Source: Euprymna scolopes (taxonomy: Eukaryota). From it: a stretch of DNA of 64,000 bases. Shown piece after piece: positions 1-64,000 of this stretch. The position numbers were made by a program, and so were the translations under genes. The stretch lies in the NCBI GenBank assembly GCA_053919585.1, contig CM132821.1; one strand, 5' to 3'. Numbering within the stretch: position 1 is the stretch's first letter; each line of letters starts with the position of its first letter. The notes beneath the pieces are model-generated. The model was not told the origin of the DNA. It saw only the letters and a program-made list of their open reading frames with translations, and ran no database searches.

Positions 1-389
1 ACAGCGTGCAAATGTGTCTTTCCTCAGTGAAATCTCACCAGCTAAGAGGATAAAAGGTCTCAATGGCAATCATGTGACTCCTCTCTTCAGCCAAAGGTGA
101 CTTTTGACCTTTAAGACTCTTTCATTGAAAACATAGCTCCTAACAGATATTGCTGTTGGAATGAAACTAAAATGCTATGATCTGTTAGAAATGTGGGTTC
201 AAATCACAGAGAACTCTGTTTCTCTCGACTAAAAACAAAACTTGTTTTCAGATTGTACAGTTTCAGGATTTTAATGTGTTAGTGTATGGATCGATCAATT
301 TGACTTCACAGGGAAAGGGGAGCTCATATTAAACCTTGCAAGGATGATTGAGATTGTCGGACTGACTTCCTCATCTTGGTTGTTATAGT

Positions 390-431
390 CACAACGTTTC
401 GGCCGTTTTGCCCTCCGGCCTTCATCAGGTG
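390..431 (-). ncRNA. minimal type I hammerhead ribozyme, intact core
   Basis: Minus strand reads CAC CUGAUGA A GGCCG-GAGGGCAAAA-CGGCC GAAAC GUU^GUG: stem I CAC/GUG, perfect 5-bp stem II, palindromic ACGU stem III. Confidence 0.85.
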
Positions 432-670
432 TTTTGTATCAAACTGGGGAACCGTTTGTTAGGAGTCTCGAACCCAACCCTTTATTATTATTATGGGGGT
501 ACCGTGTTAGGACTCCAGCTAGGCTCTGGGACATAGTTGCTGATTCTCTGTTTTGAATGTTGCTTTTCACTGCCTTCGTTCAGGATTGAACTCAGCACCT
601 TTGGGTAACTGTAAACTTTGATACAACGTCTAGGACCACTTGGCCATCGGTTCCCCAGTTCGATACAAAA

Positions 671-712
671 CACCTGATGAAGGCCGGAGGGCAAAACGGC
701 CTAAACGTTGTG
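671..712 (+). ncRNA. hammerhead ribozyme copy with G12>U core mutation (probably inactive)
   Basis: CAC CTGATGA AGGCCG...CGGCC TAAAC GTT GTG; T at 702 replaces the catalytic G. Confidence 0.7.
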
Positions 713-938
713 ACTATAACAACCAAGATGAGGAAGTCGGTCCGACAATCTCAATCAATGAAAACACCTCATCTCAAAAATACAGACAATTACTACCCTT
801 GCAAGGATGATCTGTAAGTGTGGAACTTTGACTAAAAAGCTATCCCTGATTGGAGAAATGTTTTAATGAGGTTATAGAAACATCCAGTGTTTGAAAGAAG
901 ATATTAAAACAAGACTGATTTTTTTTTTTTTTTAATAA

Positions 939-1106
<168 letters not shown>

Positions 1107-1392
1107 TAAATATTACGTGTCTAGGAGAACTGGAAAAATTTTTAAATTATATAAACAGTGTTGGAAGCTTTATTTAATAAACTTCCAATATCGATTAATA
1201 ACAAAAGATTTACTTTTAAATTACAAGCTCTTTTTTTTTTTTTTTTTTTTTTGTTATGAAGCCACCAGTACGTCATGTTTTTTGCCATACCTTTAGATTT
1301 TTACTTCTATAATTGTGCATTCTGGTCAGTTTTTTTTTTTTTTTTTTTTTTAAGAAAAAATAAAACAGCTCTGTATCTTATATATATATATA

Positions 1393-2310
1393 CCGGGTGG
1401 AACGATGAAGTTGTCACCCTAAAGAAAGCAATACAATACTACAGCTTTATTTAAAAAATTTTTATTGAAAAAAATCAATTTGGGTAACTTGATTATGTAG
1501 TAGAGCTGACATCTATTCAATGTAGCCGCCTTCAGCCTGAATCACCACCATGATACAGGTTTGGAACTGGGGGCATGCCTTTTCCACAAGTGCTGGCGGA
1601 AGCTCAACGAATACTCAGCAAATGGCGGCAATCAGGCTGGCTTTGGTGTTGTGGGATGTCTTGTTGGTGATGTTTTCGATGTATGACCAAATGCAGTAGT
1701 CCAGTGAGTTCAGGTTGGGAAGAAGAGGTCCCAATGAGGGAAGAGTACAAAGTCGTAACACTCCTTTTGAAGCCAAGCCTGGGTTTTTTTGGACTTGTGG
1801 ACCGGCGCAGAGTCCTGCTGCCACACCCAGGATCTGCCAGTGTCACCTGATTGCACCAGGGGATCACCACACTCTTCAGCACATCCAGATACATTTTGGT
1901 GTTGACTTACATGCCGACTTTGAAGATGTGAAGTGGCATGATGTGATCCTCACTTGAAACCACACTAAGGACCATAATCATTGCCGGAAACTTTCATCAT
2001 CTGGGCATGTCCTTATTATTTGTGACAATCCAATGGTGCATTTTGAGGGTGCTGGCAATGGTCCTGTTGTTATAACTAGGATCGGTAGAAAGCAGGAGTT
2101 GTATATCGGCGCATTTCCGATCTTGCTCGTTGAACATTGTGTCATTTTCAGAATAGAATAGAAAGCTCCTATCGTTCTTGGGATTTGTACACAACTGGAC
2201 AACTAGTAGATGGTCTGCAACAAAAAAAAGAAGGAAACTGGGTTTTAATCAAACAAATGGAATCATGTCATCTTTACTAGGGTGACAATTTTATAGCCCC
2301 CCCCCCCCTA
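1393..2310 (-). mobile_element. maT-family (Tc1/mariner DD37D) internally deleted transposon, copy 1
   Basis: TA-CCGGGTG...GTCACCCT TIRs. The consensus of the four copies reads QQDSAPAH...PSSPDLNPLDY with 37 residues between the Asp residues. Frameshifted. Confidence 0.85.
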
Positions 2311-4114
2311 TATATGATGTCGAGATGTGTTGAAAAGAAAACAATAAAATGCTCAATTACAAATGCAAGAGCTAAAATACAAATTATTTATAAACTGCTA
2401 CAAGTTTTAATGTTTGCATATTTTAGACATACCATGGTTTCACTGATGTGGATTCACCGTTACTGTTTAAAAGATCATTAACTTCTATTCAGATCATCAA
2501 TGACTCATGAAATGAAAAATTGAAGAGTGGAGTTTAAAACCTGCTGGTAAATCTTCCAGTGAATTTGCTCAAGTGTCCCTTTTCGAGAAAGTACTGAGTC
2601 AATAAGGACGAACTGTATGCTTATAAGGATCCTAATTATAATTAAATATTATTTAGAAAAGTTTTAATCATACTTGATTGATCGAGAACAGAAAAGATAA
2701 AATATATCAGAAGAGATACTACACTTTGCTCCTAGCCATAAGGCCAAATAGGAACTATTTCAAGAAGGAAAACTTCAAAATCACAACCAAGTCTTGGAAC
2801 CATTCTTATCAATCTATTTGAAAAATATGGAAAACAATTTCTTTGAACGACATGGTTACTAATTGTTACAATATTTTTGAGGATATGATCACCAAAAGTT
2901 GGAAGGTTGTACTTATAGACACAGGCGGTAAAAACTGACCAATCAAATGGAGCCACGTTCTGCTAGCAACCAATCAGAAACCAGAATTTTTCCATAAAAA
3001 TATTGAATTATTTAGCATTTCCGCATATAATTTTTTCATATCAACACGAGAAAGATCTTTTGCTCTTTGTCTGCAAAATTTTAAAGTCCAAGCGTTATAC
3101 AAAACAGCGGTCCACGGAAAACTCATCTTCAAGACTTGTCGAAAATAGCTACCCATCGCAAATTCTTCTAAAATTGAACATGGCTTTCAATTCAAGACTA
3201 ATCTTTCATTAGAAGACTATCAATTATGAATGACTGTGGAAGAAAATAGGTAGAGAGAATCACATTAAGATTTTAACTTTGTGTCATTTCCCTGAACTGA
3301 TGACTTGATTTAATAAAAATACCATCTTAGGAACAACCGTACACAAAATTATTTATGCTGAATTTTTGGAGTGCGTGTAAATCATTATCTCATTTAGTTA
3401 TTTAGACTAATCTTTAATCATGGTATTCACCTTGAATTGGTTGAGCCGGCTCTTTCCAACAAATTCATCACATCTCAAACTGGCTGACCAGGCAAAGCAA
3501 TTCAAGGCTGCTTCTATAATGAGTGCAAACCATTCGCGGTTCCAATAGCAGATCCTGGAGGCCCAGAATCAGTTCAGTGTCTTGCTTCACCAGATTTTAA
3601 GTTGACCATTGCAGCGAATTGTACTGTTGGGGACAAACCTTTGATCATGAAATAAACCTGAAAAATCAGATGGGTGTCATGCAGAATTTCTATGAACGGA
3701 GTTTTTTTTCCAAAGCCTTCCCACCTATAGAACACATTGCTGCAGAACTGTTTCCCTGTTGGTCATTTTCAAATCCAACATCAATAAAATCTTAGGGGCT
3801 TCCCATTAGCAATCAAATGCAGTTTTTATACTATTGATCTAGTGTTCCTCACCATTCAGCTGATATTCATTCTCATGTCATTAACTCGTATCCTTGTGTA
3901 TCTCTTGGCCTTGATAATTGGTGATTTCAAAAGAAAATGTACAACTTACATTTCACCAATCCATGCTATTGGCATCTCTGGAAATAATTATCTCATTAGA
4001 GTGCCATTTTACGGGAATATCCCCCCCCCCCACATCCATTTAAATTCTTTGTATTTCTTTGCTTTTTCTTCTGAATTGATTTTTTTTTTTCTGATTCTCA
4101 ATTTCTTTGTTCAG

Positions 4115-4201
4115 TTTTATTCTAGAATGTTGGCAAAAAGATTAATTTATAACCTGTCAACATCGATGGACGCCGAGGAAGCAATGATAAACAAATTAAA
4201 G
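4115..4201 (+). CDS. CUL2: cullin-2 coding exon (FYSRMLAKRLIYNLSTSMDAEEAMINKLK)
   Basis: TTCAG acceptor, 87 nt, GTAAGT donor; cullin homology domain LAKRL motif. Confidence 0.96.
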
Positions 4202-4420
4202 GTAAGTTTCTTTCTCTTCTTTTTCATGCGTTGTTGGAACTTCCTGAAAAGATTAAACTTTGGCCTCATTTTAAAAAGATATTCAATAAAGGAAAAAAAA
4301 CTTTTAAGTAATGAACTGTTTCACACCCAATTATTCCTAAGAAAGAAAAAAAAAACACATTGTGCTTATTTAAATTATTGATGTTTTAAAACAACGCATT
4401 TTTTAATTTTTAATTTTTTA

Positions 4421-4945
4421 ATTTTTTTTTTTTTATTACATTTTTTTATTACATTTTCACCCCAAACAAGGCATATTGCCACTATGATGTAGGGGCTTAC
4501 TATCAGGGACATAAGCTACAGGGGTACCATACAGGGGGTTGGGCAGCAAGATGTTTGTTCGCATTACACTTGAACTTCTCCATGTCGGTACAGTTGGGGA
4601 AGAAGGGACTCTGAAGGGAGTCTAGCAGTTCTGGGGAAGAAACAACTGGAGTAGAAAGCTCTCTTACATCTAGGAATACTGTGTAGAGGTGGGATTTAGC
4701 TGCTTATCAGGTTTGTCGGAGGTATTTACGTCGAGGGGGGGTACAAGTGCTTGCAGTTCGTCAGAGCATTCACCATTAAAATACTTGAACAACAGAGGGA
4801 TGCAACATTTCATCGGTGACAGAGGCTGAAGTTTAGGTGACAGTTCAGGACCTATCGGGTTGGCAACTCTCTTTTGTATCCTGTCTGGTAGTGAGAGACT
4901 AGTAGCAAATGCACCAGCCCAAATGTGACAGCAATACTTCATACA
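4421..4945 (-). mobile_element. CR1/L2-group LINE 3' fragment
   Basis: MKYCCHIWAG...DRIQKR...KYFNGECSDEL RT C-terminus plus A-rich tail; homologous to 7172-7722. Confidence 0.8.
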
Positions 4946-4970
4946 TACATTTGGTAAAAACATTGTCATG

Positions 4971-5286
4971 TACTTACATGTCATAGCAAAATTAGTATAA
5001 ATTCCAAAAATTATAAAAAATGATCCAGTAGAAAATGTGATAGATATATTTTAAATAAAAAAAAAAATTAGCTACAATTAGGTTCTTTTTTAAAATGGCC
5101 AACCCCTAATTAAAATCAAGAGAGATAAATCAGTTTATCATACTGAATTAGTCGCACACACTTCTATAATAAAACAATAAAACTTCATAATTTGATAAAT
5201 TCTATTTTTACTTGTAATTTTTTTCTACTGAATCATTTTTCATAATTTTTTTGAATTTATACTAATTTCAATATGATATGTAAATA
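4971..5286. mobile_element. fold-back MITE (long imperfect TIRs)
   Basis: TACTTACATGTCATAGCAAAATTAGTATAAATTCC is inverted at 5250-5286. Confidence 0.6.
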
Positions 5287-5429
5287 TGTAATGTTTTCAC
5301 CTGAAATGCGTTAGTTTAAAAGATTACCAATGTAAACATTTATTACTCAGCAAATTTATATACTTTTTAGGCATAAACATGTAAAAAGACATTCTTGTTT
5401 TCACTTCCCATTTTTCCCTTGTGTCAGGT

Positions 5430-6000
5430 AGAATTTTCATCAACAGGTCTGTCACATAAAAAAACAAACAGCAAATATTTCCATGAACTTAACAATTGTG
5501 GAGCACATTAACCATGGGATTGCTTACGTGCAGACTATAATGTTACCATCTTCAAATAACAAATACTTGTCATAAACGCATAAGAAATCAAACGTCCATT
5601 CTGTAAGTTACTTCAAACCCTCATATTCTTCATTAAACGACAATTTATCTCATTAACCCTTATTCTTGATCTTAATAAAGAGTCACTCATTAATATTTAA
5701 AATAAAAATAAAAAAAATAAAATATTAAGACAATTTAAAAAAATATAACTGGAAAAACTTTGTTTTTCATCAGCAGCAGAACTTAACATCTGTGGAACAT
5801 GTTACCACAGTGACTGCTTCCTTGCAGACTACAACATGGACATTTTCAAATCCCTTGTCATAAATAATTCTCATAAGAAATCGTATTATACTAATTTTAC
5901 TGGTAATTCTCAATGCTTGACCATTAAACCAAAAATCTATCCATCTTATTCACCTGTATCCTTTTGTTGGCTCCTGGCCTTGATAAGAGATGAGTCAGTA
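5430..6000. repeat. diverged tandem duplication, unit about 300 bp
   Basis: The GAACTTAACA..TGTGGA.CA..TTA..CA...TGCAGACTA and CTT.ATAAGAG blocks occur twice. Confidence 0.55.
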
Positions 6001-6749
6001 AAAACAAAATAAAAACAAAATAAGCAACATTGAACAAAAAAAAAAAAAAACTAGTTTTTTTTTAAATTTTTTTTTTTAATACTTATATTGAACTTTACTT
6101 TTGTACAATGGTTTAGACCCAAGTTTCCCAAAGTGGGTAGTATTCCCTCCCCTGGAGGACGGGGCGGTGCTTTGATATGGGAGGGAGGCAGTTGGGAGGG
6201 GGACTAAAAAATACCCACCCCACCTCACACACGCATAGAAAATAGGCAAACATTTTTATGTTAAAGAATACACATATGAAAGTGTATGTAGATTATATAT
6301 ATTGTATGCATTCTGTAAGAATGCAACAATTATTTTTGAAAAACAAATTTTGTGTTTACTATTGTTTTCAATATAAAAAAAAAAACCTTTGTGATAATTA
6401 ATGGTTATTGTCAAGATCAAATAAAATGTTTACAAGCTGACAAAGTCGAGCTTGTGTACTATATGATTGTTTTTAAATGCATATTTTTGTTTATAATATT
6501 GTTGTTTTCACTTTGAAAAAAAAAAAAAAAAGCTTACATGTGTTTATGAGGTAGGAGGCACTAGTAATATGTTGTAGAAGTCAAGGAGGTGTCAACCTGA
6601 AAAAATTGGGGAACTCTCGGACAAAACCTTGGTTTTTCTCCTGTAGGAGCTGCAAGTGATTTTTTTTTCTTTTTTAAATTTATTCAGCTAGCTATTTGAG
6701 TGGTAGGCACATTTTTGAATAGCATGGTGAGGCTTTTTATGATATTTCT

Positions 6750-6784
<35 letters not shown>

Positions 6785-7171
6785 CTGATTAAAAATGTCT
6801 GAGTAATTGATTGCAAAAGGTTCACTTAGGTGCAACCTTCAGTTTGAGTATGTATGTAACTGTGGAGGACCCGGTGTGCAGTTTATATACCGGTTGCATA
6901 GCTGGATCCTCCTCTTTGTTGGCTGCGTATATGAACCGGTTACATGAATAGGCTGCATTTTCGATAAGTTGAATAGTTAGAGGTCGTTGTTACTAGGACA
7001 GCATAGTAAAGAAAACGATCAACATAAGTGCACGTGTTATGAGTACATTTAAGACATTGAAATGAAGCACGCTGAAACAGGATCATATATTTACATATAT
7101 ACAAGGAATATTTATTTACACAGAAAGGTTACGAACGTTACAGAGTGTTTGTGTGTTTATAAACTAGCAAG

Positions 7172-7722
7172 GATGGAATACTGTTGCCATATCTGGGCAG
7201 GAGCTGCTAAAAACAGCCTATCCTGCCTTGACAGAGTACAAAATAGACTTCGTGGCTTAATGGGGAATGCCCTTTTCTCTACCCTGCAACCTCTCTCCCA
7301 CAGAAGAGACGTTGCGAGCCTATCCTTGTTTTATCGTTATTTCCATGGCAGGTGCTCGTCTGAACTCCAATCTCCGGTCCCTCCTCGCCAATCTTTCACG
7401 AAAAACACTCGTCTAGCTGAATCCACTGTGAAAAATTTCCCCCACTCTATATCTGTGCCTAAATCAAAACGTGGATTCCATGAACAAAGCTTCTTTCTTA
7501 GAACTGCACGCCTGTGGAACTCTGTTCCGTCTGCCTGCTTTCCACCGGACTACAACTTGGATGTCTTCAAGTCCAACGTTAACAAATTCCTAATGAACCG
7601 CCTCCTTAAGTAAACACTTCATCAAATCTCCACACTAATGTAATGTACTTGCAATAACCCTTATCCTTGAGTGGCTTCTGGGCCTTGATAAGTGGTGATC
7701 ACTGTAAAAAAAAAAAAAAAAA
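7172..7722 (+). mobile_element. young 5'-truncated CR1/L2-group LINE insertion with intact RT C-terminal frame and poly(A)
   Basis: ORF 7062..7613 from MEYCCHIWAG onward; 3' UTR AACCCTTATCC...CCTTGATAAGTGGT followed by (A)17. Confidence 0.88.
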
Positions 7723-8303
7723 GCATGCATATAGATAAACGTTCGTGTGTATGCGTGCGTGAATGTATGCAAGAGTTCGTCAAAAAGCATACGTTGGAAG
7801 TTCATCGTGTGTGTAAGTATTTGTTTATACGAATTTCATACCTGTCTTGAGAAAAGATAAACGCCCTGTCGAGGCATGGACGTAATTTGCATGCCACTCG
7901 CATTTGAGTTTTTAATTGAAGGCAAACACGTTGTCAGCTCCATTTCTAAAGTGGAAAGAAAAAGAAGAGAGAGAGAACAGAAGGAGAAAATGGAGAGCGC
8001 CATCTGTTGGACAAAGTGAAGGTTACCACAGGGGCGATAACTGATGTGTTGGTTAAAAGGTGTATGCATGAATGTGTGTGTGGTTTGCTTAAATACATGT
8101 TACATTAAAAAGGCATGTTCCTATATATCTCACTGTTAAATACTACATCTTGTATTCAGTCTCAAGTGATAATTCCACGTTTTCTCTTTCTACTCTTACC
8201 TGCTATTACCAGATCAGGATGTCTGAAGATACTGGCTTCCTAACCTAAAATGCACAAAACATTGATTGTCAGTTTAAAATTAAACTTTGTTTTTTATTTG
8301 CAG

Positions 8304-8450
8304 CAAGCATGTGGCTATGAATTTACCAATAAATTACACCAAATGTTTACCGACATGAATATCAGCAGAGATTTAAACAAAAAGTTTGAGGATTTCTGTA
8401 GAAGTAAAACTTTGGAAATTGGTGTAGGATTTTCAATATTAGTCTTACAG
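8304..8450 (+). CDS. CUL2: cullin-2 coding exon (QACGYEFTNKLHQMFTDMNISRDLNKKFEDFCRSKTLEIGVGFSILVLQ)
   Basis: TTGCAG acceptor, 147 nt, GTGAGT donor; CGYEFT.KL..M..D cullin motif. Confidence 0.96.
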
Positions 8451-8464
8451 GTGAGTTTCACAAA

Positions 8465-8496
<32 letters not shown>

Positions 8497-8500
8497 ATTA

Positions 8501-9613
8501 TGAGGGATGTTCCAAAAGTAGTGCCTCCTATTTTTTTTATTCCACCTGAATGGATCAGACGGGATTGCAAATTGCATTGTTTATAATAGCTGAATTTATG
8601 CATTCATGACCTGAAAGTTTCAGCTCTCTGTTGCAGATATTGATGGTGTGAGACTCTAAGAAAGCAGTCCCTGTCATGGATACGTCATTGAATTGTTCCA
8701 TACAGAAAAAATGAAACTGATCAACATTCACCAGCATCGAGTGAACATTTATGAAGCCAAAGTAGTTGATGCGCACACAGGAAATAGGTTCATTAATTTT
8801 GCTTTTTCGTTTCACTTTAATGTCAGTCGAAGTTCTCAGAAATCAAGAAGCCCTTTGTTGTAGCTAACACTTGATCTCTATATGAGATACATCGACAATC
8901 GAATACTCCATTAAAGTTCTCATTTTCATCTCAAACTGAGAACGTCATTTTCCTTTCCCAAATTGACCATTTAAATATGTTATTTTATATCTTTCTTGTG
9001 GTCTCTTGGTCAAACCAGGTTCCAGGACAAGAATTAATCTAGTCTGGTGAAGTATCCAGCTTCGTGTTGTACTTGAGGTAACATAACCTAGGGAAGGTGG
9101 ACCATTCCCTGTAAAAAAATGTTGGTTAGTCATACTATATGATTTTTAATATTTAGTCAACGTTTATTTGTAGGGAGAATTATCTTCATGACAAGTTTTC
9201 TTGACATAACCCTAACCCTAACCCCTCACCAGAGACACCTTAGAAACTCAAGGATAGTGTCTTGTAGTCATTCAAGTTCTTTTTTTTTTTTTCATTTTTC
9301 TTAAACTTTTTCTTCTAGGGGGTCGGACATCCAACCAGATGTCTGACATTTACCCCTATTTTAGTGAGTCCAACCAAGCTCTGAGTGGCGACAGATGTGA
9401 GCAACAAAGCGCACTCTGAACCTTTATGGCAGTCATCGAAAGTGGCTGGCAATTATGACAGTTATGGTGACTATATAGAAAAATAAATTCTAGCGCACAA
9501 AATATCGCTGATTTTAACGATATCATTCCTGTCTTTGTAGCTCTTCAACATTTTAGGTTTTGAGTAAAAAAAAAAAAAAAAAAAAAATAGGCTTTACTTT
9601 TGGAACAACCCCG
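8501..9613. mobile_element. mariner-type non-autonomous element with nested inserts
   Basis: TA-TGAGGGATGTTCCAAAAGTA at left; TACTTTTGGAACAACCCCG at right. Confidence 0.6.
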
Positions 9614-9897
9614 TGTGTGTGTGTGTGTGTGTGTATTCATTCCAGGTACCACAAATAGTCAGTCCACAAGCATGATTTTTATTATTAATGTATAGGCAAA
9701 TTTTTATATTTACTTTTTCTATAAGCGGCTTACACATGTCATTATGCATATACCCTACCTAAAGCAAAATGATAAAAAATATTTAAAAAAAAAAAAAAAA
9801 AAAATCCATAATCACATAAAACTGATGCTAATCATATACTCATTTATTTTTCTATATATATTGTTACGTTCATTTTTATTTTTTGTTTTCTGACCAG

Positions 9898-9975
9898 GCT
9901 GGTGCATGGCCGATTCGACAAAGTGGATTCCCAACATTTGCTATCCCTCAAGAATTAGAAAAAAGTGTCCGAATG
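9898..9975 (+). CDS. CUL2: cullin-2 coding exon (AGAWPIRQSGFPTFAIPQELEKSVRM)
   Basis: ACCAG acceptor, 78 nt, GTAAGC donor; AGAWP and FAIPQELEKSV are typical of CUL2. Confidence 0.95.
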
Positions 9976-9994
9976 GTAAGCATAAAGTTTTAAG

Positions 9995-10137
9995 TGTTAG
10001 TTTTATCACTTCTATTTTTCTTAATCTTATAACTCCTACAACAAGCACAAATTTTGTTCCACATTATTGTTAGTTTTATCACTTCTATTTTTCTTAATCT
10101 TATAACTCCAACAACAAGCACAAATTTTGTTCCACGT
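9995..10137. repeat. tandem duplication of about 70 bp just after the exon donor
   Basis: GTTAGTTTTATCACTTCTATTTTTCTTAATCTTATAACTCC...TTTTGTTCCAC occurs twice. Confidence 0.8.
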
Positions 10138-10169
10138 TATTTTCTGAAAATAAAGTTCAGTAAAATTTT

Positions 10170-10482
10170 GACTTGCTGATGAACTCGTTAAACTTGTTCC
10201 CCTTGACGTACATATCTCTGACAAACCTGCTTAGCAACAAAATCACACCCCTTGACTGTTGAGATCCCTAAATGCCAGAAAGCTTTCTACTCTAATAGTT
10301 TCTTCCCTCAAACAGCTAGACTTTGAAATTCCCTTCCTGCTATCTGCTTCCCCGGCTGTACTGATATCCAGAAGTTTAAATATAACGTAAACCAACATCT
10401 TGTTAATCTTTCCTGGGCATGGTCCCAAATAGTAGCCCCTAAGTCCAAGTGGTGATAAGTCTTTGGAGTGAACATGAAAAAT
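10170..10482 (+). mobile_element. degenerate CR1/L2-group LINE 3' fragment
   Basis: AAAGCTTTCTACTCTAATAGTTTCTTCC...GCTAGACTTTG.AATTCCC is shared with the other copies. Confidence 0.65.
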
Positions 10483-11020
10483 ATTGGTCCATCAATCAGC
10501 TGTAATTACAATAGTGTATGTTTTCCTCATGCCTCTCTAAATATTTTTTTACTGTTAACCTTTTTCCTTCAAACTTTCACACTTAAGGGATCCTTTATAA
10601 TAAAATTAGTCTGAAGTGTTTTATTTTTTTTGGGGGGGGGGTCGCTGGTAAAGTTTCAGAAAAATATTTGTAAAAAATAAACTTTATATTTTTCTCAAAT
10701 TTAAGACGGGGGTAGAAAATTACAGGTGAAAATTTGAAAATATAATGTTCTCTTAAATGTGAAGAAATTTAAAAAAACAAAAAACAAAAACAAAATGTTT
10801 CAACTTGGGTTTGTCAGTTTAATTTTTGAAGCAGTGTTTTATTTGGTCTTTTCTGAAATAAAAGCAAGAAAAACAAAATGATGATGAAAAGTCAACAAAT
10901 TATTTAATTCTCCAAACACAGCAATTTAAAAAAAAAAAAAAAATTAAAATGAGGCTTAAATGTTTTGGCATATTTTTAGGTTTATATGCATAATTTAGGG
11001 TATCAAAACACACACACACA

Positions 11021-11858
11021 CAGTGGAATAATAAATTTGCCACCTTAAAGAAAACAGCGCTACAGCTTTATTTTAAAACTTTCATTGAAAAAAATCAATT
11101 CCGATAACTTGATTATGTCTTAGTTGACATCCATTCAATGTGACCACCTTCAGCCTCAATCTGGATCTTGAACTGGAAGCATGCCTTTTCCACAAGCGCT
11201 GACGGGAGCTCAGCAGATAATGGAGATCAGGCTGGCTTTGATGTTGTGGGAGGTCATGTTGATGTTCTCGACGTATGACCAAACAAAGTAATCCTGCATG
11301 TTCAGGTCAGGGGAGGAGGGGGACCAGTGAGAAAAGGATACAAAGTCGTAGCACTCCTTCTGGAGCTAAGCCTGAGTCTCTTTAGACTTCTGGGCTAGTG
11401 CTGAGTCCAGCTGCCAGCGGCCACCTGATTGCACTTGCAGATTATCACACTCCTCAGCACATCCAGGTACACTTTGGTTTTGACTCTCAAGCTAACTTTG
11501 AAGATGTGAGATGGCATGATGTGGCCCTCACTGGAAACCACACCAAAGACAATAACCGTGGCTGGAAACTTTTTCATCACCCTGTGCATGTCCCTGTTGT
11601 TTGTGGCAATCCAGCGATGTATTTTGAGGGTGCTGGCAATGGTCCTGTTGTCATAACTTGGATCAGTAGAAAGCATAAGTTGTATAGCAACGCATCTCTG
11701 ATTTCGCTCGTTGAATATTGTCATTTTCAGACATGATAGAAGGCTCCTATTGCTCTTGGAATTTGTACACAACTGGCTAACTAGTAGATAGTCTGCAACT
11801 AAAAAACGGAAATGGAATCATGTCTTTTCTAAGGCAACAATTGTATCATTTTACCTTA
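11021..11858 (-). mobile_element. maT (DD37D) deleted transposon, copy 2
   Basis: ORF 11395..11772 KFPATVIVFGVVSSEGHIMPSHIF...; collinear with copy 1. Confidence 0.85.
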
Positions 11859-12319
11859 TATATAACAAAGATACATCAAAAGTGGCAGATTTTGATGAAG
11901 AGAGAAAAGTGTTCCAATTAGGCTAGTGAGCTGACTGTGGATACTTGATTTTTTTTTTTTTTTTTTTAAGCTTTGTCTTTGTTCATCCACACTACTGGGA
12001 ATGGATGATGGGAGAAGTTCACGCAATGTGTACGTTAGAGTGCGCTATAAAAATAAAGCAACTAAGAACATGAACCACTAAACAACAACGTTTGATAATG
12101 TTTGTTTTTGAATTTTTTTTTTTTTTTGATTGTCACTTAATAGGAAATTTGTAAAAATGTACATGTTTAGTACTGCATGTGAATAATAGACTTGTTGCGG
12201 ATGAGATATTCGACCAATATGAGGGGAGGGCATAGAAGAAATTGAAAATATCTCCAATTGTGATTGAGGCATACCCGGAAATTTTCTTTTTTTTTTTTTT
12301 CTAATAAGTACCTTATTAA

Positions 12320-12570
12320 CCCATTATCACCAAAATTATTTTATGCAATAAATAAATTTTTTAATCATGAAATCCACACGTTATGGAAATTAGCGTGCAA
12401 CTGACGCACGAACATAAAGAAAACTCTTAGTCACTTGTTGAACCATGCATAGACCTGTACTTTAAAGACCAGTTGGGTTGACAAGCCAAAATAGTAAGAA
12501 ATATTGTTTATTTATTTTATTTTTATTTTTTTGGAAAAGTGACTGGAAAGTACAATTTAACAGTAAAGGG
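12320..12570. mobile_element. piggyBac-like MITE
   Basis: TTAA|CCC...GGG|TTAA with short imperfect TIRs. Confidence 0.45.
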
Positions 12571-13300
12571 TTAAACGAAGGTTTCTGCTGAGATCAACTT
12601 AATCGAGAAAACTAATGTTTCTATATTGTCTGGTGATAAGCCCGTTTGAACAAAGACTGTTTAGCTATTATCTCTACTCGATATTCGAGTAGTCTGTCTT
12701 TGAGTGGTTGAATAGGGATGATTGAGATCAAGACTAGATATTTAGGATTTTTGGTCAAAGGTGCATATACTGCAGGAGATGAGAAGGGTAGGTGAGTTAG
12801 AGCTGGTTTCTCTGGGGCGAGAGATGGTTACTTAGAATTTCACATCTGAGTCAGTTGGATCTGTGTGCTGCTCCAAGCAAGATGGGTTCTTGAGACTCGT
12901 CCTGCTGCTATACGATTTAATGTCTTTTGTTCCTATCTGCAGAGGTACATCTTGTCACCGCTGGTAATGATGGACGCTTTCCAGGCATTACAATCATTGA
13001 CCAGGTGCTGTGATGTTCATAGCATGTAGGTCAGTCATAGGTATAGGATTGTGTTCATTGGACTTAGGTTTTAGTTTGATCAGGCAAAAGTTTTCAGCTG
13101 CAAGTCTCTTGTTCAGAACAACTACCATTTATAATCTCTAAAGAAAAATAAACTTATGAGGAATCTTTTTATCCAAATTTGATAAGTTTTCAAATTTTTT
13201 TGATAAATAAAAACATAAACTAAATATTTGGGCGGTTAATATGCTACAAACCGATTACTGAATTCATATCATAACTATGCTATTTTTTTTTTTTTTTTAG

Positions 13301-13367
13301 TTTGAAATGTTTTACAACAAAAACTTCAGTGGCCGCAAATTGACTTGGATGCATTATTCTTGCATGG
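13301..13367 (+). CDS. CUL2: cullin-2 coding exon (FEMFYNKNFSGRKLTWMHYSCM + phase-1 G)
   Basis: Poly-T plus TAG acceptor, 67 nt, GTAAGT donor; SGRKLTW motif. Confidence 0.95.
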
Positions 13368-13879
13368 GTAAGTTCTACACTTTCGCTTTTTTCGTGTTAT
13401 ACTTTTTCATAGATTGTGTCATTAGAATCGTGGCCGTGCATATAGCTCTTATGTCTGCAGTGCAATGCTCCAAGTGAGACCTTGCTTTTGCTCAAAGCAG
13501 ACCTGCAACAATCATTTTTTTTCCTTGAATAAAATTGGGATTCTGTGTTTATTTGATTTATATATTTTATTTTGACAAACAAAATATTTACAAAAAAAAT
13601 ATCGACAAGGGGTGGAGGAGGTCTATGGTCATCCTTGTCACTGTACCTTGATTCGTCTAAGATATTCCTAGCTAGAGTTTTCAGCCACAGAATATCACAT
13701 TCACACCAGGGGTCATTTTACTCAAGATTTTCAAATTGAGTTGATTTTTTTTTATTAACTATTTATATATATATATATATAGTTAATAAAAAAAAAAAAT
13801 CAACTCGGTTTTTAATTTTATTTTTTTCAGAGATATATATATATATATACATATCTCTGAAAAAAAAAAAAAAAAAAAA

Positions 13880-14560
13880 AATTTATTCAATAGAACATAT
13901 CATTGGCGTGGGGTTAGGGTAAAAAGTTCAAAAAGAAAACATTGGTAGTATGTCCCTTCCAACCCTTTCCAGGTGGTAAGACTGCCCACTGTTTTCTGGG
14001 TTGATGGGGCTGAATTCTAGCTGAGGGGGAAAAAAATAAGGTGGGGGAGTTGTGGAGTATGTGACGTCACTCCAAGATGGAAGCAATTAGTGGAGGGCCA
14101 AGAGCAAAAAGAAAAGCATCTTGGAAGTTTTCTATCTGGGAAAAGGGGTGGGTAGTATTCACTCGACTAGCTAAAAGTTTATATTATGAGGTGTGGAGTC
14201 CAACAAGACTTGGAACCGGGCAGAGTATGCTCAGGTGGGGAACACATACTTAAACTTGGCATCTTTATGTTCACACAAGCTACTCTTATCCATCTTTTAT
14301 CACATGCTGCAGGATGTAATCTTTTCCTATCACATCTGATCTTGACTTTCAATTGGTCCTTGAAGAACACGATCAGATCCTGATAAGCAAAAGATTCAAC
14401 CCTACGCTTCTCATTCAGTTGCGACGTCCACACCACCATTCTTGCTATGGCCAAGATCGCAAGAAACACTATCCATCTGGCATTGTGGATGACGTAGGAT
14501 TCCTTGACCTGGCAGTTGATCCAAAACGCGTTACCCTTTCTGTGTCTATTTGATCTGCAA
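13880..14560 (-). mobile_element. Tx1/L1-clade LINE 3' remnant
   Basis: ORF 14179..14469 (LAILAIARMVVW...FFKDQLKVKIRCDRKR...KRW) resembles an L1/Tx1 ORF2 C-terminus; homologous to the 46.5-47.9 kb copy. Confidence 0.6.
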
Positions 14561-14568
14561 TCTTTCTA

Positions 14569-15334
14569 TCTATCTATCTTATATATAATTCAAACACTAC
14601 CGTGTTTGAGTATATGGTTTAGTGGCAGTTTTAGTTATTTAGAACTGCTTTAAAGCTTCATCACTCACTCATTTTTCGACCAAATTTCAAACAATTATTA
14701 CAGTTTATAGATCACCTCAGTTATATTGTGAAAAATTTTTTTTCAATTTTTGTGCATTAAAACAAAAGTTATAATGAATGTACTAATGTTCAAAATTGTA
14801 AAAAAACGTAAGGTGAGCAACGTTTTTATGACTGGTTTCCATAGCAACCATGTTGCTTCAGCGACTACTGTTGCTACCAATTCACCACTCATGAAAAGAG
14901 AAGTAACAAGTGAAACAGAATGAAAGAATTAAAGGGAGATAATTGGGGGGGGGTTATTGAAAGCAGATGAGTGCCCTACATTGTTATTACATATGTGTAT
15001 GTTATGCTTATGGAGACAAAAAAATAAGACTGAAATTAAACAAAGAACAAGTGAATTTACTAGAAGCCTGGAAAAATCATGAATTACAATAGAAAAATGT
15101 GAGCATAATATTATTGAAAGTCATCCTCTCCTTTCGATTGTCTAGCCTTAATTAAAACATAAGTCACTTCCTGTTTGGTTGTGGTCGTAGGTCGTAAGAG
15201 CAAAGACGTAAGGTTTCTTTCCTCCTTCACGGTACGGGTTCGAGCCTGCCTTCCTACTACCACTTTTTTTTTTTTTTTTTTTTTGCTCAACACACACAGT
15301 CAAACACTCGGGCAACGCCGGGCTGAAATGCTAG
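14569..15334 (+). mobile_element. non-autonomous Helitron
   Basis: A|TC start, subterminal GC hairpin CGGGCAACGCCGGG, CTAG|T end; shares the ACGGGTTCGAGCCTGCC module with other copies. Confidence 0.75.
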
Positions 15335-16099
15335 TTTATTATATTTTTTACTAGAATATCTTGTTCTTTTTTTTTTTAATTTATTTTGAAGATCACTGCC
15401 TCTTAAAAAAAATCCTTTGTGTGTGTATATATATATATGTATATAAATTAATGTTTGTGTTATAAAAATTGATATGTTAATGAAAGAAAGCTTTAATGTG
15501 TTTCATTTTTCACTAATAGCTGCCTTTTTTTATTTTATTTTCATAAACATTAGATTCCAACTATTCTTGTGATCTTTGCTTTGTTTTTGGTTGAAATTGA
15601 ACTTATGTGTAGAGTGTTTGGTTTGTTTTCTGCATACTTATGAAAATTCTGTTTTGAAGAAATTCAGTGTGTTGAGAAAAAAATTGGTTTAATCATATAA
15701 CTTTAATAAACTTTGCCTTGAAACATTATTTTAAAATGATTAAATCATCAATTTCTTTTTAAAATTCTACTGGATTTTTGCCATTTAGAGCATAAGCTAA
15801 GCAAAAAAAAAAAAAAAATCTTATAACTTAAATTACGTATTATTTTTCATCTTTCCTGGATATAAGCTTAATCTAATGATTTATACAATCTTGAATAATA
15901 TTTAACTAGCGGGAACTGTGGAAATTCCATAGGGGACTCATTTATATGAGATGTTGGCATTCTGTAGATGTTCAGCGTAAATGGAGACGCTCTGATATTA
16001 TTGTAGCTTTTTTGTTACAACTGCAAAAGTATTTATCTAAACTAGCAGGGATACTCTTCGTAACGTGGTCATAAAGTATGTAATGTTATATTGATTTTT

Positions 16100-16535
16100 A
16101 TTTTCTAAAGGGCAAAATGTGTGTGTGTGTATGTTTCGCAAAAACTTTCGACACAGGTGACGGATCCTGACCATTTAGGTATCGTTTTGAAGTTTGATGT
16201 CTTGGATGACAAATATCGAAAAATTGGCCAAATACCTTCATTCCTTCACCCTGAACTGAACAGTTTTGTACAAGGAGAGGTCACTTTTTTCACCGACATT
16301 TTAGCAAGTCCTCGTCTTTTTTTCGATTGACTATGCTTAATTTGAACGTTCTGAATATCCGGTCGGGTGATGGAAACATCAGCTAAGACATCAAACCTTT
16401 TTTTTTTCTCCATGTTACGGGTTCAAGTCTGCCTGCCTACTTTTTTTTTTTTTTTTTAACACCTCTGCCTACTGTTGTTTTGATCCCCTTACTACACCAC
16501 CTGAACACTCGGGCAACACCAGGTACCCCTGCTAG
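16100..16535 (+). mobile_element. non-autonomous Helitron (same family as 41490-41943)
   Basis: AAAACTTTCGACA...GGATGACAAATATCGAAAAATTGGC is shared with the 41.5-41.9 kb copy; hairpin plus CTAG at 16532-16535. Confidence 0.7.
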
Positions 16536-16599
16536 CATATTATAAAGTTGAGATTTCTAAAATAAAAAAAAAACATATCCATATGACTTGGGTGCATCA

Positions 16600-16870
16600 G
16601 TTTGAATTGAAACCAAAACTAATGAAAAAAATGTGTAACTTGAGTTCCTTCAGCTATAACTGAAACCAAAACTTATGAAGAATTCTTGGTAAAATTATTT
16701 ATAAAAAAAATAGATTACTGGAGTGCCATTAGCAGTAATCGAAACCAAAACTTAAGGAGAATTCTTGGTAAAATTATTTATAAAAAAAAAATAGAAACCT
16801 TTAGTGCCATCAGCTATAATCAAAACCGAAACAAAAACTTGTGAAGAATTCTAAGTAAAATTATTTATTA
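16600..16870. repeat. minisatellite, unit about 50-85 bp, 3-4 copies
   Basis: GAAACCAAAACTT...GAATTCTTGGTAAAATTATTTATAAAA repeats. Confidence 0.7.
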
Positions 16871-17038
16871 CAAGAAATTGAAGTCCATAACAAACGAGTC
16901 GCTTGGATATAAGCGTGACACACAAAATAAATAACACACAAAATAAATAACACACACTTTGATAAAATCTATATTTGCACCTGGGAATTGGGATAATATT
17001 TTTAAGATTGGTTTAGTGTATGTATTTTTTATATTATA

Positions 17039-17356
17039 CTAGCGGGGGGTACTCGTTGCCCGGGTGTATGTGGTTTTGGGTAAATGAAAACGGGGGGGGG
17101 GGTAAATAAATTAAAAAACGACGACCGGTTCTACACATGCGTCAGATGACGTCATGACCTGATTTAGGTTAAATATTTGAAGAACTGACTGAATTTCATG
17201 TACGTCGTCTTAGCTCAGTTGGTTAAAGCTTTGGGTCATTATCTAAACGTTTTGGGTTCTTCGAATCGTGGTGTGAGATGTCTTTTTTTTTTTTTTTTCG
17301 ACTTTTAAAATTTTAATATTTAAGCCGTTTTTCACGTAACGTTCGTTCGTTTTTCT

Positions 17357-17394
<38 letters not shown>

Positions 17395-17721
17395 GCTTAT
17401 TCTTAGGTTTTCATTAAACACAAATATCAAAAAATTAGCTAAAAACATTGATCCCTTTACCTTCAATTGGCCCTTTTCTACAGGGAGGGATCACTTTCTT
17501 CACCATTTTTTTTTCGAAAGTCATCCCCTCTTTTCGATTGTGTAGCCTTAATTTAAATCTGTCACTTCTGGTTTGGTGATGGATGCGACAGCAAGGACGT
17601 CAGGGTTTTTTTTCCACATAATTTTCTTCCTTCACGGTACGGGTTTGAGCCTGCCTGCCTATCACCACTTTTTCTTTTTCAGCTCTTAACACTCGAGCCA
17701 ATGCCAGGCATCCAGGCTCGT
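17039..17721. mobile_element. composite of two Helitron 3' ends in opposite orientation
   Basis: CTAG plus hairpin on the minus strand at 17039; degenerate hairpin plus CTCG on the plus strand at about 17720; tRNA-like segment at 17205-17275. Confidence 0.55.
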
Positions 17722-18216
17722 TCTAACATAAAGTACAAATTTAACCAGATATAGTCATAAACCAAATAGAGGTCAGTGCAGTGAATAATATAGAACAGAA
17801 AAACACTTTCTATTGAAGATATTGATATATCCATGCTAAATAGAATTACATAAATATGCAAATCATTGATTTGCAAGTGTGGAAAAATCAAAACAAATAG
17901 AACATAATTAGAGAATTTAAAGAAAATCTATGGTCTTAAGTATCCACATTTCAACAGACGTATATTAAATATTCAAACACTTCTTTTCACGTAAATACTT
18001 TTAATTCAGCAATGATTTTTTTTTTTTTTTTTTTTTTTTTGCGTGTGATTAGATTCTCCTTGATATTTTACGCATTTTGAGACAAAAATCTAAACATTTC
18101 AACTTTTGGCACTTACGTTGTTCTTCCACCAAACATGTCAAATTAAAACTGAAGTTTTTTTGGTTTTTTTTTTTTAGTTGCCCTTTTCTGTTAAGTGTAT
18201 TTCTTTTGTCTTGCAG

Positions 18217-18410
18217 CTGATGTTCGATTTAACTATTTAAAAAAAACCTACACCGTAACAATGGGCACCTACCACATGGCTATTCTGCTTCTTTTTAACA
18301 ATACTGACAGTCTTACGTTCCGAGAATTAATGGAAACGAGCCAATTACCCGACAAAGAATTAGTGAAACAGTTGCAGGTATTAGTTGAAAGTAAAATCCT
18401 TAGCACAGAG
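18217..18410 (+). CDS. CUL2: cullin-2 coding exon (ADVRFNYLKKTYTVTMGTYHMAILLLFNN...ESKILSTE)
   Basis: TTGCAG acceptor, 194 nt completing the phase-1 codon, GTAAGT donor. Confidence 0.95.
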
Positions 18411-19210
18411 GTAAGTAACTCACTCTCTTATCTTCACTTCTCCTCTTTCTTTCCCCTTCTCCCCTAGTTACCAAAAGCTATATATGTTTGTTTGAAAGCA
18501 ACATTAGCTCTAATGTGTATGTTTTTAACTGCTGGCTGCTGCTGCTTCATTAGCCAATGTCAGAATTAACAAATTCTATATTTATTAGTAACTAGCCCAA
18601 TGGATCGCAGATGATCATCTTTATTTATGTAAAGTTAAGTATGTGTACATGTTTATATATTTGTATGTTTAGGAGTGAATCCTGTACTGATTAACTCCTG
18701 GAATACAGTTACTAAGCAAAAGAGGTTGTAATGTGGGCTATATTTAGTTTAATTTAGTTTTATGCACAAGTAAAACTTCAGATAACTAAACTTTTATGAA
18801 ATTTTAGCATTAATTAATAAATATTCTCCCATTTTCAATTGCTTTGGAGTATTTTAAAAAGATTTTAAGGAGTATAATATGGACACAACTTCCTAATTTG
18901 AAAATTAAAATATTTCAGATTTACATTAAATTTGATTCATAGTTATTAAATACCAATTAAATAAGATTTCCTGAATTTCAATTTCTTAAGAATTCTTAAG
19001 CTTAATCCATAAATTTGCAGCATTTTGTAGAACAAAAATGATGAAATGTATTTTGATCAAAATCAGAACAAGGATTCTAGATATAAGGGTTAGTAGTATT
19101 ATATATTGAGTTGAATCTTTTTTGTAATAGGATATAAAAGTAGTCGCTTGTCTTGGGATGGCTATCTTTCTAGAAAGATTTAGTAAACCTTTGCAATAAA
19201 AGATCATGAA

Positions 19211-19251
<41 letters not shown>

Positions 19252-19319
19252 CTTTTCTCGAAATAAATTTTTCAATCTTATTTGTCTAAACTGTTTTTTT
19301 TTTTTTTCTTCTTCCGCAG

Positions 19320-19418
19320 GGTGAGATAAATGACAACAGCACGTTTACTCTTAACAGAAATTACAGTAACAAAAGATTAAGATTCAAAATTACAGTGATG
19401 CAAAAACTAACACCACCG
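19320..19418 (+). CDS. CUL2: cullin-2 coding exon (GEINDNSTFTLNRNYSNKRLRFKITVMQKLTPP)
   Basis: CCGCAG acceptor, 99 nt, GTAAAT donor; F.LN..Y..KR..FKI motif. Confidence 0.93.
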
Positions 19419-19499
19419 GTAAATATAAATTCACAAATTTTGTTTTTTACTGCCGACTGTGAATAATGGATGACTAATTTGTTAGTTTTGTGAATGTGA

Positions 19500-19897
19500 A
19501 ATAGACCTATAATAAATTTTTGTTTTTGAATTTTTTATTAGTTGGATTATTTGAGATACTGTTCTTATTTTGAGTGTTATTTTCACAAGGTTTTGGTCAA
19601 TGTAATTTCTGACTTTCTTCAGGTGTATCTTGTCGAACTCGGTGAGTCTGCACAGACTCATGGCATAGTTGGTAAAATTCCGTTGTAAGTTACATGCTTC
19701 TGGAGGTTGAAGGTTCAATCTTTAGTTCAGATGACACTCAAAAATACAATTGTGAATTACTCTGGGCTTCTACCCTATTATGGCTGACAGAATCAGAGCA
19801 GGCTACTTCTGCGGATTAAATAAAGTGTTCCGTTGGAAATTCTGTACTGATTCCCGAGTTCGGCAACATGCATCTAAAGAAGGTCAGAGGCTACATT
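19500..19897 (+). mobile_element. Hammerhead/tRNA-head element, copy E (degenerate)
   Basis: Antisense arm 19550-19642, box A TGGCATAGTTGG 19661-19672, box B GGTTCAATCT 19712-19721, body ATGGCTGACAG...AAATAAAG, truncated sense arm 19853-19897. Confidence 0.7.
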
Positions 19898-19898
19898 T

Positions 19899-20668
19899 GT
19901 TTTTTTTTTAATTTTACGAAGGAGTCACCATTTATCAAGGCTTGGAGGCCACTTGAGGATAAGGGTTAATGGTTATACATTAGTCAATGGGATTATAGCA
20001 TAGTAATCATAAGTAGTGGAAATTTTGTAAATTAGATGACTGCTAGTTTGTAAATTTAAATTTAGGTTAAAAAAAATAAGGGAAAAAGAACATTGTTTTT
20101 TACCTTTATTCTATACAACTTGTTTGCAACAAAAGTGATGAAAATGTTTCTGGTTTTCAAATGTTAAAATATGGCAGATTAAATCTAAGTCTTCAAATTG
20201 AAAAAAATTAAAGCACATTGCCACGTTGATGTAAGCGGCTACTATTGAGCGCATATCTAATAAGGAACTGTGAGGAGTTGAGCAGCGAGATATCTGTTTA
20301 CACTGCATTTAAACTTCTGCAGTTTAATACAGTCAGGGAAACATGAGTCAGGGTGGGAATTCCAAAGTCTGGCTATTCGAGGGAAGAAACTATTAGAGTA
20401 GAAGGCTTTCCAGCATTTAGGAACGTAAACAGTAAAGGAATGAGATTTACTGCTTGTCAGATTAGTCAGGAGCATGTACGTCAAGGGCGCACAAGTGCCA
20501 TGAGTTCATCAGAGCACATTCCATTAAAGTACTTGTAAAACAGGAACAGGGATGCAGCATTGCAGCAATATGACAGAGATTTGAGTTGAGGTTAGATTTG
20601 AGACTCATTTTTGGATCCTGTTTAAGCGCGAGATACTAATGGTAGATACACCAGTCCGGATGTGGTAA
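19899..20668 (-). mobile_element. CR1/L2-group LINE fragments (tail at 19899-20010, RT end at 20255-20668)
   Basis: KAFYSNSFFPRIARLWNS...KFKCSVNRYL; family 3' motif CACCATTTATCAAGGC...GAGGATAAGGGTT. Confidence 0.75.
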
Positions 20669-20929
20669 CAACAACAACAAAAAAAAAAAACAATTTATCT
20701 CAGTTTCTGCTTATTTTATTATTGCCTACTCTCATATCTCCGAAAATCACAAATGTTTTTCGTTGGTAAAATGTGAATCGTTTTATTGCAACATTAACAT
20801 CAATTCTTGAATTACTTTCGTAAAAGAATCGATTGCTTATCTGCATGAATGTCGAAAACTATTGAATGAACTATTGCCTTTGTAGGTAGTTTTAATTGCT
20901 TCTTTCGTGTACATTTTTATTTAATTTTT

Positions 20930-21250
20930 TTTTTTTTTTTTTTAGACTTAGTTGCTTTTTTGTTTTTTCTTTTTTTTTGCATTTTTTAGACTTAGTTGCT
21001 TTTTTGTGTGTATATTTTTATTTTTAGATTTAGTTGCTATTTTTTTTTTTCTTTTTTTTTTTTTGCATTTTTTAGACTTGGTTGCTTTTTTTAAAAATTA
21101 AAAAAATTTTTTTTTTTGCATTTTTTAGACTTGGTTGCTTTTTTTTTTTTAATTTTTATTTTTTATTTTTTTTTTGCATTTTTTAGACTTGGTTGCTTTT
21201 TTTTTAAATTTTTTATTTTTATTTTTCCATTTTTTAGACTTGGTTGGTTT
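20930..21250. repeat. T-rich tandem repeat, unit about 40-60 bp, about 7 copies
   Basis: (T)nGCATTTTTTAGACTT[A/G]GTTGCTTTT repeated. Confidence 0.85.
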
Positions 21251-21296
21251 TTTTCGTGTGTTAAAATGACAATTTTCCTTTCCATCTTTTCTTTAG

Positions 21297-21425
<129 letters not shown>

Positions 21426-22437
21426 TGAAATGCTTATATCTTTGATTCTATGCGACGAAACTACATGAAAATTTGCAGGCTTTGAAGATTATAATACTAT
21501 TCTATGCTTAAAATTTTATGGCAATTTGTAAAAAGGAACCTATATTTTCAAACCAATAAAATGTCCAAATTTGCCTACATTTGTATAGATATACACACAC
21601 TATATGCAGTATTTAAAGATTTGAATCTGTTTTGATGGTAATATTGGTGTTATAAATGAAATAAACCTATTACTAATGAAGAAAACTGAGCCCAAGAAAA
21701 CGGAGCCCAAAAAAGCAGAGATAAAAAATAGACGTGGCCAAAGAAGGATGGGAAAACATGTTAGAGACCTGCTCAAAAAAATAGCAGCGAGTGAGACTTT
21801 GGTTAGGAGATCATCTTAAAGAGTCTTGTCTATGTAAGTAATGAACTGTTTGAAACAAGAAGCAGTGTGTTGTTGGAAATACCAAGAATAAATGCCATTT
21901 GTCGAAAACTGAAAAAAAAAAAGTCGAATCTGTTTCCTCTTCCTTTCGTTTTCTTGCGACAGAATCTACATATTAGCGTGTGACGTCACACTGTTACATC
22001 TATTTGTGCTTTTAATGTTCCGTTTACAATTTCAAAATTATGTACTTCCTTTTTAATGCTCAAATTGGGGTGGTGGGGATCTAGTATTTGCTCTGTTATG
22101 ATGCCATCCTCCCTGGCATTACTTCCTCCTTTGGAAGGGTAGTGTAGTATGTGTTCATCATGACATTATCCTCCCAGTTTCTTATCTTTTTTTTATTTTA
22201 TTTTTTTTTAGTTATGTATTCGTAAAAATTTACTTTCGGCAGCCTCATAACTCTCACTTCCCTTATTTTTTGTCCTTTTGTTCTCGCATTCCATGAGCGA
22301 TGTTTCTGACAAAGGGAGAAGAATTGCTGTTTTTTTAGCCTGAATCTATCCATCTAACACTTATTGTTGACTAGTTTTTGACCTTGAAGTAGTATTTTGT
22401 TTTAGCTTCATGCCTTGTCTGCAGAGATTTTCATTAA

Positions 22438-22737
<300 letters not shown>

Positions 22738-22976
22738 GACAGAGGTGATCACACTATCAATGGTTGGCATCATTCCGGCCACTGCTACCCACTATCTCTT
22801 GCAAAGAAACAAACAACAAATTGGCAAGATTACGTTTTGCTACTCCAACTTACTTGACTCCCCCATCTCCCTTCGGACAGTGATAAAAATTGTTTTCGTC
22901 CCTTACTCCCATCTTATGGTCTTCACCACACAGTCTTTCGCCCGTTCGGAAGGTTTAGATTTCTTTTGCGGTTGGT

Positions 22977-23017
22977 AATAAACCTCCAACGTTCACCACT
23001 GTCGCCGCCAAAATAAA
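22977..23017 (+). promoter_or_regulatory. candidate proximal polyadenylation signals of CUL2 (two AATAAA)
   Basis: AATAAA at 22977 and 23012, 240-280 nt after the stop codon. AATAAA is common in this AT-rich DNA, so use is unproven. Confidence 0.35.
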
Positions 23018-23598
23018 CTCCACAACCGCAAAGTTTCCGTTTCTCTTTCAGTGGGCAAAATTAATTAATTATAAGGACAGAAAATAATAACGATGATGAC
23101 AATTATAATAATTGGTTAAATAAGAATGCGACTGCTATGTCAGCCATGAAGATAGGTCTTTTGTTAAGGGATGGACTCAAGGCGATACTTATAGCAAGGC
23201 CTGGCAGCTACGCAACTGAACTAAAGTGGGAGATCTGTATTGCTATGAAATTTACTTGAGAATATTTGTAGCGCGGGTTTTGTTAGTCGTATCCAAGAGT
23301 AGATTAGTAATCATACCCAATATTAGGGAGTACTTAATGACTATTAATTATTAACATTCCCAAAAAATCAAAATGTATAAAAAATTTTTTTTTTTTTTTT
23401 TTTTTTTAATAATTTGTATTACTTGAATTTCAGTCTTGGTTGTTCTACAGCGTTTTGTCTGATCCAACTTCTGACCTTCTGTTTTGGACTCTGAAATCTT
23501 TTTAAGAATTTCAAGCATGACCCCCCCCCTCCCCCAGGTGCAACGTTTGGTACAAACAGTTCTAAGTGACAATCTTCTAGACGTTAAAGGTCTAGATT

Positions 23599-24126
23599 GG
23601 GTTTGTTTTATAATTCACAGGGGTACAAAAAAGTTATCAAAAAACAAAGATGTTGTTAAAGGCAAGATAAGCTACTTTTCTACCTAACTGAATAAGTTTT
23701 TAGTGTTTTTATCTAATGTAAAATGTTTATTCGGTTCGAAAAACAAGTAATATTGAACACTACCAAAGAACAGGAAAAAATGGTTGCGATTTCTATGAAG
23801 TCTCAATAATTACCTCAAAAAAAGAAATAAAATCAAATGGTTGTAGAAACACCCAATAAATGTCACAGCAACATTTATTGGGTGCGTTTCTACCATTATT
23901 TTGTTATATATTTTTTTTTTTTTAATTTTTAAGCCTTTGTTGAGTTTTCAAAGATATCGCAACCATTTTTTTTTTTTTTGTTTTGCGAATCAAATAAACA
24001 TTTTACATTAAATAAAAACACTAAAAACTTATCCACTTAGGTAGAAAAGTAACTTATCTTGCCTTTGATAACATCTTTGTTTTTTTGACAACTTTTTCGT
24101 ACCTCTGCGGATTATAAAACAAACCC
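23599..24126. mobile_element. fold-back element, whole-length palindrome of about 530 bp (same family as 54862-55462)
   Basis: GGGTTTGT...ACAAACCC termini; arms pair to a centre CCCAATAAATGT-cacagca-ACATTTATTGGG. Confidence 0.85.
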
Positions 24127-24189
24127 ATCAAATTTTCACTGCAATCTGTACTAACTAATGATAATAGTAAAAAGTTATTTAACACTTCT

Positions 24190-24415
24190 ACTGTGTCATG
24201 GATGACAGAATAAGAACAATCTACCCCCATGAGAATTAAATAAAGGCTTGAGTTTGAAATTCAGTGTAGATTCCAAAGCTGGACATGAAAAGATTTTTGC
24301 GTTTTTGAAAAGATACACCTGAAGAAGGTTGGAGGTCACATTGGCCGAAATGAGAGAATAACAACCAAGATGAGAATAACGATCCAAATTAGCAATCATT
24401 ATCTCAAGAATTTTG
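24190..24415 (+). mobile_element. Hammerhead element, copy D (single arm, decayed ribozyme)
   Basis: GTCATGGATGACAG...AAATAAAGG...ACACCTGAAGAAGGTTGGAGGTCACATTGGCCGAAA; the cleavage triplet is lost. Confidence 0.7.
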
Positions 24416-24625
24416 TGGCAAAATAATTAAAAAAAAGAATGTACAAAATATTTCAACATGAATTATGTTTAGATGATTTGGAAGAAATTGTTTTATACTA
24501 ATTGATTAAAAATAATTAAAAAAAAAAAAAAATGGAAAATGGGATTGTGTATTACAATCAGAAAACAAGTTTAATGGTGAATGTGTAGAATACTTATAAC
24601 TTGAAAGCCTGAACCCCCCAAAATT

Positions 24626-25120
24626 AACACATAGTTTATATCAAACTCGTTAAAATGAAATTCTCAATCTAGTCAGCCAATGTTTAATGTTTATAAAACT
24701 TCATATTTTCCACTTTTTCGCCTATAAAACCTTCTCAACAATCAACTTTCAATAGCGGCTGAGATCTGAGTGTAGTATCTGTTCTGGTGCTACACTTAAA
24801 TTAATTTGTCCTTAGTTGATGTAGAGGAAACCCTTCTATACTAAGGCAATTTTTATTTTTGCCTACTACCAGAGTGCCCCTTTTTGGGGAGCTGGGCTGG
24901 TTTTCCCCTCACATTAAAAAACGACCTTGTGTCACATATTGCTCTCATAAGGGAAGTAATCAAATACCAATAAAATGTAGGCATGTTATGGTGGCCATTG
25001 AAAGTTGATTGTCGAGAAGACAAACTTTATAGATGAAAAAATGAAAAAAAAGAAATGTTGTAAACTTGGCTGGTTAGAAAGAGAATTTCATTTTAACGAG
25101 TTTCTTATATGATTTGTGTT
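24626..25120. mobile_element. fold-back MITE
   Basis: AAACTCGTTAAAATGAAATTCTC and CAATCAACTTTCAAT are inverted at 24995-25103. Confidence 0.7.
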
Positions 25121-25996
25121 GCTATTTTATTTCTTTGTGTGTCTTATGGATTATCGACTGTTAACTATTCTGCATTTTTACTGGCTCAACATTTTACAAA
25201 AGTGTCCATTTAACAAAGTTTGAAATTTCTTTAATAAAAAAAATGATCTTACTCACAAGTCTCTCCCACTTGTGGAGTCTAGTTGCACTGTTGCCAGGTT
25301 TGTTGTGTGTATTAGCTTGGCTCGACTCTTATATATGCAAATGCAAAAAAAAAAAATAAAAATGAAAGGGAGAAATTCAACGTCTTTCTCTCTCTCTCTA
25401 TCTCTCTCTCTATCTCCCTTTCCTTCCCTTTCCTCATCTCTCTTTCCATAATCCACTACCGTTGTTCTAACTTCTTCTACCCCTCCCTCTTCTTGATAAT
25501 TTGGACGGACAGACAAGACGAGCAGAAAAATACCCTTAAGATTGTTAAAATAAAAATAATAAAAAGCACAGATTTTATTGTAAATTTATCATCAGTTCGT
25601 GTCAGTTCTTCAGATTTTGTCTTCCTGTTAACGTTGATCTGAACTGAAATTTTTTTAAGGAATTGTGAGATTTTTTTTTTTTCTTTTTCTATGCTGATTT
25701 TCCCCCTCTTCAAGTTGTCAATCTGACTGTCATGTTAATTTTATGACCTCCTGTATCAAGAAGACTGATATTTTTGCTGCTTTCTTGCTTTTTAAACAAG
25801 GAGCTAAATTTAAAGGATCTTTTCTACAATGTTTTCTTAATTTTTTTTTTTTTTTTTTTTTTCAACTGACTATTTTGAGATAGGGGATTCAAAAGCAAGA
25901 GTCTTCAATTTATACAAAAGCCAAAATTTGGTTTTTATGTAGAATTTGATTTTATAAAAAAAAAACAGAAAAATCTTTGATACATATCATGGAATG

Positions 25997-26238
25997 AAGA
26001 TGTCATATTTCAAAATCACGTTAATTGGTGAAGTCGTTTTCTAATTAAGAAAATCAAATTTTATTACGGCGTGCTATTTTTGATCGGCTATGTTTTATAA
26101 ATGGCAATTTGAACTATCGAGATCAAAATCAGTCTTGTATTAAATACAATTTACTTTTAAAATAACTAAAAATCTTAAATGATTTTCTATATAAAACTTC
26201 TGTAATCAATTTACGTGATTTTTGGAATATGACATCTT
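25997..26238. mobile_element. MITE with TIR AAGATGTCATATT.CAAAATCACGT.AATTG (related copies at 43268-43560 and 47931-48287)
   Basis: The terminal inverted repeats are visible directly, and the motif recurs in the window. Confidence 0.7.
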
Positions 26239-26659
26239 TCTGTGACAAGTACTTATATCATAAAGCTTTCCTCTCTTTTTTTTTTTTGTGTGTAAATTTT
26301 AAATAAGCACCCCAAATTTTAACACTATCTTGGTATTCAGACTTAAATCGGAGTTTTGAATTTGGAGTAAACAATCTCTCTCCCACCCCCCAACGGACAC
26401 ACCTCACTTCTCTGACAAGAAAACTTCATTACTTTTTAAAGATTCTCCATGGATTTTTACTGCTGTCGACAGCTGTGAATAAATGAGAAAAATTCTTTGC
26501 TCAGTTGTAGAAAGCTAGTTGAGTGGAACTCAATATTTTGCGATACTTGTAAGCATTCAGTTTGCAAGCAGTGCAACTCGTAGGTTGATCGATGATAACC
26601 TGTTTTTTGTGTAAGACGATACAGATGAAAAAGTATATTTGAATGGTTAAGCTGTTGAA

Positions 26660-27300
26660 GTTTTAACTTGATGACATTCGAGCACAGGGTGGAGCAGGTG
26701 CGAGTGTGATTGCAGGAGTTAGAAATGGATGGAGTAGGTTCAGGGAACTTTTGCTATTGCTAATCAAGGGAAGAGTCTATCAGGCATGTTACAGTGTGAT
26801 GATATATGGAAGCGAAAACTGGTCCATGAGGGTTAAGGACATGCGTTGCATGGGGAGAAATGGTGAGAATTCTATGACAGATGCTTTAAAGACATGACCT
26901 CAGAGTAAAATTAAAATCTGTAGAGTATTTATGTTTGTGCTTGTTTTCTGGATAACTGTTTGCTAGAGATATAGCGCCAGACTTCAAGAAATGTTGGCGT
27001 GGTGCATTCCAGGGAGATGTATGCAGAAGAGTAGGGTTCGATGTAAAGACAACGTTGAAAGAATGAGTTGATGGATAAGGCTGTAGGTGCATTCAAAGGG
27101 AAAGCGTAATGGATAAGGATGGACTTGAGAGAAAGAGATGAAGACCCAACCAGAAATATGTGTAAAAGAGTTAAGAAAAAAAACAGTAATATGAAAATCA
27201 GACTTACCAAGGAGGAGACGAAAAAGAAACATGGTGATGGTTAGAGCATCAAAATATACATGACGGCCACGGGAAGAGATCATGTGAGATATGTAAATGT
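26660..27300 (+). mobile_element. RTE-clade LINE 3' fragment
   Basis: VRNGWSRFREL...KGRVYQAC.SVMIYGSENW matches the RTE motif KG..Y.A.VRS.MLYG.E.W. Confidence 0.75.
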
Positions 27301-27846
27301 GGCAAAACAGAAAGTGTATAAAAAGACGAAAGACGAGGAGTTCAGAGGGCGGGATTTCTGTGCTGACGACTGAAAGATTTTATTTATTTATTTTTTATTT
27401 TATTTATTCATTTATTTATTTATTTTTTTTTTTTTTTGGACAGTTTGAAAGTCAATTTCTGAAAGCCGTTCATCACATGACAGCATGAAAAAAACAGATA
27501 TTAAACTGTTTTTTCTCTTGGAGAAAATGAAATAACATTAGACTTCCAATAAAAATCTGATTGTAGATAGGTTAGTTTAGAAGGCAAATTTCTACAAACT
27601 GTCCAATATATATTTGCATGGAAGATGCTAAACCGATGATACTTTATGCCACATGTCCAGTAGAGTACATAAAAAAATTGATTGCAACTCTTAAATTAGT
27701 GAATAAAAACTTGCCATATCAAAAAGAAAAAAAAAAAAAAAAAAAATGATGATACGTAGATTCCATGAACAAAGCTTCTTTCTTAGAACGTCACGCCTGT
27801 GGAATTGTCTTCCGTTTCCTGCTTTCCAGCTGACTACAATATTGTT

Positions 27847-28269
27847 ACGTTTCTGAATTTTTGAGATGAGGATTAGTTATATGTATTATTATTCATCGGA
27901 CTACTGTTCTCATCTTGAGTGTGATTTTCATAACGTTTCGATCAATATAACCTCCGACCTTCTTCAGGTGTACCGTGGCGCAGTGGTTAGAGTACTGGAA
28001 AAAATCAATTGTAAAAGTGATATTCTCCGAAATATACATTTGCGAATTATTTAGGACCTCTATCCAGTCATGGCTGACGGAACAAGAGCACGCTACCCTC
28101 GTGAAGTAAATAAAGGGTTCCGCTCAAAATTTCGTCCAAATTCCAGAGTTCGACAGAAACATTCCCGAGTTCGACAAGATACACCTGAAGAAGGTCGGAG
28201 GTTATATCGAGCGAAACGTTGTGAAAACACACTCAAGATGAGAACAGTAGTCCGATGAATAATAATACA
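27847..28269 (+). mobile_element. Hammerhead/tRNA-head element, copy B (inverted arms, 12-bp TSD)
   Basis: TSD TACAATATTGTT at 27835-27846 and 28270-28281; arms about 27880-27972 and 28180-28271; box A TGGCGCAGTGG at 27976-27986. Confidence 0.85.
28182..28223 (+). ncRNA. minimal type I hammerhead ribozyme, core intact
   Basis: CAC CUGAAGA A GGUCG-GAGGUUAUAU-CGAGC GAAAC GUU^GUG; one G.G mismatch in stem II. Confidence 0.75.
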
Positions 28270-28487
28270 TACAATATTGTTGTCTTCAAGTCCCAACGTA
28301 AACAAGTTCTTGATGAGCCATTCTACTTAAGTTAACAAATTTACCGAATTTCCATTACTAACAATTACTATATTGTCCAATTGACTACTGTACACTCTTA
28401 ACCCTTATCCTCAAGTGATTTCTGGGCCTTGATAAGTGGTTATGCCTATGTAAAAAAAAAAAAAAAAATTCCCTCGAATATCATGGT

Positions 28488-28780
28488 AGATAGGGGCCGA
28501 GACTACCTGTGATATTCGCAATTCCGCGAAACAGGACAAAACCATTATTTTTCACCTTATTTGATTCTTTATAGGCTGTTTAAAACCATTTCTGTAATGT
28601 TTATAAGCCACCCGTTACTATATTATTAATAATGGAAAGATAGTATTACGATTGTTAGGTTGTACAGTATGCTATTATGGTTCCGTACTGTATATGAATA
28701 AATATTCGATTATCATGGTTTTTATCGATTTATGGTGGAAATCCGCGATTATTAATATATTGAAAAAAAAAAAAAAAAAA
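28488..28780. mobile_element. Tigger/pogo-like MITE remnant
   Basis: CCCTCGAATATCATGG...GTGATATTCG hairpin-type subterminal motifs and CCGCGA repeats. Confidence 0.35.
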
Positions 28781-28864
28781 CAATGCCAGCACACCAGAAT
28801 CGAAATACAGCCTGACTCCACAAAAATGCTGAAGAAACCCATCAACATTTGGCAATAAATCGAT

Positions 28865-29120
28865 CTCGCCACAAAGAAGATAAAGCCTGGGAAGTTACAC
28901 ATCATAGGACTGAACAGGACCACACGTCATTCCAACAAAATAAAGTCTGCTCACCGGTAAGACCTGCCTCCATTTGCAAGAATGGAACCAAAGTTATGCC
29001 GTTGGTTGATTATGAACAATCAGATATTTTGAATACATAACGTGACAATGACCTTTCTTGAATTTTTAACAAAATTCCAAGGGAAATAACTCTAAAAGCA
29101 TATAACCAAGGGAAATGACT
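28865..29120 (+). repeat. unclassified interspersed repeat (second copy at 42945-43175)
   Basis: CACAAAGAAGATAAA...GGACCACA.GTCATTCCAACAAAATA...CAAGGGAAATAACTCTAAAA occurs at both sites. Confidence 0.7.
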
Positions 29121-29152
29121 CTAATCTATAATATAAATCTCACCTGTCTAAT

Positions 29153-30470
29153 ATTTTTTTTTTTCATTTTCTTTCTTTGAAGCTTGTAATGCTAGGTATG
29201 GGGCAGCCAAACCAACTGCCAACATTGTCCTGTTTTCTTATCTCAACTGAGAGCTCTTTTTAGTATCCTCGCTGTTCCCTGAAGTGTAATTGTCTGGATT
29301 TCTCTTGCACTTGGTTCACCAGGAATATTAGTTAGTTAGGACTTCAGGTTCTTCTTCATAAGCCCTGTAGCACCTATAATAACTGGTATGATTGATATCT
29401 CCTTAAGATTCCAGTTTCTTTTCATATCATACATGAGACCTTGGTATTTGGTCTGTTTCTCTCTTTTAGCTCTCTTCAGACCTCCATCATTAGGGACACT
29501 CACTTCAACCAAGGTTGCCACTCTTTCTGACATTCCATATAACTGTCAGATTTTACAGCAACATTTTCAAGGTAGGTGGCTGTAGGGATTACATGGTCAC
29601 AATGTATGGTATATAAGTCATTTCCAACTGTTCATTCAGGTTGATGTTCCTGGGACTTACTGGTACACTGGATGTTTCATTTTTTACAGATGGTCTAGTG
29701 GAGATACTTACATACTCTATCATGTCTCGCTGTGTAGTAATCGTCCCCCAAAAGAACCTTGCAACTTGATATCAGATGACTCGCACTTTCCAATTTCGTA
29801 TAGCAGAATCGGCATTTGTTGTCATTACTGATCCCTGCCATCTTCTTGACTGCATTGGTCATCAATCCCTGGTCTTGAGCAGCCATTATAACCCTTTCCT
29901 GATCGTGGTGGAGGGCTCCCCTCTTGAGCCAGTCCAAGGAACCTTCCTTGTTTATGTATTCCTGAGTGTTCCCCCAAAAATACTTTGCACGCTGATGTTG
30001 GTCCCACTCTTTAAGGTTCATCCTTTGGAAGGTCTCGGTATATTTCTGCCGGCACTTTCTTGTAATTTCTGTGGCAGGCTTGTTTAGTGCTTCATCCTCA
30101 TCTGTGAAACAGCCCTGACTAAAATTCTTGGCCAGCTGGGTGACTAAGGTTGTTCTGCTGGCTCTTGTCTCTTGATGTTCATATACCATTGAGAAGGTGT
30201 AGTTCTGGGAGCTTCTCACATACTAGCCTGTTCTCACTATAGTTGCCCTATATTAATGGTTGATCTCTGAGAACCCCAGTCCTCCTACTTCCCTGGGCAA
30301 ATACAGTCTTGGTAGACACTGATTTCTATATATTATTTTATGAAGTGTTAGTAGCTTGCATGTCTTTACATCTAGCCGATTGATGTATTTTTGTGGCCAG
30401 TCAATGATAGCGAAGTTGTATGTTATTACTGGCATAGCAAGCTCGTTTATGGCAGTTATTTTATTTGTAA
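29153..30470 (-). mobile_element. R4/Dong-type non-LTR retrotransposon 3' fragment (RT thumb, CCHC finger, REL endonuclease), pseudogenised
   Basis: RLYLPREVGGLG; MAAQDQ; CRFC-x7-H-x4-C; RHDRVCKYLH; EVSVP...REKQTKY...IPVIIGATG. Confidence 0.85.
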
Positions 30471-30484
30471 GCTAGCAGGTCATT

Positions 30485-30654
30485 GACACACTCACACATA
30501 AGGACTTCCATGGGAGTGTTCCAGAAGTTGTTGGAACAGTAAAACAAGTGCACTGCAGCCAGAGATTACTTCGAAGGGCACTTGCATTTCATGTGTGTAC
30601 TATCAATGTGTCCATACGAAAAATAGTCTGGAAACTTATTGAAGGCACCTTGTA
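30485..30654 (+). mobile_element. mariner 3' end remnant with TIR
   Basis: Encodes a frameshifted FQKLLE...KC.A..DYFEG-like terminus, then GGAAACTTATTGAAGGCACCTTG-TA. Confidence 0.65.
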
Positions 30655-30689
30655 CCCCTTTTCTGAGATTTACTCTCGCCTATAATTCT

Positions 30690-30856
30690 TTATTATCTAT
30701 AAGAGAAGATTATTTTTAAGATCGGATTTTTTTGATTTTTATTAGATGAATTTCTGTACAATACATACCTAAGAACACTGCCAGATATATAAATTAGCTT
30801 TGTGTGAAATTTGTAAAAGTAGGCTCAGTTGTTTCAGGACCTATAAGGAACTTACG

Positions 30857-30887
<31 letters not shown>

Positions 30888-30890
30888 GAA
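30690..30890 (-). mobile_element. Helitron-like non-autonomous fragment (related to 45718-46337 and 58990-59245)
   Basis: AAGAACACTGCCAG...TTTGTGTGAAATTT...GGCTCAG module followed by a CA/TA microsatellite. Confidence 0.55.
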
Positions 30891-30914
30891 TGAGTAGAGA
30901 TTCTGAAGTATTTC

Positions 30915-31048
30915 TAGAAGTACTTATGAGAAGGACTACGTGAAGGTTGCTAAGTGAAAATGTTTCTGTTGAACGAACTGAGTTCGAACTTGGCACACCC
31001 AGGTTGCCAGTCAGCATCGTTAACCACTGAGCCACCATGTTGCTGTCC
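30915..31048 (-). mobile_element. short tRNA-derived SINE
   Basis: Minus strand GGTGGCTCAGTGGTTAACGATGCTGACTGGCAACCTGGGTGTGCCAAGTTCGAACTC; same family as 31368-31474 and 44295-44428. Confidence 0.7.
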
Positions 31049-31367
31049 CATATGTATATCGCGATTCTTAAAAAAAATGTATAAAAGGCTGAAATAATTT
31101 TTCTTAACTTTTCAAAAAGATCAAAAGCCATGTCTTATTTCATTCAACGAATAGGCTTTTTATTTCATTCAGCGGGCAAATATCTCAAAATTAACGTTAC
31201 ACAAAATTGACGTTATTTTATAATTTTCAAAAAATATGGCTGACAGGTTAAGAAGTGGATGTGAGGAAACTTGTATTTCAGAGTTTAAATCGGAAATAGG
31301 TTGTTTAATATTTGAAATCATAATTGAGGAAGAAAGGGGGCACAGAATTAAAAGATGTCAGGTATTT

Positions 31368-31474
31368 ATAGGAGGGACCACGTGAAGGTTGCCAACATTA
31401 TAAGTGAAAGTATTTCTGTCGGACAAACTCGGGTAGAACTTGGCACACCCAGGTTGTCAGCTGGCATCGTTGGG
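31368..31474 (-). mobile_element. short tRNA-derived SINE, 5'-truncated
   Basis: GAACTTGGCACACCCAGGTTGTCAG is shared with the other two copies. Confidence 0.65.
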
Positions 31475-32029
31475 TACTCTGGTAAACTTCAGTCTCCTCA
31501 GTTTGAGCACAAGGATAGACTAGGGTGATAACCAAACCAGAATGACAAACGACCAATCTCCAGGAATGCTTCATTTGCTGAAGAGATAACTTTGCCAATC
31601 TGTTAAACTATAGTCAACAACCTTTAGATAAAGCACGTGTATATGTAAGGAGGAGACTGCAAGAGGGGGGGGCGGGGCATCACCTATTTGGTTTTGAATC
31701 CTGAAGAGTTCTCTTAGAAGCTTCTTCCCATGAAAAACATATATAAAAAAAAAAAAATGGAAACAAGTTTATCAGCAGAACAAAAATATAAGTTGTTCAT
31801 CAAGATACGCAAAGGAAGCTAGTAATAGGATTGTTAATCAAGGTGTGGCAGACAAAATATCGAACATAAAGGTAGATATATTCAAGGTTAGTATAAGGGC
31901 AGTTTTAGATATGACAGCGAATGTTGAAAAACTATGAGTAATGTGAAGCCAATGTCTTATAATTGCTAAACATCCCCCTCATGCTTAAAGCGATTTTTTT
32001 TTTTCTTTTTTTTCGGCACAAATTTATTA

Positions 32030-32420
32030 TTAGTTCCTACCATTGATCACATTATCAATCAGATGTGTCAAATTGAAATTATCTCCCAAGACTAGAGTGA
32101 TACAACGCTGGTAGCATTCTTTAAGAAAGACGATAAGTGCTGCTGCAACAATTCTCGTAATATTGACCAGATCGTTTTGTCTGCTAAAATAGTCCATTCT
32201 TCTGAGACGATTCCAATTCAGATACTTCAGAAAGAGACCAAACCAATGTTGCTTTTGTCTAGGTTGCACTAATCAAATCTTCGCTGCAAGCCAATGCTCA
32301 AAAAATCGTTGGGGCTTCCTACAAAGGACAGTCATTTGTTTCGGTGATTTTGCTGCTGCATTCAGCTCTGTTGACCGTGGCACTCTCTAAGAAGGTTATG
32401 AAAGCAGATGATATCTTGGT
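32030..32420 (+). mobile_element. RTE-like RT remnant
   Basis: Frameshifted RPNQC.F..GCT.QIF and VICFGDFAAAFSSVDR (the D...AFDSVDR RT motif). Confidence 0.6.
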
Positions 32421-32699
32421 CTTTGTCTAGCATACTACTGATCAAACACTAACTCGCATACACATGTGTGATGAGATTTGAGAAACCTTCAAAATGTAAT
32501 GGTCAAAGTAGCAATAAATACTCACCTTTCCAAAGTTGATTTTTAGGTGTATTTGTGTTAGTTTTAAACGAATATCACATTTAAAATTGTTGCCGACAAG
32601 TAGGGTTTTTTTTATGATATTAAGGCGATGATTATCCAATGTTTTCTCTAATGGTTTAGTGGTTGCAATACAGGATTCAAAAGAGAGTCGCCAACCTTA

Positions 32700-33107
32700 T
32701 AGGTCCTTTGCCTCATAATTGTTCTACAAGTACTTTAATGGTAAATGCTCTGACGAACTACAAGCACTTGTACCTCCTTGACGTGACTACCCCCCCCCCC
32801 GACAAACCCGACAAGCAGCTAAGTCCCACCCCTTCACAGTAGAGATCCCTAGGTGTAAGAAAGCCTTTTATTCCAATAGTTTCTTCCCCAGAACTGCTAG
32901 ACTTTGGAATTTTCTTCCGGGATTCTGCTTTCCCAACTGAACTGATATGCAGAAGTTCAAGTGTAATATGAACAAACATCTTACTACTCATCTCCCTTCA
33001 TAATGCCCGTGCAAATTATGTCCCCGATAGTAACCCCCTACTTCAAAGTGGCACTGGTGCCTTGTTTTGGATGAAAACTGATTTAAAAAAAAAAAAAAAA
33101 AAAAAAC
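32700..33107 (+). mobile_element. CR1/L2-group LINE 3' fragment with poly(A)
   Basis: FYKYFNGKCSDELQALVPP...KAFYSNSFFPRTARLW; same subfamily as 4421-4945. Confidence 0.8.
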
Positions 33108-33147
33108 TTAAGATATACATGTTCACTTCGGTTTGTACAAAATTCGC

Positions 33148-34474
33148 GACAAGGGGGTTAACTTTTACATGACTTTGGGGGACAGTAAAAGGATCACACC
33201 GGTATGATCGAATAAAGAGTTTTATTTTATTTTATTTTTTTCACTTAATGTTAACAATTACTGAAGTTAATGAGTATTTTATTTTTAAATAACAGAACTT
33301 TATAAAATAAACTTTTTATATAGCCGTTTTATTTTCAATAATAAAAAAAATTAAACGACTGTTTTATTTATAAACAATTCAGGCAGAGAAGCAAGCACTA
33401 AGCAGAACTGAGGAAATCTTATTTTTTAAAATAATTATTTTATTAAGTGAAAGAAATTGGAAGATGCACTGAGCCTCATAAACTTCTGATTTAAAGAATA
33501 AAAAAAAGGGTTACTAGATTCTTCAGAATCGAATAATATATATATATATATATATAATTTTTTTTTTTTTTTTTTTTTTTTTACATCTATGAATACGGTT
33601 TAAAAAAAATCTATATTTCATTTAAGACATACTAAAATATATTTTATCAATATTTTTTTTTTAATTTAAAAAACGTGGGAATACTTTGATATTTAAAAAA
33701 TCCTGATTGTAAAATTCATGAATTTTACAATTAGGAATTTAAAAAAATATTTTTTTAAATTTGTTCTTTAATAAAGTCTTCAGTTCTGAGTGCTCTACAT
33801 TGTTTTATAAATAAAAGTTATTTTAATTTCTTTCTTTTTTTTTTTAAAACAGTTATTTAAAATGTTTTTTATAAAGCACTGTATTGTTTACAAAATAAAA
33901 TACTTATTAACTTCAGTAAGTGTTTGTTAACATTAAGTGAAAAAAAAAAGTTGGTACCGTGTTGGAAATATTCCAATAATACATTTTATGCAAATTATCC
34001 ACTTATTGAGGGAGAGGTTACATATAAACACTAAAAAAAGAACCTTCGACGAAAAGTTAAAGAAATTAAAAGAAAAGAATTTACTGGAAGGGCGAGTGAA
34101 ACTCAAAAGAATTTACTGAACGGAATGAAAACACTTCTCACCTCTGCTACCTAATTTTCTTCAACAAAAAATGAACATTCTCTAGGACAACAGTTTTGGA
34201 AATTGGCAAACTTCAAACGGACATAAGTATTACCTTTTATTGTATTTGTAATTATGATTGAACATAATTTGTTTTTGAATGCAATAACTTGTTGGTTTTT
34301 AATTGCCTTCGTCCCAAAAAAACAAAACGGAAGGTTGCTCTGCTACAAAAGATTGTTCTTTTCTATACAAAAAAAAAAAAAGTGTTAGGAATAACTAAGT
34401 ACAAAAAATTTCTAACAACCGGTGTGATGTTTTTACTGTCCCCTAAAGTCATGTAAGAGTTACAGCCCCTTGTC
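33148..34474. mobile_element. non-autonomous TIR element (about 55-bp TIRs) containing a nested fold-back (33240-33945)
   Basis: GACAAGGGG..TAACTTTTACATGACTTT.GGGGACAGTAAAA..ATCACACCGGT is inverted at 34418-34474. Confidence 0.75.
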
Positions 34475-35184
34475 TCTCTGCCTAAAATTCAGATTTATGT
34501 GGAAAGATCAGGCAGAATTCAATTGTAAGGGAGATAATTCATTATTGTTAAAATGACGGAATTATTTCCCTGGAATATATTAACTTAATGGTACCGAAAA
34601 CGCCATTACTGGCCACACACGAGATCTCTTCTGCATGGCACAAAGCAATAATGACACATGGCAAAACGAAAAATATACGAATTACTTTAAATTTAGGTAT
34701 GAACATAATAAAGGCGGAATTTTTGACCCCCACAACAAATAACAGTAAAAACTTGTAAAATAAAATTGATTCATCTTAATTTTTGCAGTATTCTCAAGAA
34801 ATATTCTAAAAAAAGATTTCATTTTTTTTTTTTTTTAATTTAATTTAATTTTTTTTACTCTCCGTAAAACCGGTGAATTTTCAAAAAATTCCCCCAAAAG
34901 CTAAAAACGGGAAAATTGGAACCGCATATTATTTTTACATATTTTGACATAAACAATAAAAACAACGTAATTTTTTAAATTCTCTCAAAAAATCAAATTG
35001 ATCTTGTTAATGTTTTACAGACTTATTAAAAAAAAAAAAAAAGGCTGAACGCTATATAAACTGAACTAAAATAACAAAAAAAATTCTCATATTTTGCAGC
35101 CATCCCCAACACACGATCTCATCAGATTTTTGTGGAGTATTTACATCTTAGTGTTTTTTACATATTAAAATGTTTTATTTAAAA

Positions 35185-35650
35185 ATGAAGACAATGAAAG
35201 GAACTCGCATTTTAACATTTAATAAACAACTTTATTTGTCATCTTCATTAGTAGCGTGTACAAGAGAGAAACAGGTTGAAGTGTTCTTGTGTAAAGATAG
35301 ATTTCATATATTGCCGGCTTGTTGAGGAGAAAATAGTTCAGTTTACACGTGTTTGTAGTCAGTAGTCATCAGGATGAAGGAGGCCAGTTAAAGGAGAAAG
35401 AAAGAGCAAAGGCTTCAGTGTTTTTATGTGTTGTAGTGTGTGTGTGTGTGTCGGTGTGTCGGTGTGTCAATGAGAGCAGTTCTGTAACATGATAAAGAAA
35501 GTTTGTGTGGGTACCGCACATGGAAATAAGTGGGAGTTTGAAGAGAGCCATATGGGCTTGTTAAACTCACTTTGGCCGGCGATGTATGCTGTAGGGCAGA
35601 GTAGGGAGAAAGACTGTTTGTGATATCGCCTTTTATGTACTCGGTCACAT
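35185..35650 (-). mobile_element. LTR-like repeat, truncated copy
   Basis: Collinear with 36755-37375. Confidence 0.5.
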
Positions 35651-35654
35651 TATT

Positions 35655-36057
35655 TTCAGGACAAGTGCTCATCTGAGCTCCAATCTATGGTCTCCCTTTG
35701 TCTGACTTTTACAAAACACACTTGTCTAGCTGAAAACACTATCAATAATTCCCCCCACTCTTTATCTGTGCCTAAACCTAAACGTAGATTCTATGAACAA
35801 AGCTTCTTTCTTAGAACTGCACGCCTGTGGAACTCTTTTCTGTTTTCCTACTTTCCAACTGACTACAATATGATCGTCTTCAATATAAACAAGTTCTTGA
35901 TAAGCCGTTCCCCTTAAGTAATCAAATTTACCAAATTTCCACTACTAACAATATCTATGATATTGGCTCAATTGATTACCATACACTCATTAACCCTTAT
36001 CCTTGAATGACCTTAATAAGCTGTGAATCCTTTGTGAAAAAAAAAAGAAAAAAAAAA
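35655..36057 (+). mobile_element. CR1/L2-group LINE 3' fragment
   Basis: PHSLSVPKPKRRFYEQSFFLRTARLWNS plus poly(A). Confidence 0.85.
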
Positions 36058-36754
36058 GACCTATTCTTCGTATATCTACGACGCCATGTTAATTTCTCAT
36101 TTTTTCAAAACATTTTGGTTATTTTGTGACGTTAAAATCAAATTTTGTCTGTTTTATTCAGTGTTAAATAAAGATCTTTATATGCAATTTAAACCCTGAT
36201 TCTTCCTCTTCAATATAGAGGAAAAGTTATGAATTAATTTGATTTTACTAGTTTAACTTGTATTTTTTGTTATGTATGTCGAAAATTAGTGTAATACCTA
36301 TTTAAATCTAATCATACTAGCCGCTCTTCAGTGTTACGAAGTGTATTTATCTTTGTTTTTGTTTGTCTTACATTTTAGGCGATTTGTAAGCTACCAGACA
36401 TGGTTTCTCAAAATTAATCCTAATTTTTTTTTTTTTTTTTTTTAATATAAATTATATTCAAATAATTTTCTTTTGAGCAATTTTATCCTTAATAATAAAT
36501 TATCCAATCAAAACACTTTGTGTCAGAGACAATTCCACAGGACAGTTTCTACATTTTTTTCTCACTTTTTCACCAGTCGGAGTTTTTGATGCCAAACTGA
36601 AGAGACAGCTATGTTCCTGTCTTTTCCCAGATGAAGACTTGACGTACATGTGGATGCAAGACTAATAATCAGAATCCATGGTGTAGTAATTTCGAACAGA
36701 CTTTTAAGGATTCGCATAGCAATCAGAGAGGTTCTAAACAGCCACAAAGAAAGA

Positions 36755-37375
36755 TGTTATAGAGATGAGAGACAACGAAATGCAGTTTCATTCCATATTA
36801 ATAAACAACTTTATTTGTTATCTTCGTTAGTAGAAGAGCAGAACAGGTTAGTAGGTTGAAGTGTTCTCGTGTAAAGATAGATTTAATATCTTGCCGGCTG
36901 GTTGAAAGAGAGAATAGTTCAGTTCTGTTTACACATGTTTATAGATAGTAGCTGTCGCTATGAAGGAAGCCAATTAAAGGGAAAAAGAAAGGGCAAAGGT
37001 ATTCAGTGTGTTGACGTGTTGTTGTGGGAGCGTGTGTGTGTGTCTGTGTATGTTCTTTAGCAGGATAAAAAATGTTCGTTTAGGAACCGCACGTGGAAAT
37101 AAATGGTAGTTAGAAGAGAGCCATTGTTAGCTTGTAGTACTCACGTTCAGCTGGGGAGGGGGTGATGTGTGCAGCTGGGCAGTGCAGCGAGAAAAAAAGT
37201 TGAGTTTCAGATTCCGCCTTTTATATACTCTGTCACGTGATTGAGAGCTGGCTTGTGATTGAACAAGCCAGGGAGAAAATGGATTTCAAATCTCGAGTCG
37301 AGAGAAGTAGCTCCTGCCTGTGATTTAGTGGGTGTCGGCTGATACAATGTTGACACTTTCTCCTGCTCCTGAACA
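36755..37375 (-). mobile_element. candidate solo LTR
   Basis: TGTT...AACA termini; minus-strand TATATAAAAGG upstream of AATAAA; flanks AAGA/AAGC; second copy at 35.2-35.65 kb. Confidence 0.5.
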
Positions 37376-37658
37376 AAGCTATCCCCGGGTTTGAATTTAA
37401 ATTAAAAATTACTGGTGTATGTAGGGGATTTTTTAAATAACTTCATACTATTAATTAATAAACCCTACAAGCAGCAAAATCCCACCCCTACAATGTAGAG
37501 ATCTCTAGATGCTGTAAAGCTTTTTCCCTCAGACTGCTGCACTTTGGAATTCCATCCTTGCCTGACGTTACTGACATGCAGAAATTTAAATGTAAGGTGA
37601 ATAAACATCTCGCTGTCCAACTCCATTAATAGTATTCCTGCAAATTTGATCCTAAATA

Positions 37659-38775
37659 TTAGGTTGGTTCAAAAATGATGTCGTTTTTTGACGTTCAACT
37701 TCAAAAGATCATAACTCCGTTCATGATAAACTTTATTAATCGAAATAAGAACCATTGGAATAGACACATATTTGCCAACGAGAAACAAGTTTATTTATCC
37801 CATTAGCATAGAAATCCGGAGTTCTGGAAGCGATAAAGTCATTGAAGGCCGATTTGGCATCATCTTGGCTTTGGAAGCATTTTTCATGCAGGAAGTTTTG
37901 AGATGCTTAAAAAAGTGATAATCAGTGGGCGAGAGGTCCGGTGCATATGGCAGATAAGGCAGTCTCGTAGCCCAAATCGTTCAGCTTCTGCAGGGTCCGT
38001 TGAGCAACATGCAGGCAAGCGTTTTCATTGAGGAGAATTGGTCCCTTCAAATTGATCAATCTCGGGTACATATGTTGGAGTTTCTGGTGCATTTTGTCAA
38101 TTTGTCGGCAGCACTTTGCCACCGTAATCATTTCGCTTGGATTCAAAAAGCTGTGATGGATGAGACCGGCCGCAAACCACCAAACAGTCACCATAACCTT
38201 TTTTTTTTTTGTGCAATTTCGGCTTTGAGAAGTGTTGTGGAGCTTCTTTGGCATACAACCGCCGTGCCGAATGTCACCAGTTGTTGTAGAGAATCCACTT
38301 CTCATCACACGTCACAATCCGTTCGAAAAATGGGTCGTTTTTGTTGCACAGAAGGAATGTAGAAGACTCAAAATTACGATATTTTTTTTCATTTTCATTC
38401 AATTCATGCGGCACCCATTTATCCAACTTTCAAAATTTCTTGAATCAACATTGTGTCACACATTCGTTAGTGGTTCCTGGACCAAATGCAGCATTGATAT
38501 CATGAGCTGTCTTGGTAGCTTTTTGTCCTAGTTTGAACTGGAACAAGAAAATCGTGTGGATTTTAAATTTTTTCCATGCTGTCGAAAAGCCTGCCAAAAA
38601 AAAAAGAATGAATGAAGAGATTGAGAACGGTAATGAATAACACGATTCGATAAAGCGAAAACTATGCTTTAAAATGATATATAACATGACTATATATATA
38701 TATCGATGAATTAATTCAGAAATTATGTATAAAAGTAACATGTGAGAAAACGATATTTTTTTTGCACTAACCTAA
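37659..38775 (-). mobile_element. mariner (cecropia/Hsmar1-like) transposon, degenerate, inserted in a LINE 3' UTR
   Basis: TA-TTAGGTTGGT.CAAAA / TTTTGCACTAACCTAA-TA TIRs; KKVMVTVWW..AGLIHHSFL, GPILL..NA, PDLSPTDYHFF. Confidence 0.9.
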
Positions 38776-39637
38776 TAGCAGCAACTCTCATTCTATCTAC
38801 GAAACCCCTATCCTCAAGTGGCCTTTTAGACCTTAATAAGCGGTAAAAAAAAAGCTTAGCCCCTAGTTGCAAGGCTTTGTAACATATTATGTTGCATGAT
38901 CATAAACAGGGGCAAGTCGAACATTAATCCAATTCGAGATGGCAAGTGACCTTCAAATATCTTCCTCATCATCTATTGTAAAATTTCTGCTCTTTCCCAT
39001 TGAAGCATAGAGTATGTGAGCACGTATGACTAAGTGGCACTGTGTTTTGTTTGGCATGAAACGTCAATATAAAAAACAATAAATAAATAAAAATTTAAGG
39101 TGATAAGTTTGAGTCAGCACATCGTTACTAAAAATAATTGTATAACTTGTGATACTACGGTCGACCTGCGGCCATTAAGGAAGGAAGTAGGAAAACAAAT
39201 ATCGTAGGAAATGGACAATGGACAGAAATTTGTTCTTAGGAGAAGTAATGGTAGATTTAAATTCAGAGTGAGACGAGTGACCGGGTCACTGAATGACTGA
39301 TAGGTATAGAACAATAGACTAAAGATCGAACAATGTGCCTGTGGGGGGATCATTACTGTGAGTCAGTGGAACAATATGGACGACAAAGCTGGACTTAATG
39401 AAAGTCGGCAAGGTTTTATGGCAGTTGTTAGTTGGGACTTCACGACAGTCAGAATTGAGAGGTCAGTTGGCCTTTGACTACAATTGGAGACAGATCATGG
39501 TTTGAGCCAGATCGGGAAAGCTTTGAATGATAGGGAAATAAACTGACAGTAACAGACGAACCCAGCCTTGACAGGACGTAGATGTGAACCATAGCATCTA
39601 GAAACGCACACCCAGAATCCAATCATAAAGGTAAAAG

Positions 39638-40752
39638 TTTTGGTCGCCCAATTTATCGGAGAGTAACCTGTGGCTTCTGTGCGTCTGTGCTTCCATGTGT
39701 CCGTGCGTCCGTTAGTCCGGACTATTGCCAGATAACCGTCGACTAGTTTTTCCTGAAATGTTGCCACAAATTGTATTTCATTAAATAGATGTGTACAGTA
39801 AAAAAAATTTTTTTTTACGAAAATTTCCGTTGTGCCCCCAGAGCTCAAAAGAGGTCAAAAATGCCCCAAATGGCTAAAAATGACACGTTTTGCCCCATAA
39901 CTTTTGATCTATCGATTAGAATTTTTTGAAACTTGGCCAAAATGTGGAGCCAATTGTTCTTAATATAAATCCAGTATGGGTGACCCTGGCAAAATTCTGG
40001 TTCACGTTCCCGGGGACTTTCAGTGCTAAAAACGTCCCTTTTTGTGGCTCTTTTTTCATATTTCTCAACAAAAACTTGATATGTCTGACTATATAGTGGT
40101 TTTTCACGGTGGTTAACTCAAATATATATGTGGTAAGGCCTGAAACTGCACCGTTATCCATTTACACTGAGATTCGGTGTCCCCAGGAACTGAAAAGAGG
40201 TAAAAAATGCCCCAAAATTACCAAAAATGACACTTTTTACCCCATGGCGTTTGATCCATCCATCAGATTTTCCTAAAACTTAGCCAAAATGTGGAGGCCA
40301 TTGTTCTTAATATAAATTCAGTATAGGTGACCCTGGCAAAATTCTAGTTCAGATCCCTCTGGGACTTTTAGGGTTAAAAAAACATGCCTTTTTGGATCTC
40401 TTTTTCATATTACTACAGAACTTGATATATATGTCGGTATAGTGGTTTTCCATAGTGCTTAATTCAAATATATATGTCTTAAGGCGTGAAACTGTACCGT
40501 TTGTCCATTTTCACTTGGATTCAGCGTTCCCAGGAGCTCAAAAGGGGTCACAAATGCCTCCAAATTGCAAAAAATGACACTTTTTACCCCATAACTTGTG
40601 CTTCATCCATTAGATCTTTTTTTTTTAACTTGCCGGAAATGTGAAGGCAACATTAGCATTTCACACTTCTCACATTCATCATTTCTTCACTATTTTTTGT
40701 GGCGTCATTTCACATGCAGCACCAAAGGGGGACCACACACGCGCGTCTTGTT
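39638..40752 (+). mobile_element. HINE/DINE-1/pearl-like Helentron-associated element carrying about 2.4 copies of a 347-bp tandem repeat
   Basis: TTTT-GGTCGCCC and GGGGGACCA sub-TIRs, GTCC/GTCT-type microsatellite, T-rich flanks; repeat starts at about 39836, 40181 and 40529. Confidence 0.7.
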
Positions 40753-41489
40753 CTTTTCGTTCTTGGATTTTGTTTTATTTTATTTTTATACTTGTGGACC
40801 CGTGCGCTCCTCATGGACGGTCGTCAATGTATAAAAGGTGATGACAACGACATGGCCAGAACAAGAATGATGAAAGATAGAGAATAAAGCCACGGCACAC
40901 AACGTTTGGGGTCGGCGACTTGTTGGTGGAGCCACATGGTGTCATACAGTTACAAAAACATAACTTTCATAAACAATTTATATTAATTGTTGGTGTGGTT
41001 TTGGAAATACCCAAAGACATTACCATCATCCAAAAATGGGACCGTTCCACACGATCAAGCATATATAAACAAACAAACATTGGTCTACGCAGTATTATTA
41101 AGTATTAAATCAAGGGAAAGAAATTGGTTTCTCTTTGAAGAATTGTAGGTGCCAAACATGAGTAGCTAAATCGAAATAACTTTTTCTTGCTATGTTGCCA
41201 AATTGTAAGACAGTCACAGCAAGCTTTCAGTCAGCCATGACGAAATATGTTGGCACTCTCTTCTGCCTTTGTCCCTGCCGATTAAAATTTGAGCAAGACT
41301 ATCTTCACTTAAAAAGAAAAGACATTCAGCAGCCAACGTTTATTGTTTTACAGTTTAATTCCTTTTCAGTACATTGTCTTAACTTCTGTCAACCGATATC
41401 GAGCGGTGTATGTCATACAAATAAATATCAATTGTTGTTTACAGGCGTTTTTTTTTTATTTTTTAAATTTTTTTACAGAGTATTATAGA

Positions 41490-41943
41490 CTAGCCTGGGT
41501 GCCAGGCATTGCCCGGGGGTTTAGAGGTGTGTGTTCAGCAAAAAAAAAAAAAATGGTAGTAGGCAGGCAGGCAGGCTCGAACCCATGACGTGAAGGCGAA
41601 AAACAAAGCGAAAGAAAATCTGACGTCTTACCTCTACTTTGTGACGCGACCGGAAGTTTGGAACATTAAAATTAGGCAAAGTCAATCCAACCAATATGAT
41701 AACTTGCAAAAATAGCTTGCAAAAAAATCGACCCCTCCTTGTAGAAAATTGCCCAGTTGAGGGTGAAGGAATTAATGTTTTAGCCAATTTTTCGATATTT
41801 GTCATCCGAGACGTTGGGCTTCAAAATGATACCAATCTCATGAAAATCCATCGCCTCTGTCGAAAGTTTTAAGCAGGCATACATACATACATACATACAT
41901 ACATACATACATTTAAACAGACAGGTGAGATTTATATTATAGA
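41490..41943 (-). mobile_element. complete non-autonomous Helitron
   Basis: Minus strand A|TC...(ATGT)n...hairpin CCCGGGCAATGCCTGG...CTAG|T. Confidence 0.8.
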
Positions 41944-42019
41944 TGGTATTATATGAAGATTAGTGATAGGACGATTCCAATATTTCTTCCAATTCCAAAA
42001 CAATTACTGATTCTGATTC

Positions 42020-42705
42020 TATCACCCTAGAAAAGATGATATGATTCCATTTCCGTTTGATGAAAACCGGTTTTCTTTTTTTGTTGCAAACTATCTACTA
42101 GTTGGCCAGTTGTGTATAAATCTCATAAGCGATAAGAGCCTTCTCTCATGTCTGAAAGTGACACAATGTTGAACAAGTGAGATCAGAGATGCGCCATTCT
42201 ATAACTCATGCTCTCTAATAATCCAAATTATGACAACAGGACCGTTGCCAGCACCTTCAAAATGCATTGCTAGATTGCCACGAATAACAGGGATGTGCCC
42301 AGTGTGATGAAAACAAAGTTTCCGGCCACGGTTATGGTCTTTGGGGTGTGGTTTTAAAAGAGCCACATCATACCACCTCACATGTTCGAAGTCAGCTTAA
42401 AAGTAAACACTAAAGTGTACCTGGATGTGCTAAAGAGTGTGGTGATTCCCTGGTGCAATTAGGTGCCCACTTGCAGACCCTGGGTGTGGCAGCAAGACTC
42501 GGTGCTGGCCCAAAAGTCCAAAGAGAACCAGATTTGGCTTGAGAAGGAGTGCTACAACTTTGTACCTTTCTCTCACTGCCCTCCTCTCCTCCTCCGATCT
42601 AAACTCACTAGACTATTGCGTTTGGTCATATGTCAAGAACATCACCAATATGACTTCTCACAACAACAAAGCCAGCCAGATTGCTGCCATCCACTGCATT
42701 TTTTT
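42020..42705 (+). mobile_element. maT (DD37D) deleted transposon, copy 3
   Basis: RPWVWQQDS...HC...S.DLNSLDY; same deletion junction as the other copies. Confidence 0.85.
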
Positions 42706-44294
42706 TTTTCCTAACTTGAGATAAGTTGTTATATCTTCCATATTTTTGTTTTAATCCCACTTCTGACACCATGCATAGTTAAGATATAGGAACATTACAT
42801 AACGAGGAATGACAACAGGACACAAGCATTTAGTTATTCATCTACGATGTACGTGAGATCTTTTATTGACTCCACCATGACAGTGCACTCCTCTCCTTCA
42901 CTCGTGGAGAGATCGGGTCAACTAACTCCGCATTAAGTTAACAATCACAAAGAAGATAAATCCTAGGAAGGTGTACATCCTAGGATTGAAGAGGACCACA
43001 TGTCATTCCAACAAAATAGTCTGCTTACAATTAAGATCTGCCTCTTTGCAAAAATGAAGCCAAAATGATATTGTTAATTGATTATAAACATATACGACCA
43101 ACCAGTTATTTTAAATGAATGGCTTGACACTAACCTTTCGAGAATTTTAACAAAATGCCAAGGGAAATAACTCTAAAATCTAATTCAACCTAATTCAACC
43201 TAATTAAAAACAAAAATATAAAAAAAATACAGAAAAATCTTTATAATGTATATACATGTCACAGAACAAAGATGTCATATTCCAAAAAATCACGTAAATT
43301 GATCAAGTAGTTTTTTTTTTTTTTTTTCAACTAAGAAAATAAAATTTTATGAGTATCTGAGAAATAACTATTTCGCCCACTATTATAAAAACATGTCACA
43401 AATTAACGGGAGATAACTCAACATAATTCATAGGTACTAGGTTCGTATTATAATGCTTACAAATTCCCATTTTATAAAAATAAAATTACTTTATCAATTG
43501 ACGTGATTTTTGACGGGTTATTTACCTGTCAAAAATCATGTCAATTGATCTAGTAGTTTTATTTTATAAAATGTGAATTTAAAGATTTTATTTGTGTGTA
43601 TTTTTTAATTAAGTGAATTTTAAATAAAAACCGGAATTAGTCCCAATGAATATTTGGCAATTTTAGATTAAGAAATTTGTAAATGAACGAATGCAACAAC
43701 AACAACAAAAAAAGTACTTTCTAAATTGATTATAGTCACTTATAGTCTTACAGTTTGTGTGAGCATTAGTTCCTATAAATCCTCCTCCTTCTCCTCCTTA
43801 TTACTAAATTCCAATTCTTTCTCATTGTGGTAAGGGCGGTCGCAACGTGGTTGATTCAGAGCTATGTCTCAAACTCTAGTTCCTGACAGATAAGTCTTGC
43901 ACCCAGCAGTATTAAGGCCACAATCTAGCTGGTGAAAATCGAGGAGGGCTTAGTATTAGGATCCGTTGTCCTCTAGTTATCTCAGCCTTTGTGTGTGGCA
44001 AGACAGGATGCATCAGGCACAGAAATGCAAACTATCAGAATAAAGGTGGCAATATTGTTCCAATGACATTCGTTTGTGTGTTCTGGGTTAAATCTTCCCT
44101 GACTTTGCATGCAATTGCTGAGCCTTGTTGATTATAGTGTTGGCGATAAAACCCTGCAATCCCACAGATGAACAGATTGCTGTGACCAACGAAGAGGACT
44201 TCATGCAAACCAGACAATCTTGAGGCACAATCTTTGTGAGCTTTATGCAGAACTCTCACCCGCTCAACAATAACAACAGCAGCAGCGACAGGAA

Positions 44295-44428
44295 GGTGAT
44301 GGTGGCTCAGTGGTTAGCGACACAAGCTGACAACCTGGGTGTGCCAAGTTCGAATCTAGTTAATTTCACAAAAATACTTTCACTTATGGATGTTGGCAAC
44401 CTTCATGTAATGTCTCTAGTAAGTAACC
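44295..44428 (+). mobile_element. short tRNA-derived SINE
   Basis: Box A TGGCTCAGTGG 44303-44313 and box B AGTTCGAATCT 44347-44357. Confidence 0.7.
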
Positions 44429-44559
44429 AATGTCTTCCTTTTTTCTTGTTTTTTTTTTTCATTCCCAAACAAAACATATTGCCACTTGGATGCAAGGAGT
44501 TATTATTTGGTACCATGTCTAACAGCGGCTTGTGGAAAGTTGAGTCGCGAGATGTCTGT

Positions 44560-45400
44560 TCACATTACATTTAAACTTCTGCATATTAATACAGTCAGGG
44601 AAACAGGGAGGGAATTCCAAAGTCTAACAATGTAATGGAAGAAACTATTAGACTAGAAGGCTTTCAGCATCTAATGACCGTAATAGTTAAGAGTGAAATT
44701 TTGGGAGTATGTACGTCAAGGAGGCACAAGTGCTATGAGTTTATCTGAGCACATTCCATTAAAGTATCCGTAAAAGAGGCACAGGATGCAACATGTCTTT
44801 CTAAAAATAATTCTAACTAGAAAGATATCGAGGAAATGAATGGCAACAATATCCATCTGATTCATATGACATGAATGAATGATGCTCAACCATAACAGAA
44901 ACAGCAGCAGCAACAGTGCTGACATGAATAACATTAATGGTAAATTAATGTATGGTTTTTTTTTGGGGGGGGGGGTTTACACAGGCATCACCACATTATC
45001 AAGGCCAAGAGGCCTCTCAAGGATAAGGGTTAAAGAGTGTACAGTAGAAATTGGACAATATTGTAATCATTAGTAATGAAAATTCGGTAAATTTGATAAC
45101 TTATATGGAACGGCTCATCAAGAACTTATTTAAATTAGACTTGAAGACAACCATATTGTAGTCAGCCGGAAAGCAGGAAAATGAAAGACAACTCCACAGG
45201 CGTGTAGTTCTAAGAAAGAAGCTTTGTTCATGGAATCTACGTTTAGGTTTAGGCACAGATAAAGAGTGGGGGGAATTATTGATAGTGTTTTTAGCTAGAC
45301 GAGTGTTTCTTGTGAAAGTTTGGCGAGGGGGGGGGGACCATAGACTGAAGCTCAGCCAAACACTTTCCATGAAAATAACGATACATCAGTGACAAACTCG
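44560..45400 (-). mobile_element. two CR1/L2-group LINE 3' fragments (44560-44795 and 44957-45400)
   Basis: YFNGMCSDKLIALVPP; PHSLSVPKPKRRFHEQSFFLRTTRLW; family 3' motif. Confidence 0.8.
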
Positions 45401-45682
45401 CAATTAAAGGATACTCTAACTTAACTTCTAAATCTGACCCCCAAGATCGCCATGGGCATGGAATATGTGCCTATATTAAAGATGTGTTTATTTCATGTGT
45501 GTGTGTTTGTGTGTGTGTATGTGTAAGCTATAATACGTGAATATATAATAATTATATTTATTTGTGGATAATTCTTACAATAAATTTTACAAGGCTAAAT
45601 TGGTTGGGGTAGGATGAGGAGTTGTGTGTCATCCTTTTGGTCTATTCTCTTAAATTAGTTTCAATCACCACAATATATATAC

Positions 45683-45715
<33 letters not shown>

Positions 45716-45717
45716 TA

Positions 45718-46297
45718 CTAGCAGTATTACCCGACCTTGGTTGTAGGGTTGATTTAATGCCATTTTTATGCTTATGAAGTGTAAGATAAAATAAATATGT
45801 AAATATATAAATTTTCAAAAAAAATCTCAATCGAAATTTATGAGAAGATTAAATGAGAAAAGAGAGAATTTTAAATAAGTGTTCGTAAATGCATAAGAAT
45901 TGTATAAGCAAAAAAAAAAAAGAAAGACAGAGAAAACATGCTGTAATGGTCGTGTGTACATGTGTGTTTGTGTGCATCTATGCGTGTATGCATCTGTGTG
46001 TGCACTGTGAAGAGTGAAGTAGTAGTACGAACAATTCCTTACAGAAATACGGTGTCAGCGTCGGTCTGGCTCGTCGCTAAGCAATGACCAGGAAAAATGG
46101 CCGGTCATTTTCATTTGTATACGTACAATAATACATAGCGATTATCAGTTGCTGACACTTGTTGGAAACATTTCGATGCAAAACCTAGCTTAAAACACTG
46201 CCAGGCACAGCAAGTATCTTTGTGTGTAATTTCATAAAAATCGATTGAGCCGTTTTTGAGTCTATAATGAACGAACTCACACACACACAGACAAAGT

Positions 46298-46337
<40 letters not shown>
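45718..46337 (-). mobile_element. non-autonomous Helitron-like element
   Basis: A|CTAG with a CCCGACC hairpin at the left; shared internal module and (TA)n at the right. Confidence 0.55.
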
Positions 46338-46359
<22 letters not shown>

Positions 46360-46499
46360 ATTTCAATTCCATCAGGTAGGATGAGGGGTTTCTACTACAA
46401 CACAGCCAGTATCTATAGCAAAACTGAAGAAAATTCTAGATGGTTAGTAAAACCTTCCCAAATCGACCAGAATAGAAATGAGCTGCTCACTATTTTAAT

Positions 46500-47900
46500 G
46501 GGTTTTTCTACCGTCGAAAACAAGTGAGTCAGTTCCTAGGTAGGGATGAAGATTATCAGGGGTGTAAAAAGAATGAGGGTTAAAAGGGAGACGTGTCTTA
46601 GGTCGGGTGCAGACAAAACAAAAATGGAGAGTGGGAGTTTCGGAGGATCTCTAATAAAAGAAAAAAGAACAGAGGTTGGAGGTTATTTATACCACTAGCT
46701 AAGAGACTTTGGGATAGAGTTTGATGAGATCATAGGTTGACACATACCATGCCGAGGCAGGGAACACATACTCAAACTTGTTAGCAATATGTATCCATTA
46801 GTGTTGGGACAATTAATTGGAATCAGAAGTGGGAATCGTAAAAAAATCGGAAATTTGGGAGTTATCGGAATTAGAAAAATTTTAACCTGATTTCTGATTC
46901 CTAAAAGGATGCTTTTCTTTTTTTTTTTCAATTGTTCTATGAATAATGATTAAATGATGAATAATTCTTGGTTTTAAACTGTCAGTAAAACTAAAATCTA
47001 TGGAGAATGATAATGAACTTAGGTAAAATTTCACACAAAAAATGTAACATTAAAAATAGCACACGTAAAAATGGCACGAGTGAATAAATAAGAAAAAAAG
47101 AGTGAATAATATCGATGAAAATTGCAAAATTAGTTCATCCAAATCATAAAGTGAAAAAATTAAGAAATTTGTCAAATTAAAAAGAAATTTATATCTACAT
47201 TTAAAAGCAGTACAACCCCCCCACACACACACGCACACGCACACAAAAAAATGAAATTCTACCTTTTTAAAGCAATTAGGCGATTTTAAACTCAAAATTG
47301 GAATCGGTAATTGTATGAGAATTGGGAACATTTTTGGAATCGTCCTACCGTTAGTATCCACCTTCTTTTGAATTGAGCAACCTCTTTCTATCTAATTTTA
47401 ACTTTAAGCTGATACTTAAAGTGCAAAATCAGATCATAATCAGAAGGTGGCTTTCCTCCTCCCTCTATATCTAAATGTGAGGTTGACACTACTAATCTAA
47501 CCATAGTTAGAATTGTGAGAAACGCCATTCCGCCTCCCTAACATCACGTTGTACACTACAAATTTTACATCTAGGGGTACCCACTGCTCAGAGACGATTC
47601 GAACCATTACCTTATTGATATACTTCCAAAACTTTTGCAGCCTGCTGCACTTGAAAAAGTGTTTATGCATTTCTTCTTGGATATCTGGGCAGTGTTCATC
47701 GCTAGAGTTAGCTTTGAAAAGTCTGCCCTTAAGGGATCGTACATCCTGAACTAATTGCCAGGTTAGAGAAAACCTCCGACCATCTTGTCATTCACTGAAC
47801 AGATCTGAAGTATTTCCCATCACTAGCTCCCAAAATAGTCTTTCTAGATGGTGTGAGATTTTTGGATCCTGGCAGCGTTCTCAGCTCAGCATTCGTTGAA
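46500..47900 (-). mobile_element. Tx1/L1-clade LINE remnant interrupted by a hAT MITE
   Basis: Minus frame 47581-47760 reads WQLVQDVRSLKGRLFKANSSDEHCPDIQEEMHKHFFKCSRLQKFWKY (zf-RVT-like); GGGAACACATACT.AAACTTG is shared with 14.2 kb. Confidence 0.65.
46799..47353. mobile_element. hAT-like MITE
   Basis: TAGTGTTGGGAC...CGTCCTACCGTTA termini; 8-bp TSD GTATCCAT/GTATCCAC; related end at 41961. Confidence 0.7.
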
Positions 47901-47930
47901 GAACTGTGATTGACCCATCAATTTACGTCG

Positions 47931-48287
47931 TCCTATTAGAAAACAAACAAAAAATAAAAATCGTCATGATGTGCGTACTTGTAATGAAACGGAAATATCA
48001 TATTCCAAAAATTACATAAATTGATCAAGTGGTTTTATTTTTATTAAAAAAAAAATCATTTTTAAGCAACTACAACTTAAATCTAGGAACTATTGCTTTT
48101 TTTAAAAACGGTTTTCAAGAAGGTGGCCAAGGCAGCCGCTCTTCAGTTACTCATAAAAGTTGATTTGCTTATTTTAAAATAAAACAACTTGATTATTTTA
48201 TATGAGTTTTGGAATATGATATTTTCGTTTCATAATGGGTACGTACATCATAAAGATTTTTCTTTAATTTTGTTTTCAATATAGGGA
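47931..48287. mobile_element. fold-back MITE
   Basis: ATGATGTGCGTAC...GAAACGGAAATATCATATTCCAAAA is inverted at 48205-48255. Confidence 0.7.
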
Positions 48288-48721
48288 GAATTCTGGATAA
48301 GAACCAGTCTTTTTTTCTTTCTTTTTCTTTTTTTTTATCTTGCAGTTTATAGTCTAGGGGGTGGGGCATGTCCCAGTTTATATTTACTGGCAGCCGAATG
48401 TTTGTTTGTTTCGTTTAAACATCCCCCCCCTTTTGTTTTCTTCTTTTTTTTTTAGGCATCATTACCATTGATTCTTATTGGCTATCGAGCGTCACTGATT
48501 AGATCACTTTTTTAAATAACAAATAAATTAAGCTGTTATTTGAATCAGTTTTTATTATTGTCCTCACTCGCTGCGAGGACTTGGTGCTGATAACGCTGGA
48601 GACAACAAGACGTATTTATATCCCAACGCAGCAAGCAATTACGATGGACATTTGAGCTGAAGTCGTTTTTAAACTTTTTACGGAGCAAAGAATTGAAGAT
48701 ATCTGATAAATAAGGTTAGTA

Positions 48722-48766
48722 CACTCTCCCTTTTTTCTCCTTCTCTCTATTTAATCGCCCCTATCG

Positions 48767-48824
<58 letters not shown>

Positions 48825-49352
48825 ACGCCTGTCTCTACTTACTCTCTTTTTAAATGCCTATATACACCCTCTCTCTCGTTTTTCTCCTCCACATTGTTCT
48901 CTTTTTAAACACACCTATTTCTCTTCCTCCCTCTTAATCTTTCTGTCTTTCTTTTTCTTTCTCTTCCCCCCCCTTTTCTTTCTTTCTCCCTCCCCTTAGT
49001 ATTTCTTTCTTTTTTTTTTCTCTCTCCCTCCGTTCTTTTTTTTCTTCTGTTCCTCTCCTTTATTTTTTCTCTCGATCTCCCTCCCTTTCTTTTCTTTCTC
49101 AGATTATTCTTTCTTTTTTTCGGTCTCTCTCCTCTTTCTTTCCCCTCACTCTTTCTTTCATTCTCTCTCTCTCTCTCTCTATCTGTCTCTCTCTCTTACT
49201 CTTTCTCCCTTACTCCCTTTCTTTATTTCTTTTTGTCTCTCTTCTTCCCCTTTTTCTTTCCTTCTTTCTTTCCTCTTTTTTCCTCTCCCCTTTCTTTCTT
49301 TCTTTCTTTCTTTCTTTCGCTTTGTCTCTCCCCTCTTTCTTCCCCCTTTCTG
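48722..49352 (+). repeat. polypyrimidine/polypurine low-complexity tract of about 630 bp with (CT)n
   Basis: The plus strand is almost entirely C/T. Confidence 0.9.
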
Positions 49353-50121
49353 TATAACAGGCATTTGATTACAAAAGGAAAAAAAAAAAATAATAATAAT
49401 AAGGTTGGTGTCTATTCGCAATAGTCCTATCATGGGGAAAAATAAAACCATAATAAAATATTATTTCTAATGCAACCCATGATGCAAGCTTGTTAAGTAT
49501 ATGCGTCCGTTCCTATTTATTTTCCTCATCACGAGGGCAAAGTTAGACACAACGTCGGTATTTAATGTGAGGGAACGCCAGCTCCCCCACCAAAAGCGCA
49601 CTCTGGAGTGGAATAAAAAAATTTAAAAATTGGCTCAGTCTAGGACATTTTTTTTTCACTGATTGAAAACAGGATAGACTAAGTGTACCTATTTACAATG
49701 CCTCCCCAAGGGACAGAGTTAGACACCAGGGTCGTTTTTTAACGCGGAGAAAAGGTACAAATAAAAATTGTCTCAGTCGTGAAGGATTTCTCCTCCACTG
49801 AAAGAGAACGAGAAATGTAAGTGCCGCATCTGAAGAACAGATACTACACTTTGATCTTGGCCAAAGATACTACACTTTCTTCCTATTGGCATAATTTGCA
49901 GGAAATTCTGACACGTATGGATATCAGATACAATTGAATTGAATTTTTCTTTTTTTAACATTTCTTTCTAACTTTTTACCATCGAAATTATACTAACAAT
50001 ATTAAAATAAGTATAAAATTTAATTTATATAAATGTACAATATTTGTATTTAGTGTGTGCGTGTGTGTGAGTAAAATATCCGTAAAATTTTCCAAACCAG
50101 TAAATAAACTATGATGTTATA

Positions 50122-50964
50122 GAGGGTGGAACGACGATAAAAGTGTCGCCCTAAAGAAAACAACATTGCCACTTTATTTTAAAACTTTTATAAAAAAAAA
50201 TCAATTCAGGTAACTTGATTATGTAGTAGAGCTGACTATTCAATGTAGTCGCCTTCAGCCTCAATCACCACCTCAATAGGGTCTGGAACTGGGAGCATGC
50301 CTTTTCAGCAAGTGTCGGTGGGAGCTCAATGAATACTCAGCAGAAGGCGGCGATCAGGTTTGGCTTTGGTATCGTGGGAGGTCATGTTGGTGATGTTCTC
50401 AACAATGACCAAATAAAGAAGTCCAGCGGGTTTGGGCCAGTGAGAGAAGAGTACAAAGTCGTAGCACTCCTTTTGGACTTGTGGGCTGGTGCCATGTCCT
50501 GCTGTCATACCCAGGGTCTGCCAGCGGCCACCTGATTGCACCACATAGAGATCACCACACTCTTCAGCACATCCAAGTACATTTTGGTGTTGACTTTTAA
50601 GCCGACTTCGAAGATGTGAGGTGGCATGATGTGGCCCTCAATTGAAAGCACACCAACGATCATAACCATGACTAGAAACTTTGTTTTAATCATCCTGGGC
50701 ACGTCATTGTTTTTTGTAGCAATCCAGTGATGCATTTTGAAGGTACTGGCAATGGTCCTGTTGTCATAACTTGGATTGCTACAGAGCATGAGTGGCGCAT
50801 CTTCGATCTCACTCATTGAACAGTGTGTCACTTTCAAACATGATAGAAGGTTCCTATTGCTCTTGGGATATGTCCACAACTAGCCAACTAGTAGATGGTC
50901 CGCGACAAATGGAAATAGAATCATGTCGTCTTTTCTAAAGTGACAATTTTTTCATTCAACCCTG
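50122..50964 (-). mobile_element. maT (DD37D) deleted transposon, copy 4
   Basis: TA-GAGGGTGGAACGA...TTCAACCCTG-TA; ORF 50505..50879. Confidence 0.85.
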
Positions 50965-51699
50965 TACAATATTTATCATTATTGTTTTTTTTGAAGGGTT
51001 TTTTTTTTGTGTGAAATATCTGTAAAATTTAGGAAAATTGGATAAATTTGCAGTTTTTCACCTGACTGTGACGTCAGTTAAATCGTCTGCTATTATAAAC
51101 CAATGAAATTTGGACTCTGTTCTTTAGATTACAGAAGGTTTTTAGTTCTCTTCCCCTGCAAGAACTTAAACACCAGGGTAGGAAAGTGGGATTCAGCACC
51201 CCAGAGGAGGGGTATTCCTATCTGCAAAAAAGTGTCTGGCCAGACTCGTTGGCATTCTCTGTTAAGAGCGCCTCAGGTGATTAGCACTAACCTTTAACCC
51301 CCTCTGAAAGAGAGAAGGCAAGGCCTGAGAGGGTGGACCTCCTAGAACTTGCACAGAACTAAACTCCCACCACAAAATCAACAGGGCCAGATCCTTATGG
51401 TCTAATCTCTGTTGATTTTGGGGTCCGAGGATAAAATCCCTAGTCGAGTTGAGTAAATGGTTGAGTGGTCCCTTAGAGATCAACTTACTATTAGGAATTT
51501 TTTTATATGTGGATTCACATTAGCATTAACTTTTTTTTTTTTTTTCAATTTAAGTGTTTTTGTTTGTGTTTTTTTTTATTCAAAAAATAATAAAATAATA
51601 TTCTTTTGGTGGTTGTCCAGCAGACGGACTTGAAGAATATTGTCCTCCCGCCCTCCTTCTCTAATTTTTTTTTTTTCATCTTTTTATCAATTTTTTCAG

Positions 51700-52165
51700 T
51701 GGATTATTATCGAATGGACACTAGTCTACCAGATTATCAATAAAAAAGAAAGAAAAAAGTCAATATTTAAATATTTGTAAGTGGTGCTCAGTTTCTAATG
51801 CAACGTTCTAGTAAATCGATCACCCATTTTAGAACCACTCGATGTTTTAGGTCAAATTTTGCGAATTTAGCCCTTTTTAAAAGATAGTTTAGCCTCTTCT
51901 TTGAATTTCGTTTTTAAAATAATCCCTCAAAAGGCTAAACTGCTTTAAAAAAGGCTAAATTCGCGAAATTTGGCCGAATTTTTTTTTTAAATCTTTTTTT
52001 TCTTTTTTAATGGATAATTATCGAATGGACAATAGTCTATCAGATTATCAATAAAAAAGAAAGAAAAATTCAATATTTAAATATTTGTAAGGGGGTGCTC
52101 AGTTTCTAATGCAACATTCTAGTAAATTGATCACCCATTTTAGAACCACTTTGCGAAATTTGGCC
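51700..52165. repeat. direct duplication of about 140 bp (51700-51840 and 52011-52150) around an internal inverted repeat
   Basis: ATTATCGAATGGACA.TAGTCTA.CAGATTATCAATAAAA...TCACCCATTTTAGAACCACT occurs twice. Confidence 0.8.
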
Positions 52166-53374
52166 TAAAAACATAACGTCATTCTCAGACAGTTTTTTGA
52201 CTGTCTCAGATTGTGGGCTTCCATATAATCTGTGTTTACAAAACTACTGTTTGTTGCGCTTTTGCGAACGAAAGAATCACTTGTTTTTGGGATAATTGTG
52301 AGAAATTCCATATACAACCGCCATCTTTCTTGTTTAGGCCGGCCACACAGTTCTAGTAGCCGGTCTGTGATTGGTTTAAATTTGAATGTGTCAGGTGATT
52401 TGACTTGGCGCGCTTTTTGTATCATGCTATTATTTTTTAGTCTAAGAAAAATTCGGCAACGAGATAGACTCAAACCACAGCGGCTGCCTCTGGAGGGAGC
52501 CAAGACAATTCCTTCATGAACACCAAACTGTTGGTGAATGAAGGACACATTTCTTCAAGCAGAGACAACTTATATTGCTGAATCTATCCAAATCAAAGAT
52601 GAAATTCAAGAACTGTTCTACATGTTTATTTTCCAAATATTGGATCTTATCTCATTTTATCTTGACTCCCGTGGGGCTCACATTATGCCTAATTATAGGC
52701 GCCATCATTCCCGATGAATTTAACATGAACATTCATGGATCCTTCCAAAGGAACAACAAACTAACATTCCAACAATAGGAATTCGAACTAAAGGCTCCAT
52801 ATGTATGGGGGCAAATTGAGCCACCGTTTTGCAAAAGGACTATACCAGAACCAAAGAACTTTCATTGCTGTTTTTGTGAATAAATTTTGAGTTTAAAGGT
52901 ATGGTTTTTGTCTGTGGAATTCATTTGCTTCTGCAGAGAGGAAATTGAGTTGTGTGAGAAAGAAATTTCTTAAATAACTAAGCTATTTTTTGTACAAACA
53001 AGGCGTTTTTTTTTTAAATTTTATTTAATTCAATGTCTTATGACTTTACTAATTATCTTTGAAATAGACCCAGAAAACTAATATTTATCGTTTAAAGGAT
53101 TTTACAATGAATTTATTTAACTTCAAATTTTAGCTGAATTGGTTAGCTAGCTGTGAAAACATTTTTCATAACTTTTTTTTTTTGTTACGTGTACAAATAT
53201 TTTTTTACTTTTGGAAATTAAGTTTAGTCTTTCTTTCAAATACAATGAAAAAGTAGTCGGAAACCTACAAAAAAATTACGATAAATCGGCTTTCAAAACT
53301 AGGTCCTCCTATCCATTTTTGCCTGTACCTATGATTAGCTAAACATTTTACTTTATTTTAAAATTAGAAAAATT

Positions 53375-53798
53375 GGCGCTTCTACACTATTGGGACGAAA
53401 TTTCAGAAATTGTAAAACTGAATTTCACATGAAAACAATGGTATCTACGTATTCCTCGTATTTTTAAGATGATTATATCCAAAAATTACGAAAATCGATA
53501 AGGTAGAAAATTATTTATTAAAGAAAATAAAAATAGAATTTGATGAAAACGATCGTAAGACACAGGAGAGTTCAAAAGGGAGGTAATTTTCCGTTTCGAT
53601 TTAAACAAGATTGCCGAAATTTTTCACCTGCTAACATGATTAAAGTTTGTTTTTTTTAATAATTCAGTTATATCCAGGTAATTTATTAGAACTGACAAAA
53701 AAAAAAAAAGATCAGTAGAAACCATTGTTTTTTTTTTTTTTTATCTGAAAACTCCAATTATCGAGTACAAAATTTCGTCCTAATAGTGTAGAAGCGTC
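53375..53798. mobile_element. Merlin-like MITE (GG terminus, near-perfect 8-bp TSD)
   Basis: GGCGCTTCTACACTATT.GGACGAAATT TIR; TSD GAAAAATT/AAAAAATT. Confidence 0.65.
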
Positions 53799-53862
53799 AA
53801 AAAATTGCATTTTCATTATTTTCGCACACTGAAAAAAAAATGGGGGGGGTATTACTAATTTA

Positions 53863-54404
53863 GGTAAGTGTGTAGTTTAGCGGTGTAAATTATTTGGCAA
53901 ACAAAAAATTATAAAAACTATTTATTTTTATATAAAATACATCATTAGACTCTAAGACTGAAATAAAAGCAGGTAAAAAATTCATTTTTATTATTTTTTC
54001 ATCATTTTTTATTAGACTAAATGTACGATATTCGAGGCTGCCATATTGCTTTTAAAGTTTGGCCTTTCTAAGGTTTGACAGATTGGCTTTTTTATAAGGC
54101 CAAATTTGATCTTTTTTACGCTCTTTAATGAACCATTTTTTTTTGGTCGCCATATTTTTCGTAATGGAAGAGTGTAAAAAGGGCCAAATTTGGTCTTAAA
54201 GAGGCCAAATTTTAAAAGCAACATGGCGGCCTCGAATGTCGTACATTTAGTCTAATAAAAGATGATGAAAAAATAATAAAAATGAAATTTTTTTCGGGTT
54301 TTATTTCAACCTTTGAGTCTAATAATGTGTTTTATATAAAAATAAATAGTTTTTATAATTTTTTGTCTGTCCAGTAATTTACGCCGCTAAACTACACATT
54401 TACC
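53863..54404. mobile_element. Merlin-like fold-back element (GGTAA terminus, 8-bp TSD)
   Basis: Arms of about 210 bp; exact TSD CTAATTTA at 53855-53862 and 54405-54412. Confidence 0.75.
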
Positions 54405-54861
54405 CTAATTTATTCCAAGTTTGGCACTTTGAACCGTACACAAGTTATGATAATGATATTAACTTATGTTAAAGTTACATCGTATTACATATAGGAGAGT
54501 TAATTCTATGGTTAGCTTTGAAGGTACCTATTATATAGAATTTTTTCGTACAACTACACTATAATATTGAAATTCGAATTTTTTTTATATTGAATTTCAA
54601 GACAAACTAATGATCTCTACTTAACTGTAATGTTACAGGAATAAATATACCAAAAAATTATGTAAAAAAAAAACCATTAAGGTAGAAAAAATTATTAAAG
54701 GAAACTTTTTTCAACAAAAATTAGCAAAAATAAAATTTTTGACAAAAAAAACAAACAAAACAAACAAACAAACAAATAAAAAAACACTGGAGGGTTCCAA
54801 GGGGAAGTAAATAGCATGTAATTTCTGACAATTATTTAATAAATTGTTCATTAACAATCAA

Positions 54862-55462
54862 GGGTTTGTATTACTGTACACATAGATTCGAAAAAGTTGT
54901 CAAAAAACAAATATATAACAAATAAATGTTATCAAAGGCAAGCTAAGTTACTTTTCTACGTAACTGGATATATTTTTCGTGTTTTTATTCAATGTAACAT
55001 GTTTATTCAGCTCGAAAACCATACAGTGTTTACTGATGTATTGGAAAATTCAAGATGGCGTCTGACTCTCTCTTTAACACGGTAAGTTTGGGAAAAGGTG
55101 TTATAAATAAAAAACTGGATAAAATACTGTTAAAAACTCGCTGAATATATGTTACCGTGACATAGGTTGATATATATTCGGCGGGTTTTTAATAGTATTT
55201 TATCTAGTTTTTTTTATTTATAACACCTTTTCCCAAACTTACCGTGTTAAAGAGAGAGTCAGACGCCATCTTGAATTTTCCAATATATCGGTAAACACTG
55301 TATGGTTTTCGAGCTGAATAAACATGTTACATTGAATAAAAACACGAAAAATATATCCAGTTACGTAGAACAGTAACTTAGCTTGCCTTTGATAACATTT
55401 ATTTGTTATATATTTGTTTTTTGACACCTTTTTCGAATCTATGTGTACAGTAATACAAACCC
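54862..55462. mobile_element. young near-perfect 601-bp palindromic element with 8-bp TSD
   Basis: Arms of about 295 bp, nearly identical; TSD ACAATCAA at 54854-54861 and 55463-55470. Confidence 0.9.
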
Positions 55463-56449
55463 ACAATCAAATATGAGCTACTTGCCTTGTTTTTAGCATA
55501 ACTGAGTTACTTTCCTTGTCACATGTTCTCAAAACAATATGGTGAGGGTTTTTTTCTTTTACGATAAAGATCGAAAACTCGTTTTTTTTTTTTAATAATA
55601 ATTCGTTAATATTTAAGTACTTTTGACATGGCAATTTAGTAGATATTATTGCTTTTAGTTAAAATTGACTCAAAATATCAGTAGATACCATTGTTTATTT
55701 ATTTTTTTAAATCGATTTTTTTTTAGTTTACCGCATTTTGTTATTATAGTGTAGCAGCTGCACCTGTTGTTTTTTTTTTTTTGTTTTTTTTTTCTATTTT
55801 GCTCTTGGCGCTATCTTTAACAATTACCATGGAATTTCTTAGAATTCCGGTGCTTTTCAATAGCAAAAATAGTTCTTTTACTTAAAATGGTTAACTTTCT
55901 AAATAACAGCATTATTAAGCGTGTTGTGATGTTGTGATGCTATTTGTAAAAAATTTGTTGAAAAATGAAAATTAATATTTTGTGACACTTCAACACATCT
56001 CAGTTAGAAGCCAGCCATCTAAAACTTATCGTTGGTTAGTTTTTGACCTGGAAGTTGTATTTTTTTTTTTTTATTCTTTTTTATTTTTTTAAATTAAAAA
56101 AAAATTTTTTTTTACATCAATAGGCTTCATTCCTTGTTTGGAGCGATTTCCATAAAAAAAAAACGGGAAGATGAAAATGTGACCCCCCACCCCCACCCCA
56201 TCACTACTACCACCACCTGCATACATAATCAGTTACAGAATTTGAAATTCATTTTCTTAAACATTTCCTGTAAATATTTTATATTTCGTCAGTTTTGCCA
56301 AAGAAAAAGTGATTGTTTTGGAGGAAGTGACTAACAATGGAAATCGTTACAGAAAAAGAGAAACGGTAAGTATTCTTTAAATTATCTCATCATAATACTA
56401 CAAAAGAGTCTCAATAAACAAGTAAAGGAGGATCGCTGTATACTCCTAA

Positions 56450-56946
56450 CGATTGTATACAACGATGATGATGATTGATATTTAGGACCGTTATGTCGCG
56501 AATGGCGTTTATTAATTATGCAAAACAAATTAAGGCACAACAAATGCACGGCAAAGCACGACAACTGCTCCTGTTGATTCTCTATTCATGTAATATTTAG
56601 GCACGTCATTCCAGCAACCTGGCATTCTGGGAACAACAAGAAGCAACCAATTTAAATTTAGAAAATAAAGGAATGTGGGCATGATTACAAAATCCGAAAA
56701 ATTGGAAAAATCGGATTTTTTTAAACTTGTCCATATTTCTTTTATTTTCTTTAAAAGTTGATAAGAAGTTGCTTTTTCTTCTGATGAGTTATAGGTGGAA
56801 TAAATTCAAAAATTGACATAATAATTACATGAATGATTCTGCACTATGAAACAGGTGCTGTCAAAAATTATGCATTTCAACCTGCTTAAAGAAATAAACG
56901 GTAAGATGGTCAACATCTTGAAATTTGGAAGATAGACTTTTTGTCA

Positions 56947-56996
<50 letters not shown>

Positions 56997-57315
56997 CGTG
57001 TGCGCACCGGCATTTCCCAATAGAAAAAAAATTAAAGACCACCATCAAAAACAGATAATTGTATACAACGATGATGATGATGATGATGATGACTGATGAT
57101 TCTATTTGACTGATTCGTTGGGCCCTGGTTTGGACCATTATGTCGTGAATGGATTTTTCTAATTATGCAAAACAAATTCAGGCACGACAAATGTACATCA
57201 AAGTACAACAACTGCACTTGCTGATTCTATATTCGTGTGGTATTTAGGCACGTCATTCGAGCAAACTGGGATTCTTATGTCAGGAGCAACAAGAAGGAAC
57301 CAATGTAAATTTAGA
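56450..57315. repeat. diverged local duplication (about 56450-56665 and 57058-57315)
   Basis: GTATACAACGATGATG...TAATTATGCAAAACAAATT.AGGCAC...TTTAGGCACGTCATTC occurs twice. Confidence 0.8.
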
Positions 57316-57724
57316 CGGACTGGTATGCTGTTTCTTTGTTTGTTTTTGTTTTTTTCGCTGAAAATCTTTGTAAAAAAATAATTTACTTTTATTTATTTAT
57401 TTAAAAAAAATTTTGGAGACAGACAGATCAATATTTTCATGGAATTAAATAATTTATCAATAAATTTATTTTTCATAGTGATTTTGTCTCAATGACCGGC
57501 TGACTCTTACTGACCCTTATCCCAAATAACCCTTGGCCCTAGTAGAAAAAAAAAACAAAAAAACTTTATTTATAAAAATCCATAAACAAACGAAATACAG
57601 TAGCTTGTTCATTGTTTTTTTTTTCTTTTTTTCTTTTTTTTCAATGTAAGTTTAACTGATATGATTAGACAACCTGTGATCGGTCAACAATCTGTTGCTT
57701 CTTTGTATGTTTTTTTTTCCAGTA

Positions 57725-57776
<52 letters not shown>

Positions 57777-57968
57777 GAGGTTAATATTTTCCAGAGGTAA
57801 AGTAACCAATGAAGTTTAACAAGGTAAATACAAGAGTGCTCAATACCAAAGTAGGACATATACTTTGTATCTAGACTGTAAATTTTGCTTTCGTATAAGC
57901 TGTCTTGACTGAAGAGGTCTCTAGTTACAAGTAACTAGCTGACCGAAACATGCTCATGACTGTGTAGC

Positions 57969-58189
57969 AACAAAAAACCAAGACTTCAAAGAATGGGTTG
58001 ATAGCAACAAAAAGTGTATTTCATTGTTAGTTACAATTGTTTCAAGACCATTTGGACAAATTCAAACATTATGTCGTTTGAAAATTTTCACAACAATTTG
58101 TCCAAATGGTCTTGAAACAATTTTAACTAACAATGAAATACACTTTTTGTTGCTATCAACCCATTTCTTTGAAGTCTTGGTTTTTTGTT
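57969..58189. repeat. near-perfect inverted repeat (arms about 95 bp)
   Basis: AACCAAGACTTCAAAGAA...GACCATTTGGACAAATT is mirrored. Confidence 0.85.
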
Positions 58190-58333
58190 AAAACAGTATA
58201 TGAATGCTCAATTATGAAATATGATAATTTTGTAGCTTACAGTTTAAGTCATCTCTTTTTGGCTTAAAATTTATTGGTATATGAACGATTACTGAATTAT
58301 ATAAACCCAATATAATTCGGAATACTACAAACA

Positions 58334-58390
<57 letters not shown>

Positions 58391-58782
58391 ACATACAATA
58401 CTGTTTCGCTGTAGTTGGTCACCTGGTTGTACAATATGCTTTAACATAATATTTTAATTTATGCAGTTGTGTATGTATTTTATAGAATCAATCTTCTATT
58501 GATTATTATATATTACGAGGAATAATTTGCTTGATGGACTAATTTGCAACAAAATTTTTTTATAAATAATAATGATAATGTCATTCATAACATTCCGTCT
58601 GTTTTCATTTACAATATCACATCAGCTGATATTTGGGCTAAACGAAGAATGCTCTGGAAAAGTCACCTCTGGTTAATGTTTAGTTTTAAAATATGCAAAC
58701 GAAGAAATGATTTGTGGTGATTTAAAATGATGCCTCTTTTATCGTAAATTGGACTCATTAATAAGAAAAAATTAAAATAAAA

Positions 58783-58858
58783 TGGTGAGGTACACCTGGT
58801 CTTGAACATGGGATTATTCGATCTGTAGTCGAATGCTTTGCCACTGGGCTATATATCC
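58783..58858 (-). pseudogene. tRNA-Cys-derived pseudogene or SINE head ending in CCA
   Basis: GGATATATAGCCCAGTGGCAAAGCATTCGACTACAGATCGAATAATCCCATGTTCAAGACCAGGTGTACCTCACCA; perfect anticodon stem (anticodon ACA) but broken acceptor and T stems. Confidence 0.65.
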
Positions 58859-59182
58859 AGATAACAATAAATCGCTTTTCTTTTCTTTTTCTTTTTTTTT
58901 TTAAAGAAGAAATGATTTGGTGAGATTTTATTATTTCTCTTGCTCAGTGTAACATAAACTATTCCCCTGTAAAAATTATTCCTTTTATGTATAAAAGAAG
59001 AAAAACTATTTTAAAGATCGGATTTTGTCGATTTTAGACACTTATCAGATGAATTTCTGTATGGAACATATTTAAGAACACTGCCAGACACATGAATTAG
59101 CTTTGAGTGAAATTTGCAAAAAATAGGCTCAGCCATTTTGGAACCTATGAGTAAGGAACTCACACAGTGATTTTACATAATA

Positions 59183-59244
<62 letters not shown>

Positions 59245-59246
<2 letters not shown>

Positions 59247-59690
59247 GTAGTTTTTTGTTTATATCCATTAGAGGCGTTGAGTGAAATTTGAAAATAAAAT
59301 AGGATACGCATTGAACATGTTTGAAGTCAAATAACTGCAACGCGGAATTTTTATAAAATAAACGAGTGTTTATTTCTTTAGAAATATATTTCGGAGATAT
59401 ACTCCTTTGTCAATCTCTATATTGTTTTTCTTCTTTTTCTTCGCCATGATGTCCAGTGGAAGAATGTTCAATGAATTATGTAGTCGGATAGTACGCGTCG
59501 TCGCACGGTTTGAAAATCTGGGTAGTTTTTTTGTTTATATCCATTAGAGGCATTGAGTTAAATTTGAAAATAAAATAAGAGACGTATTGAGCGCGTTTGG
59601 AGCAAAATAACTGCAACGCGAAATTTTTTTTATAAAATAAATGAGTGTTTATTTCTTTAGAAATATATTTTGGAGATATACTCCTTTAAA
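59245..59690. repeat. tandem duplication with period about 275 bp
   Basis: GGGTAGTTTTTTGTTTATATCCATTAGAGGC...GGAGATATACTCCTTT occurs twice. Confidence 0.8.
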
Positions 59691-59737
<47 letters not shown>

Positions 59738-59924
59738 TACATTGATAAAGGAGTATATATGACCTGAATAAAACAAAAAAAATGTGTAGCTGAGGAGATA
59801 GTAATGTGTCATTTATCTTATTGATCTTTACGCTTTGCAACTTGTATCATTTTATTTTTGCTTGATTTGTCTCTCGGTATTTTTAATTTTGGTAACTTGA
59901 TTCATCTCTGAACATTTCGTTGCA

Positions 59925-60232
59925 GTTTTATTCGTCTCTCAACATTTTTTTTCATTTTTTTTTTTTTGCAATTTGATTCGTCTCAACATTTTTTTTTTCA
60001 TTTTTTTTTTTGCAATTTGATTCGTCTCAACAATTTTTTTCATTTTTTTTTTTTGCAATTTGATTCGTCTCAACATTTTTTTTTTTTTTGCAATTTGATT
60101 CGTCTCAACATTTTTCCTTTTTTTGCAATTTGATTCGTCTCAACATTTTTTTTCCTTTTTTTGCAATTTGATTCGTCTCAACATTTTTTTTCCTTTTTTT
60201 GCAATTTGATTCGTCTCCCAACATTTTTTTTT
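59925..60232. repeat. T-rich minisatellite, unit about 30 bp, about 9 copies
   Basis: (T)nGCAATTTGATTCGTCTCAACA repeated. Confidence 0.9.
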
Positions 60233-60234
60233 CA

Positions 60235-61000
60235 GATAGATGGACTGTCACATAGCCTCTTTCCAGTTGGGTGACTGTACAGTGTAGTATAAGGTGGTCT
60301 GTGTCCTTGAGGGCTTCCTTGTACTTTGGCATATTGGGGACTCTCTACCTGTGTTTGTTTACTGCAGTCCTGCAGTGTCTTGTTCTGATCCAATTTGCGA
60401 CTACCAACTGCTTCCTACTATTTGTAGCAAAACATGGAAGGCCAAAGTTGGGTCTTCAATGATACCCTCTTGTTTGGGAGTATTGTTTCTCCAGAAATCC
60501 TCAACTGGGTCGAAATCTTTGATTTTTGAATTGTAGAAGGGCTTTGAAGACTTGAGTCTGGGGTTATTTGGACATCTTTTAAAATTTGTTGAATTAATAA
60601 GTCCCTGGTGTCCTCCTGGATGTTTTCAATCCATTTTTAAGTTGCCTCTTCCCTCCTTATGTGGAGTGGTGCGATTGAGCTTGTTACTAGTAGCCATTGT
60701 GTTGGGGTTGACTTCAGACAACCTGAGGTAATATGCATGGTTTCTCAGAGTTTTTTATCTCTTGATCTTGTGTGTTGTCTCCGAGACCATATTGGGATGC
60801 AGTATTCTGCAGCACTGTAGCAGAGTGCGACTGCTTTTGTTCTGAGGACTCTTTGAGAAGCTCTCCATAGTATTCCGGCTACTTTGTTTAGGAGGTTGTT
60901 TCTTTTGGCAATCTTATTTGCCAATTCCCTAAGGTGCGTCTAAGAGGACACTGTCTTATCAAGGTGATTCCCAAGTACTTGGGGAATTAATCACCACTTA
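60235..61000 (-). mobile_element. Ingi/Vingi-like (I-group) non-LTR retrotransposon 3' fragment
   Basis: KYLGITL...RNNLLNKVAG..W.AS..VLRT.AVALCYSAAEYCIPIWSR; C-terminal DHLILHC. The clade call is tentative. Confidence 0.65.
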
Positions 61001-61524
61001 ACCACCGACACCTCGATGATAATGATGATTTGAAGGTATTCAATAACTACTCAAACAACCAATATAAAGAGGTTTCATTACTGCACTAGCGGGATATGGC
61101 TTAGAAAAATTGAAAAAAAAGAAACAAGAATCGTAACCATCAAACTTAAATTGATATGAACGCACCGGAAGTACATGCTAAGCTTTTATCTATGATGAAA
61201 AAAAAAATTTTTCAACGTTATTGGGGGGGGGGTACTTATTGACTTTTTTCCTTAATCCTGTGTATGTGCTTGAAGGAACGATCCCTTTTTTAAAATTTAC
61301 AATTAAACAAAAGCATGAAATGGCTTACTTTTGTATAGAATGGATTGAAAGACATTATAGCAGAATTTAATTTGATAATAGGATAAACTGCAGTAGTGGG
61401 GTTTAAAGACGGTTAAATAAACAGATGTACATTTGCAAACCAACATGGAAATTAGTTAACATGAAGCGGCAATTGTATACACATATTCTGAAAATAGTTG
61501 TAGCGCTTTAAGCTTTTATCAACA

Positions 61525-62660
61525 GAATAAATGGCCGAACGTTATGTCACGTGATAAATGGCCGAACGTTATGTCAACGTGATAAATCGGCGAACGTTAT
61601 GTCAACGTGATAAATGGCCGAACGTTATGTCAACGTGATAAATGGCCGAACATTATGTCAACGTGATAAATGGCCGAACATTATGTCAACGTGATAAATG
61701 ACCGAACGTTATGTAAACCTAATAAACATCTGAACGTTATGTCAACACAGTTGTATGTCTTTTTGCAAGCCAATATCATAATTAGTTAAACAAAAAGCGG
61801 CAAATGTATACACATATTCTGAAAATAGATGTAGTGCTTTAAGCTTTTATTAATGTAATAAATGGCCGAACATTATGTCAACGTGATAAATGGCCGAACG
61901 TTGTGTCAATGTGATAAATGGCCGAACGTTATGTCAATGTGATAAATGGCCGAACATGGTAAACAACGGAACGTCAATGTGATAAATGGCCAAAAGTTAT
62001 GACAATGTAATAAATGGCCGAACGTTACGTCAATGTGTTAAATGGGCAGATGTTATGTACACGTGACGTAACCTTATGCCAATGTGATAAATGGCCTAAT
62101 GTATTGTCAATGTGATAAATGGCCTAATGTATTGTCAATGTGATAAATGGCCTAATGTATTGTCAATGTGATAAATGGCCGCACATTTTGCTAATGTGAT
62201 AAATGGCCAAACGATATCTCAACATGTTGAATGGTTAAACGTTATGTCAATGTGATAATGACCGAACATTATTTCAACGTGATAAATGACAGAACAACAA
62301 GAAAAATGACCAAACGTTGTGTCAATGTGAGAAATGGCTAAACGTTATGTACTCATAATAAATGGCCAGATTTTGCTAATGTGATAAATGGCCAAACGAT
62401 ATGTACACATGATGAATGGTCATAATAAATGGCCAGACGTTATGTAAAACTGATAAATAGCCAAAAGTTATATCAACCTGACAAATGGCCAAACGTTCTG
62501 TCAAAGTAAGAAATGGTCGAATACTATATCATCATGATAAATGACCACATATTATGCAAATGCTGTAAATGATAGAACGTTATGTCAACGTGATAAATTG
62601 CCGAATGTTATGTTAATGTGATAAATGGCCGAACGTTTTGTCGACCTGATAAATGGCAAA
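61525..62660 (+). repeat. 28-bp minisatellite (TGATAAATGGCCGAACGTTATGTCAACG) with an embedded higher-order duplication of about 330 bp
   Basis: Period 28 measured at 61564, 61592 and 61620; the block AAGCGGCAA.TGTATACACATATTCTGAAAATAG occurs at about 61465 and 61796. Confidence 0.9.
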
Positions 62661-62820
62661 TTTTTATTTCAAATATGACTTATATGGAGTTAATTAATAA
62701 AAAATCTTCTAATATTTACTGCAAATCTAAAAGGACAGATTGTGTTTATTTTTTTATATTTGAAATAAAAACTTGTGTTTGAAATATAAATAAAATGTAA
62801 ATATAAAATAAATATAAAAA

Positions 62821-63090
62821 ATATATGTTACTTGTATTCATTGGACTATTGTTCTAATCTTGGATGTTATTTGTGCAACGTTTCAGTCGGTTTGGCCTTT
62901 GACCGTCTTCAGGCTTGTTGGTTGTTGGTTGGAAAAGAAAAGAGAAAAACAACAACCAACATGCCTGATGAAGGTCGAAGGCTAATCCGACCAAAACGTT
63001 GCACGAATAACACTCAAGATGAGAACGATAGTCCAATCAATGCAAGTAATATAAACAATCAGCCCTCATTTCGAAAACTCAAAACTTTAA
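62821..63090. mobile_element. Hammerhead element, copy C (inverted arms, no head; different subfamily)
   Basis: Arms about 62821-62925 and 62950-63056; hammerhead motifs at 62874-62915 (-) and 62962-63003 (+) with TGC/GCA stem I. Confidence 0.8.
62874..62915 (-). ncRNA. minimal hammerhead ribozyme, core intact but stems weakened
   Basis: AGC CUGAAGA C GGUC-AAAGGCCAAACC-GACU GAAAC GUU^GCA. Confidence 0.6.
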
Positions 63091-63102
63091 TAAAAACATA
63101 TA

Positions 63103-64000
63103 CAGTGCCGGCAAAAAGAAAGTCTGCACTTTTAATTTTTTTCAAAAACTGCAAATTTAAGCTAAATTTAATGTAACTGTTTAAACAACCTATATCTCAT
63201 TTGATTCGCCTTTTATTCCTCTGTAATTTTACCTGTTTATATTTGACTTTTAATTGAAATATTCTAGTGTTCCCGTCAATTTAAAAAAATTACTTCAAAT
63301 TGAGAAGGCAAAAAAAAAAGTTTGCAGCAACAAATTCGCTTAAAACCAGCTGAAATTATCGCTCCTAAATCACTTTTAAATATCCACCAACAGGCAACAA
63401 AGCATCTTTAATCGTAATTATTGTTGTTCCATGTTATACAATATAGCAGTTAGTCCATATGCCACGATTTTCTCTTAGTGATCGTCAGGAGCTCATTAAT
63501 TTCCACTTTTCTGGTTTCTGATTGAAATGTGATGAGAAAATGGTACAAAAGACTGTGCAAAAGCACCAAAACACCGGCAGTGTTCATGATGCCTCTAAAT
63601 CTGGTCGTACTAGAGTTACTTCTAACAGGGAAGACAATGCTGTCAAGATCCGCAGCCTAAGAAACAGATTTGAAACGGCTCCCCAAATCCAACAACAGTG
63701 CAATCTTGTTAAAAAGTGCTCTCTTTCTATTGTCAAGAAAAGATTAAAGGAATTTAATTTGTGAGGATATGTTGCAAGATTCAAGCCAATGATTTCTGTA
63801 AAGAACAGAAAGCGCCATCTAGACTTTGTCAGATGCAATGAAGATCATGACTCTTCATATTGGTCAATAGTGCTTTTTAGTGACGAAAGCAAGTTCAATA
63901 GGCTAGGCAGTGATGGTAGGCAGTACGTCTGTCAGAGGAAAGATGAAAAATGTAATCCTAGGTGCTCAGTTTCAATACTACAAGGTGGTGGAGGTTCAGT
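63103..64000 (+). mobile_element. Tc1-family transposon, left end plus disrupted transposase (runs off the window)
   Basis: TA-CAGTGCCGG terminus; ATG at 63459; TGSV.D..KSGRTRVTS, VKKRL, W..VLFSDESKFN, QGGGGS; stop codons and a frameshift. Confidence 0.9.

What the first reader, a model, noticed from the sequence alone, without database searches (positions are those of the whole stretch)
334..811. Ribozyme-bearing SINE-like family: tRNA-like Pol III head driving into a minimal hammerhead, with hammerhead motifs on both strands (five copies)
Seen in the sequence: copy A, read on the minus strand, has box A TGGCCAAGTGG and box B GAGTTCAATCC 42 nt apart, then a body with AATAAAGGGTT, then an intact hammerhead CAC-CUGAUGA-A-GGCCG(10)CGGCC-GAAAC-GUU^GUG. 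No T4 terminator lies in between. The ribozyme segment is repeated as a 110-bp inverted arm and the unit has a 15-bp TSD. Copies at 19.5-19.9 kb (boxes A and B) and 27.85-28.27 kb (box A) share this order; copies at 24.2-24.4 and 62.8-63.1 kb are partial. None has coding capacity. Established knowledge: minimal type I hammerheads with palindromic stem III, and inverted truncated pLTRs, are hallmarks of Penelope-like elements; schistosome Sm-alpha is a Pol III retroposon with a hammerhead. Inference: this is a non-autonomous, Pol III-driven SINE or retrozyme-like parasite of a Penelope-like RT/GIY-YIG element. Read-through transcripts would fold into rods with ribozyme motifs in both polarities. 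I do not know of this combination being described, but I cannot search.
Basis: partly seen in the sequence, partly recalled or inferred. Interest (0 to 1): 0.88.

Follow-up and report, generated by a model that had tools for sequence, protein, structure and literature searches.

The report
Truncated Penelope element end, not SINE
The unit is a cut-short copy of the last ~0.4 kb of a protein-coding Penelope-like retrotransposon of this mollusc, inserted in that element's usual mirror-image way; this tail carries a small hammerhead ribozyme motif and a tRNA-derived piece at which many short copies begin.

Summary
The sequence features are real: tRNA-type boxes A and B, a minimal type I hammerhead (intact only on the minus strand), 110-nt inverted arms and a 15-nt direct repeat.

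The unit is not a separate SINE family. Genome-wide, the same head-body-hammerhead-tail block lies 42 nt after the stop codon of a 732-aa RT/GIY-YIG ORF. It is therefore the 3' UTR/pLTR of an autonomous Penelope-like element, which I call PLE3.

The window copy is a 5'-truncated PLE3 insertion with the known Penelope hallmarks:
- an inverted truncated partner copy made anew at insertion;
- a ~38-nt tail extension at one end only;
- a variable target-site duplication.

One thing goes beyond the ordinary. The head is significantly like this genome's tRNA-Ser. In about 22-25% of head-bearing PLE3 copies, and about 43% in a diverged sister lineage with a different head, the copy starts 6-14 nt before box A. 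That spacing fits an internal Pol III-type start making SINE-like subgenomic retrocopies, but it is inferred, not shown.

Head-start copies do not form their own lineage. The scan had flagged this family several times elsewhere in this genome.

The parts
334..348 (.). Target-site duplication, first copy (CCTTGCAAGGATGAT). The last 4 nt may belong to the element instead.
   Evidence: TSDs of 10-15 nt flank about 20 of 30 other copies.
349..647 (-). Direct copy of the PLE3 3' UTR. It is 5'-truncated 11 nt inside the tRNA-like head and ends at the 'short' 3' end (...CAATCA).
   Evidence: The same block lies 42 nt after the PLE3 stop codon in L073-L075.
573..647 (-). tRNA-derived module: box A at 646-636, box B at 593-583.
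   Evidence: The family's consensus head, taken from 30 copies, scores 43 in local alignment to this genome's tRNA-Ser(UGA), against 17.1 +/- 3.3 for 1000 shuffles, none as high. Family consensus box A is TGGCCGAGTGG.
390..431 (-). Intact minimal type I hammerhead motif. Predicted cleavage is between 393 and 392 (GUU/GUG).
   Evidence: Features of PLE min-HHRs listed in PMC4209133. Helices I and II covary between lineages.
648..796 (+). Inverted, 5'-truncated partner copy of the element's 3' end. It holds a hammerhead with GAAAC changed to TAAAC at 671-712, the tail, and the ~38-nt terminal extension at 758-796.
   Evidence: A one-sided extension and an inverted partner are described for PLEs in PMC8557442.
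797..811 (.). Target-site duplication, second copy.
27877..28274 (+). Copy of a diverged sister lineage with the same layout: inverted arm 27877-27980, head with box A TGGCGCAGTGG from 27976, direct arm with hammerhead 28172-28274.
19599..19897 (+). Older, decayed copy of a related lineage. The head has boxes A and B; the hammerhead motifs are mutated or cut off.
24190..24405 (+). 5'-truncated solo copy (body, hammerhead, tail) of a related lineage, with no inverted arm.
62824..63053 (.). Two inverted tails (107 nt each, 84% complementary) only 16 nt apart: an extreme 5'-truncation.

Best explanation
Window 334-811 holds one retrotransposition product of an autonomous, endonuclease-bearing Penelope-like element family, here called PLE3.

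**Element layout.** A full PLE3 unit reads, in order:
- a short upstream pLTR piece (hammerhead, tail and extension, ~125 nt);
- a 5' region and a 732-aa RT/GIY-YIG ORF;
- the stop codon, then 42 nt;
- a tRNA-derived module, a body, a minimal hammerhead, a ~50-nt tail and a ~38-nt terminal extension.

**The window copy.** Only the last ~300 nt were copied in direct orientation (minus strand). A second, inverted copy of the last ~150 nt was joined to its 5' end, and the target was duplicated by 11-15 nt. This is the known Penelope insertion pattern.

**The hammerhead.** It is the element's own pLTR ribozyme motif. It is of the type thought to act as a dimer (stated in the literature, not tested here).

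**Inferred extra.** The tRNA-derived module may act as an internal Pol III-type promoter, because many copies start just before its box A. If so, the element's 3' UTR would be transcribed on its own and retrotransposed as SINE-like short copies. I put this sub-claim at about 50-55%.
For: **Shown: the block belongs to an autonomous PLE.**
- About 70 of the first 100 of 2113 genomic matches to the head word are preceded by one conserved 45-nt sequence.
- In L073, L074 and L075 that sequence is the end of a PLE ORF. The ORF has RVT_1. It shares 27-37% aa identity with the genome's 806-aa PLE. Its C-terminus aligns to that element's GIY-YIG domain, E=2e-11.
- The copies sit as inverted ORF pairs with a hammerhead/tail piece 5' of the ORF.

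**Shown: 5'-truncation gradient.** Exact-word counts are 529 in RT, 1757 at -110, 4845 in the head and 9541 in the tail.

**Shown: Penelope insertion hallmarks in 30 short copies.**
- The inner junction of the inverted arm differs in nearly every copy.
- The extension sits at one end only: 24 upstream, 5 downstream, 1 both.
- TSDs are 10-15 nt.
- Both arms of a copy share subfamily variants.
- The genome's two other PLE families show the same motif build and the same short versus extended ends. These match PMC8557442 and PMC4209133.

**Shown: no separate lineage.** Head-start and ORF-linked copies are intermingled (variants).

**For the Pol III sub-claim.**
- The head resembles tRNA-Ser.
- 5' ends pile up 11-14 nt before box A in about 22-25 of 100 copies, against about 5 in the 40 nt further upstream.
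- Plain TSD-flanked copies start there, for example L079.
- A sister lineage with a different head sequence shows the same pile-up 6-12 nt before its box A in about 43 of 100 copies.
Against: - No RNA evidence. Poly(A)/oligo-dT libraries hold the family on both strands about equally, with no pile-up of ends at the head or at the cleavage site. Such libraries would miss Pol III RNAs.
- The lack of T4 runs on the sense strand is largely explained by its A-richness, so it is weak support.
- ARAGORN and Rfam do not call the head a tRNA.
- Self-cleavage is untested. Rfam hammerhead models do not match.
- My classing of the 100 listed rows was done by eye.
Confidence: 0.85

Rival explanations
1. One reading: an independent, non-autonomous tRNA-headed SINE (or retrozyme-like) family that parasitises a Penelope element and merely shares its tail.
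For: - The head is tRNA-like with A and B boxes.
- Hundreds to thousands of copies start at the head.
- Some are plain TSD-flanked units of ~390 nt.
Against: - About 70% of head-bearing copies continue upstream into the PLE3 ORF with a fixed junction.
- Head-start copies are scattered among ORF-linked copies in the tree: 10 label changes against 11.9 for shuffled labels. They share the same subfamily variants.
- The copies seen are dispersed singles or inverted pairs, not tandem, and each RNA would hold one sense hammerhead only.
Confidence: 0.07
2. The 5'-end hotspot at the head is not a transcription start. It would instead be an RNA-processing site, such as an RNase P-like cut at a tRNA-like fold in the PLE 3' UTR. 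Alternatively it would be a preferred point of cDNA joining, helped by a 7-nt complementarity. That complementarity is between AATTGTC just 5' of the head and GACAATT at the element's 3' terminus.
For: - The AATTGTC / GACAATT complementarity is conserved in both lineages.
- Some copies begin with the inverted terminus fused at that point (L084).
- No RNA evidence for a Pol III transcript.
Against: - The direct part ends at the same point whatever the inverted partner's length, and also in plain-flank copies without any partner.
- The hotspot keeps its distance to box A in two lineages whose sequences at the start differ.
- The starts lie 2-6 nt upstream of the tRNA-like +1 position, not at it. 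No cloverleaf is predicted.
Confidence: 0.3
3. A DNA transposon derivative (MITE) with ~150-bp terminal inverted repeats.
For: Inverted termini and flanking direct repeats.
Against: - The inner ends of the 'TIR' differ from copy to copy. One outer end is usually 38 nt shorter, yet it lies inside the TSD.
- TSD length varies from 10 to 15 nt.
- The block is contiguous with an RT/GIY-YIG ORF.
Confidence: 0.01

Closest known systems
Canonical EN+ Penelope-like elements (Penelope/Poseidon, Neptune, Nematis) and their pLTR minimal hammerheads (Cervera & de la Pena 2014, PMC4209133; Craig et al. 2021, PMC8557442)
   Same: - RT plus C-terminal GIY-YIG ORF, strong 5'-truncation, pLTR and an inverted 5'-truncated partner.
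- A 30-40-bp tail at one end.
- A minimal type I hammerhead with an extra nucleotide after A9, a G10.1-C11.1 pair, a long helix II and a palindromic ACGU in place of helix III.
- Pairs of motifs 100-700 bp apart on opposite strands were already reported in Schistosoma.
   Different: A tRNA-derived module with A and B boxes sits 42 nt after the stop codon, and many copies begin there. I found no mention of this in the papers read. The clade of PLE3 was not determined.
Schistosome SM-alpha / Sj-alpha SINE-like retroposons with a hammerhead (Ferbeyre et al. 1998, as cited in PMC8490949 and PMC4209133)
   Same: Short dispersed repeats described as SINE-like that carry a type I hammerhead. That they have Pol III boxes is my recollection, not read here.
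   Different: SM-alpha carries a canonical hammerhead and is described as a family of its own. Here the short copies are the 3' end of the autonomous element itself and do not form a separate lineage.
Non-LTR retrozymes of animals (Cervera & de la Pena 2020, PMC7229834; Li et al. 2026 preprint, 10.64898/2026.07.22.740005)
   Same: Non-coding, hammerhead-bearing sequences related to PLE pLTRs.
   Different: Retrozymes are tandem repeats that give circular RNAs after double cleavage. Copies here are dispersed singles or inverted pairs with one sense motif per RNA. No tRNA head is described for retrozymes.
LTR elements with small-RNA-gene promoters in their repeats (Cassandra 5S; Helenus/Ajax tRNA; Kojima 2024, PMC10886601)
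   Same: A Pol III-type small-RNA-derived module embedded in the terminal repeat of a retroelement.
   Different: Those are non-autonomous LTR retrotransposons. Here the host is an autonomous PLE, and the module lies in its 3' UTR.
Ceph-SINEs of squids and cuttlefish (Akasaki et al. 2010; Kojima 2018, PMC5786205)
   Same: tRNA-headed short repeats. A cephalopod host is my guess from genome size and contig number. An earlier scan note says only 'mollusc'.
   Different: The two published Ceph-domain strings (CCTTGGGAAAG, CCTCCAGCTATGGGTTAAATAGT) are absent from this family and its relatives in the window.

Membership tests
EN+ Penelope-like element (insertion of its 3' end) | Full-length members encode RT with a GIY-YIG endonuclease | tested here: met
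   - 732-aa ORF with RVT_1.
- 27-37% aa identity to the genome's 806-aa RVT_1+GIY-YIG PLE.
- The C-terminus aligns to that GIY-YIG domain, E=2e-11.
- The Pfam GIY-YIG model itself does not reach threshold.
EN+ Penelope-like element (insertion of its 3' end) | pLTR/partial tandem and an inverted 5'-truncated partner copy | tested here: met
   A hammerhead/tail piece lies 5' of the ORF and the ORFs sit as inverted pairs. The inverted arm has a copy-specific inner junction in 30 short copies.
EN+ Penelope-like element (insertion of its 3' end) | 30-40-bp tail extension at only one end of the insertion | tested here: met
   The ~38-nt extension is at one end in 29 of 30 copies. The two other PLE families of this genome show the same.
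EN+ Penelope-like element (insertion of its 3' end) | Hammerhead motif within the pLTR | tested here: met
Minimal type I hammerhead of PLEs | Core CUGANGA...GAAA, an extra nucleotide between 9 and 10.1, G10.1-C11.1, a long helix II, palindromic 15.2-16.2 | tested here: met
   CUGAUGA-A-GGCCG..CGGCC-GAAA-CGU-U. Criteria are from PMC4209133.
Minimal type I hammerhead of PLEs | Helices kept by compensatory changes | tested here: met
   Ten motifs from this genome were compared. Helix II pairs 2, 3 and 5 and helix I pairs 1 and 2 change on both sides. The sample is small and was aligned by hand.
Minimal type I hammerhead of PLEs | Self-cleavage (as a dimer) | not testable with these tools
   No pile-up of RNA ends at 393/392 in oligo-dT libraries, which is uninformative.
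Rfam hammerhead families | Match to a curated covariance model | tested here: not met
   No hit at the gathering threshold or at E<=10. This is expected for motifs without helix III.
tRNA-derived SINE (SINE2) | tRNA-derived region with A and B boxes | tested here: met
tRNA-derived SINE (SINE2) | The tRNA-derived region is the 5' end of the repeat unit | tested here: not met
   About 70 of 100 copies continue upstream into the PLE ORF. Only about 22-25% start at the head.
tRNA-derived SINE (SINE2) | A non-autonomous lineage of its own | tested here: not met
   Head-start and ORF-linked copies are intermingled.
tRNA-derived SINE (SINE2) | Transcription by RNA polymerase III | not testable with these tools
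   The only indirect evidence is 5' ends 6-14 nt before box A in two lineages.
Non-LTR retrozyme | Tandem arrays with one hammerhead per monomer, giving circular RNA | tested here: not met
   Copies are dispersed or in inverted pairs. No circle-type joints appear in RNA contigs or reads.
Ceph-SINE superfamily | Ceph-domain in the body | tested here: inconclusive
   Two published motif strings are absent.

The most novel reading that the evidence does not exclude
A clade of autonomous Penelope-like elements carries a tRNA-derived Pol III promoter in its 3' UTR. At least two diverged lineages with different tRNA-like heads are involved. The clade would thus make its own SINE-like subgenomic RNAs, which its RT/endonuclease inserts with the same mirror-image scars. 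That would be a 'built-in SINE', and a possible birthplace of the many unclassified SINEs of mollusc genomes.
Probability: 0.5. Interest if true: 0.65.

Novelty: new variant of a known kind. Interest (0 to 1): 0.45.

Why it matters
As it stands, the window feature is an ordinary truncated Penelope insertion. That corrects an attractive but wrong reading, the 'ribozyme SINE'.

At family level it shows that short, non-coding, tRNA-headed, hammerhead-tailed repeats of this genome can be the 3' ends of an autonomous PLE. Automatic pipelines would file such repeats as unclassified SINEs. This matters for repeat annotation of large mollusc genomes.

If the 5'-end hotspot is a Pol III start, this would be the first PLE known to me with an internal small-RNA-type promoter. 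It would also be a directly testable model of how a SINE is born from its autonomous partner.

Tried and rejected
- **Rfam and ARAGORN on the unit.** No hammerhead or tRNA call.
- **Partner search via GIY-YIG (PF01541).** It led first to an abundant young 806-aa PLE and an older relative. Their tails share only the build of the motif, with U in place of C3, and no sequence with this unit. Neither is the source element.
- **A lead from an earlier scan note (s1-263355, same contig).** It gave nothing usable.
- **L031, the best GIY-YIG hit.** It is bacterial uvrC on a small contig.
- **RNA reads.** The family is present on both strands. There are no preferred ends and no circle joints. Template-switch-oligo ends at 445 and 527 lie at G-runs and look like strand-invasion artefacts.
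- **Thermodynamics of the isolated motif.** Not better than shuffles, z = -1.6.
- **Difference in core integrity between arms.** Direct arms 27 of 30 against inverted arms 20 of 30. This is too weak to interpret.
- **Absence of T4 runs on the sense strand.** By my own rough estimate, about 0.45 runs would be expected from composition alone, so it is not evidence.
- **Literature string searches for the motif sequences.** Nothing relevant.
- **My first working model.** I read the unit as a PLE-mobilised SINE. It rested on a BLAST sample biased towards copies shaped like the query, and I abandoned it.
- **A second batch of 20 ORF-linked copies.** It could not be fetched.

Full report
**1. Observation**

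- a 15-nt direct repeat at 334-348 and 797-811;
- 110-nt inverted arms at 345-454 and 648-757, 97% complementary;
- box A TGGCCAAGTGG and box B GAGTTCAATCC, 42 nt apart;
- AATAAAGGGTT;
- an intact CAC-CUGAUGA-A-GGCCG(10)CGGCC-GAAAC-GUU/GUG at 431-390.

The arm copy on the plus strand (671-712) reads TAAAC instead of GAAAC, so only one strand has an intact core. Rfam gives no hammerhead or tRNA hit at gathering scores or at E<=10, and ARAGORN finds no tRNA here.

The four other 'copies' in the window are 72-78% alike and match mainly the arm. They belong to related, older lineages or are truncated pieces.

**2. A real, abundant repeat with Penelope-type insertion scars**

The window comes from a 5.9-Gb assembly. 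The unit has at least 2147 candidate matches, and the 40 that were scored are 89-97% identical. I analysed 30 fetched copies.

- The full arm is ~149 nt. A ~38-nt terminal extension is present at only one end: the upstream arm in 24 copies, the downstream arm in 5, both in 1.
- TSDs of 10-15 nt enclose the shortened end.
- The inner junction between the inverted arm and the tRNA-like head differs in nearly every copy. The inverted arm is therefore made anew at each insertion and is not inherited.
- Both arms of a copy share subfamily variants, CUGACGA versus CUGAUGA.

These are the features Craig et al. 2021 describe for Penelope-like elements (PLEs). [quoted passage not shown]

The motif has the traits of PLE minimal hammerheads listed by Cervera and de la Pena 2014. 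These are an extra nucleotide after A9, a G10.1-C11.1 pair, a long helix II and palindromic 15.2-16.2 (PMC4209133). That paper also reports pairs of such motifs 100-700 bp apart on opposite strands.

**3. The turn: the unit is the 3' end of an autonomous PLE**

My first model was a PLE-mobilised SINE. It rested on a BLAST sample biased towards copies shaped like the query.

An unbiased look came from searching the genome for the 22-nt head word together with its 45 upstream bases. This gave 2113 matches. In about 70 of the first 100, the upstream bases are one conserved sequence.

In loci L073-L075 that sequence is the end of an ORF of 732 aa (stop to stop). The evidence that this ORF is a PLE protein is:
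- it has an RVT_1 domain;
- it shares 27-37% aa identity with the genome's abundant 806-aa RVT_1+GIY-YIG PLE;
- its C-terminus aligns to that element's GIY-YIG domain, E=2e-11.

The head starts 42 nt after the stop codon. The ORFs lie as inverted pairs. A ~125-nt piece (hammerhead, tail and extension) precedes the 5' region of the forward copy, which is a pLTR.

Exact-word counts fall from the tail towards the ORF, a 5'-truncation gradient:

| Position of the word | Exact matches |
|---|---|
| Tail | 9541 |
| Head | 4845 |
| 110 nt before the head | 1757 |
| RT region | 529 |

Copies that start at the head (20 fetched) and ORF-linked copies (8) are intermingled in a maximum-likelihood tree. 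The head-start label needs 10 changes against 11.9 for shuffled labels. The two groups also share the same subfamily variants.

So the window unit is a strongly 5'-truncated insertion of this element, which I call PLE3. Its direct part begins 11 nt inside the head.

**4. Other PLEs in the genome**

The young 806-aa family and an older relative carry a motif of the same build 40-70 nt from their 3' ends: CUC-UUGAAGA-A-GCCCG..CGGGC-GAAAC-GUU/GAG. In it, U stands at position 3. Both families show short and extended ends.

Their tails are otherwise unlike PLE3's. Across ten motifs from this genome, helices I and II keep pairing through changes on both sides.

**5. What is not ordinary**

The family's consensus head is significantly similar to this genome's tRNA-Ser(UGA) gene. 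Its local alignment score is 43, against 17.1 +/- 3.3 for 1000 shuffles with none as high.

5' ends are not spread evenly. About 22-25 of 100 head-bearing copies have their junction 2-3 nt before CTAGTGACAT, which is 11-14 nt before box A. Only about 5 have it in the next 40 nt upstream. The junction stays there in three situations:
- whatever the length of the inverted partner;
- in head-to-head palindromes;
- in plain TSD-flanked copies without a partner.

The sister lineage seen at 27.9-28.3 kb behaves the same. About 53 of 100 copies continue into a homologous upstream stretch. About 43 start 6-12 nt before its box A, although the head sequence differs.

A start fixed by distance to box A in two lineages fits a type 2 Pol III promoter producing a ~390-nt subgenomic RNA. 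That RNA would carry the element's own 3' recognition end. This step is inferred. The rivals are:
- an RNA-processing site;
- a joining hotspot helped by the conserved 7-nt complementarity between AATTGTC before the head and GACAATT at the 3' terminus.

**6. RNA data**

Public poly(A)/oligo-dT libraries contain the family on both strands about equally. They show no preferred ends at the head or at the predicted cleavage site, and no circle joints. This neither supports nor excludes Pol III transcripts or self-cleavage.

A transcript spanning the whole insertion would fold into a ~110-bp perfect hairpin (-248.9 kcal/mol, z = -22.9). That fold would bury both motifs. The idea of rods with ribozymes of both polarities is therefore not supported.

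**7. Comparison with the literature and verdict**

None of the papers read mentions a tRNA-derived module in a PLE, or a PLE-borne Pol III start. They covered PLE hammerheads, PLE structure, animal retrozymes, cephalopod and mollusc repeats, and SINE origins. Repbase and Dfam could not be consulted.

The closest known things are:
- PLE pLTR hammerheads;
- the schistosome SM-alpha SINE-like hammerhead repeats;
- non-LTR retrozymes;
- LTR elements with small-RNA promoters in their repeats.

The feature in the window is an ordinary PLE insertion. The family is a new variant of a known kind, with one testable and moderately interesting twist.

The scan had already noted this family at several other places in this genome. 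One earlier follow-up read it as a SINE, which my data contradict. One first-reader note suggested a 'self-promoting pLTR', which my data partly support.

Noticed in passing
L043:4100-4160 (-), and L032-L045 generally: The genome's most abundant young PLE has an 806-aa ORF, copies ~99% alike, and more than 15,000 GIY-YIG candidates. It carries a hammerhead-like motif with U instead of C at core position 3 (UUGAAGA), paired with G8. Cervera and de la Pena describe a U3-A8 variant; this U3-G8 form may be weakly active or inactive.
   Followed up: partly
L044:2625-2965 (+): Two different minimal hammerhead motifs (CUGAUGA-GCUG..CAGC-GAAAC with palindromic AGUACU / AAUAUU) lie 289 nt apart in direct orientation next to a PLE copy. 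This may be a retrozyme-like tandem.
   Followed up: no
L031 (G000:C553:29970-33197): A small contig encodes bacterial-type UvrC (GIY-YIG, UVR and UvrC RNase H domains) and an Ldh_2 dehydrogenase. It is probably a bacterial contaminant or symbiont contig in the assembly.
   Followed up: partly
G000:C7:171.68-171.97 Mb and G000:C15:27.866-27.873 Mb: Large tandem arrays of tRNA-Ser genes. On C7 they are about 3.25 kb apart over ~300 kb. On C15 they are 152 or 304 bp apart. The search pattern had 829 matches in all.
   Followed up: no
window:58787-58858 (-): ARAGORN calls a tRNA-Cys with anticodon ACA, which is an unusual anticodon. It may be a pseudogene or a repeat-borne tRNA-like sequence.
   Followed up: no
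window:1190-1250 and 905-945: Long A/T homopolymer runs (about 25 nt) flank the region. The surroundings are AT-rich (GC 29-38% across the window).
   Followed up: no
L043:4390-4440 and 4590-4630 (-): The 3' UTR of the 806-aa PLE contains two internal A-runs of 30-40 nt between the stop codon and the hammerhead-like motif.
   Followed up: no
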